64,000 nucleotides of DNA, taken from positions 192,882,001-192,946,000 of the forward strand of contig OZ024741.1 in the NCBI GenBank assembly GCA_964016885.1, in the 5' to 3' direction. The notes beneath the pieces were generated by a model that searched no databases, was not told where the DNA came from, and saw only the letters and a program-made list of their open reading frames with translations. The DNA is from Eledone cirrhosa. Its lineage: Eukaryota. Position numbers and translations under genes: made by a program. Positions 1 through 64,000 of this stretch are shown one piece after another (the first letter of the stretch is position 1; each line of letters starts with the position of its first letter).

Positions 1-45
<45 letters not shown>

Positions 46-159
46 CATATATATAATATGTATATATGTTATATATATACACATATTATATGTATATAAA
101 TATATATATGTTATATATATGTAATATATATATATATATAATATATATATATAATGTAT

Positions 160-206
<47 letters not shown>

Positions 207-240
207 TATATAGTATATATATATATATATACAATATATA
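1..240. repeat. Imperfect (TA)n microsatellite
   Basis: Near-continuous TA dinucleotides; ORFs here are artefacts. Confidence 0.95.
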
Positions 241-1015
241 TAGGGGAAAGACAGAGAAGAGTGTGTTTTTCATTACAGGAAATCGAACCACCAGCGTGAG
301 AAGAATATAAGCTCCTAGAGGCATTGGTAAAACATTAAAATTAAAAGTATGAATTGAAATGAAAAACCAACCTCACCTAAATCACAATCACAAATGTGTT
401 TTTCCCCTCTATATATTGTAGTTTATAGTGCCAAGTAAAACTATTTCCGTTGAGCTCATTTAATTACAGGATAATACGCGAGTCCTTTGCTCCGTTATTT
501 TTACTTGATATTTGCACCTTGCGCTCTCTCTGATGTTGAGCACCATAAATTGAATAGTATAGGCTGCCATGTCTAGCAGCTTGTTCTGTTCATGCCACCA
601 GTTCCTGCCCCGAGCACGCATTCCTCTTATGTCTCCACGTGCGAAGGGTGGTTTATTTTAGTTCTCTCTAGTAGTGCGGACAATATTGGCCTGCCACATG
701 CTGATGACCCACCGGGCCGTATTGGAACCCACTAAAAGGGCGAAACATGCTCCTGGTGAGTGTGTACATGTGTGATTTAGGTGAGGATGGTTTTTAATTT
801 CAATTTATACTTTTAATTTTTATGTTTTACCAATGCCTCTAGTACCTTATATTCTTCTCACGCTGGTGGTTCGAAATTCCTGTAATGAAAAACACACTCT
901 TCTGTGTCTTTCCACTCTATATATTGTATTTTAAAGTGTCCAGGTAAACTATTTCCTTTGAGCTCATTTAATTACAGGACTATACGCGATTCCTTTGCTC
1001 CGTTATTTTTACTTT
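232..1015 (+). mobile_element. ORF-less Penelope pLTR-like / retrozyme-like unit in (TA)n
   Basis: Direct repeats ~395-507 and ~903-1015; inverted copy ~232-385 of ~771-927; HHR at 695-772; (TA)n on both sides. Confidence 0.75.
695..772 (+). ncRNA. Type I hammerhead ribozyme
   Basis: Stem I CACATG/CATGTG; CTGATGA 701-707; stem II CCC/GGG plus one extra C; GAAA 742-745; stem III ACATGC/GTGTGT with G-U pairs; GUA cleavage triplet. Confidence 0.8.
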
Positions 1016-1462
1016 ATATATATATATACATATATATAATATATATACATATATATAATATATATATAATACATATATTATATATTATATATATATATGT
1101 ATATATATATATAATATATATATTTATAGATATAACTATGGCTTGGATATAAATACCCCCTCCGCCTCCGTGGTATTTTCTTCGGGGTTATAAGAGGCTT
1201 AGCTCTGTTTCTTGACCGTTGTATCACGTGACTATCTCCCCCTCCGCCTTTTGGGATTGTTTCTCACATCATATAGACGCGTTCTTGAAGCTAGTAAAAC
1301 GAGGTATCCTCTTGATAAGTCGGCAGACCTCGCAAAAACTCTATATCTTTATGATGTATTGTTTTTGTTTATGCCACGAAACTACGTAGTCGAGGAATCT
1401 AGGAGCAGTTTAGGTATGATACATTTTATTACTAATTATATCTAAATGTTTCTTCTCTCTTC

Positions 1463-1538
<76 letters not shown>

Positions 1539-2357
1539 TCATATATAATATATATATATAAAATATATATATAATGGCGGACGAACTCAGCAGAATCAAC
1601 GGCCATCTAAAAAATACTTGTTTTTATTTATTTACCTCGGAGTGAAAGGCCCCCAGTTTGTTATCACAACATCTTTCTAGGACATGGAACTCTGAAAAAA
1701 ATCCTGCGGCTTCGGAAATATCCGATGATGTTGACCAGGTCTCCTTTTCGGGTAGTGTTTTTGATGCTCCGGGAGTGGGATTGGTCGTGTGCAATATATA
1801 TGTGAGTGTGTGTGTTGTGTGTGCGTGCGTGTGTCATAATTAAATACTTGGTGGCTGATGTCTGAGACAGTGGCACACGGGCTTAAAATTCGTAGTATTT
1901 ATTATCGTCCTTAATTGTGAGTTGAAATCATAGCTGATTTTCGTTTTACTGTACTTTGGAGTTGGGTTACCTCAGTCGTAGCCCCTCCTTTAAATATTTG
2001 ATGTATTGTAGCATCTACGATGAAACGACACACACACATATATATTTATATATTATGTAGATTTTCAAGTTGTGTCAGGAGGTAACACAGTTAAATAAGA
2101 GTACTCAATACGTTGGTAGAGTATAGGCATCTTTATTATATATAGAAATGTTTACAGGACTAGAAATGTTTAATTTCGCATGAAATCATCAGGAACGTCT
2201 GATAAAGTTTGTCGAGTCTGGTTATTTATATGTGTCTCAGTTGATAGTTGAGGGGGATGGGGGAGAGGTCCTATCTAATGGAGGAAGTATCTAGTGGTGG
2301 ATGGAGAGGAGAGGAGGAAAGAGGAGAGTTCACTTGATTAATGAGGAGTGGACGAAA

Positions 2358-2411
2358 AGAGAAGAAGAAGAAGAAGAAGAAGAAGAAGAAGAAGAAGAAG
2401 AAGAAGAAGAA
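2358..2411. repeat. (GAA)n microsatellite
   Basis: Direct reading. Confidence 0.9.
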
Positions 2412-3000
2412 ACAACTGGAACACTCGTCGCTCGTCGTCGTAACCGGTGGAGTGCCTGTGTAGTAATATAATCAATACGTCCTACCTTTTGTTAAAACAG
2501 GTGACATGTTATGAATAATCACTGACACCTCTACATATATCGCACAGCAACGCGTGGCAAATAATCGCCACGATTCTTTAATTTACTTAAATATATAGTT
2601 CAATTGTATTTTATTTTCTCAGTTATTAAATATCCCGTTTAAATGAACTAAGATTATACTGTTTACGTTTATATGCCTCTATCTCCTTTACGTACGTATG
2701 TATGTATGTATGTATGTATGTGTGTATGTATGTATGCATGCATGCATGCATACATGTATGCATGTATGTATGCAAGTATGCATGTATGTACGTATTGTAT
2801 GTTTATAACCATGTATGTATGTAATCATTTATATATCATTGTCAACTATGCGAGCATACGAATCTCTGTGGCCGATTTACTTACGTCATCTGAACATGAC
2901 GCAAAACAATTGGTGACGTCATCTGGTGGTATGAACATAATAGATTTAGTTAAGTAATCTCTACTGGGGCACAGCAAAATATAAAGAAATAATCAATAAT

Positions 3001-3109
3001 TGTTTCTACTTTAGGCACAAGGCCAGCAATTATCCCAGTGCATTACTGGTACTTTATTTTATCGACCCCGTAAGGATGAAAGGCAAAGTTAACCTCGGCG
3101 GGAGGTTTC
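3001..3109 (-). mobile_element. 5'-truncated tRNA-derived SINE, family S1
   Basis: Matches the 3' half of the copy at 42940-43124; 15-bp TSD GAAATAATCAATAAT at 2986-3000 and 3110-3124. Confidence 0.85.
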
Positions 3110-3319
3110 GAAATAATCAATAATACGGGGAAATATATAAGTAAAAAATCTACTTATTTTAGCCAATCTACTTATTTTAGCCAATCTAGCTTATATCCCA
3201 CAAATGGAGATTTTGGCTTAAGTTTAATATATTTATTAATATATCTTATTCTTTCATTTGGGGTGTTTATGTATTAGAGGCAGTTAAAATTATAGATTAA
3301 TTAATATATAAATATATAG

Positions 3320-3399
3320 TCTTGTACTCTCAGTCGTTTCACGCCATGAAACCGGGATAAACACCGGCCAAATAAGCCTCGTAGCTTAAGACAGACTTT

Positions 3400-3402
<3 letters not shown>
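3320..3402 (+). mobile_element. 3' fragment of SINE family S2
   Basis: Reverse complement of ~4951-5010. Confidence 0.6.
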
Positions 3403-3444
<42 letters not shown>

Positions 3445-3450
<6 letters not shown>

Positions 3451-3927
3451 ATACTTGGGGAGCGTCATATTTGTGTAATATTGCCAGAATTAATAAATAA
3501 ATATATAAACAGACTAAATAAAGATGGCGTAGAAAATAAAATTATATATTAATAAATAAATATATAAACAGACTAAATAAAGATGGCGTATAAAATACAA
3601 TGCAATGGGATGAAACAATAGCACCACTGACGATGTTGCAGATGTGCAACGAAAGAACTTTGATAAACTATATATATGTGTTTGTGTCTATATTGTATCT
3701 GTATTATTTTTGACCGTTGGTCAGTCAATGGCAACATTGAGGACCGAATAAATTAGATTACCGATATAAAAGACACAGAAGCGAAAAGCGAAAACCAACC
3801 AAACAGTGAGTGTGTTCTGTTATTAATTCTGGCAATATTACACAAATATGACCCTCCCCAAGTATAACAATATTTGTTTCGACACACGATTTCATATCAA
3901 AAACCTCGCAAAACTAATTGATCGCCG

Positions 3928-3928
<1 letters not shown>
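3445..3928 (+). mobile_element. Solo Penelope pLTR, family P3, with 5' inverted end
   Basis: Inverted repeat 3445-3495 vs 3821-3872; HHR 3623-3664; tail encodes MTLPKYNN...; homologous to 45376-45660; (TA)n flanks. Confidence 0.75.
3623..3664 (+). ncRNA. Minimal variant hammerhead ribozyme, P3 family
   Basis: CTGACGA-T-GTTGCA gatg TGCAAC-GAAA-GAACTT; stem I ACCA/TGAT has one mismatch. Confidence 0.6.
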
Positions 3929-3966
<38 letters not shown>

Positions 3967-3972
<6 letters not shown>

Positions 3973-4463
3973 TTTTGATTCTAGGCCATGCTTCCATGTT
4001 TGGAATTCTTCTAGTTCAGCTATGAGCGTTAGATCATCTGCATATAGGAGTTCCCATGGGCAGCCGGTCTTGAACTCCTCTGTTATAGCCTGAGGGGCAA
4101 TAATAAATAGTAGGGGGCTAAGAACGGAGCCCTGATGAACACCAACTTTTATGCTAAACTCTTCACTATATTCGTTAATTCTAACCTTGCTGACTGTTTC
4201 TTTATACATGTCTTGTATAGCTCTCAAAAGCCATTCATCTACACCTAGTTTTCTAAGAGCCCACCAGATAATGGAGCGGGGGACTCTGTCAAAGGCTTTC
4301 TCCAAGTCAACAAAAGCTAAGTATAGGGGTCTACTTTTAGCTAGGTACTTCTGTAGTTGTCATACAATGAAAAGAGTGTCTGGTACTTTTACCTGACAAA
4401 CCTGAACTGCATTTCAACTAGATCAATTCGTTCTCTGATTAGTTGCACTTTTTCTGTGACCTT
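3967..4463 (-). pseudogene. RTE-clade LINE reverse transcriptase fragment
   Basis: ORF 3928-4305 has EKAFDRVPR, GVHQGSVLSPLLF and LLYADD motifs. Confidence 0.85.
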
Positions 4464-4630
4464 CTCGGAGAAAGCTTTTTAGCGATACTCCGGCCAAATT
4501 CCAACTCACTCAACAAACATTAGGAAATAAGTGATTATATTCCCAATTATGCGTTCGGGGTGCTAACTAAAAGTATTGCGTGGAAAATTGGCTGTATTAT
4601 TTCATATGAGACATATCTAATATATCTCTT

Positions 4631-4757
4631 CCCAGACAGACGTCTCGTTTCATTATAGGATTCCTACAATTTGGGTGAAATTATACCAATTTATGTAGGA
4701 GCTGGTATACCATCAATAGATATATATTCAAGTGGGCTCCTATAATTCATCAGTAGG
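4631..4757 (-). ncRNA. Type I hammerhead ribozyme with long branched stem II
   Basis: Minus strand: CCTA-CTGATGA-ATTATAGGA...TCCTATAAT-GAAAC-GAGACGTCT-GTC-TGGG; perfect 9-bp stem II; GUC triplet. Confidence 0.8.
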
Positions 4758-4950
4758 GCCCCCAATAATACTAATATTGATAATCTAACTAACATCAGCA
4801 TTTAGCGATAATCATCATCCTCTGTGCCTGAGGTATCTGTCAGGTTGCCAGTCCAGCAGTTTTAAAGAAGTGCTCAAACTGATTAAAAAAATGAGGAAGT
4901 AAATTACCGCCCCCAAAAAATATATATATATATATAGAGAGAGAAATAAA

Positions 4951-5199
4951 GTCTGTCTTAAGCTAGAAGGCTTATTTGGCCGGTGTTTATCCCGGCTGAG
5001 AGTACAAGACTTCCCATAGGACAGGACGCCATTCCATCGCAGGGTTAAAGCCCCACCTATTGCTGGTACTCACTTTCAGCTGAGTATACTGGAGCAATGT
5101 GAAATGAAGTGTTTTACTCAAGCACACAACACGCAGCCCAGGAATCGAACCAACGACATTATGAACATACGTCCCAAATCCTTACCACTAGGCCACGTG
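4951..5199 (-). mobile_element. tRNA-derived SINE, family S2
   Basis: Minus strand starts GGCACGTGGCCTAGTGGTAAGG (A box) and has GGTTCGATTCC (B box). Confidence 0.8.
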
Positions 5200-8300
<3,101 letters not shown>

Positions 8301-8422
8301 AATAATGTCACTTTGATGAATCAACGAAAGGAAAAAAAAAAGAAAACGAAATCCTTAAATATATTTTCCGTGCTCTTTACAATTTCACTCTCTCTCTCTC
8401 TCTCTCTGTATATATATATATA

Positions 8423-9287
8423 TGTACTTTTTCTCAACCTGATTAGTGCTATCGTTGCTCTGGTATACATATTGTGTGTTAGTTTTGACTACCACAATGT
8501 TCGATTTGTCAAGCTTTTTAAACTTATGTTATTACTCTAAGGACCTATCTTATCGAGTGCTTTGCTAACTCATCATTTCATATAAGTAGGCCGAATTCAC
8601 TTGCAAACCGCCAGAGATTCGATTTTACTGATTTCCAATTATATTATTCTCCTAGATTTAATAGTTAACTAATTAATTTAATTAGACAATTTCGTTGATT
8701 GGTTAATTATTAGTGTTTGTTTTATAACATCTAGTCGAGAGCTTATCATGATGTTTAGCGGGAATTTTTAAATATTTCCTTTTTCGCTAACTTTTTGAAT
8801 AACCGCCTGGGACCGGGGTTATTTCCCTTGCCGGAATTAGCACCTGATAATTATAGATTCGATTAGCAGCTTATTGCAGCAACATATAATTTATCACTTC
8901 CATCCCAGGAAGAATGATAAACCTGTTGAAAAATTGAATCCAACGTTCGGTCATCAATTGCCAGGAGCTTGCCTTACAAGTAAGTCGGATATTTGATTTT
9001 GTATTCAGAGAAACACTTTAAACGTCTATTCGTCTAATTTGTCTTAAACGTCTATTCGTCTAATTTGTCCAGGTGTACTTTTTCTCAACCTGATTAGTGC
9101 TATCGTTGCTCTGACATATATATTGTGTGTATGTTTAGCCTACCACAATGTTCGATTTGTCAAGCTTTTTAAACGTATGTTATTACTCTAAGGACCTATC
9201 TTATCGAGTGCTTTGCTAACTCATCATTTCATATAAGTAGGCCGAATTCACTTGCAAACTGCCAGAGATTCGATTTTACTGATTTCC

Positions 9288-9294
<7 letters not shown>
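8423..9294 (+). mobile_element. ORF-less unit with ~220-bp terminal direct repeats in (TA)n
   Basis: ~8423-8645 is repeated at ~9075-9294 (period ~652 bp); (TA)n on both sides. Confidence 0.65.
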
Positions 9295-9351
<57 letters not shown>

Positions 9352-9529
9352 TTTTACTTTACGTGTTCCAGCCGACTGGCTGAAGCCATGCTGAGGCACT
9401 GCTATTGTAGCTACACATTCTATTGTTGGGATCTTATTTACCAGAATTTCAAGATATTTCTCGGAAAAATCTACATCCACACCCTGTAGAAAATTTTAGA
9501 TTTTTTTTCGGGGGGGGGGGGGGGCTACT

Positions 9530-10325
9530 TATTTGGAAGCTGGAGGCCTTTGAACCCCAGGTTATTGCAATATCTGCTCCTTTCTCTAGATGTGAAGAAT
9601 GGGATTTTTGGCACTACACAGTGGCGTTCTGTTCCAGAGTTGATCCAGCTCTCAATGCCAAAGTTTGTTGCTAGTCCTTCCAAGATCTTCCATATATATA
9701 TCACTGCCCATCACTTTGTTCTAGAGAAAAGAGCTTCAATTTTTTCAGCCTCTCCCAGTTGCTCATCTCATTCATTGAGGCAATCTTCTTAGTGAAACTT
9801 CGTTGGATTGCTTCAAGTTCAGCGCTTTGTTTGACATTGTAGGACGACCACAGCTGAGGGAAATAGTCCAGTCGGCTAAGAACCGATGTCCTCCAGAACA
9901 CCAACAATGTTTCTCTGTTTCTTGCTCTAAATACTTTCAGAAACTAACCATTGCTGCCATTTTGCTTATGTGTGCATGAAACGATGTATCATTGATCATG
10001 TCAACACATAGACCCTGTATTGATTTCAACTCAAGGATTTCGATTCCTCCCGATTCAGTGAAACTTTGTTGTGGTGGCCTTGTGTTGTAACGGAGGCCTT
10101 GACATTTTCGGGCATTAAACTGCACATTGTTGTCGTCCGCCCATTTATATATGGCATGCAAATATTGTTATAAGAGAGTACCATCAGCTGGATTCCTGAT
10201 CGCCTGTGCTACTTTTGTGTCATCATCATAGCTACTGAGAGAGGTTGTCTGTACTACGGACGGCATGCCCGAGAGAGCCATAAAAATAGTGGCCTCAAGA
10301 CAGTTCCGTGAGGCACACCATTTAT
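9530..10325 (-). pseudogene. CR1-clade LINE ORF2 C-terminal half, decayed
   Basis: GVPHGTVLRPL, WADDNNVQFNARKC, SRLDY..QLWS, LEAIQRSFTK and WERLKKLKLFSLE motifs. Confidence 0.8.
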
Positions 10326-10549
10326 TATTGAGAGAGATAGAGAGATAGAGAATAATTGAGAAAGATTGAGAGAGCTTGAGAAAGATATATATATATTTAT
10401 GAGCCCTATTAATTGTTGACTGCGTGCGTCCCCTTGCATTAACTCACACGCTGGGACAGACATATACACACATACATACATACATACATACATACATACA
10501 TACATACATACATACATACATACATACATACATGATCTCTCATGTGACC

Positions 10550-11050
10550 CCAAAACTACTGAATTAGGATACCCCATGAAAAATCTGAAAGAGACTCACT
10601 CAACATACCAGAAACAGGTAATGTATGGCTATATTCCCGAAAACCTTGGGCTGATACTAACATTAACATAGATATAGCCTCTTTTGAACTCGATATCGTT
10701 ACATCACGCCACATTTTGAAAGCTATGCTTTTGCAATAAAAGAGAAGTATATAGCTACGAAGTACGTAATGACGAAAAGATCTTTGAAGCATTCAAAGCC
10801 CTATGAGGCAACCAAACAAAATGATCATGTTACATTACTGTGGATGATATTATACTTGTGACCAGCAACTACACCAAAATCTGATCAAGCTACTATATCC
10901 ATTGCGGCATGTTGTTGCTAAACACAATATAAAATATCATCAGTAGGAAAGATTTTCTAGAGTTAATTAGAGAGAATGCTCTTGTTATCGAATATACGTA
11001 CGCATATCATCACAAGAAATATTGGTGGAACATTCCCATGTCAACATCCA
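10550..11050 (+). pseudogene. Possible very old RLE-LINE endonuclease remnant
   Basis: Faint NDHVTLLW motif resembles the ENNQVKVLWD / KDHISILWN motifs of the R4 copies here; heavily frameshifted. Confidence 0.25.
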
Positions 11051-11089
11051 CCAAATGCAAACAAAAGAGAGCCGATGTAGTTCAGGATA

Positions 11090-11975
11090 GAAAAGAAATA
11101 TTATGTAATTCTATATGTACTATTTTTACAATGTAACTCCTAAAATGTAAGGGGCTACTGAGAAGGGGACAGAACATAATTCAAGGAGCGAGAAGACGGC
11201 GATTGATGTTGCTTTTGAAGTGTAGTGGTTAGAAAAGCAAGAAGCCGGAAGAGAGTTCCATAGGTTAGATGTGCAAGGGAAGAAACTATCAGAATATAAT
11301 TCGTGATTGTACTTAGGAATTTCAAACATAAATGGATGAGACATAGTTGCCAATCTGGTGCACCGTTTAAACTCCTGAAGATGAGGTAACAAAGAGGAAA
11401 ACTAATCAGAACAATTCCCTGAAAATATTTATAAAAAAGACAAACAGAAACAATATTTTGACGTTGTGATAGTGATTGCAGCTGGCATTATAAGTTAGGA
11501 CCAATAATGTTGACGATTCTTCTTTGGATTTTAATCAGACACTCGATCTAAAAGTGCATGACAGAAGCATATAGCCAGTTGTGGCAACAATACAAGGAAG
11601 AATGACAGATTTATAAAGATATAAGATATTTTCAGGCGTGAAAAGATTTCTAGTAACTTTCTGGGTAGCAGACTTAGTAATCAACATGATATAACCATTC
11701 CAACTCAAATCAGTACATGTCAGAACAAGGAGGCATATAAATTTGATCTCTCGTGGGGTATGCTCAACCATACTAATGGAAGGCCTAAGTGGTTCTCAAT
11801 CTGCGAGTAACAAGTAATAGTTTAGTCTCATAGATTAAAAGTAACAATCCATTTATTGCTCCATATAACAACAGATCGAATTCATATTCAAGATCAGCTG
11901 TGAAAAAAACCTTACCAAACATATCAGGTTTACCGTTAAGACAAGAATAAAGAGTTGTCATCAGTATAGATACCA
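11090..11975 (-). pseudogene. CR1/L2-group LINE 3' fragment
   Basis: YTDD-like motif near 11960; LYLYKSVILPC; YSDSFFPCTSNLWNSLP C-terminal motif. Confidence 0.75.
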
Positions 11976-11980
11976 ATAAT

Positions 11981-12168
11981 TGTTTCTACGTTAGGCACAA
12001 GGCCAGCAATTACCCAGTGTATTACTGGTACTTTATTTTATCGACCCCGTAAGGATGAAAGGCAAAGTCAACCTCGCCGGGATTTGAACTCAGATCGTAA
12101 AGGGACATAACTATGCTGGAAAGCATGGCGTCCGACCCTCTACCGATACTGCCAATCCACCGCCCTAA
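11981..12168 (-). mobile_element. Full-length tRNA-SINE S1
   Basis: A box GGATTGGCAGTATCGG and B box GAGTTCAAATCC; 18-bp TSD AGTATAGATACCAATAAT at 11963-11980 and 12169-12186. Confidence 0.9.
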
Positions 12169-13346
12169 AGTATAGATACCAATAATATTAGACACTCATA
12201 TCGATCCCGGTACTTTTTTCAAGCCGAATACTTATTTTAGCGATATATTCTTGTTGAACATAAATACGGTTATAAATTGCAGGACATAAATACGGACACA
12301 CAAACCATGTAATGCGATGGCATCAGCCAGATGACGTCAGGTGCCCCCATATCAGTAATTGATGTAGGCTGGTTGATTTTATGCTGGGAATTTTAGAGTG
12401 TGAATTTTTACTTTATGTTTTGTGCAATACGTCTCAGGTGAGTGGGGTAGAGAGTAGGCTTACGGATTACTTTTGCTTGAGCTCATAGATAGCATTTGTC
12501 TGGTGTAGATTTCTTTACGTTCAAGTTAAAGCAATTGGTGGTTGTTATTTTCATCGTCGTCGTTGTAGACTTTCTTATTAATTCCCGGCTTTACATTCCT
12601 CCAAAAGCTTGACATAATTTGTCTATTTTAACACACTCACGTGGTTTCACTTGTATGTGGGAAGTGCTTAGGCAATATTGCCGGTAAAAAAATAACTTCC
12701 TCTCACATGTCTCGGCGGTTCTGAACAGGGTCATGGTCGCTGCCGCTCACTTCATATGTAAGCCATTGAAAGTTACTATAAATCTATTTTAAAAGATAAG
12801 TATATTCCTCGACTTCTTTTGTTTTTTCTTCTATTTTAAGACTGTGATGCTTAATGCGTCTTTTCTTTTGTCAAAAAGCATCATACATAGATGTAGCTCT
12901 TCTTTCTGTTCCACCAAATTCAACATTGTATAGAGATATTTTCAACAGAGGCGACGTCATGGTTCGGATTAAATACGTATTTAATGAAGTAAAATTTGGC
13001 TGGAAGATATTGTTTTTTCTTCTTCGTTTAGACAGTAGGGGGGATTCTAACTGAACTAGTGTAGCGCATTAAGAAAAGAAACAGGGTGATTATGGATTCA
13101 AGTTAATGATGCTGCATAGTCGGAAGACGACACGCATAAAGTTATACTACGGCGAAAAGGAAAGGAACTATATACACACGCACGTGCGCGAACATTCATA
13201 CACACACATGTATATATATTAGCCGTCGAAACGGTTTGAGCTCAGCCGTCGGGGTCTTACTGGTTCCTATTACCCACTCTACTACCCTAAGTATTGAGTA
13301 CTTTGGTGCGTTATGGTCCACCTGGTTCCTTACCACATTTCCTTCG

Positions 13347-13420
<74 letters not shown>

Positions 13421-13421
<1 letters not shown>

Positions 13422-14234
13422 CTAGCAGCAGTACCCAGCGTTGCCTGGGTAGGTAAAATAATATCTGCTTTGATGAAAATGTGTTGATCTTAGCGACTGC
13501 TTCTCGATGACTCATCTATGGCCACACACAGGCCATGCGGGGGAGGGTGGTGTTGACCTCTATCACTGAGAAACGCGGGTGACTGACGAATGGCCGTGTT
13601 GTGGGAGGGAGTTTCGAATTTGAACGAAATGGGTTGAAAAATGTGGCAGCTAGAGCCGAAAAGGCGGAAATTTAAGCGAAAAGGTGGTATTTTTGAATAT
13701 TTAATCGGCTGACACGTCGTTCCTGAACAAACAATCCAAAATGCAAAGCCACTTTAAGACGTGAAATAATCAGATCTAGCGGAGTGTAAAATTTGAACAA
13801 AGTAGGTTGATTAATGTGGGAGCTAGAGCCGAAAAAGTGGAAATTTGAGTCTAAAAGTGGTATTTTTGAATATTTAAGCGGCTGCCACGCCGTCCCTGAA
13901 CAACAAATGCAAAATATTACAAAAGCCATTACAGGATGTGCAATGATAAGTTCTATTTTGCTATAAAATTTGAACGAAATCGGTGGCAAAATGTGGGAGC
14001 TATAGCCAAAAATCTTATTTTTCGATATCTAAAAAAAGGTGAACCCCCTATCGATTTTTATCTGCAGAATGACCCCGGAATAAAAAAAACAATACGCTGA
14101 TATATAGAAAACACTCCCCGATGACTAATCTATGAGCCTGTAAAGTTTAATGAAAACCGGTCGTAAGATGTAGGTCCCTATAGGTAATACACAGACACAC
14201 ACACACACATACTTAATTTTATATATATACAGAT
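13421..14234 (+). mobile_element. Non-autonomous Helentron/DINE-1-like element
   Basis: Starts ACTAGC...ACCCAGCGTTGCCTGGGT (hairpin); three ~175-bp internal repeats at 13617-14010; ends with a (CA)n tract then TTTTATATATATACAGAT. Confidence 0.65.
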
Positions 14235-14787
14235 ATAATATATATAAATATATATATATATATATTGAGAGAGAGAGAAAGAGAGAGAGTGAGAGTGAGA
14301 GAGAGAGAGTGAGAGAGAGAGAGAGGGGGGAGTGAGAGATATTGTAATAATCTATTTGATATTCTTGGTCCACCTGTGTCCAATGCAAAAGGAGATATCG
14401 AGAGAAAATTGCATACCTACTTCAACTATTATGCATACACACATACACATACATACATACAAACATACATACATACATACATGTATTCATACATATATAC
14501 AAATATACATACATACATATATTCATACATATATAAATGAAAGGTATAGAAAACACTGCAGCGAAAAGCGAACAGCATTCCATAATATATAAGTGACTAT
14601 AGCGTCAAAATGGGAAAAATAGTTAACGTAAGATGTGGGAAAAATAATTTAAACTCATCTCAAAGAGAATCAAGATATAAATTCATCCACAGAATTTAGT
14701 GAAATCCAGGGAAAAATCAATAGAGCCTTAATTCATGATAAAATAAACTTCAAAATACTTATCCTTCAATTTGGAAAAACTTCAAAT

Positions 14788-14866
14788 GCTCTGTATAGTC
14801 TTAAAGACTATTTCATGAAAACTTTCAGTGGAGATGGTCACGGTTGGAATTCATCATCAGCAGAGC
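14788..14866 (-). ncRNA. Type I hammerhead ribozyme (AUA triplet)
   Basis: Minus strand: GCTCTG-CTGATGA-TGAA...TTCA-T-GAAA-TAGTCT tta AGACTA-TA-CAGAGC; perfect 6-bp stem I and 7-bp stem III. Confidence 0.75.
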
Positions 14867-15363
14867 TCAACTCAATAACCAGGATTCTCATCTCGCTTAC
14901 CCTCCTCCGGGGAAACGCCTTCTCCATTCTGTCCACCGGGGCTGTGGGCGGCCAGCACGTGGGACCCGTTTGCTCATAATACAGAGAGATATGGACGGCG
15001 AGAGAGATGGAGGCGATGAGAGTGGGAGTTCGGACACATTTGTCAAACTGTAGGTTTTATGAAACGATTGTACCATAAACTAGGAGACACGTTAGGAGAA
15101 AAGTCAGAGCTATTAAACCGGTGTCCTTAAAGAACTGAGCCACCCTGTAAATACACATACACGCACACACACATATATATGTATATAAATATATATATAT
15201 ATTGTTATACGTTGGGAGGGTCATGTTGCCAATAAGAAACACACGCACCAGTTATTTCACTCCAATTAATTATAAATTAAAAATTTTTTTTTTTAAATAA
15301 AAAAAAAATTTATAAATTTCTGGTTGGTTGGTTGGTTCCACAACCGGACGGTTGTTCATATAT

Positions 15364-15410
15364 AGTCAAAGTTCTTTCGTCACGCATCCTGTGACCTCTC
15401 TTCAGTGACT
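15364..15410 (-). ncRNA. P3 variant hammerhead
   Basis: AGTCA-CTGAAGA-GAG-GTCAC...GTGAC-GAAAGAACTT-TGACT. Confidence 0.6.
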
Positions 15411-16574
15411 GGGGATTCTTTTCTTTGTTTTGTGCCTCTCCTTTGTTCTGCCCTACGCCATTTTGTTTTTGTGTGTGTTTTTATTTGTTTATTTATTTGT
15501 TTATTTACATGTTACTGGTTGGTTGTTTGTTCTATGTGTGTGTGTTTTCATTTTGTCCTTAATTGTAAGTTGTGATGTTGCTATTCCATTCATGTTTTCT
15601 ATTTAATTTTGGTTGGAGTTCATTTATGTTTATTGCCTCTGTGATTTGTCTAAACATGGCGTCTTTTCTGTGTGTAGATTTTATTTTTATTCCTATGTTC
15701 TCTAATTTGCCCTTATGTTCTATTTTAGCATGTTGGTGGAGTACTGATGATTCTGTTCTATCTTGAAACTCTCGCCAGTGTTCATTTCACCGTTCTCCTA
15801 TACTACGAGCAGTCTCACCTATGTACACTATATTCTTATCTTTACATTGTTCTTCAGTACATCTTATGCTATATGCTATGTTTCTAGTTTTACAGTTAAT
15901 ATGGGGGCTTAGTTTACAGATTATGTATTTCTTATCTATACAGGGAGGTCTTTGAAAAGGGTATGTATTACTAATAAGTGTTTTTATGGAGGTACCTGGT
16001 CTTTCTACTATCTTAATATTAAGTTTAAGTTTATCTAGGGCCCTTCTAAATTTGTAAGCTAATTCACTTCTAGGGGGTTGTATTGATGAACATTACACTC
16101 TGGTATTTATTGCTATCATACCATAAGTTTATTCTATTAATCTTATTCCTAGTTCTTTCTATTCAATTCCAAAATTTGCTCCTATACAAGTGACCATTTG
16201 TATCATTATTTACCATTTTTTCCCATTTGGTTCTGGCTCCTCTATATACTTTGATTTTATCTCTCTGATTGTAATCAGAGAACTGCATACAAATTGCAGA
16301 GGCAATAAACATAAATGAACTCCAACCAAATTAAATAAAAAATATGAATGGAATAGCAACATCACAACTTACAATTAAGGACAAAATGAAAACACACACA
16401 CATAGAACAAACAACCAAGCAGTAACATGTAAATAAACAAATAAATAAACGAATAAAAACACACACTGACACCCGGATGTAACACATGCGCAAACTAAGT
16501 ACACAACACACACAAAAACAAGATGGCGTAGGACAGAACAAAGGAGAGGCACAAAACAAAGAAAAGAATCCCCA

Positions 16575-16617
16575 GTCACTGAAGAGGTCACAGAATGTGT
16601 GACGAAAGAACTTTGAC
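16575..16617 (+). ncRNA. P3 variant hammerhead
   Basis: GTCA-CTGAAGA-G-GTCACA gaatg TGTGAC-GAAAGAACTT-TGAC. Confidence 0.65.
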
Positions 16618-16825
16618 AATATATGAACAACCGTCCGGTTGTGGAGCCAACCAACCGGAAATTTATAATTTAAAAAAAAAAAAATTTTTAAATTATAATA
16701 AATTGGAGTGAAATACCTGGTGCGTGTGTTTCTTATTGGCAACATGACACTCCCAAAGTATAACAATATCGGTTTCAACACACGTTTTCAGATAAAGAAT
16801 CTTGCTAAACAAATTCAGAAACGAA

Positions 16826-16904
<79 letters not shown>

Positions 16905-16905
<1 letters not shown>

Positions 16906-19790
16906 GATGGAAAGCTTTCCATTTCGATAAAGGAAGCGCCAGTCACTCGTCTGAATCATATGGTTTTAAACCATGTAAAAACCCACCCACAAACCCTCAT
17001 CTCGATGCTTTCGAACAAGATTTAATGAAAACGACCATGAACATTAAGTTAAACAAACATAGAAATAATGAGCTGCAGAGCAACATGAAAGCACTACTCC
17101 GAAGATTGCAAAATACCAATGGAATTGTTGTGAAAGCTGACAAGACATCTAACGTGTATACCATGGATATCGATACGTACAATAACTTCATACGCAACGA
17201 ACTACACAAAAAATATAGAAAGCAAATGAAACTACGCTAGCAAATATTAACAACGAGGCATATAAAGTGGTGAAGAATCTCAAGATAGACGATAGAACCG
17301 AGCCGATTATACCCGCTACCCCACCTTCAACCTGAAGGACCATAAGGTAAATTTTGACTCTAACCCTAAGATTAGACTTATATGCCCTTCTAAATCAGAC
17401 ATAGGAAAAATTAGCAAACATATACTTGACAGAGTAATAACTCAAGTGAAAAAGAACATTGAAATTAAATTATGGGGCCATACTATCGAAGCAATTCGCT
17501 GGTTTAATAACGTTAGGAATAAGAATAAATCTAAGTTTATACAATTTGACATAGACGAATACTACTCTTCAATCTCACCAAGCACTTTACGTAAGGCCCT
17601 ATCGTTTGCTAAGGTCAATTCCGACCTAATGGAGGACGAAATTAATATTATTCTCGAGGCTAGAAAAACCATTATTAAGTTTGATAACTGCTACTGGGAA
17701 CGTAAGGACAGACCCACAAATTTCGACATTACCATGGGTTCCAACGACTCAGCGGAGGTCACGGATCTCGTGGGAATTTACATAGCCCACATATTACATA
17801 GTAAATTTAGTAATCTACAGGGGGGGGGGGGATATACAGAGATGACGGGCTCTTATTAGTTAATAACTTGAATAACTAAAATCTTGAAAGGCTACGGAAA
17901 AATATTAGAAAATCTTTTAGTGAACTGGGTCTAAAAATAACATACGAATACAATCTTAAAGTAGTAAACTTTCTGGACGTAACTCTTAATTTAAATACCG
18001 GACAGATACGACCCTTCCACAAGATGAATGAGAACCTTACGTATATTAACTTTAACTCAAACCACCCACTCTCCATGATCAAATCAGTTCCCCGGAGTAT
18101 TTCTCTTAGAATCTCTCGCCTATCGTCTAACTCTGATATTTTTTAGTGAACACGCTGAATACTACAATAATGCATTAAGGAAGGCTGACCACCGGGATAC
18201 AATAGAATACATTGATAGGAATTTCCATAACACACATAGCTCTACACGAAATCAAGGAATACGTAACCGGGGGACTAAAATAATAGCGCACACACACAAT
18301 ACTACCAGACATACTAATAATAGAAAATCACCACCAAATAAATCACGTTGTAGAAAGTATATCTGGTACAATCCTATTTTTAATGCCTCGATTAGTACAA
18401 AACTATCTCTTTCATTCTTTAAGTTAATCAACAAACATTTCCCTAGTTCCCATAAATACAGCAAAATCCTGAACTCTAAAACTATTAGACTATCATACTC
18501 CACGGCACCAAACCTTGAAGCATACATAAACAAACTTAACTTAAGGCAATTAAACAACTCTACAAAACAAAACATTTTAGTAACAGATGGGCAGAACGTA
18601 ATATCTGCCTCCCAACCACTAAATGGGAGATGGGTATTACACAATCCACCTGTACCGCTATCACAACCTATCCATGGTATACCCGCTACCCACAACAAAG
18701 AATGTAACTGCCATCTACCTGAAAGATTTCCATTGAAGAATGAATGCTTAAAGTCCAACATTGTTTACCAATGCACGGTTGAATCGAACGACCAGAAATG
18801 GTATTATATCAGATCTACCACCACCTCGTTTAAATCTCGCTGGTACCGTCATCGATTCTCAATCGAACATCCTAATCACCGTTTTGTGACCACGCTCGCC
18901 AACAAGACTTGGCAACTCCGTGAACGCAACCAACAGTTCACCTTAAAATGGGATATACTTTCCAGCGCAAGTGCATATCGGAGTGGATTGAAGTACTGCA
19001 GGTTATGTAACCTTGAACTCTTTTACATATTAAAATCCAAAAACAAACTACTTAACGATAGAATTGAACGATCATTATACTGCAACCACAAACTAAAAGC
19101 TAAATTCTCTCACTATAAAATAACTTAACATTCGAACCCGTAAGTATAACATCGCTTTCTAGCTAACCACCTTCTCTTCCCCCACACTACAAGACAATAC
19201 ACTGCTTATCACTATAAATGGTAACCCAGTGCAATTCACAGATTACTACTACAAACCCAAAGTTCACTCACCACATAAACTTCGTCTGTCCCCTCTCTAC
19301 CTCTCTCTCTACGTCCATTACACTCTCTCTCTCTCTCTCTCGCCTTTGGCCTACCTCCCTCTCCACATCTATGAATCTGCCCTCTGGGGCAATAAATAAT
19401 TCCGACCTTAACTATCAACGCATCTCTCCAAAAGTAACCAGTATAATAAAACCCCTACCATAACATTTTGATTAAGATATCTACAAACCACTCTCTCCTA
19501 CTTCTCCAACCCCTGCATATCTTTCTCTCTCTCTCTCTCCCTCTCCCCTACTTTTCTCTCTTCCTTTTCACCTCTATCTTCCCCAACAACCCCACTTAAG
19601 GGTATTTACATTGTACATTTTACCATTTTGCTCTGAGGATACAGTGGTCACAGCATTGGATATTTAAGTTCTGCAAATACTTGTAAATTTGCACATAGCA
19701 TAACTAGGCTGTACAACCATCGTGGAAACATTGGTAAGCACACGGAATAAATTACCTTTTTATGATGTCTACCTGTTATTATTCATTCTT
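16905..19790 (+). mobile_element. Penelope-like retroelement P2 (Naiad-like layout), frameshifted
   Basis: KADKTSNVY, QFDIDEYYSSI, FDITMGSNDSAEV and YRDDG motifs, CNC..xPL knuckle, GIY-YIG ORF 18733-19128; HHR and AATAAA in the 3' pLTR; (TA)n flanks. Confidence 0.9.
19629..19740 (+). ncRNA. Hammerhead ribozyme in the P2 pLTR
   Basis: TGCT-CTGAGGA-[TAC/GTG, TGGT/ACCA, ACAGC/GCTGT]-GAAAC-ATTG-GTA-AGCA. Confidence 0.75.
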
Positions 19791-19990
19791 TATATATATA
19801 TATATATATATATATTTACACAGAGATATCCACGGTTAGTTGTGGGGTCTAGTCTTCATGAAGAACTCAATGTAACCGTATGTTGAAACTGTTGTAGGTT
19901 AAAATAAATCCCGGAAAACAATAAAACATCAAAACGAAAACAGAGTCATGATATAAGTTAAAACAATGAAATAAAAATTCAAATAAGATA

Positions 19991-20170
19991 ATTGTTTCTA
20001 CTTTAGGCACAAGGCCAGCAATTAACCAGTGCATTACTAGTACTTTATGTTATCGACCCCGTAAAGATGAAAGGCAAAGTCAACATCGGCGGGATTTGAA
20101 CTCAGATCGTAAAGGGACGTAACTATGCTGGAAAGCATGGCGTCCGATCCTCTATCGATACTGCCAATCT
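19991..20170 (-). mobile_element. tRNA-SINE S1
   Basis: Homologous to 42940-43124. Confidence 0.9.
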
Positions 20171-20210
20171 TAATTAGATAATAAAATATAATAATATAAT
20201 AATATAATAT

Positions 20211-20400
20211 AATTGTTTCTACATGTGGCACAAGGTCAGTAATTATCGCAGTGCATTACTGGTACTTTATTTTATCGACCCCGTAAGGATGAAAGGCTAA
20301 GTTAACCTCGACGGGATTTGAACTCAGACCGTAAAGGGACATAACTATGCTGGAAAGCATGGCGTCCGACCCTCTACCGATACTGCCAATCCAACGCCCT
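20211..20400 (-). mobile_element. tRNA-SINE S1, tandem neighbour
   Basis: Homologous to 42940-43124; flanked by (AATAT)n. Confidence 0.9.
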
Positions 20401-20719
20401 AATATAATAATATAATATAATGTAATATAATGTAGTACAGTATGGTACATTGTATATAGTATAATATAGCGTATGAGGCATCATAAATATTCAATACATG
20501 GCTAATATCTTAATGTTGGCGAGGAACAATTTCCGCAACATTTCAATCTCAACGGGTATGTACTGAACGTAAACTAAATATATATGTGATTCCTGTTTAC
20601 CTTCGGTTGCAACGTTTCTCGAAATATTTACTTCTGCGTTCACAGATTAAATTTGTTAGTTTCAGAAGATCCCGTTAATGTTGAAAGCAGCGATACTTTG
20701 CTTAAACTTTAATCTGTTC

Positions 20720-20721
<2 letters not shown>

Positions 20722-20784
<63 letters not shown>

Positions 20785-20852
20785 AGAGAGAGAGAGATAC
20801 AGACAGAGAGAGAGAGATAGATAGAGAGAGAGAATGAGAGAGAGAGAGAGAG

Positions 20853-20906
<54 letters not shown>

Positions 20907-21199
20907 TTTGTACGGCTTTTAGAGGAAGTTGTGACCAGCAGTACGTTGTTCGGTATTATTACGAAAAGGTGTAGCAGAGAATCCCGTGTGAACTAACAGC
21001 TCGGGAGGAAACTGCTTACCTCGAAGATTTATTTGCCATCGTTCTTGTCAACGCTCCGTTTACTTGGTATTTGTTGGTCTACAGTTAGATAAATGGCGCA
21101 CAAAGGATTAATGTTTATTGGGAAGATGTTTTTTGAATAAAAGACGGGTTAAAGCGACCTACAATGTATCTGTGTGTGTGTATATATATATATACACAC

Positions 21200-21262
<63 letters not shown>

Positions 21263-21535
21263 CATGTGTGTATGTGTGTGTATGTATGCATATATATATA
21301 TGTGTGTGTGTATGTATGTATATATATATATATATGTGTGTGTGTATATATACATATATTTTTATGTGTATATTTATATATGTGGATATGTGTATATCTA
21401 TATATGTGTATATGTGTTTGTATATGTATATATATATATATATATGTATATGTGTATATATGTGTGTGCATATGTATATATGTGTGTATATATGTATATG
21501 TATGTGTGCGTGTGTGTGAGTGCGTGTGTGCGTGT
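20722..21535. repeat. (TA)n, (GA)n and (TG/TA)n microsatellite blocks
   Basis: Direct reading; a unique spacer lies at ~20905-21165. Confidence 0.85.
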
Positions 21536-21699
21536 CTCTGTGTTAATTTAGCGAAGATATTACGTCAGCAATGACGTTATGCAGACAGTCAGGCATACAT
21601 ACAGATATTATAAGAGCGCGAGGGAGATGGATAACCGGCGCTTAACACCCTTTAACAACAGAAAATTGAAAAGAAAAGCGGCAGTTAGCATCTTTAGAC

Positions 21700-21812
21700 C
21701 ACAAGGAATATATAAATGCAAGTTTGAAGTCAATCGGAGTAGAAATGTGGATTTGTATAGACTTTGCAAAAATGAGGACACACAGACAACATCAGTTTTA
21801 TATATATAGATT
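21700..21812 (+). mobile_element. 3' end of a Helentron/DINE-1-like element
   Basis: AAGTTTGAAGTCAATCGG...ACACAGACA...TTTTATATATATAGAT parallels 14140-14234. Confidence 0.5.
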
Positions 21813-22671
21813 ACATATGTGCTGGGACTTTACGGGTTCTGACGACAAATATTTTAGTTGTTCGATCAACTCCAGATCGAGACTTTGACTCACATGTGGT
21901 TAAACATTCCACCAACACGTGTACCCATAACGTAATTTTCAAGAAATTCAACACAACACTGTACGTCAAGGTAAATCCTTTGAAGTACAGGCACAACTCA
22001 CTTTTTTCAGCTAAGTGGGCCTGAACAACATGAAAGACAAAGCACCATCAAGAGTCGAACTAACAACATTGCGATCGTAAGCTGATCACCATACGATATA
22101 TATATTATATTTCCTACATCAAACCAAGTCATTTGCCTCTCGTGCAGTAAGTCATCGCGCCCCGTATTTCAGCAGATGCAGTCGGCTTTTCGTAACACTC
22201 AACCTCTGTAGCCGTGAGCCGCGACAGACCTTCAAATCAGACACTGAAGTCCATTCACCACTTCAAGCACCACGACACCCGAACAGTGAAGCAACGTGTC
22301 GTTGAACAACCGTACGCATCCATCTGAGATCGAATAACACCCCTCCCCTCACGTCGTGGTTCGCCAAAGATCGGATTATGGCTTTGTTTCTACGCCGCAC
22401 CTCCGCCAATCAATATGTAATACATAGAAATTGAACGAAGACTGCGTTACACTGTCTTATTTAATCAGTAACGTAATCCATGATACATTAAAAAGATGAT
22501 ATTATATATAAACTGCATTAGAAGAAAATTAGTATGTTTATTTAAACGATGGCCAACCAGAAGTGTTGACATTTCAGAAATTTTAAAGAAGTCCCGCGCT
22601 CCTTACTTTATTATAGTTTAGATGAGTTTAAAAAAAAAAGTTAATAAATAAATAAAACGTTATATTTGTTT

Positions 22672-22905
22672 TACCCTCCCATTTCCAATTAAACCGAACG
22701 CTATCATGACTGTATGTATGTGTTTGTGTAAATGTATATGTGTGAATGTATGTATGTTTGTGTGAAAGTATGTGTGAGTGTATGTATGTTTGTGTGAAAG
22801 TATGAGTGAATGTATGTATATTTGTGTGAAAGTATACCCTCCCATCTCCAGTTAAACCTAACGCTATCATGACTGTATGTGTGTGTTTGTGTAAATGTAT
22901 ATGTG
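22672..22905. repeat. Local ~163-bp-period duplication with internal minisatellite
   Basis: TACCCTCCCAT...AACGCTATCATGACTGTATG occurs at ~22672 and ~22835. Confidence 0.75.
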
Positions 22906-23328
22906 TAATACATATGAATATATGAGAGGGATGAACACAGTTACAAGTATACATGTGTTCGAATTGCAAATGACCAAGTTAGCTAGGTTGAAAAATACTA
23001 ATTTAAAATAATATGTTTGCCTGTCTCGATTTAAAGTAATAAATCAATAAAAATTACGATTTTATTTGATGTATCATATCTACATGTATATATACCTGCG
23101 TATAATATCAATATACACACTACACATGCTAGTAGAAAACCACCCTAACGGTGGTTTTTCTACTAGTATTAATTAATGCTTATGATAATGTAGACGAATA
23201 ATTCATCCATGTTGATATTTGATTTCTCATGAAATTTATTCCACCATAGCTCACTGACGAATCGCCATACGGGAAGATTATCAATACTATTCACCGCCAT
23301 CGATACAGTCTACGGAATTAAAATCAAT

Positions 23329-23373
<45 letters not shown>

Positions 23374-23700
23374 CCTGTGTATTTATGCGTATATGTATAT
23401 ACGCATAAATACTTACATCTGCTAAGATTAACTGATAAATTTCTATGAGTTTTAGGTTTACGTTAATATTACTTCCAATTGTAATCAAAAATTTCACATT
23501 TGTACTGCAAATTGATAGAGAATATTTTGTACACACACACACACACACATGACAAGGCACACTTACACGTGCACAGTCACTCACGCCCGCAAGCATGCCC
23601 ACATAATTACACATATACACGTACGTAAAAACAACATCCATATACAACTATCTCAAAATCACTCTGAGTTTAAGTTCTCTCTCTCCCCTCTCTCAACATC

Positions 23701-23803
<103 letters not shown>

Positions 23804-24116
23804 CTCTCCCCTTATATATATATACCTCCTTCTCTATAAACAACCACATGTCATTGTAATGAAGCAATAGTTAATATGACTACATCATCCAATTTCCTCT
23901 TCCTTATCAACGTCAAAAATAAACAAAATCCTTGCAGCTGCAACAACTGCAACAAGAAGAAGAACAGCAGCGACAATAACAAACAAAAGCAGCAGCAGCA
24001 ATCACATCAACGCATTTAACAATGTTGACTGCAATAACAACAAGAACATCAACACCAACAAAAGTAACATCAACAACGCAACAGCAGCAGCAACAACAGA
24101 AGAAATAACAGTAATA

Positions 24117-24337
24117 ATTGTTTCTACGTTAGGCACAAGGCCAACAATTTGAGGGGAGGGAGAAAGTCAATTAAATCGACTCCATTACATTAATGGTACT
24201 TTATGTTTTCGACCACGTAAGGATGAAAGGCAAAGCTAACCTCGGCAGCATTTGAACTAAGAACGTATAGGGATGTAACACTATGCAACGAAGCATGGTG
24301 TCCGACACTTTATCTATACTGCCAATCCACCAACCTA
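24117..24337 (-). mobile_element. Diverged longer S1 SINE variant
   Basis: Same head, core and tail as S1 with an extra ~30-bp segment. Confidence 0.8.
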
Positions 24338-24342
24338 ATAAT

Positions 24343-24377
<35 letters not shown>

Positions 24378-24379
<2 letters not shown>

Positions 24380-25545
24380 GGTTAATCCAGTTAGAGATTG
24401 CGTTGAAAACTGCAACAATTGGATTATCTACATATCTAAGGGAATCACATGATTGGATGATCAAACTCGTTTTGAAATACGAAAGCATCAAAAGATCATA
24501 CTCCATTACAAAAGATGCACAAAGATACAGTAATGGACTACAAATCCCAGAAGTTCCATTTACTGCTGAAATGAAAAACACAGAAAAAGCAAAGCAGGTA
24601 AAAGTAACTGTAAAGAAAGAACTGCTACAGAAACTGGCTAAGAAATGGCAAGTAAAGCCTCTGTATGGAAAATACCCAGTGAGAGCTAACAATCCTGATG
24701 TTGACAAAACTTTAACCCATCAGTGGTTGGCTTCCTCTGGACTGAAATCGGAGACTGAAGGACTGATTATATCAGCACAAGATCAGTGTCTTCCAACAAA
24801 AAATTACCAAGCCAACATAATAAAAAATGGATGCAGCCCATTATGTAAAAAACAACCAGAGACCATTAATCACATAATTTCAATGTGCAGTCCTATAGCT
24901 CCAACCGAATACCTAAACAGGCATGACAGAGCTGCACAATACATACATTGGATAATGTGTAAGCATTTTGACCTGCCCCATCAAAAGAATTGGTGGGAGC
25001 CTCAACCACCTCCCATACTTGAAAAAGATCACATCTCAATCTTGTGGAACTTTAGCATCCAAACTGACCGAAAAATAGATGCAAATAGATCTGATATAAT
25101 ACTGAAGGACTTTAAAAAGAGGGTATGCCTGATAATTGATATGTCCGTTCCAATAGACAAGAATGTATCTATAAAAACATTTGAAAAATTGAGCAAGTAT
25201 GAGGACCTGGAGATAGAAATTGGAAAAATGTGGAAATTGAGAACTAAAACAATACCAGTGGTTGTGGGTGCTCTGGGAATGATACCTAAGGGGTCTAATG
25301 ATTACTTATCGCAAATCCCAGGAAACCCGCGTATAGAAGAAATACAAAAGATAGTACTAATGGAAACTGCCCATATACTAAGGAAGATTCTCTCAATATA
25401 AGTACATCACAAGTCTAAACACTAAAGATGCATGTGTGAGTATGTATGTTCTTTCTTGAACATGGCGGACCTTGTTGTCTCTTGAAGTCACTGGTTGTGA
25501 CTTGGTGATAACTCGTATGAAGATAAAGCAAGATAAATGCAACTG

Positions 25546-25576
<31 letters not shown>

Positions 25577-25590
25577 TATAATAATAATTA
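24378..25590 (+). mobile_element. R4/Dong-type RLE LINE family A, 5'-truncated 3' piece
   Basis: SETEGLIISAQDQ, CCHC remnant, RHD, NRSDI...IIDMSVP..K..EKLSKY (PD-D/ExK); (TAA)n on both sides; near-identical to 62320-63500. Confidence 0.9.
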
Positions 25591-25592
25591 TC

Positions 25593-28172
25593 ATAGAGGA
25601 ACTGAAGCAACGCATTGTAGCAAAGAGTGCAAAAATCAGGCGATACGAGAACAGAGTCAGTCAGTATAAACAGAACCGCATGTTCGACAACAACCAGAAG
25701 ATGCTGTCTGGACAGCTTGAGGAGAAAGAAAGAGGCAACGACTTGATCCCTGGGGCGGAGCAAACTAAAACATTCTGGAGAGGAATATGGGAGCAGGATG
25801 TTAGACATAATTTCCAGGCAGGGTGGATTGAGAAAGTACAGAGGGAGATCGGTGAGCAGGCACAACAACAAACTGATTTGAGTATCACAGTTGAAACTCT
25901 TGAGGGGCAGGCCAAAAAACTAACCAACTGGAAATCACCAGGCCCAGATGGTGTGCAGGGGTATTGGATTAAACATTTAACATCCCTCTACCCGAAGCTG
26001 ACGGCCATATTCAATGACTGCTTGGTGTCGGGTGAGGTGCCAGAGTGGTTGACAAAAGGTACCACAGTTCTGATAATGAAAGACCGAATCAAGGGTAATG
26101 ATGTTACCAACTATAGACCTATCACATGTCTGTCCGTAATGTGGAAACTGTTGACGAGCATTGTGTCTGAGGAAATCTACCATCACCTCCACACAAACAA
26201 CTTGTTACCGGACGAACAGAAAGGATGCCGAAAGAAGTCACGTGGTACAAAGGACCAGTTACTTATTGATAAGATCGTAATGGGGAATTGCAGGAGGAGA
26301 CACACTGATCTTGCCATGGGATGGATAGACTACAGAAAGGCATTTGACATGGTGCCTCATTCTTGGATCACCAAAAGCCTGGAGATCTTCAGGGTGGCAG
26401 ATAACATCAGACAGTTGCTAGGCAGGAGTATGGGGTCCTGGGAGACAGAGTTGACATCAACTGGAGTATCCTTGGGAAGCGTGAAGATCAAGAGAGGTAT
26501 CTTCCAGAGAGATAGCCTGTCCCCTCTGTTGTTTGTCCTTGCCCTGATGCCCTTGACCATTATGCTTCGAAAAGTGAGAGCAGGATACAAGTTGGGAAGG
26601 GGAGAGCTTACCATCAATCACCTCCTCTTCATGGACGATCTTAAGCTCTTCGGGAAAAGTGAGAAGGAGTTGGATGTGCTTGTTGACACTGTCCGTATTT
26701 TCAGCAGTGATATATGTATGCAGTTTGGTATTGGTAAATGTGGAGTCATTGTGATGAGGAGGGGTAGGTTGAGCAGAAGTAACGGGATCCAGATACCAAC
26801 AGGTGAGATGATAAAGGAAATTGACTCTGAGGAAGGATACAAGTATTTGGGCGTTCTGGAGGCTGATGGCATAAAGAACAAAAAAATGAAGGAATTGTTA
26901 AGAACTGAATACATTCGGAGAGTAAGGAGCGTATTGAAGTCACATCTGAACAGCAGAAATGCCATAAGCGCAGTAAATTCCCGAGCTGTGTCTATTATTA
27001 GGTACAGTGCGGGAATTCTGAGATGGAATGTTGCTGAACAAAAAGAAATGGATAGGAAGACTAGGAAGCTATTGACTATCTACAACATGTTCCACAAGAG
27101 GAGTGATGTCGATAGACTCTACCTAAGGAGATCTGAGGGTGGAAGAGGTCTTATCAGCATAGAGGACTGTGTTCAGATGGAGAAAAACAACCTATACAAA
27201 TACGTGACCTATAGTAAGGAGCCAATGCTCAGAACTGTACTGAAGGAGGGGACAGTAGGCCAGGGGATGTCCAAGGAGGAAATAACATCAAGGAGGAAGA
27301 GCAGCCTTAAGGGAAAATCCCTTCATAGTACCTTCTTTGAGAAAACTGAATTTAGAGATCCACAGACATGGAACTGGTTGAGAAGAGGAGACCTCAAAAA
27401 GGCTACAGAAGGAATGCTAATGGCTGCGCAGGAGCAGGCCCTCAAAACGAAGTGGTTGAAGCACCATATTTACAAGGAGGAGGCTAGTCCACTGTGCAGG
27501 ATCTGTGGAGAGAGAGAGGAGACTGTGGCTCACATTGTGTCCGAGTGTAAACACCTAGCCCAGACCCACTATAAGGGCTGGAGACACGATGTGATGGGCA
27601 GGGTGATCCACTGGCACCTGTGCAAAGTAAACAATTTACCACATTCTGAGAAATGGTATGAGCATAGGCCAGAGGCGGTGATGGAGAACAATCAGGTGAA
27701 GGTGCTGTGGGATTTTAGGATACAGACGGACAAAAAACTGGAACACAATAGACCTGACCTGGTGGTTGTGAACAAAGAAAAAAGATCGTGTCTGATTGTG
27801 GATGTGGCCTGCCCGTTCGACACGAGAGTGCAAGAGAAGGAGAGGGAGAAAATTAACCGATACCAGGACCTAAAGTGGGAGGTGAAAAGGATTTGGAACT
27901 GCCATGAAGTCAAAGTGATCCCGATTGTCATAGGCGCACTGGGGACTATCTCCAAAAGTTTCCAGGGATGGTTAAAGAAAATCGGCCCCTTCACGCTTTT
28001 TGGAACGCTTCAAAAGGCATGCTTGCTTGGAACAGCAAGAACCCTCCGATACGTCCTGAATATCTGAGGCTGCAGGTAGTGGCTTGATATTCAATCCAAC
28101 GGACTTTCCAGTTAACCAACATCAATGACTGAGATTCAAGGAATAACAACAATAATAATAATAATAATAATA
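25593..28172 (+). mobile_element. R4/Dong-type RLE LINE family B, 5'-truncated
   Basis: RT, CCHC and RLE in one uninterrupted frame; short 3' UTR and (TAA)n tail. Confidence 0.92.
25680..28067 (+). CDS. RT-zinc knuckle-restriction-like endonuclease ORF (795 aa, N-terminally truncated)
   Basis: KSPGPDG, YRPITCL, DYRKAFD, GIFQRDSLSP, LFMDD, CRICG..ETVAHIVSEC, RHD and RPDLV..IVDVACP motifs. Confidence 0.9.
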   Translation: MFDNNQKMLSGQLEEKERGNDLIPGAEQTKTFWRGIWEQDVRHNFQAGWIEKVQREIGEQAQQQTDLSITVETLEGQAKKLTNWKSPGPDGVQGYWIKHLTSLYPKLTAIFNDCLVSGEVPEWLTKGTTVLIMKDRIKGNDVTNYRPITCLSVMWKLLTSIVSEEIYHHLHTNNLLPDEQKGCRKKSRGTKDQLLIDKIVMGNCRRRHTDLAMGWIDYRKAFDMVPHSWITKSLEIFRVADNIRQLLGRSMGSWETELTSTGVSLGSVKIKRGIFQRDSLSPLLFVLALMPLTIMLRKVRAGYKLGRGELTINHLLFMDDLKLFGKSEKELDVLVDTVRIFSSDICMQFGIGKCGVIVMRRGRLSRSNGIQIPTGEMIKEIDSEEGYKYLGVLEADGIKNKKMKELLRTEYIRRVRSVLKSHLNSRNAISAVNSRAVSIIRYSAGILRWNVAEQKEMDRKTRKLLTIYNMFHKRSDVDRLYLRRSEGGRGLISIEDCVQMEKNNLYKYVTYSKEPMLRTVLKEGTVGQGMSKEEITSRRKSSLKGKSLHSTFFEKTEFRDPQTWNWLRRGDLKKATEGMLMAAQEQALKTKWLKHHIYKEEASPLCRICGEREETVAHIVSECKHLAQTHYKGWRHDVMGRVIHWHLCKVNNLPHSEKWYEHRPEAVMENNQVKVLWDFRIQTDKKLEHNRPDLVVVNKEKRSCLIVDVACPFDTRVQEKEREKINRYQDLKWEVKRIWNCHEVKVIPIVIGALGTISKSFQGWLKKIGPFTLFGTLQKACLLGTARTLRYVLNI

Positions 28173-28175
28173 ATA

Positions 28176-28441
28176 TGGAACTGCCATGAAGTCAAAGTGA
28201 TCCCGATTGTCATAGGCGCACTGGGGACTATCTCCAAAAGTTTCCAGGGATGGTTAAAGAAAATCGGCCCCTTCACGCTTTTTGGAACGCTTCAAAAGGC
28301 ATGCTTGCTGGGAACAGCAAGAACCCTCCGATACGTCCTGAATATTTCAGGCTGCAGGTAGTGGCTTGATATTCATTCCAACGGACTTTCCAGTTAACCA
28401 ACATCAATGACTGAGATTCAAGGAATAATAATAATAATAAT
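28176..28441 (+). mobile_element. Second short 3' copy of family B in the (TAA)n tail
   Basis: Near-identical to 27893-28150. Confidence 0.9.
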
Positions 28442-29394
28442 AAGAAGAAGAAGAAGAAGAAGATGCACGTGGTGAATAGAGTGTTGTGGACTCGCTCCCG
28501 TAAGTTTTTGATTTTTTACATATTCAAAACAATTCTGATATAATAATTCTTACTGCAAATGGGACATATGGCACCGGCCCAGCTCCCAGGAAGTGAGATC
28601 CCATAATACCCTGGCATATGGCTCCAATATTTACTTTTGTATTAACAATTTTATATTAAAAAAAGAAAATGATTACAAATGGAAGAAAACCCCTATGTGT
28701 ACACTAAATACAATAGCCAAATAACTGCAATTTTACCACCACCAATCCCAGCATAATAATAATAATTATTATTGTATCTTAAGTTTTCTCAAAATGTTTA
28801 GTTGAAATATTAAGGTATCATGTCAACATGTATATTAAACATAGGTAACAAACCACATAGCTACTGAACAGATCAAAGGGAAAACAAATAGTTAACAAAA
28901 ATATCAAACAAACACAATATCAATACATTGTAACGACTACAAAATTTAGCCAGAGACAAACCAACAGCAACAACAACGCCATCACTACAGTACCATTACC
29001 CCATCACCACCGCCACCACTCCATCATTCCTACCACCACTATTCCCCCACTACCTTCTGGTAACTTAAAAGTTGATATCAAATTTGCTGAGAAGGAAAGG
29101 GAAGGTAGCAGTAACAATAGACAAGACTAGAAATAAAGAATCTACCAAAAGATACAAATAGACTGACTTAGTGACCCGGTCAAAATAATATTTTGAACAC
29201 CTCAATATTAACAGCTACAATGGCAGCCAAGTCCTCCACCAACAATAGACCCCCCCCTCTCTCAGGAAAAAGCCCCAGCACTACCGGCAAAGCCAACAAC
29301 AACAGCAAAAGGAACATCAACAATGGCCACAAGTATATTATAATAATTTCTTTATTAGCCACAGAGGGCTCACATTAAAGAAACATTTATAATA

Positions 29395-32300
29395 ACAATA
29401 AAAACCCAGTAACCAAGAAATAGAGGGATGGCGGCCGGCGGGGAATAGCCGTGTCTCAAGGGGAGGACGTCCCCTCTAGTCTTGGTTGACACTCGTCCTA
29501 GGAGTGGTAACTCGAAATGATTACCCCTTGGCGGTTAAGGATAAAACGCAACAAAATAAATCTAATGTCAAATGTTACAAACTCATACCGGATCGGCCGT
29601 CACCCGGGTCAACAAGAGCCGCGTCCCTCAGAGAGGAACCAGACTGGGGTTGAAAAATCAGCTAAGGGTTGAAATCTTCCCATTAATTTGGAGCTGGAGG
29701 CCTCCCATAACCGGAACACTGCAACTGATGGCTCTCCATGCTCACCACCAAGAAATCCAAAGAAAAAGAGAGAAAGATGATTAAGGGAAGACAATAAAGA
29801 AGTCCTTGAGGTTTTCTACACTGCCATGTACTACCCATCAAATAGATCAAATAAAGAACAGACATATATCAACTGGAAAAAGAAACATCCTGAAAACAAT
29901 ATTTACAGTAACAAACTAGCGAATATACGAAGAAACATTGTTAAGAAGAAATTACTAACTGACATAGAAATTGATCAGATCAAGTAATTAGCGCAAAGTC
30001 AGCGAGGGGAAGATGAAACATGTGTCAGTGAAAACGAAGTAAATTGTAACACCTTAAATCCCAGGGTCGGGGCGGAATCACTGGCAAGAGAACAAATTAA
30101 AGAAAGCAATGAGATCATCAATGATAAAGAAACGAATGTGAATGAACTCACCAACTTGAAGAAGGAAATTATGATCGAATTGAAAGAATCTGACATGGAG
30201 GAACGAGACACCCTGCCTAAGATAAGATCCAGAACTCCAAACAAAACCAGAGGATAATACGCAAGACTTATTCTCTCAAATACATTATCATCACAAACAA
30301 ACTAAACATTACTGATATAAATCATCTCTACTATGCATCGGCTAAAGTCACCACTCACCTATGTGGTGTGAAAATGAAAAAACAAAGGAATGCCCACAAA
30401 AAAACCTACTTGGCAAGAGAACATTAATCACCAAATAAACCTTCTTCGATCTGACAGAGAAAGTTTAGCAAACTACAAAGTAGGTGAACATGTTAAACAA
30501 ACTAAACTTAGAAAATACAATATAAAATTAACAAGCGACATAGACATGATGATAGAAACAAACAAGTAAAAGGTGTCGGCCAAAGCTGCTTGTATAAGGC
30601 GCTTTGAGAAACACTCTAAATTCTATAAAAAACAATATGTTCATAAACAAAAAAATGCCAAAAACAAACAACTACAGAAAAATCGGCAAGTCAAGCTGTT
30701 AAATCAATACCACCCAAAGAGGAAGTGCAAGAATTCTTTTGAACAGAGAAAAAAAAAATCAATGGAAGCTGGAGAAGTTAATATTAATTGTGGAATTTTT
30801 CAGGGTGACTCTTTATCACCGCTTTTATTCTGCATCGCAATTATACCATTAAGTAAAATGCTCAATAAAACAAAACATGGATATAAAGTCTATGACAAGA
30901 CGCTTAATCACTTTTTCTACATGGATGACCTGAAACTATTTTTAAAAAATGATGAGCAATTGTAAGGGCTATTATCCACTGTGAAGCTGTTAAGTGATTA
31001 TATGAAAATGGAGTTTGGACGAGATAAATGCGCCAATGCCACGTTCACCAGAGGAAAGCTGCTGAGAAGTTCAGACATTAATCTTAATCGGGGGAATGTG
31101 ATAAGATAACTTGATCAAGAAGAAACTTACAAATATCTAGGTGTTTGTGAAGGAGACGGAATCAAGCACTCGACAATGAGGGAAATGATAAGGAAAAATG
31201 GTTACCGCAGAGTAAGAACAATCTTAAGAACTGAGTTGAATGCAAGATCGATGCCATAAACACAATTGCCAACCCAGTAGTAACTTACAGTTTCAATGTT
31301 ATCAACTGGTCAAGCACAGAGATCTGTAGGCTCAATACAGAATGCATCACTCTAAGGCAGATACAGATAGAATATATCTCCCTAGGAAAGAAAGAGGACG
31401 TAGATTTATCCAGTTAGATATTGCTTTGAAAACTGCAACAATTGGATTATCTACATATCTAAGGGAGGCACATGATTGGATGATCAAACTCGTTTTCAAA
31501 TATGAAAGCATCAAAAGATACTAAAGATACACATAGATAAAGTAATGAACTACAAATTTCAGAAGTTCCCTTCATTGCTAAAATGAAAAATACAGAAAAA
31601 GCAAAGCAGATAAAAGTAACCGCAAAGAAAGGACTGCTACAGAAACTGGCTAAGAAATGGAAAGAAAAGCCTCTGTATGGAAAATACATAGAAAGAGCTA
31701 AATATTGATATTGACTTTAACCCATCAGTGGTTGGCATCCTCTGGACTGCAATCGGAAACTGAAGGACTGATTATATCAGTACAAGATCCGTATCTGCCA
31801 ACAAAAAATTATCAAGCCAACATCATAAAAAATGGATGCAACCCATTATGCCGTGTATGTAAAAAAACAACCAGAGACCATTGATCATATAATTTCAATG
31901 TGCAGTCATATAGCTCCAACCGAATACCTAAACAGTCCCGACAGAGCTGCAAAATACATACATTGGGTAATGTGTAAGCATTTTGACCTGCCCCATCAAA
32001 AGAATTGGTGGGAGCATCAACCATCCCCGTACTTGAAAAAGGTCACATCTCAATTTTGTGGAACTTTAGCATCCAAACAGACCAAAACATAGATGCAAAT
32101 AGACCTGATATAATACTGAAGTACTTTAAAAAGCGGGTCTGCCTGCTTATAGACAAGAATGCATCCATAAAAACATTTGAAAAATTTACCAAATATTAAG
32201 ACCTGGAAATTGAGATTGGAAAAATGTGGAAGTTGAAAACTTAAATAATACCAGTGGTTGTAGGCGCTCTAGGAATGATATCTAAGGGGTCTAATGATTA

Positions 32301-32548
32301 CTTATCCCAAATCCCAGGAAACCTGCGTATAAAAGAAATACAAAATATAGTACTAAAGGGAACTACCCATATACTAAGGAAGATTCTGTCAATATAAGTA
32401 AATCACAGGTCTAAACCCTTAAAGATACGTGTGTGTGTGTGCGTTCTTTCTTGAACATGGCGGACCTTGTTGTCTCTTGAGGTCACTGGTTGTGACTTGG
32501 TTGTGACTATGAACATAAAACAAGATAAATGAAAAATAATAATAATAA
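29395..32548 (+). mobile_element. R4/Dong family A, 5' end retained, decayed, internal RT deletion
   Basis: Colinear with 60300-63500 but jumps from EVQEF to MEAGEVNINCGIFQGD near 30740; many stops; TAA tail. Confidence 0.85.
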
Positions 32549-32550
32549 TA

Positions 32551-32729
32551 ATTGTTTTTACTTTTGGCACAAGGCCAGCAATTACCAGTGCATTACTGGT
32601 ACTTTATTTTATCGACCCCCGTAAAGATGAAAGGCAAAGTTAAGCTCGGCGGGATTTGAACTCAGAATGGCAAGGACCGTAACTCTATGCGTCAAAGCAT
32701 GGCGTCCGACCCTCTACTTATACTGCCAA
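32551..32729 (-). mobile_element. tRNA-SINE S1 inside a (TAA)n tract
   Basis: Homologous to the other S1 copies. Confidence 0.88.
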
Positions 32730-32737
32730 TAATAATA

Positions 32738-35700
32738 ATTGTTTCATTTATTGGCCGCAAGGTGCGACATATAGGGGAAAATACAATAGACGAGGTCAGT
32801 CGGCATTTTACACAAAAATCGAGTAAAAAAAATAAACAAGAAAAATAGAAACAGAGACTTGAGTCAGGTACCCCACCAATTCAGGGGCTCCCTGGAAGGG
32901 CACCCTTCGCCTACTCAAATTCACCAGCCTACAGACGCATGATCAGAGCAGGTCCATTCTCGCCACATTCACCCAGCTTTCAGCAAATGAACTGGGGAGG
33001 CAGCACTTTTCTCTCCACCTTCACCTTCCTTTCCAAGTGAAATTTGAATATTTTGATCAGGGACTGGCCGAAGAGAAAAGTGTCTGTCTTCAGTCCTTTC
33101 AACCTGGTTCACCATGCAACCACTATTGCTATTGCCACCAGTCAGAGGAAAATTTCCTGCCTTCCCCCGCCAAAAGAAGGCGGTGGGTCGATCTTCCCTA
33201 TGGACTCGTCCGATAGCCGGTTCCGTTCTACACGTAATAACAGCTGTTCGTCATAACCCCACTAGTCAGCATGGACACTGGACGAGTGCGTGCAGAATGG
33301 TTTCCTCGTTCTGCGTGCATCTGAGGCAGGTCTATCTGACAGCACCTCTATACCTGTAGAGTTCATTTCGACCGGCAGTGGCCCCCGGTAGCACTGCCAA
33401 GCGAGGGATTTCGTCCTCGGCTCGAAAGTCGTCCGGAACAGACTGCTCAGTTCGAATTCGTCGACGCCCGGAGCCTCTCCGAGAGCGTCATCGCACTTGC
33501 CCACCACTAATCCTCAATAGAACTCGAGAGTTGAAGTCCCACTGCCCAACTGGTAGGGCGCAGTGAGTGCCTGGCAATATTCCAGATGCCAGGCACCCAG
33601 TCTCGGTCTCTTCTTGACCCAGGACTGCAGTTCAGTCAAAGAGACGAGCTGCGGAAAGGTCTGTCTGACAAACGGCGACCACAGCTTTTCACCCTTTAGG
33701 CAGAATATCTGGAGATGCTGCAGTCTCAGTCCATGTTTGCGCATCATTAGCCAGGGCATGCCCAGCTCTCCACGTAGAGGGTGCTAGCAGCAGATGAACC
33801 ACCTGACCAACGGAATCTGTCCTCTTCACAAGCATTTAAAGAGGAGCCATTCCAATTTGCGAGATGCAGATGAGGGCAAGGAACGATTCTCAGGTGGTAA
33901 TAGACGACGGACGCGATGTACGCATTCACCACCTCCACCCGACCTTTCAGTGATAGCTTCCTCGCCGCCAATTTCTGGGTGAGACTGGTTACTCTGATCG
34001 TCACCACGTCTCAATTCTTATCCACTTGGAGGTCTGGTCCGAACCAAACCCCGAACAACTTTACCGGTCCGTCCGTCCAGCACCCAGCGACGCTGTTGGG
34101 TGACATGGACTTGCCTCTCCAGATGCCGAGCTGCAAGCCCACCAACTTTTCCGAGTTAAGTTTCGTTTCCGCCAACCTTTCATATTTCTTCAATAAGGTG
34201 CCGACAACCTCGATTTCCGAAGTGTCCGACACCATCATGGTGACGTCATCCGCATAAGCCGACGCAGCCTTTCCGCGTCCCGGTTCGAGCAGGATGCGCT
34301 GCAATAGTTCCAGCTTCCGCAGTAAAGGCTCGAGAGTCAATACTTACAGAAGTGAGGAGAGAGGGCAGCCTTGACGGACCGATCGGGAGATCTGAAACGG
34401 TTCCGAGAAGTGGCCATTAACTTTGACCACCGCCACCGAGAAGATGCCGCTGTGTATTACAGCGATCCAGCTTTTGAAGACGGGGCCGAAGCCTTGAGGA
34501 CAGCCTCCCGGTTCCAATGGTCGACCCTATCGAATTCTTTCGATTGATGTAAATTGATCAAAGCCCCACCAAAACCAGGTTTACATACTACCCCGTCTAT
34601 GATGTATCGCAGGAGGTGGAGGTTGTCGTGTATAGACCTGGTCGGGATTGCGCAAGTTTGCGCTTCCCAAACGAAATTCTCGGTGACAAGCGCCAACCTC
34701 TTCACTAACACCTTGGCCAAAATCTTAAACTCTGTGTTGAGCAGGGTTATCGTCCTGAAATTATCTAGAGTGTCCCTCTTGTTCTCGTTTTTCCTCACCA
34801 GCGTCACTATGCCCCGGGTCACAGAAATGGAAATATACCCATTCTGTTACTTGTGGTAGTAGAGCGTTTCAAGGAGACTGGAGAACAAGTGAGGCATATT
34901 TACATAAATCTCGTAGGGCAGACCATCCAAACCACGTGACTTGGGCCTCGTGCAGCCGACAAGGGCATCCTGAATTTCGGCTGAATTTATTGGCCTTTCG
35001 TAGCGCTCAGCGTCGGCCGTCGAAAGACGCGGCATACCGTCGAGACAGAGACTGAAGTCCGCTACCGTGTCTGACCCACCACTCCTCCCGAACAACCGAG
35101 CAAATTACTGGCGAAAGGACTCACACATCCACCTGAAATCGCTCAGCTTGTGTCTCTCCTGGTCCGTCAAAGACCGAATTGTGGTTTTATTACCACGCTG
35201 CGCCTCTGCTACGCGGGCCCATCGAACAGTTTTGGTTCCATCGTTTCTCAGAGCACTCACGTTATCTCTGACAATGCAACCTTCGTGTTTCGCAATGAGG
35301 AAATGCCATTCTCACCGTTATCACGTCAATTGCAATGCCGCTACAAATGGCCATGTCTAACTTAGCTACCAGCTCCCCCTGATTTCTATTTTTCTCTAAC
35401 GCTACTTCTTTGCTAAACCCTATCGAAATTACTCTAATCTCTCTGTTTATGCCCCCCGCCCCTCGTCAACTTTTGCTTAACTAAATTGTTGATCTGGTCC
35501 CTGTAAGCCCTACGTGCCGGAAACGACATGATCAGCTTCGCGTAAGCAGGTCCTAACCTACACGTCTTATCTAGGTCGACCATACAGATCTAAAAATTGT
35601 GATCTGAATAGTTTTAAAACGTGGATAGACTATACTTGTTCTATCTATTTTCCTAATGAGAATCCTGTCTATATACGATCTAGTCCGTACTAGTCCGTAC

Positions 35701-36888
35701 CTAGTCCGTATCTAGTCCGTACCTGTCAGACAGTTGGAACTGTTTTGGGGGTGTTTTTGTGCTTTGTGGAGTTTTTTTCTTTGTATGTTTTCTTTTTTAT
35801 TTGGTGGGGGGATTTTGGTTTTCTCTCATCTTCACTACTGGAAGATGTGGGGTCTGTGTTTGTAAGTGTGTCTGTGTGTGTGTTTATGTTTTTATTCATG
35901 TGTATATTTTGGTGGGATAGGAGAGCTTTCTTCGTTTCCCCCCTGGGTGGCCTTTGTTGTGACTGGTGGTTTTGCCGTTGCTGGTGTTTGTGGTAGTCCT
36001 CGCCCTGGCGTCGGCAGCAGTGGAGACTTTCGACCCCTTGCACCTTTGAGAAGTTGAGGGCAGAAGTCTCGTAAATGGGTTGTTTCCCCGCAAACGAAAA
36101 AATGCGACCTTTTGCCCTCAGTCATTGTAAGTAAACCTTCTGAAGACGGATGTGGTTCGGGATTATTCTTACATCCTCAGGCTTGATCTGGAGAAGTACC
36201 TCCAGGTCAAACCCGGACCAGTCCTCCATGGCAGTCCTTGTAACCTCTATCAGGACGGTATCCATTTCTTCTACAATCACGCATCCCAGGAGCCACCACA
36301 TGTCTAGTCCTGGGGCAATCCCGGGAATGCACACACGAGCTGTTCGTTTTCCCATGTGGTGGAGATACATAATGACCTTGCTGGTTTTGCAAGGGCTCAT
36401 CGCATGTTTCGTAGCGAGGGCTTCTGACTTAAAAAAGCACCGGTGCCGTATTTTCTGCCTCTCGCTATGTATTCAGTGTCATCCCTGATGCACCTCGGCG
36501 CGGCTTCAACATCTGCCTGGGCAATTAAATCCACCGCCTTTATTACTGCTGAAATGCATATGATATGCGCCGTTCTACGCTCCACTGCTTCAATAGCTTC
36601 TGCCGGGACAGTTAAGTTGGCCCAGGTTTGCTTTTGTTTGATGAGCTTCCAGGCCTGGGTCAACGTTTCATCTTTATTCGTGAGGTCCATGCTAAAGCAT
36701 GGCCTCTTTTTAGCTGCTGTCGCAGCGAAAGTGTTCTTGTTGTTGGTAATGATGTTGTTGGGGGGTGTTGTCGCTGGTGTTGGGGTTGTCGTCGTTGTTG
36801 TTGTCGTTGTTGCAGGTGGTTATATCTTTGGTGCCGGAGGGACGTGTTTTTACGAGCTCGTAAAAACACGTCCCTCCGTCCGACAACC
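32738..36888 (-). mobile_element. Tx1-clade LINE, decayed
   Basis: ORF1 remnants 35725-36690 with knuckle xVCGETTHLRDFCP; ORF2 has GLDGLPYE, FRTITLLNTEFKILAK, SAYADD and KLSLKGR; AATAAA and (ATT)n tail; 5' end also abuts (ATT)n. Confidence 0.88.
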
Positions 36889-37219
36889 AATAATAATCTA
36901 CTAATATATAATGCTCTTGTGTTTTTGTCCGTCACAAGAGATGACTGACAAAGGAAGGGGTGATGAACAAACTCCAGAAAACGGCGTCTGTGTGTGTATA
37001 TGTATAGCGAATTGGCTACACACATTGGTTATTATGATTATTTATGATATGAATGTTTGTGATTGTATGTATACATGTGTTTCTGCAAAAGATATTTATT
37101 CTAGTTGGCCCATCCGGGTGGCGCCCGGCTACAATTGGCGTGTTCTACGGCATCCAGATATATATATATAGCTGACGTACCTAGCTTCGCTTGGATAAAC
37201 AGACGATAAGCCGTCTGTG

Positions 37220-38742
37220 TTGTATAGTATTACTGTCGAATACATAGACTATAGTATAGTATGACTGTTGAATACATATAGTATAGTATTACGGTTGAAA
37301 ATATATAGTATAGTATTACTGTTGAAAATCTATAGTATAGTACAGTATTACTGTTGAAAACATATAGTGTAGTATTACTGCTGAAAATATATAATATAGA
37401 ATTACTGTTGAAAATATATAGTATAGTATTACTTTTGAAAATATATAGTATAATATAACTGTTGAAAATATATATTACAGTATTACTGTTGAAAATATAT
37501 AGTACAGGACAGTATTACTGTTGAAAATATATAGTACAGTATTACTGCTGAGAATATATAGTATAGTAATACTGTTGAAAAAGTATAGTATAGTATTACT
37601 GTTGAAAATATATAGTATAGTATTATTGTTGAAAACATATAGTATAGTATTACTGTTGAAATATATAGTATATTTTTACTGTTGAAAATATATAGTATAG
37701 TATAGTACGGCTGTTGAAAACATAGTATAGTACAGTATTACTGTTGAAAATATATAGTATAGCATAGTATTATTGTTGAAATATATAGTATAATATAACT
37801 GTTGAAAACATATAGTATAGTGTTACTGTTGAAAATATATAGTAGAGTACAGTATTACTGTTGAAAATATATAGTACGGTATTACTGTTGAAAATATATA
37901 GTATAGTATTAATGTTGAAAATATATAGTATACTATTACTGTTGAAAATATATAGTACAGTACAGTATCACTGTTGAAAATATATAGTATAGTACAGTAT
38001 TACTGTTGAAAATATACAGTATAATATTACTGTTTAAAACATATAGTATAGTATAGTATTACTGTTTAAAATATATAGTATAGTACAGTATTACTGTTGA
38101 AAATATATAGTATATTATAGTATTACTGTTGAAAATATATAGTATATTATTACTGTTGAAAATATATAGTATACTATTACTGTTGAAATATATAGTACAG
38201 TATTACTGTTGAAAATATATAGTATACTAATTACTGTTGAAATATATAGTACAGTATTACTGTTGAAAATGTATAGTATTACTTGTTGAAAATATATAGC
38301 ATAATATTATTGTTGAAAACATATAGCATAGTATTACTATTGAACATATATGGTATAGTATTACTGTTGAAAATATATAATATAGTATTACTGTTGAAAA
38401 TATATAGTATATCATTACTGTTAAAACATATAGTATAGTATATTATTACTGTTGAAAATATATAGTATAGTATTACTGACGAAAATATATAGTATAGTAT
38501 AGTATTAATGTTGAAAATATATAGTACGTGCAGTATTACCGTTGAACATTTATAGTACAGTACAGTATCACTGTTGAAAATATATAGTATAGTATTACTG
38601 TTGAAAATATATAATGTAGTATTACTGTTGAAAATATATAGTATAGTATTACTGTTGAAAATATATAGTATAGTATTACTGTTGAAAATATATAGTATAG
38701 TATTAATGTTGAAAATATATAGTATAGTATTCGTGTTGAAAA
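37220..38742. repeat. Minisatellite, ~27-bp unit GTATTACTGTTGAAAATATATAGTATA with variable AGTAT/AGTAC inserts
   Basis: About 50 tandem units read directly. Confidence 0.95.
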
Positions 38743-38771
38743 TAAGTACACGAATATATAATTATATATAC

Positions 38772-38803
<32 letters not shown>

Positions 38804-40099
38804 TTCGTTTCTGAATTTGTTTAGCATATATATATATATATATACGATATTAAACAAATGGAAACTATATTTATAAAACCATATTTATTTCATTATACAT
38901 ATTTCAGGGATACCATATTAAAAATATGGCATGCCTTCTTCAGATACAATACAATATATAAGCAGTTTTATAAATAAATTTGACGTACCATAAATATTGT
39001 TCAACTTCCATTTAAAAAAGTTGGTTTGGTAGTGAAATGTTTGTAAATATTTAGTGTTAAGCACAGTTAAAAAGAAAGACGGAGAGAAGGAATAAATGTA
39101 TGTAAAGAAAAACAGAGAGAGATAGAGAGAGATATGGGAGAGAGAAATAGTGAGGGGGTGAAAAATGAGAGGCAGCTGAGGCAACAGATGAATAATAATA
39201 ATAATTCATCATACAAATTGAGAGATTTAGGAGGGAGGGAGTACTGTAATTATTTATTCATTTATTTATTTAGTTATAGTGTTAAGGAGACGGAGAGAAA
39301 TAAAAGTAAATAAAGAGAAAACAGCGATACTTAAATTTCATCATGTATAGAGGGTGGAGAAGAAAGAGTTATATCTAGAGAGAAGGATGACAGATTTATA
39401 ACTTTACGTTATGTCCTATCAGTTTGAATTATCAATTCATATGAATTGGGTATTATAATGCAAATATCAATATTCATGAATGAGACATAGATACATAATG
39501 TGTGAAAAATAATGACCATATGTTTAGTTTAAAAATTCTTAGGTCGATATATCAAAAACTGAGATAAAACTTCAAAAATACATAAGTATATATGTACTTT
39601 CCGGAAAAAAGAAAGAAAGAGAAAAAGAAAAAGAGAAGGTCATCTCAAGTTCTAGTTGACACTATAGATATACACGTGAACTTACGTGATCAGCTCTGTA
39701 ATTTCTTATTTCACATGAAAAAATTTTCCCTTGCGTTATAAAAGATGTTACTATATATATATATATATACATACATACACATACATAAAAATATATATTA
39801 ATATTAATATTCCTGCACTCACATACATGATTATCGTTCATGTATAGAATAGACAACAGATATTAATATATCAAAACGCTAAGAATACTTTCATCACTCC
39901 CTAGAGTATCTAGGGCCTTAAAAAAACACAGTATGCGCCCCATATCAACCACAGAAAGCAACCCTTCCAATTTATCTGACAATATATTGCCAAGTTCATT
40001 AGAAGCAATCAGAATAAAAAAACAAACAAAAAACCAAAATTATTCAACAAGACTTATTTAACAGAAATCATTTAAAAAAAAAAAAAAGATTTAGGAGAC

Positions 40100-41064
40100 C
40101 CTGTTGTTCTACAGATGCTTTTATATTTAGTATAGAAGTTTATCTAGCGTAAAATTTATTCAATAGATTGGGAGCATCAACATTTTAGGGTAGTTTAATT
40201 ACATCGTTAGTATATATTTATGAAGAAGGTTTAAAAAGAAAAAGTTGAAGGAATCGAAAGATTTATCGTCTGGTTTCATAATTAATTAAATATCTTAACT
40301 AAATATACTACATTTTAAATTTATATTTATATTTAAACGTTGAGTTCAATCTATGTCTGCAGCAACTGAATAAATTGCTCCTTAGATTAAGGGAATTTTT
40401 AGATTTTAATATAAAGAATATCTCCTCCACGCAGAGGTCACATGTCTCAGATGAGGAATTAAAAGGAATCCCTCTTGAGACTATATTCCAAAACAACGAA
40501 TATCCAACGTTATCATGTTTAAGTTGCCAGAGTAAACCCGATAGTGAAGTTGAAGATTTTTTGCCTGGATCAGTGAAAGAATTCTTATGATTATTATAGC
40601 GAAGTTTAAATTCTGTCGAGGTGGAACCAACATAGTTAAAAGAATTTAAGTCAGTTTTAACATTACAATTGTATATTATATTTTTAACTAAGCAATTGTT
40701 ATTTAACGGACATTTAGATTTATTTCTACAGTTACAGTTGTTTAATTGAATATTGTTTAGGCTATTATCGGTATTTTGGCTAGGTTTTAGATTCCTATTA
40801 TTTATTCTGTTAATATTTTGTGCTAAATTTTTGGTGGACGAGTAAGTTAATTTTATAGTATGTCTATTAAAAATTGAGTGATATTTATGTGTTCTAGGGA
40901 AGCGTTTGTCAAGAGCATTAAATGCTTGACAAGAGCATTTAATGCTCTTGACAAACGCTTCCCTAGAACACATAAATATCACTCAATTTTTAATAGACAT
41001 ACTATAAAATTAACTTACTCGTCCACCAAAACTTTAGCACAAATTATTAACAGAATAAATAATA
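40100..41064 (-). mobile_element. Penelope (Naiad-like) GIY-YIG 3' fragment with fold-back 5' end
   Basis: ORF 40308-40982 has KRFPRTHKYHSIFNRHTIKLTYS, CNCRNKSKCPL, IIYNC...YVGST and CDLC; 40796-40926 is mirrored at 40934-41064. Confidence 0.85.
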
Positions 41065-41105
41065 TGCCCATGGGTACTAAGTACTAAGTACCCATGGGCA
41101 TATTA

Positions 41106-41616
41106 TATTTCTAGGGGTACTTAGTACCCATGGGCATATTAACTTCTTTTATCATTCTCCGTTATGTTGAGAACAAATCTGTTGTTTCTATTTAGCTGCT
41201 ATTTTTAGTAACGAGATAGACAACACGTCTATGGTTTTCCCGCTTTCACCTCGGGCAGTTCACGTACGGGTCATTTTTCGATCCGTGCTTGCTGGCGGAT
41301 AACAATATATTTTATCGTTCCTGGGTCTTTAGCCCTAGGAAAGGAAAATGCTTCTCTGATGAACTTTGATTTTCCATTAGAAATCCATTGGATTTTTGGT
41401 GTTTTACAAAGCGAAACTGATCGGTAAGGGCCAAAAGAATAGGTAAATATTTAAATTATATTTTTAATTTATTTAAAAAAATTGGTTTAATTTTGCTTGT
41501 TCTGCTTATCTTAATATTATAGTTCTGGTATGTCAAATTAATACCATAGAACAACCTTAAATCATAGACAACCTATATATTTCTAGGGGTACTTAGTACC
41601 CATGGGCATATTAACT

Positions 41617-41624
<8 letters not shown>
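41106..41624 (+). mobile_element. ORF-less pLTR/retrozyme-like unit with ~47-bp terminal direct repeats
   Basis: TATTTCTAGGGGTACTTAGTACCCATGGGCATATTAACTTCTTTTAT at both ends; internal HHR; ends in (TA)n. Confidence 0.75.
41352..41430 (+). ncRNA. Type I hammerhead ribozyme
   Basis: TTCT-CTGATGA-aCTTTG...CAAAGc-GAAAC-TGATCG-GTA-AGGG; stem III near-palindromic ACtGATCGGT. Confidence 0.7.
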
Positions 41625-41672
<48 letters not shown>

Positions 41673-41677
<5 letters not shown>

Positions 41678-42370
41678 GGTGAGACAGCTCGTAGTATAGG
41701 AGAACGATTAAATGAACACTGGCGGGAGCTAGCAAGATAGAAAAGAATCATCAGTACTACACCAACATGCTAAAATAGAAGATAAGAGCAAATTAGAGAA
41801 CATAGAAATAAAAATAAAATCTACACACAGAAAAAACGCAATAAACATAAATGAACTCCAACCAAAATTAAATAGAAAAGATGAATTGAATAGCAACATC
41901 ACAACTTACAATTAAGGACAAAATGAAAACAAACACACATAGAACAAACAACCAACTAGTAACATGTAAATAAACAAATAAATAAACAAATAAAAACACA
42001 CACAGACACCCGGATGTATCACATGCGCAAACTAAGCACACAACACACACACAAACAAGATGGCGTAGGACAGAACAAAGGAGAGGCACAAAACAAAGAA
42101 AAGAATCCCCAGTCACTGAAGAGATCACAGAATGTGTGACGAAAGAACTTTGACAATATACGAACAACCGTCTGGTTGTGGAACCAACCAGCCAACCGGA
42201 AATTTACAAATTTCTTAAATATATAAATTTAATTTATAATCAATTAGAGTGAAACAACTGGTGCGTGTGTTTCTTATTGGCAACATGACCCTCCCAAAGT
42301 ATAACAATATCGGTTTCAACACATGTTTTCAGATAAAGAATCTTGCTAAACAAATTTTCAGAAACGAAAT
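41673..42370 (+). mobile_element. Penelope P3 3' fragment (GIY-YIG end plus pLTR)
   Basis: YIGETARSIGER; pLTR highly similar to 16300-16828; (TA)n flanks. Confidence 0.85.
42112..42154 (+). ncRNA. P3 variant hammerhead
   Basis: GTCA-CTGAAGA-GA-TCACA...TGTGAC-GAAAGAACTT-TGAC. Confidence 0.6.
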
Positions 42371-42733
42371 ATATATATATATATATATATATAAGTGTGT
42401 GTGTGTGTGTAGATAGGTCTATCTATTTAAATACATACAAAGAGCAAGAGTTGTTGAATATAGGAATCAATATATGTCTAGAGTCTAATATCCATTATAA
42501 TTTTATTGACAATTACTGCTAAGTTTCACTGCTATTAGGTTCTTCAAATACACACACACGTACACATGTACATACATATATGGAAAGGGAAATAGGCCGA
42601 TCGTCAAATCGGAACAGAAACTCCTGAAATAAAGTATTTTGTTTCAGAATTCAATGTACCGGCGGTCCTGGAATCAATCAAACATAACGTCTTTTTATCG
42701 TAAGTTCAACACATCGAACAATTAGCACACACA

Positions 42734-42834
<101 letters not shown>

Positions 42835-42939
42835 CCAAAAGTTAAACAAGGTTCATTGATTAATCAATGAATATAGTTTTACAATAGATTAGAAGCACTC
42901 AACTGTGAAGTTTTCTGGAGTTATTAATATTAATTCCAA

Positions 42940-43124
42940 GGGCGGTGGATTGGCAGTATCGGTAGAGGGTCGGACGCCATGCTTTCAAGCATAGTTACGT
43001 CCCTTTACGATCTGAGTTCAAATCCCGTCAAGGTTGACTTTGCCTTTCATCCTTACGGGGTCGATAAAATAAAGTACCAGTAATGCACTGGGTAATTGCT
43101 GGCCTTGTGCCTAAAGTAGAAACA
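42940..43124 (+). mobile_element. Full-length tRNA-SINE S1
   Basis: A and B boxes; core GCCTTTCATCCTTACGGGGTCGATAAAAT; 14-bp TSD AATATTAATTCCAA at 42926-42939 and 43125-43138. Confidence 0.92.
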
Positions 43125-44479
43125 AATATTAATTCCAAATATTAATAAATATAGACATTCATATATCAAATATATTTTATTATATATATTTCAGAGGTAA
43201 TGTTCTGTTTCCTCAGTACGTCCTCATCAGATAAAATAAATTGATGTCTGACATACCTCAACTGTGCTGATGGTTCAATTTCAGTCGTGGCAAGGATTAG
43301 TTATGACAAAACTCAATATTTATATACCATAAGCAGTAACATGACAATCTACATATAATTGAGAGGGTGAGTAGGAAGACGTGTAGAAAAAAATACAATA
43401 AATACATTTACAGATAAATAAAATACATAAACACATCAGTACATAACTGTTAAATATTTAAATAAATATTTAAATATCCGTATTAGAGAAAAAAACAAAT
43501 GAGAGAGAGAGAGCTAAATAGATGAGAAAAGGAAAAGATAGAGAGATGAAGATAAAAACGAAGACAGGGAGCTATAGATGGTATAATATAATTACATAAG
43601 GAAAAGAAGAATGGAGGTACATTGCGTGACCGTTTTTCTTTTCAAATATTAAGTTAGGTATAAACGATCAATTAAATACCGTAAAATGTTTACTCTATAA
43701 TATTTGAAAGAAATTATACTATTATATTATATCAAAATTAAAACAATATAGAGTGATATAAGATAATATAACATATTTTCAATGAAAATCTGGAGCAAAT
43801 TTAAATTAGTAAATACATTCAATAATTTAGTCATAAAATTCAAAATTCAAAATATTATTAACTAACAATGGTGCTTACAAATATAGTAAATATGATATTA
43901 TTAAACTAGATAATAGCATCTGTATATGCATTTTATATAAACAAAACTATTTAAATCGATATTTGTCAATTACATATAGGATTAATTATTAGTTATATTT
44001 ACACTTGAGAGTATTATTATTTCGATTCAACCAAATTTTACTGTATTCAATACTATAAATCAAGTTAAATACAGATTATTAATCAATTTAGATAAAACGA
44101 AACTTATACACGATAAATGTAAACAATATCTACGTACGGCGTATCTAAACGTTTAAATTAATTAAACGGTTTGAAAGTCTGAAGATATTACAGATCCCAA
44201 ATTTATAAAATAATTGACAAATATCGATTTAAATATTATTGTTTATATAAAATGCTTATACAGATGCTATTATCTAAGTAAGTTAAGTTTAATAATATCA
44301 TATTTACTATATTTGTAAGCACCATTGTTAGTTAATAATATTTTGAATTTTGAATTTTATAACTGAATTATTGAATGTATTTACTAATTTAAATTTGCTC
44401 CAGATTTTCATTGAAAATATGTTATATTATCTTATATCACTCTATATTGTTTTAATTTTGATATAATATAATAGTATAA

Positions 44480-44735
44480 GTATGTACACGTACATACATA
44501 TATGTATACAGACGTACAGTAGTATGTATATATATGTACATACATGCACACATATATATATGTACGTATGGATTCACCGAACATTTATTATAATGCTCGG
44601 TGTGTTTGTAAACAAACATCCCGTATTAAACCGTAGTGTCTAGCAACCAACGTTGCTCGTTTGTTCAACACTGACAAAGGAACGCTGTACTAGTTTCAAG
44701 CTTATTAGCTATCGTCAGCAACGTATACCTTACTG
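44480..44735 (-). mobile_element. 256-bp hammerhead-bearing retroposon with 13-bp TSD
   Basis: TSD TATAATAGTATAA at 44467-44479 and 44736-44748; single copy in the other arm (~43714-43726); HHR near the 5' end; AATAAA; (CATA/TA)-rich 3' tail. Confidence 0.85.
44682..44724 (-). ncRNA. Minimal type I hammerhead ribozyme
   Basis: ACGTTG-CTGACGA-tAGCT aata AGCTt-GAAAC-TA-GTA-CAGCGT; palindromic ACTAGT stem III. Confidence 0.8.
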
Positions 44736-45335
44736 TATAATAGTATAATTTCTTTCAAATATTATAGAGTAAACATTTTACGGTATTTAATTGATCGTTT
44801 ATACCTAACTTAATATTTGAAAAGAAAAACGGTCACGCATCATGTACCTCTATTTTTCTTTTCCTTATGTAATTATATTATACCATCTATATCTCCCTTT
44901 CTTCGTTTTTATCTTCATCTCTCTATCTTTTTCTTTTCTCCTATATTTAGCTCTCTCTCTCTCATTTGTTTTTTTCTCTAATACGGATATTTACATATTT
45001 ATTTAAATATTTAACAGTTATGTACTGATGTGTTTATGTATTTTATTTATCTGTAAATGTATTTATTTTATTTTTTTCTACACGTCTTCCTACTCACCCT
45101 CTCAATTATATGTAGATTGTCATATTACTACTTATGGTATATAAATATTGAGTTTTGTCCTCACTAATCACTGCCAAGACTGGAATTGAACCATCAGCAC
45201 AGTTGAGGTATGTCAGACATCAATTTATTTTATCTGATGAGGACGTACTGAGGAAACAGAACATTACCTCTGAAATATATATAATAAAATATATTTGATT
45301 ACATGAATGTCTATATTTATTAATATTTGTTATTA

Positions 45336-45375
<40 letters not shown>

Positions 45376-45381
<6 letters not shown>

Positions 45382-45665
45382 ATACTTGGGGAGGGTCATA
45401 TTGTTGTAATAATATTGCCAGAAATAATAACAGAACACACTCACTGTTTGGTTGGTTTTTGCTTCTGTATCTTTTATATCTCCATAGTTAATTTATTTGG
45501 CAATCAATGTTTATCATTGATTGACCAACGGTTAAAAATACAGATATAAATATATATATATAGTCTATCAAAGTTCTTTCCTTGCACATCTGTAACATCA
45601 TCAGTGGTACTATTATCATGTTGCCTCCTATTGTATTGTATTGTAATGTTTACGCCATTTTTATT

Positions 45666-45696
<31 letters not shown>

Positions 45697-45838
45697 TTTT
45701 TGTCTCAGTCTCTGCGCATGCGTTTGCGTGTGTGTAAAATGTTTGGTGTATGTGTTCGCGTTTGAGTATGTGTTTTGGTTTTTGTATTCTGTCTTTGTTT
45801 ACTAGTGTGTGTTTATATGTGTTTGTTGTTATTGTACT

Positions 45839-45890
<52 letters not shown>

Positions 45891-46457
45891 TTATTTATTT
45901 ATATTTCCCTTAAGTCAGTATTGTTTGTTTTGGGTATGGTTGTTGGGGGAAGTTAATTAACCAATGTAGAAAGATTAAAGTGGGAGAAAAGCCAGGAACT
46001 ACCATAAAATCCCTGATCAGCAAAACATACCCCTTTAAGAAAACCCACTGTACTAATAAGAAATGTGTTATATGTAAAATGAACCCCCAGATAAACTGTA
46101 AAACTAGAAATGTAGTCTATAGCATAAGATGTACAGAGCGTACTTGCAGAAACATGACAACGACATACATAGGTGAGACAGCTTGAAGCATAGGAGAAAG
46201 AATAGACCAACACTGGGGGGAATTAAAAGGACAAAACAAAAACGGTTCAGTACTATACGAACACGCCATACAAAGACATGACGGTAATATAGACAACATA
46301 GAAATTAAGATAATATCTAAACATAGAAATGACCCAACAGCCAGGCAAATCAGAGAAGCAAGTGAAATAGAGCTTAGAAAACCAAAGTTAAACAGAAAAA
46401 AACGAATGGAATAACAACAACAACCATACCCAAACAAATAATACTGACTTAAGGGAA

Positions 46458-46466
<9 letters not shown>
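45376..46466. mobile_element. Penelope P3-related insertion with inversion
   Basis: Minus-strand pLTR 45376-45840; plus-strand GIY-YIG 45960-46412 (VVYSIRC...YIGETA); ~45895-45946 mirrored at ~46418-46466. Confidence 0.8.
45567..45608 (-). ncRNA. P3 variant hammerhead, mutated
   Basis: ACCA-CTGATGA-T-GTTACA gatg TGCAAG-GAAAGAACTT-TGAT. Confidence 0.5.
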
Positions 46467-46535
<69 letters not shown>

Positions 46536-47349
46536 ATCTTAGTGCATGTGAGTGTGCAAGTATGTGGTGCTTCAGATACGATCTTTTGAATAATTTTCTT
46601 TTATTTGAAATTTGGAATATTAACGAATTTATATGATGAGTAACAACAAAGAGCCACAAATCGTAAAGATACTTTTATTCATGCATTGGTAGGTAAGAAT
46701 TATCAGTTGAAGAATCATATGAACAATTTAGCTTAAAAAAAAAATGGAAAAGGCTTTGTAACCGGTAAGAGTGTCAGACACCATGAGTTGCGGCCCGAGT
46801 TAAGACAATTTGAAATCTTTTCCGCCATCAATTATTAAAAAAACAAGTTAAAATCATTTAGTCGTCCATTCGTAATGTACTTTACACTTTAGTGTAAATA
46901 TATAAACAGATACAGATAACAGAAGGAAGGGGCTGGTGAAACGCTATAGCCTATCCGAAAAAAAAAAATCAGTAATTTTGGATTGAGTTGATTTCACATT
47001 TTGACTTAACAGAAAGTCTTCAATTCCAGTCACATATTGTAACACGGTATCCGATATTTCAGAGCAAGAAAAAAGATATTGCCGTACTTTTTCATTACAA
47101 GAATATGCTTCTTGCAAAGTAATCTTTTGCTGAGCCGAAACGCCTGTTTCACATTTTCTTCTTCATTTTCTTCTTCGTGAAGTGAACTGTCAGTAGACTG
47201 TGTATAGTCTCATTGTAGTGATCTCGTTGGTAGTTCGAAATTACGTCTGGTGAATATTCGGGTTTTACCTTCGTTCGTACAGATATATACAGTGTATTAT
47301 AACACAAAATAATTACAATAGGCTTAGAAACGTACTTAGACAGCGCCAA

Positions 47350-48545
47350 TGAGTGGATGATGGTGTTAGTAAGAGAACGCGAAAACTAGAAGAAACTTCA
47401 TTCAGTACTCAACGAGGTAGCAAAGTACAGGAAAGAACAACAAAACTGAAGACATACACCTAAATAATGAAGCTGACCTAATTCCAACTAAGGCAGAAAA
47501 TTCCACGGAAGCAAGTCAAAGCTAGAAGGTTTAACAACATTTAGAGAAAGATGGCAACAAAAACCCCTGCACGGGCAGTTCCCACTGTGCACCTAAGATG
47601 CTGATGTAGATCATGCCCAAACCCATCAGTTGCTATGAAGTTTGGGATTAAAACCTGGAACAGAAGGCTTTATATTTGCTGTCCATACCCAGAGCCTCTT
47701 TACTAGGAATTATCAGGCAAATATTCTCAGAAATGGAGCAGACCCCAAATGCAGGATATGTAACGTACAGTCTGAAACACAATTGACCATATGATATCAG
47801 GATATCCCACGCTAACACCAAATGAATACAAGATTACACATGATAGTGTGGAACAATAGACTCACTGGATAATATGCAAAGAATACATTGCAGGAGATGC
47901 AGAAAACTGGTATGAACACAATCCAGTCACTGAGACTATAGGTGTAACAATCCTTTGGGACTTGATCATTCACACAGATCGCACTATTAATGCAAACCTC
48001 CCTGATATTATTACATATTTTTTTTTTAATCAAGACCTGCTTACCCATTGACATGACTGTACCGTCGATTAGAAATGTGTCAGAAAAAAGTATGAGAAAT
48101 TTGCTAAATATAAAAATCCAGAAATTGAATTAAACAGAATATTAAACAAACTATTCCGGTAGTGATAGAAGCGCTTGGTGTCATAAAGAAAGGTGTTCAA
48201 AAATTTCTAGAAAACTTACCTAGCTTCTATGAAATCCAAAAGATAGTTCTAACAAGTACTGTCCACTTACTTTTTTAACTTTTGTCTTTGTAATATATGT
48301 CAACACACAATCCTTTCTGTTTGATCTTTAGAGCAATTTTATTTAATATTTAATACCATTCAAATATCATTAATGCAAAATGACTTTATATCTTTTATAT
48401 TCCTTAATACATATTTTTATCCCCTCCTACTCCTACCTTTTTATAATTTCTCATTAAAAAGAAAAAAAAAATATTTACCTATTAACTTTAGTGATGTGAC
48501 TTGTTAAGTGAATGTGAGGACGGAACACAATAAAACAAAAATTAC
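47350..48545 (+). pseudogene. Old R4-type RLE LINE 3' fragment, family C
   Basis: WQQKPLHGQFP, TEGFI, RNYQANI, CRIC..ETI, ILWD..IHTDRTI motifs across frameshifts. Confidence 0.75.
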
Positions 48546-48699
48546 GGAAAACTGTCAAAACCAACGATGCTTGCTCTCAGTATCTGTGTGATATTCGGTA
48601 GTTATGTATAAAACGAAATCGTGGTGTCAGACGCAGACATCGTGTCTACCATTAAGTACTTCACTGCCATCAGCAGCGGAGGTACTGGTGGTTTTAGGC

Positions 48700-49440
48700 A
48701 AGGCTTCCTCAAAGTGCTGCTATCCCCCTATCAGCCGAAGTCGGGTGCCACCTTCTGAGTGTAATTGTGGCACTCATCAACAGGTTCATTATTGGAGCCC
48801 TGGACCCTTACGCTCGAGGCCTCTTCTTTTAGGTCAGCCTGACCGCTCTCAGGAAGAAAGAGGCTGACATATTCCCTAATACTGTGGGCAATGTCTCCTG
48901 GAGGATGGCTGTTAAGGTGATCTTCAGGTGTATTACACCTGAACTGGGTGAGGAACTCAGCCCGGTGCAACTAGGGGTCGGCGTGTCCGGTGGATGTGAG
49001 GGAGTTGCACATGCAGCTAGGCAGTTCTGCAATAGCTGCTCACCAAAACCGGCGTCGAGGGACGGTAGGCACCTCATTGTCAAGCTTGACATGAGGAATG
49101 CCTTTAACTGCTTACGCCGTGACTATCTGCTCGAGGTCTGCCTCAGTCGATCCCCCTCTACGTACTCGCTGGCCTACCTGTCGTATGGAGCCCCGAGCAT
49201 GCTCCTTGTTGCTGGTATGGTCATAACTTCAGCCACTGGGGTTCAACAGGGTGACGCTTTGCGCCCCCTCCTCTTTGTTCTCTGTATAGACCACATTACT
49301 CGGAACATCAATGGGCGGACATCGTTGGGCGGACCGTGGAGACTGTCTGTCACGGCCTGCTATCGGTGGTTCCTGCTCAGGCGAAAATTGGCCTCAAGGT
49401 CAACTCGTCCAAGCCGGAGGTGGAGAATGTGAACCACATT
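48700..49440 (+). pseudogene. CRE-clade non-LTR RT fragment
   Basis: ORF 48884-49432 has LSPVQLGVGVSGGCEGVAHAAR, KLDMRNAFN and SATGVQQGD motifs. Confidence 0.75.
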
Positions 49441-50220
49441 GCAGAGCACCCTCCTCCCTTATCTACTAACCCCCAGCGTGCATCTAAAATACCATTCCAG
49501 TTTCCCACTAACACTTTAGAGCGGCACGTTTCCAGGAACGTCTTTAGACGTCTGACAAAGTCTGGCCGTCCTGCCTCTGTCGGGACATAAACAGCCACTA
49601 GCCTGAAAGCATAGCCTTCGCTGCCGGTCACATCTAACACCACCGACTTACCTTCTGGGCCCAGGAAGATAGTCCATATGACGAGATCCAGGCTTTTCCG
49701 AAAGTTCACGGTCCCCTGCCTCCCGATCCCGGACGACTTCGGGATGCGTACAACTCGTAACCGGCGAGAATGAGTGCGAAGATCCGTGCCTCAGAAATTC
49801 TGGTCTAGCTGATGGCCACCACTTCTATGTTCATTGATCTGAGGTCGTTAAGCAGGTGACCCTGCTTCCATGATGACCCCAGGCCACGTGCATTCACACT
49901 GCCTATCCTGAGTATGTTGGGTGAGAAATAGGATATGTGAGAAAGGATCACTTACCCTGTTTGCGTAGAGAAAAGGCGGTTGAATCGTCCCTTCGGCTGG
50001 TCGTGGACACCTCCTTGAGAATATCTGTGCATATTCTTTTTGTCAACGATCCTCTGAAATCCCCAACGCAGTTGGAGAATTTACTTTTTAAGTCTTTGTA
50101 TTATTCAAAGAACCAGATTTGTGACTGACGCGAATAAGACCACCGAAACTGAAACTACAATAGGATGAGAAAAACAAAAACAAACCGTACTGCATCGTCC
50201 TTCGCACGAGTTAACAAGGG
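49441..50220 (-). pseudogene. Tx1 LINE fragment (ORF1 end plus AP-endonuclease N-half)
   Basis: RIGSVNARGL near 49900; LVAVYVP and LVGNWN motifs in ORF 49377-49709. Confidence 0.75.
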
Positions 50221-50329
50221 GTGCATCAAGACCTTAGATAGATCGGCCTGTTCCTAAAATATATTGCAGTCTCAATTTCATGCTTCAACAACTAGCGATA
50301 GGTGTGTGATATGTCCTGTGTGGTGTGAG

Positions 50330-52638
50330 ATGGACAAACAAATTGTGCGTATCCCGAGACCCTAAAGAGGGTCTGGAAGAGAATAAATCTTAACAGTTGG
50401 AACCTGGAACATCACGACCTTTACAAGGAATGAACAGGAACTAGTGAAGGAGGCTAGATATAGTCTGTGTTTCCTCAACAAAGTTCGGTAGCTCTGATAC
50501 TGTAGATTTGAAATGATTGCATATGTAGGAGTGGTGATAACCTCGAGCTCCCGGCTATCAGAATGTCTTATGGACTAGATCCCCTTACGAGGGAGGATTT
50601 GCCTCTTGAAGCTTAGGGTGAAAGATAGATCTCTGTAGATTATGCAATTTTATGGACGAAACAAGGAGTCTGAATACAGGTCCTTCTTTGATGAAGTCAC
50701 TGCAGCGTTAAATGTAGTTAAGACTGAGTCATATATCCTGATGGGAGACTTAAATGCATGTTGGCACTGACCACCTGACATGGAAAAGAGTGATTGGAGG
50801 GAATGGCAACCCCGATCTTAATACGAATGGAGAGGCCTTATTAGACTTCTGTTCTTGCAATGGCCTCTCTATTATCAACAACTTCTTCCAGCCCAGAGAC
50901 ATCCATAAATATACATGGTGTAAGGGGAATCAGGGACAGAAATAAATAATTGAATTTGTACTTGTCTCTGATCTCTTTGATTCTGTCCTGGATGTCCATG
51001 TTGAGAGATGGGCTGAGCTGTCAACTGATCATCTGAGACTACCTAAAACCAAAGAAGCCTATAAAACTGGCAGGTCCAGGGCTACTTACAGGATAAAGTG
51101 GGAAGCATTGGTGTATAAGGATGTTAGGACCAGGTATGCAGATACTATTGCATCCAAATTCAAAGAACTTCCTGAGCAAACTGAGGATGTTGAGACAGAG
51201 TGGAGATTGTTCGGCGCAGCAGTTTATGCTTCAGTGGTTAAATGCTTCAGGTGAAAGAGGCTTGGTGTGGCGCCAGATGGCAGGAGGACCCATTTGTTCA
51301 ATCACGACATCAAAGATGCCATCCGAGCAAAGAAGGAGGCTTACAAATCTTGGCTTAGAAATAAGTCCTCCTTGCACTTGCGGTACAAGCAGGCATGAAT
51401 AATCGCAGCAGAGACAGTTAAATGGTCCAAAGTTAAGGCATGGGAGGAATTTGGGGGTTAAGCTAGAATCCGACTTCAGATCAGCAAATAAAGTGTTGTG
51501 GCAGGACGTCGACCGACTTCGTAATATAATATGAAGCCCTCCTCTACACCTGCTATCAAGAACGCGTCTGGGATTCTCCTCTCTTCAAAGAAGTGCATCC
51601 TCGCGAGGTAAAGAAAATACTTTGCTAATCTCCTATACCCGATCACAACATCTGATGTACACAAGGTGCATTTCGAAGCGGTGACTAACCTCTCAGAGGC
51701 TGAGGTCACAAAAGCAGTTAAAGCGCTCAAATCTGGCAGGATCGCTGGGGGAAGTTGAAATCTGGCCCAAGATGCTAAAAGCCTTAAAAATAAAAGGTGT
51801 TCTCTGGCTTACACGTGTGTGCCGGGTGAACAGGATCTCTGCAAAGGTACGCAAGCAATGGCAATCGGGAGTGATAATGACAATTTTCAAAAAGGGAGAC
51901 GAGAAAGAGTGTTCCAACTACAGAGGGATCTCCTTGTTAAGCCTCCAGAGTAAATTCTATGCTAAGTGTCTGGCAAAAAGATGCAGGGGAATTGTCGAGT
52001 CGAAGCTAACTGATGAACAATATGGTTTTCGCCCTAGACGCAGCACAGCCGACCAAATATTCACACTGCGGCAAGTATTCGAGAAATCGTGAGAGTATTG
52101 TCAAGGGGTATATTCTTGTTTTGTCGACCTTGAAAAGGCATACGACCGCATTCTTCGGGACCTGCTGTGGAAGCTTGTGCAAGAGTATGGGATCGATGAT
52201 CAGCTCCTTGCTGCGCTGATATCACTATACGAATGCCCAAGTATTTGTGTTCAGTTAAATGGTGCTAAATCGAAACCATTCAATATGTGAGTGGGACTCC
52301 GCCAAGGGTGCATACTGACACTTCTATTCATTATTTACATGAACAGTTTTGAAATCCGCAGCAGTATTTGAAGTAGTATCATGACTGGTGCGTGTAAAAT
52401 CAGTCGACTGGAATTTGCAGACGACATGGTGTTACTTAACTCGACAGAATGTGATTTCCGACTTGCACTTGATAGGTTTGATGCCAAGTGCTGCATGGCT
52501 GGAATGAAAATCAGTGCTGCGAAAACTGAGACACTCATCTTTTCAAGGAAGCCTGCGCAGTGCACTCTACGTGTGAATGGTGTTCCACTGAAGCAGGTAG
52601 AGAAGTTCAAGTATCTCAGGGCCATGTTCGCGAGTTAT
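50330..52638 (+). pseudogene. RTE-clade LINE (APE + RT), decayed
   Basis: VGTWNITTL, MGDLNAHVG, HKYTW, NYRGISLLS, QYGFRP, EFADD and VEKFKYL motifs. Confidence 0.88.
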
Positions 52639-52639
52639 G

Positions 52640-52773
52640 GAAGAAGAAGAAGAAGAAGAAGAAGAAGAAGAAGAAGAAGAAGAAGAAGAAGAAGAAGAAG
52701 AAGAAGAAGAAGAAGAAGAAGAAGAAGAAGAAGAAGAAGAAGAAGAAGAAGAAGAAGAAGAAGAAGAAGAAGA
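52640..52773. repeat. Pure (GAA)n tract, ~44 units
   Basis: Direct reading; source of the poly-R/K/E/S/F ORFs. Confidence 0.97.
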
Positions 52774-52779
52774 CGGATG

Positions 52780-55700
52780 TAGAGCACTTGAAAGAACAAT
52801 TATAGAACGAAAACACAATTAACGAACACAAAACAACCATTGAATACAAACATGTTGAGAATTTGAAATATTAAGATAAAACAAACATATCCTAAACAGA
52901 TAAAATAAACAACAAAACTCCAACTCTAAAAGACAAAACAGAACTGACCAACAAAAACCGATTATAGACAACGCAGCCAAAATTACAAATGAAAAGAAAT
53001 ATGAGGAGAAAGATGTAGGAAAAAGAAACACTAAATAGAAAATCCAAAACTAGAAGAGCATAAAGCTGAAAATAGTTAAAGAATTCCAAACAATAGATCT
53101 GCCTATTGACCAAAGAATACACCCCACAAGATAAAAATTAAAAATGAAATCGCAACAATTATAAAAAAAACCCCTTAATTTTGCCATCATAAACTTAATA
53201 AACACGAATAGAAACATTATTATCAAAAGGCTAAATAACATAATATAGATCTACACAAGCAAGAATAATCTCCACAAAAATGGAAATCAAAGATACTATA
53301 TAAGATAGAAAGCAAAAGAAAAGATCTCTCAATCTTGAAATAGGAAAGAAAACATTGAATGGGAATAAAATAAAAATACTATAGATATAACAGAGAAGGA
53401 AATCCCGGAGACCAAGGAATACTTAAAACAACAAATACGTTCAAAGGCACACCGGAGATGTGAAAAGCTCCAAAAGATGTTTGAACTAAACCAACGATTT
53501 CCCTCCAGCCCAGAACAGGAAGTTAATAAGAGCAAAATAGAAGTAAATCTAACCCAAAAGTAAAAGAAGGGGAAGAGTTCTGGAGAAAATTATGGACGGA
53601 AAGAGATGGGAAATTACCATGCACAGAACTAGCAAGAACAACGAACACAACACCTGAACAACTGATGACATGTCTAGCACATTAAAAAATGCAAGCAACT
53701 GGAAGGCACTGAAATATTTCAAGAACCCACATTTTTGTATGAAATATTTAGCAGAGACGCCTAGTACACTTCGAAAATAGTTTAATGACATACCAGCCGA
53801 GACAGAAAAGACAACTTACTGGCTCAGTAAGGAGAAAACCACCTTGATCCCCAAGTAAACTCCCAAAACTACAGGCCCATAACATACCTTCATACTATAT
53901 ACAAAACTTTAACTGCAATAGTCTCACATAAACTGACAAAGCACCCGGAAAAAAGACAACATACTTCCAGAAGAACAGAAAGGATACTGCAAAGGCTTAT
54001 ATGGCTGTAAAGATCAGTTGCTAATCAATAAAGCCATATCTGACAACTGCAGAAAAAGTAAAAAACAAAACAAAAAAAAGCATGGCATAGATTGACTACA
54101 AGAAGGCATTTGACAGTGTTACCCATGCATAGATGCTGAACATACTAGCCACGAATAAAGTGGCGCCAACCATAAAAACATTTATTAAGTGCTAAAGAGC
54201 TCTGCATATACAAACGAAGGATGGACTTATAAAACTTGCGCCTATCTCAATCAACAAAGGCACATTTCAAGGCGAGTCCGTATCACCACTACCTTTATGC
54301 CTAGCACTTATGCTATTATCTGAGACACTATACAGAACTGAACTGGGGACATAAATACTAGAATAAGAAAATTAATCATCTCCTGTATATGGATAATATA
54401 AAGCTGTGTGATGCAGACAAGAAACAACATAGCACTGTCATAGACAATACATGAATTTACGAAAGAAATAAGCATGAAATCTGGACTAGAAAAATGTGCC
54501 TGGGAAACTCTTAAAAGAGGAAAATTAATGAAAAATACTAATATAATGCCAGGTAAAGAAACTGCGATATGAAAATAAGATCAAACACAGACATACTAAT
54601 ACTTAAGTATGAACGAAATAGATAGGGTTCAATATACACAGCTGAAAGAAAAGATTAGATTGGATTCCAATAAATGGATTAGATTACTACTTAAGATAGA
54701 ACTGAATACAACGAATAAGGAAATTGGCATACATACTCTAGCAATTCCAGTAATAAGCTACAGCTTTAGTATTTTGAATTGGACATTAAAAAGAACTAGT
54801 TGGAAAGACAGAAAAAAAGAAAAATAATGACTGTATTTAGAATACACGAATATACTATCCAAAATCAGGAATAGAAAGATTATACCTACCATGAACACAA
54901 GGAGGAACGAACCTTGTGCAACTAGAAAACTATTAAGAAATAACCAATGTAGGACTACAAAAATATTTAATGGAGAATCGTTTAAAGTTAGCACAAATAC
55001 ACATGAAATATGAGCGAAACAAAACATTTTTTCAATCTTCAAGTAAGCCATCAAATTCAAAACAGAGGTTGAATTGACAGATAAATGTAACGAAAATGAA
55101 AACGCAGAAGAAACATCAACAGTAAATGCGAAAATGCTAAAATCCAAATTGTAAATAGATCTCCAGAATGCTATCTTAAATGATGGTAAGAAAACCTCTT
55201 ACATAGCAAATACCAGATAAAGCTGAATAGGGACGTAGTAGGGAAACAACATTTCCAAAACTTGTTAAGAAGCACTGGACTAAAACCCGAGACTGAAGAA
55301 TTCCTAATTGCCGCGCAAGACCAAAGCCTCTGCGCCAGAAACTACAAAAATACATAATGAAGCAGAACAAAATATGTAACTGCCGAATATGCAGCGATGG
55401 AGACATTGTTGTCGTAGAAAGATAACAAGGCGTGTATTGTTGACATTGCGTCAACGTGGGACGACAGAATGAATGAGAAGGAGGGTGAGAAAGTTGAGGA
55501 ATACCAGGAGCTGAAGAGGGAAATCGGGAAACTATGGTGAATAAGACACGTAGAAGTGTACTGATTCTGGTTGGTGCACTGGGAATAGTTAGTAGCTAGG
55601 AAGTACCATCACGACGTCTTTGTTGTAGAAAACAGCCTTGCTAGGAACAGCAAGGCTTCTAACAGGGCGTTAGAATATTAAAGGAGAAGGGGAATGATCC

Positions 55701-55782
55701 AAAGGACCTTTGGCCATTGGCTATGGCTCGCTGTTTTAGTATAGTGTCGGTATAACATCTGCCAGAGCAAAAGCGTTACGAA
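52780..55782 (+). pseudogene. Old R4-type LINE (family D) joined near 55405 to the 3' end of another RLE family
   Basis: NYRPIT, PEEQKG, GCKDQLLINK, AWIDYKKAFD, LLYMD, ETEEFLIAAQD and CRIC motifs, then an RLE remnant and (TAA)n. Confidence 0.75.
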
Positions 55783-55784
55783 TG

Positions 55785-55844
<60 letters not shown>

Positions 55845-55849
55845 GCCAG

Positions 55850-56640
55850 ACTAGCCCAGACCCACTATAAGGGCTGGAGACACGATGTGATGGGCAGGGT
55901 GATCCACTGGCACCTGTGCAAAGTAAACAATCTACCACATTCTGAGAAATGGTATGAGCATAGGCCAGAGGCGGTGATGGAGAACAGTCAGGTGAAGGTG
56001 CTGTGGGATTTTAGGATACAGACGGACAAAAAACTGGAACACAATAGACCTGACCTGGTGGTTGTGGACAAAGAAAAAAGATCGTGCCTGATTGTAGATG
56101 TGGCCTGCCCGTTCGACACGAGAGTGCAAGAGAAGGAGAGGGAGAAAATTAACCGATACCAGGACCTAAAGTGGGAGGTGAAAAGGATTTGGAACTGCCA
56201 TGAAGTCAAAGTGATCCCGATTGTCATAGGCGCACTGGGGACTATCTCCAAAGGTTTCCAGGGATGGTTAAAGAAAATCGGCCCCTTCACGCTTTTTGGA
56301 ACGCTTCAAAAGGCATGCTTGCTTGGAACAGCAAGAACCCTCCGATACGTCCTGAATATCTGAGGCTGCAGGTAGTGGCTTGATATTCAATCCAACGGAC
56401 TTTCCAGTTAACCAACATCAATGACTGAGATTCAAGGAATAACAACAATAATAATAATAATAATAATAATAACGCTTCAAAAGGCATGCTTGCTTGGAAC
56501 AGCAAGAACCCTCCGATACGTCCTGAATATCTGAGGCTGCAGGTAGTGGCTTGATATTCATTCCAACGGACTTTCCAGTTAACCAACATCAATGACTGAG
56601 ATTCAAGGAATAACAACAATAATAGTAATAATAATAATAA
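55850..56640 (+). mobile_element. Two tandem 5'-truncated family B R4/Dong copies (55850-56470 and 56472-56640)
   Basis: Near-identical to 27555-28150; separated and flanked by (TAA)n. Confidence 0.92.
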
Positions 56641-59600
56641 TGTTTTCTTTATTAACCACAAGGGTTTACATAAAGTAGACATTAAGGACAGTACAGGACA
56701 ATACAGGACGGTACAGATGGGCATTTCTGCGTGTAAAAAAACAGAGGTTGAAATAAAATAACAAAGAAAAATTCCCCAATAGGGGGGAGACTTCCGAGGG
56801 ACATTTGTGGAGAAAGCCCATTAAAAGACCACAGTGGCCCTGACCACCAGAGCAAGTGCCCTCTCCCAGTTTTCCACCTTTAATTTACAGACACATACTC
56901 AGAGAAGGCCCATTCATTCGGGCCATTCTTGCCTCTCACCCATCTTTCAACAAAATGCTGGGAAGAGAGCACTTCCCTCTCTACCCTGATTTTCCTTTTC
57001 AAATGAAATTTTAAAAAGTTAATCAGGGCATCACCGAAGAGGTAAGTGCTCGTCTTCAGCCCTTTCAAACGTGTCCACCATACTATCTCTTTCGCCATGG
57101 CCACCAGACAGATAAAAACTGCCTGCCCTTCCCGGCTAAAGGAAGGGGCGGGGCAATCCTCACGATGGACTCAGCTGATAGCTTGATCCGTCCTACACGT
57201 AACAGCAGGTGTTCGACATAAACCCACAAGTCAGCAATGCTCGGACACTGGACAAGTGCGTGCAGGACGGTTTCGTCGCCCTGTGCGCATCTCGGACATG
57301 CCCGGCTGACGGCACCTCCATGCCTGTAAAGTTTATCCCGAACTGGCAAAGCACCCCGGTAGCACTGCCAGGCCAGGGATTTCTGGAAGTTGTCCATAGG
57401 CCCCGGCCCGAAAGTCCTTCCGAAGAGATTGGCTAGTTGATTTTCGTCGACGCGTGATTTTCTCCAAGTACGTCGTCGCTCTTCCCCTCCACTAATCCCC
57501 TATAGAACGCCAAGGTGGAGTTTCCACCGATCACATTGCCCGATTGGTCGAGGGCTGTGAGCGCCTGAAGACATTCCAGTCTCCAAGCGCTCCCTCTCGG
57601 TCTTCGCTTGACCCAGGACTGCAGCTCCGTCAAGGAGACGAGCTGGGGAAAAATGTGTCTAGCAAACGGCGACCACACCTGATCACCGTCGAGGAAGAGG
57701 TGGAGATGTCGTAGCCTGAGCGCGTGTCTGCGCATCATCAGCCACGGCATGCCCATCCCTCCACGTAGCAGGTGTTGACAGCAGATGGACCGCCTGACCA
57801 TCGGAGCGCGTCCCTTCCACAAGAAGCGAAAGAGCAAACGCTCCAGCGCAGTCAGGCGGGGCTTAGGACAAGGTACGACGGTCAGGCGGTAGTAGATGAC
57901 GGACGCGATGTACGCGTTAGCCACCTCCGCTCGACCTTTCAGGGATAGCTTCCTCTCCGCCCATTTCTGGGTGAGAGAAGCCACCCTGCTCGTCACCTCG
58001 TCCCAGTTTTTGTCCGTCTGGAGGTCTGGACCGAACTAGACCCCTAGCAATTTAACCGGTCCGTCCGTCCAGCGCCCGACGACGCTGTTGGACGGCATGG
58101 ACCTGCCTCTCCAGGTGCTGAGCTGCAGGCCCACTGACTTTTCCTGGTTGATCATTGCTCCTGTCACCGCTTCGTATTCTCTTAGTGTAGTGCCGATCGC
58201 CTCGATGTGTTTGGCGTTCGACACCACTACGGTGACATCGTCGGCATATGCTGACACGGATCTTCCGCATCCTAGTTCGCGCGGGATCCCCCTCAACGTC
58301 TCCAGTTTGTGCAGTAATGGCTCGAGAGTCAATACGTACAATAGGGACGAGAGGGGACATCCTTGGCGGACCGAGCGCATGATGTTGAACGGTTCCGAAA
58401 GGTGACCGTTCACTCTCACTACAGAGCAGATGTTGCTGTGCATGGCAGCGATCCAGCCTCTGAAGACGGGCCCAAAGCCAGCCGCCCTCAGGACTGCCTC
58501 TAGGTAACGATGGTCGACCCTATCGAAGGCTTTCGACTGATCTAAATTGATCAAAGACCCACCCGTGCCAGGTTCCCTAGCTACCCTCTCTACGATGTAT
58601 CGCACGAGGTGGAGGTTGTCGTGGATGGATCTGTCGGGAATGGCGCATGTCTGCGCCTCTCCCACCAGACCACCAACGACAAGCGCCAACCTCTTTGCTA
58701 GCACCTTGGCCAAAATCTTGAACTCTGTGTCTAGCAGAGTTATGGGCCTAAAATTATCTATGTTATCCCCCTTGTTCGGATCCTTTCTCAGCAGCGCCAC
58801 CGCTCCTCGGCTCACAGAGCTGGGAATTCTCCCGTTCTGTTGCCAGTTGCAGTAGACGTCCGCCAGGAGGCCTCCGAACAAGTTTGGCATTTGTACGTAA
58901 TGTTCATAGGGCAGACCATCCAAACCAGGCGATTTACCCCTTGTGCAACTAGTCATTGCATCCCGTACTTCAGCGGTTGTTATCGGCTTTTCGCAACACT
59001 CCGCCTCAGTGGCCGAAAGCCGCGGCAGTCCGTCGAGGTAGACACTAAAGTCCATCCCTCGATCCGGCCCGCCACTGCCCCCGAACAGTTGAGCGAAGTG
59101 TCGCTGAAATGCTTCACACATTTGCCCGGGATCGTGTAGCATGCGCCAGGGAATTTTGATGGCCGGTGGAACGTGGGTCACCCTGATCTTTACGAGTCTC
59201 TGGCCACAATAGCTTGGGACGAGTGTGAAGTCGTCACTTCTTAATGGGGCCATGGAGTGTTCTCTAGCCTCCTCTGGTGTTTCAAAGAACACATCCACGG
59301 TTCCATACTTTTGCCCACGTCTGATGTGGGTTTTTCTTGCCCACACGTGTCCCAAAGCTTTTTGGATTTGGGACTCGGATACCCGTTCCACTCGGCGCGA
59401 TTTTACATTTATTGTTCTATACGACACGGTGCATAGGCACCGATGCTCCATTTTATTAGGTGTGTGTGTGTGGGGGGGGGGGGTTGAGGCTGACCCTGTA
59501 CCCATCTTTCTTTACCATTTGTTTGGCATTTTCTAAATCCTCCTGAGTTACCGTAAATGCTTCGAACTGTTTTGCTACTCTGGCGAAACTGAGGGTCGAT

Positions 59601-60222
59601 TTTATAATGTCATTGTTGTTGTTGTTGTTATCGTTATTTGTGTTAATATTAATTTTAGTTTCAGTTGTGGTGGTGGTGACGTCAGTCGTCTTTGGTGAGG
59701 AAAAGTCCATTTTGCTTGATTTCATTTCGACATCACGAGTTAATTTATTTTTTTCTTCTTTTGTTTCTGTTGTCGCGGTGGTGGTGGGGGTGGTGGTTAT
59801 CGCGGTGGTGGTGGTGGTGGAGGCTTTAACACCTGCAGTCATTGGTAATGGCGGGAAATGAATGTCTGCCTGAGACAAATTTAAAATATTGCTAGTGCTT
59901 ATATTTTTTTTAGTGTTGGCAAACGTAGTAACATTTACAATGGTGGTGTCGGTGTGAGGTGTTAATTTGTGAGAAAGGCTTTCAGCTGCTTGGTGCAGAG
60001 GTGAATTAGCCATTTTTTTTCAAAGAAATTTTTTGATAATAATAAAAGTTAAAATTTTGGGCACAAGGCCCCAATCTTTTTGGGTGTCCTTTTCGGAAAA
60101 CAATGTATGTGCGCTTATATATGGTTAACAATAAAAATTTTCCATAAATGGCAATTTTTAACAAACGGAAATAACAAACCTTTGCGGAGCTCACGATGAT
60201 ACGATTTACTACGTAGGTCGCC
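56641..60222 (-). mobile_element. Tx1-clade LINE with internal deletion
   Basis: RT motifs KSPGLDGLP, DQSKAFDRV, RQGCPLS and SAYADD; CPRC..ETVLHALVQC; ORF1 remnants 59140-60013; (ATT)n at both ends. Confidence 0.9.
58036..59505 (-). pseudogene. Chimeric Tx1 ORF1-RT frame lacking the AP endonuclease
   Basis: ORF1-like N-part is joined at ...KIPWR|MLHDPGQMC... (~59140) to the RT; stop at 58036. Confidence 0.7.
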
Positions 60223-60267
<45 letters not shown>

Positions 60268-60271
<4 letters not shown>

Positions 60272-63200
60272 GAAAATAATGAGATCGTAAATAAATGAAA
60301 ATAATGAGATCGTAAATGATAAAGAAATGAATGAGAATGAACTTGCCAACTTGAAGGATGAAATTATGATCGAATGGATGAAAATGAAAGAATCTGACAT
60401 GGGGCAACGAGACACCCTCCCTAAGATCCAGAACTCCAAACAGAACCAAAAGATAATACACAAGGCTAACATAATTCTCAAAAACATTATCATCACAAAC
60501 AAACTAAACATTACTGATTTAAATCATCTATATTATGCATCGGCTAAAGTCACCACTCACTTATGTGGAGTGAAGATGAAAAAACAAAGGAATTCCCACA
60601 AGAAATCTACTTGGCAAGAGAACATCAATCGCCAAATAAACCTTCTCCGATCTGACATAGAAATTTTAACAAACTATAAAGTAGGTGAACATGTTAAACA
60701 AACTAAACTTAGAAAATGAAAAAAAAGTACAGTATAAAATCAACATGTGACATAGATATGCTGATAGAAATAATCAAGCAAAAAGTGTCGGCCAAAGCTG
60801 CTCGTATCAGGCGCTTTAAAAAACGATCTAGATTCTATAAGGACAATAATATGTTCAAAAACAACCAACGAAACTTCTACAGAAAAATTGGTAAGTCAAC
60901 AATAACTGCTAAATCAATACCACCCAAGGAGGAAGTGCAAGAATTCTGGGAAAAGATCTGGGCCGAAGAAAATGTTCATAACATACATGCCCCATGGATA
61001 GACAGACAAATGAAAGATACAGCTCACCTTGAGGAACAAATATGGGAAAATATAACAGTTGAACAGTTGCGCTTGGCTCTAAGAAAAACCAGCAGATGGA
61101 AATCCCCAGGAAAAGACAAAATACAAAACTTTTGGATAAATGCCTTCACAGAGTCTCATGAGCTGTTAGCCCAACTTTACAATGAAATAGTTAAGGAGCC
61201 AGAAAAGATACCATCATGGCTAGTTAACGGCATTACATTCCTGCTTCCGAAGAATGATGAGACAAACAATCCCAAAAATTACAGACCAATAACTTGCTTG
61301 ACCACAATGTATAAAATTTTAACATCAGTCCTAACTGAATACACATATGACCACCTGATAACAAATGACCTATTTCCCATTGAGCAAAAAGGGTGTAAAC
61401 GAGGCTCATAAGGCTGTAAGGATCAGCTTCTGGTTAACAAAATGATACTGGAAGATTGTCATAATAGACACAAAAATCTATCGATTGCTTGGATAGATTA
61501 TGAAAAAGTATTCGATAGTTTGCCACACAGTTGGATTGAAAAATGTTTAGAGATTTTCAAAATATCCTCCGTTGTCAGGAGGTTTTTGACATTCAGTATG
61601 AAGACATGGAAAACGACACTCCTTTTGAATAGTGAAACAAAATCACTGGAAGCTGGAGAAGTTAATATTAATTGTGGAATTTTTCAGGGTGACTCTTTAT
61701 CACCGCTTTTATTCTGCATCGCACTTATACCATTAAGTAAAATGCTCAATGAAACAAAACATGGATATAAAGTCTATGACAAAACCATTAATCACCTGTT
61801 CTACATGGATGACCTGAAACTATTTGCAAAAAATGATGAACAATTGCAAGGGCTATTATCCACTGTGGAGCAGTTCAGTGATGACATTAAAATGGAGTTT
61901 GGACTAGATAAATGCGCCAACGCAACGTTCACCAGAGGAAAGCTGCTGAAGAGTTCAGACATTAATCTTGATCGGGGGAACGTGATAAGAGAACTTGATC
62001 AAGAAAAAACTTACAAATATCTAGGTGTTTGTGAAGGAGACGGAATCAAGCACTCAACAATGAGGGAAAGGATAAGGAAGGAATGTTACCGCAGAGTAAG
62101 AGCAATCTTAAGAACGGAATTGAATGCAAGGAATAGGATCTATGCCATAAACACGCTTGCCATACCAGTAGTAACCTACAGTTACAATGTCATCAACTGG
62201 TCAAGCACAGAGATCCGTAGGCTCGATACAAAAATTCGAAAATTCTTAACCATGCACAGAATGCATCACCCTAAGGCAGATATAGATAGAATATATCTCC
62301 CTGGGAAAGAAGGAGGACGTGGGTTAGTCCAGTTAGACATTGCGTTGAAAACTGCAACAATTGGATTATCTACATATCTAAGGGAATCACATGATTGGAT
62401 GATCAAACTCGTTTTGAAACACGAAAGCATCAAAAGATCATATTCCATTACAAAAGATGCACAAAGATACAGTAATGGACTACAAATTTCAGAAGTCCCA
62501 TTTACTGCTGAAATGGAAAACACAGAAAAAGCAAAGCAGGTAAAAGTAACTGCAAAGAAAGAACTGCTACAGAAACTGGCTAAGAAATGGCAAGAAAAGC
62601 CTCTGTATGGAAAATACCCAGAGCGAGCTAACAATCCTGATGTTGACAAAACTTTAACCCATCAGTGGTTGGCATCCTCTGGACTGAAATCGGAGACTGA
62701 AGGACTGATTATATCAGCACAAGATCAGTGTCTGCCAACAAAAAATTACCAAGCCAACATAATAAAAATGGATGCAGCCCATTATGCCGTGTATGCAAAA
62801 AACAACCAGAGACCATTGACCATATAATTTCAATGTGCAGTCCTATAGCTCCAACCGAATACCTAAACAGGCATGACAGAGCTGCACAATACATACATTG
62901 GATAATGTGTAAGCATTTTGACCTGCCCATCAAAAGAATTGGTGGGAGCATCAACCACCTCCCATACTTGAAAAAGATCACATCTCAATCTTGTGGAACC
63001 TTAGCATCCAAACAGACCGAAAAATAGATGCAAATAGACCTGATATAATATTGAAGGACTTTAAAAAGAGGGTATGCCTGCTAATTGATATGTCTGTTCC
63101 AATAGACAAGAATGTATCTATAAAAACATTTGAAAAATTGAGCAAGTATAAGGACCTGGAGATAGAAATTGGAAAAATGTGGAAATTGAGAACTAAAACA

Positions 63201-63503
63201 ATACCAGTGGTTGTAGGCGCTCTGGGAATGATACCTAAGGGGTCTAATGATTACTTATCGCAAATCCCAGGAAACCCGCGTATAGGAGAAATACAAAAGA
63301 TAGTACTAATGGGAACTGCCCATATACTAAGGAAGATTCTGTCAATATAAGTACATCACAAGTCTAAACACTAAAGATGCATGTGTGAGTATGTATGTTC
63401 TTCCTTGAACATGGCGGACCTTGTTGTCTCTTGAGGTCACTGGTTGTGACTTGGTGATAACTCGTATGAACATAAAGCAAGATAAATGCAACTGTAATAA
63501 TAA
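60268..63503 (+). mobile_element. R4/Dong family A, 5'-truncated, lightly mutated
   Basis: ORFs 60327-60719, 60716-61411, 61442-62827 and 62991-63350 reassemble to RT (LFYMDD) + CCHC + RLE (NRPDI..LIDMSVP); 25-bp duplication at the 5' junction; TAA tail. Confidence 0.92.
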
Positions 63504-64000
63504 TAGAAGAAGAAGAATAACAGTAACAAGTTACACACACTATTTCATTTTGGGGTAAGGTTTTGTCCAATTTTGCATACTTACACCGACAACGATCGAC
63601 CAAAAATAACATCATTGGTTTCTGCAAGGGACAAGGCAAGTGCTGGAAAGAAAAAAACAAAAAAAACACAATAACTTTCCGCACGTAACAGACTCTTGGG
63701 AGCCGTCCAAATTATATTTTCCCCTAACTCCCCCAAAAAATTCAAAATAGCTTTAGCTTGAATTTATGGGAAGAAAGCGGAAATCAGGTGTCAACTTTCT
63801 CGTAGCAATAACAACAGGTTGATATTAGCTGCATGGATACAGAATACACAGCACAGACAAAACCAAACGCAACAACACTCCGTTGTTATGTCTATAATAC
63901 GTAACTTAACCGAGACAAAGCACAAAAACAGAAACAACAACACTAGCAATTTTAATGACTTCAAAGAGGAGGCACCAACCTATTCATAGACTGAAGTTGC

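Follow-up and report, generated by a model that had tools for sequence, protein, structure and literature searches.

A truncated hammerhead retrozyme in Eledone cirrhosa and the genomic traces of its family's mobility

Introduction

One arm of an inverted repeat in the genome of Eledone cirrhosa is split by a 256-bp insert that carries a hammerhead ribozyme (HHR). The insert lies in a window of 64,000 nucleotides (assembly GCA_964016885.1, contig OZ024741.1, positions 192,882,001 to 192,946,000), which is the whole stretch of DNA analysed and sets the coordinates used below unless another contig or locus is named. Two questions arise at this locus: to what kind of element does the insert belong, and what form of RNA was its template? 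The original prediction, made from the window sequence, took it for a self-contained mini-retroposon, a ribozyme-bearing non-coding RNA inserted as one unit by target-primed reverse transcription of an uncleaved, circular or multimeric template.

Non-LTR retrozymes have been described in metazoans, namely coral, mussel and axolotl (Cervera and de la Pena 2020, PMC7229834). For these elements, mobility through circular templates and PLE enzymes has already been proposed: in that paper, tandem cDNA is suggested to arise from circles by PLE RT, and editing is brought up solely to account, possibly, for heterogeneous RNA.

Results

The insert and its target site

A genome search with the insert returned 472 candidates, the best of them 98-99% identical. 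The flanks of matching copies showed that the insert (44480..44735, minus strand) corresponds to nt 1-256 of a 420-bp monomer, in which the next bases are TTATA. It covers about 61% of this monomer and is thus not the self-contained unit first proposed. The predicted perfect 13-bp target-site duplication (TSD) is present: the 13-mer TATAATAGTATAA occurs at 44467..44479, at the element's 3' (priming) end, and at 44736..44748, at the 5' junction. The inverted repeat that hosts the insert preserves the empty target site at 43714..43726 in its left arm, and the joined flanks of the insert match that arm (43623-43813) at 191 of 191 bases, as the prediction had held. Its claim of exact boundaries fares less well, because TTATA (44479-44475) fits target and element alike; this 5-nt microhomology extends the alignment through monomer nt 261 and leaves the 3' boundary uncertain by 5 nt.

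On the minus strand, the insert opens with 11 nt and the 5' strand of helix I. The CUGACGA core starts at 44718 and leads into a helix II of 4 bp, which has a U.U at its base; GAAA and the palindrome ACUAGU come next, with cleavage after 44688. The hammerhead as a whole spans 44677..44731, including distal helix I and a UAU/U loop 1. Its 6-bp helix I pairs 44724-44719 with 44687-44682, the core comprises 44718-44712 and 44697-44694, helix II lies at 44711-44698, and the palindromic helix III at 44694-44689. Downstream on the same strand, a conserved hairpin (44575..44604) contains AATAAA at 44589-44584 (insert nt 147), followed by an internal CATA/TATG hairpin (44480..44569, monomer nt 167-256). 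The leading 11 nt and the downstream AATAAA agree with the prediction; the supposed CATA-like 3' tail does not, being an internal hairpin (monomer nt 167-262) that in other copies is followed by about 160 more family bases. The stem letters of the AATAAA hairpin vary by subfamily with pairing preserved. The motif is unlikely to act as a poly(A) signal, and the 3' ends of the family copies inspected are not followed by a poly(A) tail. The insert has no ORF, as predicted, its longest Met-ORF being 53 aa. Of the Pol III boxes, also said to be lacking, the A-box is indeed absent, but one loose B-box-like 9-mer is present. A SINE was rejected on these features, on the scattered 5' ends of the copies and on the internal position of the 'tail'. 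Compared with the family majority, the window copy differs at 4 of 256 positions, none of them A>G.

The ribozyme had been described as a minimal HHR with a palindromic stem III. The palindrome stands, but the ribozyme is of the canonical type I: metazoan type I HHRs have a 6-bp helix I, a 4-bp helix II and a short palindromic helix III, whereas in the min-HHRs of PLE pLTRs helix II has 7-8 bp, helix I has 4-5 bp and helix III is absent (PMC4209133). A min-HHR of the PLE type is excluded by all three helices. The exact ribozyme pattern has 25,638 matches in the genome against 0 for the reversed control, so the hammerhead is not a chance motif. An Rfam search left it undetected, and the predicted fold of its 66 nt is not more stable than that of shuffled sequences (z 0.29), so that the identification relies on the motif, the copy number and covariation. 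Helix I pairing is preserved across subfamilies, with 96.9% of cells paired and two-sided changes at two pairs, counts that are inflated by the relatedness of the copies. In this alignment (A1), helix II and the core were set by the search pattern, so it is uninformative on their conservation. The core, whose loss among copies would have spoken against the prediction, is intact in 135 of 160 copies.

The host inverted repeat and its surroundings

The left arm of the host (43126..43972, minus strand) corresponds to the 3' non-coding region of a PLE family and has a hammerhead-like motif near 43230. The right arm (44211..45339, plus strand), which is split by the insert, stands head-to-head with it and has such a motif at 45234. 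This inverted repeat is itself multicopy, with 2,054 candidates in a genome search. Longer copies continue into an RT and GIY-YIG-type frame, and a related 750-aa ORF (locus L187) scores 0.96-0.98 to atlas clusters with GIY-YIG or RT families, so the host is the 3' part of a PLE insertion in head-to-head arrangement, and the retrozyme entered one of its arms later. Pfam and PDB searches left the PLE ORF unrecognised; its identity comes from motifs and the atlas.

The window contains further traces of such elements. Hammerhead-like motifs of several PLE terminal-repeat families occur at 3627, 15405, 16579, 38943, 42116 and 45604, in addition to 43230 and 45234. A broken, near-full PLE reading frame at 16929-19107 has about 35% identity to the 750-aa ORF of L187, and PLE endonuclease pieces with a 131-bp palindrome lie at 40338-41060. 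Self-comparison revealed a degenerate long tandem repeat of short units at 37222-38750. RVT_1 matches in frames at 25527-28067, 48833-49432, 58036-59511 and 61412-62827 probably belong to other retrotransposons. PLE RT is abundant in the genome.

A family of non-LTR retrozymes

The repeat family comprises three subfamilies with monomers of 420, 430 and 466 bp, the window copy belonging to subfamily A. Monomers have a GC content of 0.36-0.37 and a longest Met-ORF of 51-53 aa, and are found singly, in tandem and head-to-head. In a position-ordered sample of 40 stretches, taken from the first 41 pattern-match clusters of contig C1, 18 of 40 are head-to-head, 20 one-strand and 2 other. The longest array described here (C28:110036000-110067798; L108, L109, L112, L113) is satellite-like and extends over at least 31.8 kb with about 75 or more units, which are about 6% apart and end at the first preferred 3' end of the family (site 1, see below). 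The 5' ends of copies are scattered, and terminal repeats were absent from the mapped loci. With a type I HHR in each unit, tandem non-coding monomers, GC below 50% and TSDs longer than 4 bp, the family is, by the sequence definition, one of non-LTR retrozymes. The window insert is a real, ordinary truncated member of this known class.

The genome-wide copy check that had been proposed revealed high copy number, tandem arrays, preferred 3' ends and TSDs of 12-13 bp, and supports the reading of a ribozyme-bearing non-coding RNA inserted by target-primed reverse transcription. The proposed template, uncleaved, circular or multimeric, is likewise upheld across the family: in a copy set drawn without regard to what lies upstream, the core is still intact 5' of the cleavage site in 27 of the 30 copies matched, and 37 of the 40 position-ordered loci run upstream into the previous monomer (two of the other three are threshold artefacts). 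The prediction would have failed had the copies extended 5' into a PLE ORF; instead, the monomer's own 3' part is found there, and none of 50 one-strand 5' flanks has a PLE peptide match upstream of the hammerhead. Both observations speak against an autonomous PLE or a solo pLTR. By analogy with the literature, cleavage of the hammerhead as a dimer, also part of the prediction, is plausible. The predicted circle is structured, with z scores of -5.3 and -8.7.

Three side observations concern the copies themselves. First, several 5' ends or inversion points (L019, L021, L022, L023, L033, L120 and 44735 in the window) fall within monomer nt 1-5, immediately 5' of the ribozyme, possibly marking a pause site, in a sample partly selected on that region. 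Second, at L173 (860-1604) a young-subfamily unit is joined upstream to subfamily-B sequence, which suggests a template switch between retrozyme RNAs. Third, family DNA, as DNA presence only, is found in contigs of runs X1-X6, including two other organisms.

Integration sites and the rule of one site per arm

In the position-ordered sample, 47 of 58 3' ends fall at two internal sites about 56 nt apart. The first of these, site 1, is the 3' foot of the CATA/TATG hairpin. Most 3' ends adjoin (TA)n. Unique targets have duplications of 10-15 bp, some of them counting microhomology (L006, L034, L035, L046), and the family TSDs measure 12-13 bp (13 bp in the window, 12 bp at L110). The L110 locus holds 13 pieces, 0.3% apart, inside a perfect 12-bp TSD.

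Head-to-head insertions whose two ends both fall at these sites use a different site in each arm in 36 of 40 loci (p = 9e-8 against 0.5), as counted in a hand-entered table that unites 15 of the 26 inverted loci of the first mapped set, 3 of the 8 new loci of the upstream-unselected set, 11 of the 18 position-ordered head-to-head loci and 11 young-array loci, and that drops composite loci and loci ending elsewhere or at an edge. Judged by its sequences, the family bears PLE-type integration marks: an inverted partner, a one-arm extension and an AT-rich or microsatellite target. We infer that the same RNA primes both target strands.

The PLE family that might provide the machinery was sought by homology. 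The retrozyme matched none of 8 PLE regions, a sample that covers a minority of the PLE families, and five long-ORF loci yielded only nested retrozyme pieces. PLE neighbours at L117, L127, L128 and L139 were rejected as partners, with (TA)n or other sequence lying in between, and are read as shared targeting. At L044 (809-2350) and L155, a retrozyme arm and a PLE endonuclease arm are joined centrally, with short inverted pieces of each, and a microsatellite is absent between the retrozyme and PLE pieces. L044 is possibly a retrozyme-PLE chimera, a single candidate from one event, which would name the partner PLE. At L155 (~5270-5290) and L117 (~2510-2530), the 3' end of a PLE family has a 10-11-nt stretch like the second 3' end of the retrozyme, a weak likeness in an AT-rich genome.

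Young arrays and their fixed A>G changes

A very young subfamily carries a marker with 635 matches; A363T was rejected as an array-private marker on this number. Across 19 young loci, the divergence of units is 0.16% inside an array and 0.33% from one array to another, changes are star-like with 41 singletons, and arrays end exactly at sites 1 and 2. Most young arrays are uninformative because they have no private fixed change. Among the 19 loci, fully fixed private changes occur only in L157, where A145G and A392T are found in 9 of 9 covering units and in both arms; one of the two is an A>T, and in an assembly search the A392T pattern was confined to the L157 array.

Following A145G led to the most informative array, L191 (2247-4699; C2:78934746-78937198), which consists of one partial and five full units and ends at site 1. 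It carries nine sense A>G changes: eight are present in every one of the six units, and the ninth in each of the five that cover its position. A 5' U precedes seven of the nine (p = 0.008), which fits the neighbour preference of ADAR. The hammerhead haplotype of L191 occurs nowhere else in the assembly. One contig of another sample (X5) joins the flanks without the array, which appears on this one contig to be polymorphic. Five of the nine fixed changes lie inside the hammerhead, in loop 1, helix I, loop 2 plus helix II, and the palindrome of helix III. A possible effect is weaker self-cleavage, which would make the circle more stable.

Other young arrays have similar changes. L192 and L204 have A374G, A378G and T384C in common, each with one further fixed A>G of its own, and L194 has three A>G common to its arms. 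Over five such arrays, 22 changes are fixed in all units that cover them, and 19 of these are A>G on the sense strand; four of the five arrays were found via a search requiring an A>G, and without the sites used for discovery the count is 15 of 17. By comparison, none of the 39 singletons of young arrays is an A>G, and A>G accounts for 41 of 619 rare changes in older units, which show no excess (41 A>G, 44 T>C). A45G gave 17 matches at 6 loci and the control T44C 5 matches at 4 loci, a difference that is small by locus; two of the A45G loci are arrays fixed throughout. At the control locus L198, three T>C are among six changes common to two adjacent units of an old array. Taken together, the L191-type pattern looks like ADAR editing of one RNA circle that was copied over several turns.

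Partial or arm-specific changes were also found, such as G332C in 6 of 9 units at L133 and C18T in 3 units at L114. Hairpin lengths are mixed at L133 and L158, the arms of L007 come from different subfamilies, and L079 contains a DNA-level duplication. When within-locus and between-locus distances were compared at older loci, the tally was 25 of 31 for the same arm and 16 of 25 for opposite arms; the latter is not significant, and the pattern is weak.

Discussion

A model for retrozyme insertion

We consider it likely that the insert is a truncated non-LTR retrozyme made by a PLE-type RT and endonuclease, acting in trans on what was likely a circular RNA. Retrozyme arrays would be transcribed, and tandem hammerheads would release monomers, probably as dimers. 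The monomers would close into structured circles, some of which may be A-to-I edited by ADAR. At an AT-rich target, the PLE protein would then place one nick in each strand, with a spacing of about 13 bp; one strand would prime synthesis from site 1 of the RNA, and the other from site 2 of that same molecule. Copying might cover less than one turn of the circle or extend over many turns, before the 5' ends of the two cDNAs are joined head-to-head. At the window locus, only the site-1 cDNA would have survived, having stopped 48 nt past the cleavage site.

A close variant of this model keeps the retrozyme and the PLE machinery but replaces the circle by a linear multimer, an uncleaved transcript of an array in the genome, so that uniform sources give uniform arrays. 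It draws on the use of unprocessed RNA as a PLE substrate (PMC11167929) and on the existence of source-like long arrays such as that on C28, and mixed templates would suit the mixed hairpin lengths of L133 and L158 and the arm-specific changes. It also explains the window copy fully: since none of the four differences of this unedited copy is an A>G, circle and multimer are indistinguishable here and fit equally well. The young arrays are harder to accommodate. Units of a linear multimer should be edited independently, but in L191 the same eight A>G are found at both ends of the array, in its first unit and in its last, and seven of them are unrecorded in the other young arrays analysed; a single circle copied several turns explains this pattern directly. 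A source with the haplotype of L191 or L157 is present at no other place in the assembly (an outside source is possible), and the long C28 array is heterogeneous, with 6% between units. We regard the linear template as unlikely, if the most serious of the alternatives.

Arrays could also form after insertion, by growth and homogenisation of short retrotransposed copies in DNA through unequal crossover and gene conversion (bioRxiv 10.64898/2026.07.22.740005). DNA duplication does occur in the family, as L079 and the old arrays L108, L198 and L203 share changes in subsets of units, and inverted arms can convert each other. For the young arrays, however, this origin is improbable: their changes are star-like singletons, yet they end exactly at sites 1 and 2, and L110 lies within an intact TSD. 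L191, which appears polymorphic from one contig, would in addition need two founders of nt 1-267 with the same eight edits. The remaining reading takes the insert either for a complete 256-bp mini-retroposon that ends in a tail or for the truncated solo pLTR of a PLE. It accounts for the exact TSD, the empty site and the few other copies starting at monomer nt 1-5 (L021, L033, L120), but is very hard to credit given the upstream extension of 37 of 40 loci, the internal 'tail' and the 50 one-strand flanks lacking a PLE ORF 5' of the hammerhead.

With moderate confidence, we extend the circular template from the window to the genome, which would preserve records of rolling-circle copying: ADAR-edited circles primed by PLE enzymes at two sites on both strands and copied for up to many turns, each young array representing a multi-pass copy of one RNA together with its edits.

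Relation to known systems

The family resembles the retrozymes of PMC7229834 in its tandem monomer, which is non-coding and a few hundred bp long, in its GC below 50%, type I HHR, TSD longer than 4 bp and structured predicted circle. Its helix III recalls that of Amex1 from axolotl, the U.U that closes the foot of helix II recalls Amex2, and its monomer of 420-466 bp is at or above the 150-450 bp range given there. Those retrozymes are known with RNA evidence, whereas the present family is known from the genome alone. Head-to-head arrays, two fixed priming sites and genome-fixed A>G edits are unmentioned in the accessible text of that paper.

Likenesses to PLEs (PMC11167929, PMC8557442, PMC3846280) comprise partial tandems, an inverted 5'-truncated partner, an optional one-arm tail, microsatellite targets and two internal RT start sites. 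Head-to-head PLE copies have a tail on one arm (PMC8557442, PMC3846280), and the Poseidon protein PAc was found in vitro to use two internal RT start sites, to nick both strands and to accept uncleaved RNA (PMC11167929). Unlike PLEs, the family lacks an ORF, its sites are 56 nt apart rather than 30-40, and its HHR is canonical instead of the min-HHR of PLE pLTRs. Junctions here have short target microhomology, whereas PAc initiated without homology (PMC11167929).

For vertebrate retrozymes, a PLE origin has been argued from phylogeny and tandems have been attributed to local DNA amplification (bioRxiv 10.64898/2026.07.22.740005). The present family has PLE co-occurrence and monomer, dimer and multimer loci in common with them; in contrast, pLTR homology was not found here in the regions tested, and the young arrays point to tandem synthesis at insertion rather than later amplification. 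Pseudogenes derived from circRNAs (PMC4897178) are likewise retro-insertions of circular RNA, but of back-spliced gene circles, and the main text of that paper lacks the words rolling, tandem, rounds and editing. In the literature covered, which included few subscription papers, neither retrozyme copies with edits fixed throughout an array nor a one-site-per-arm rule for retrozymes were found described.

The interest of this locus lies in the retrozyme family and not in the 256-bp insert. The family offers testable particulars of a mobility already proposed for animal retrozymes, with two mapped priming sites, a rule of one site per strand and a very young subfamily, and its A>G-barcoded arrays separate a circular from a linear template. 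It provides unusually direct genomic evidence on the mechanism of retrozyme mobility. If the reading of its young arrays is true, editing would feed heritable variation, even within the ribozyme, into the retrozyme lineage.
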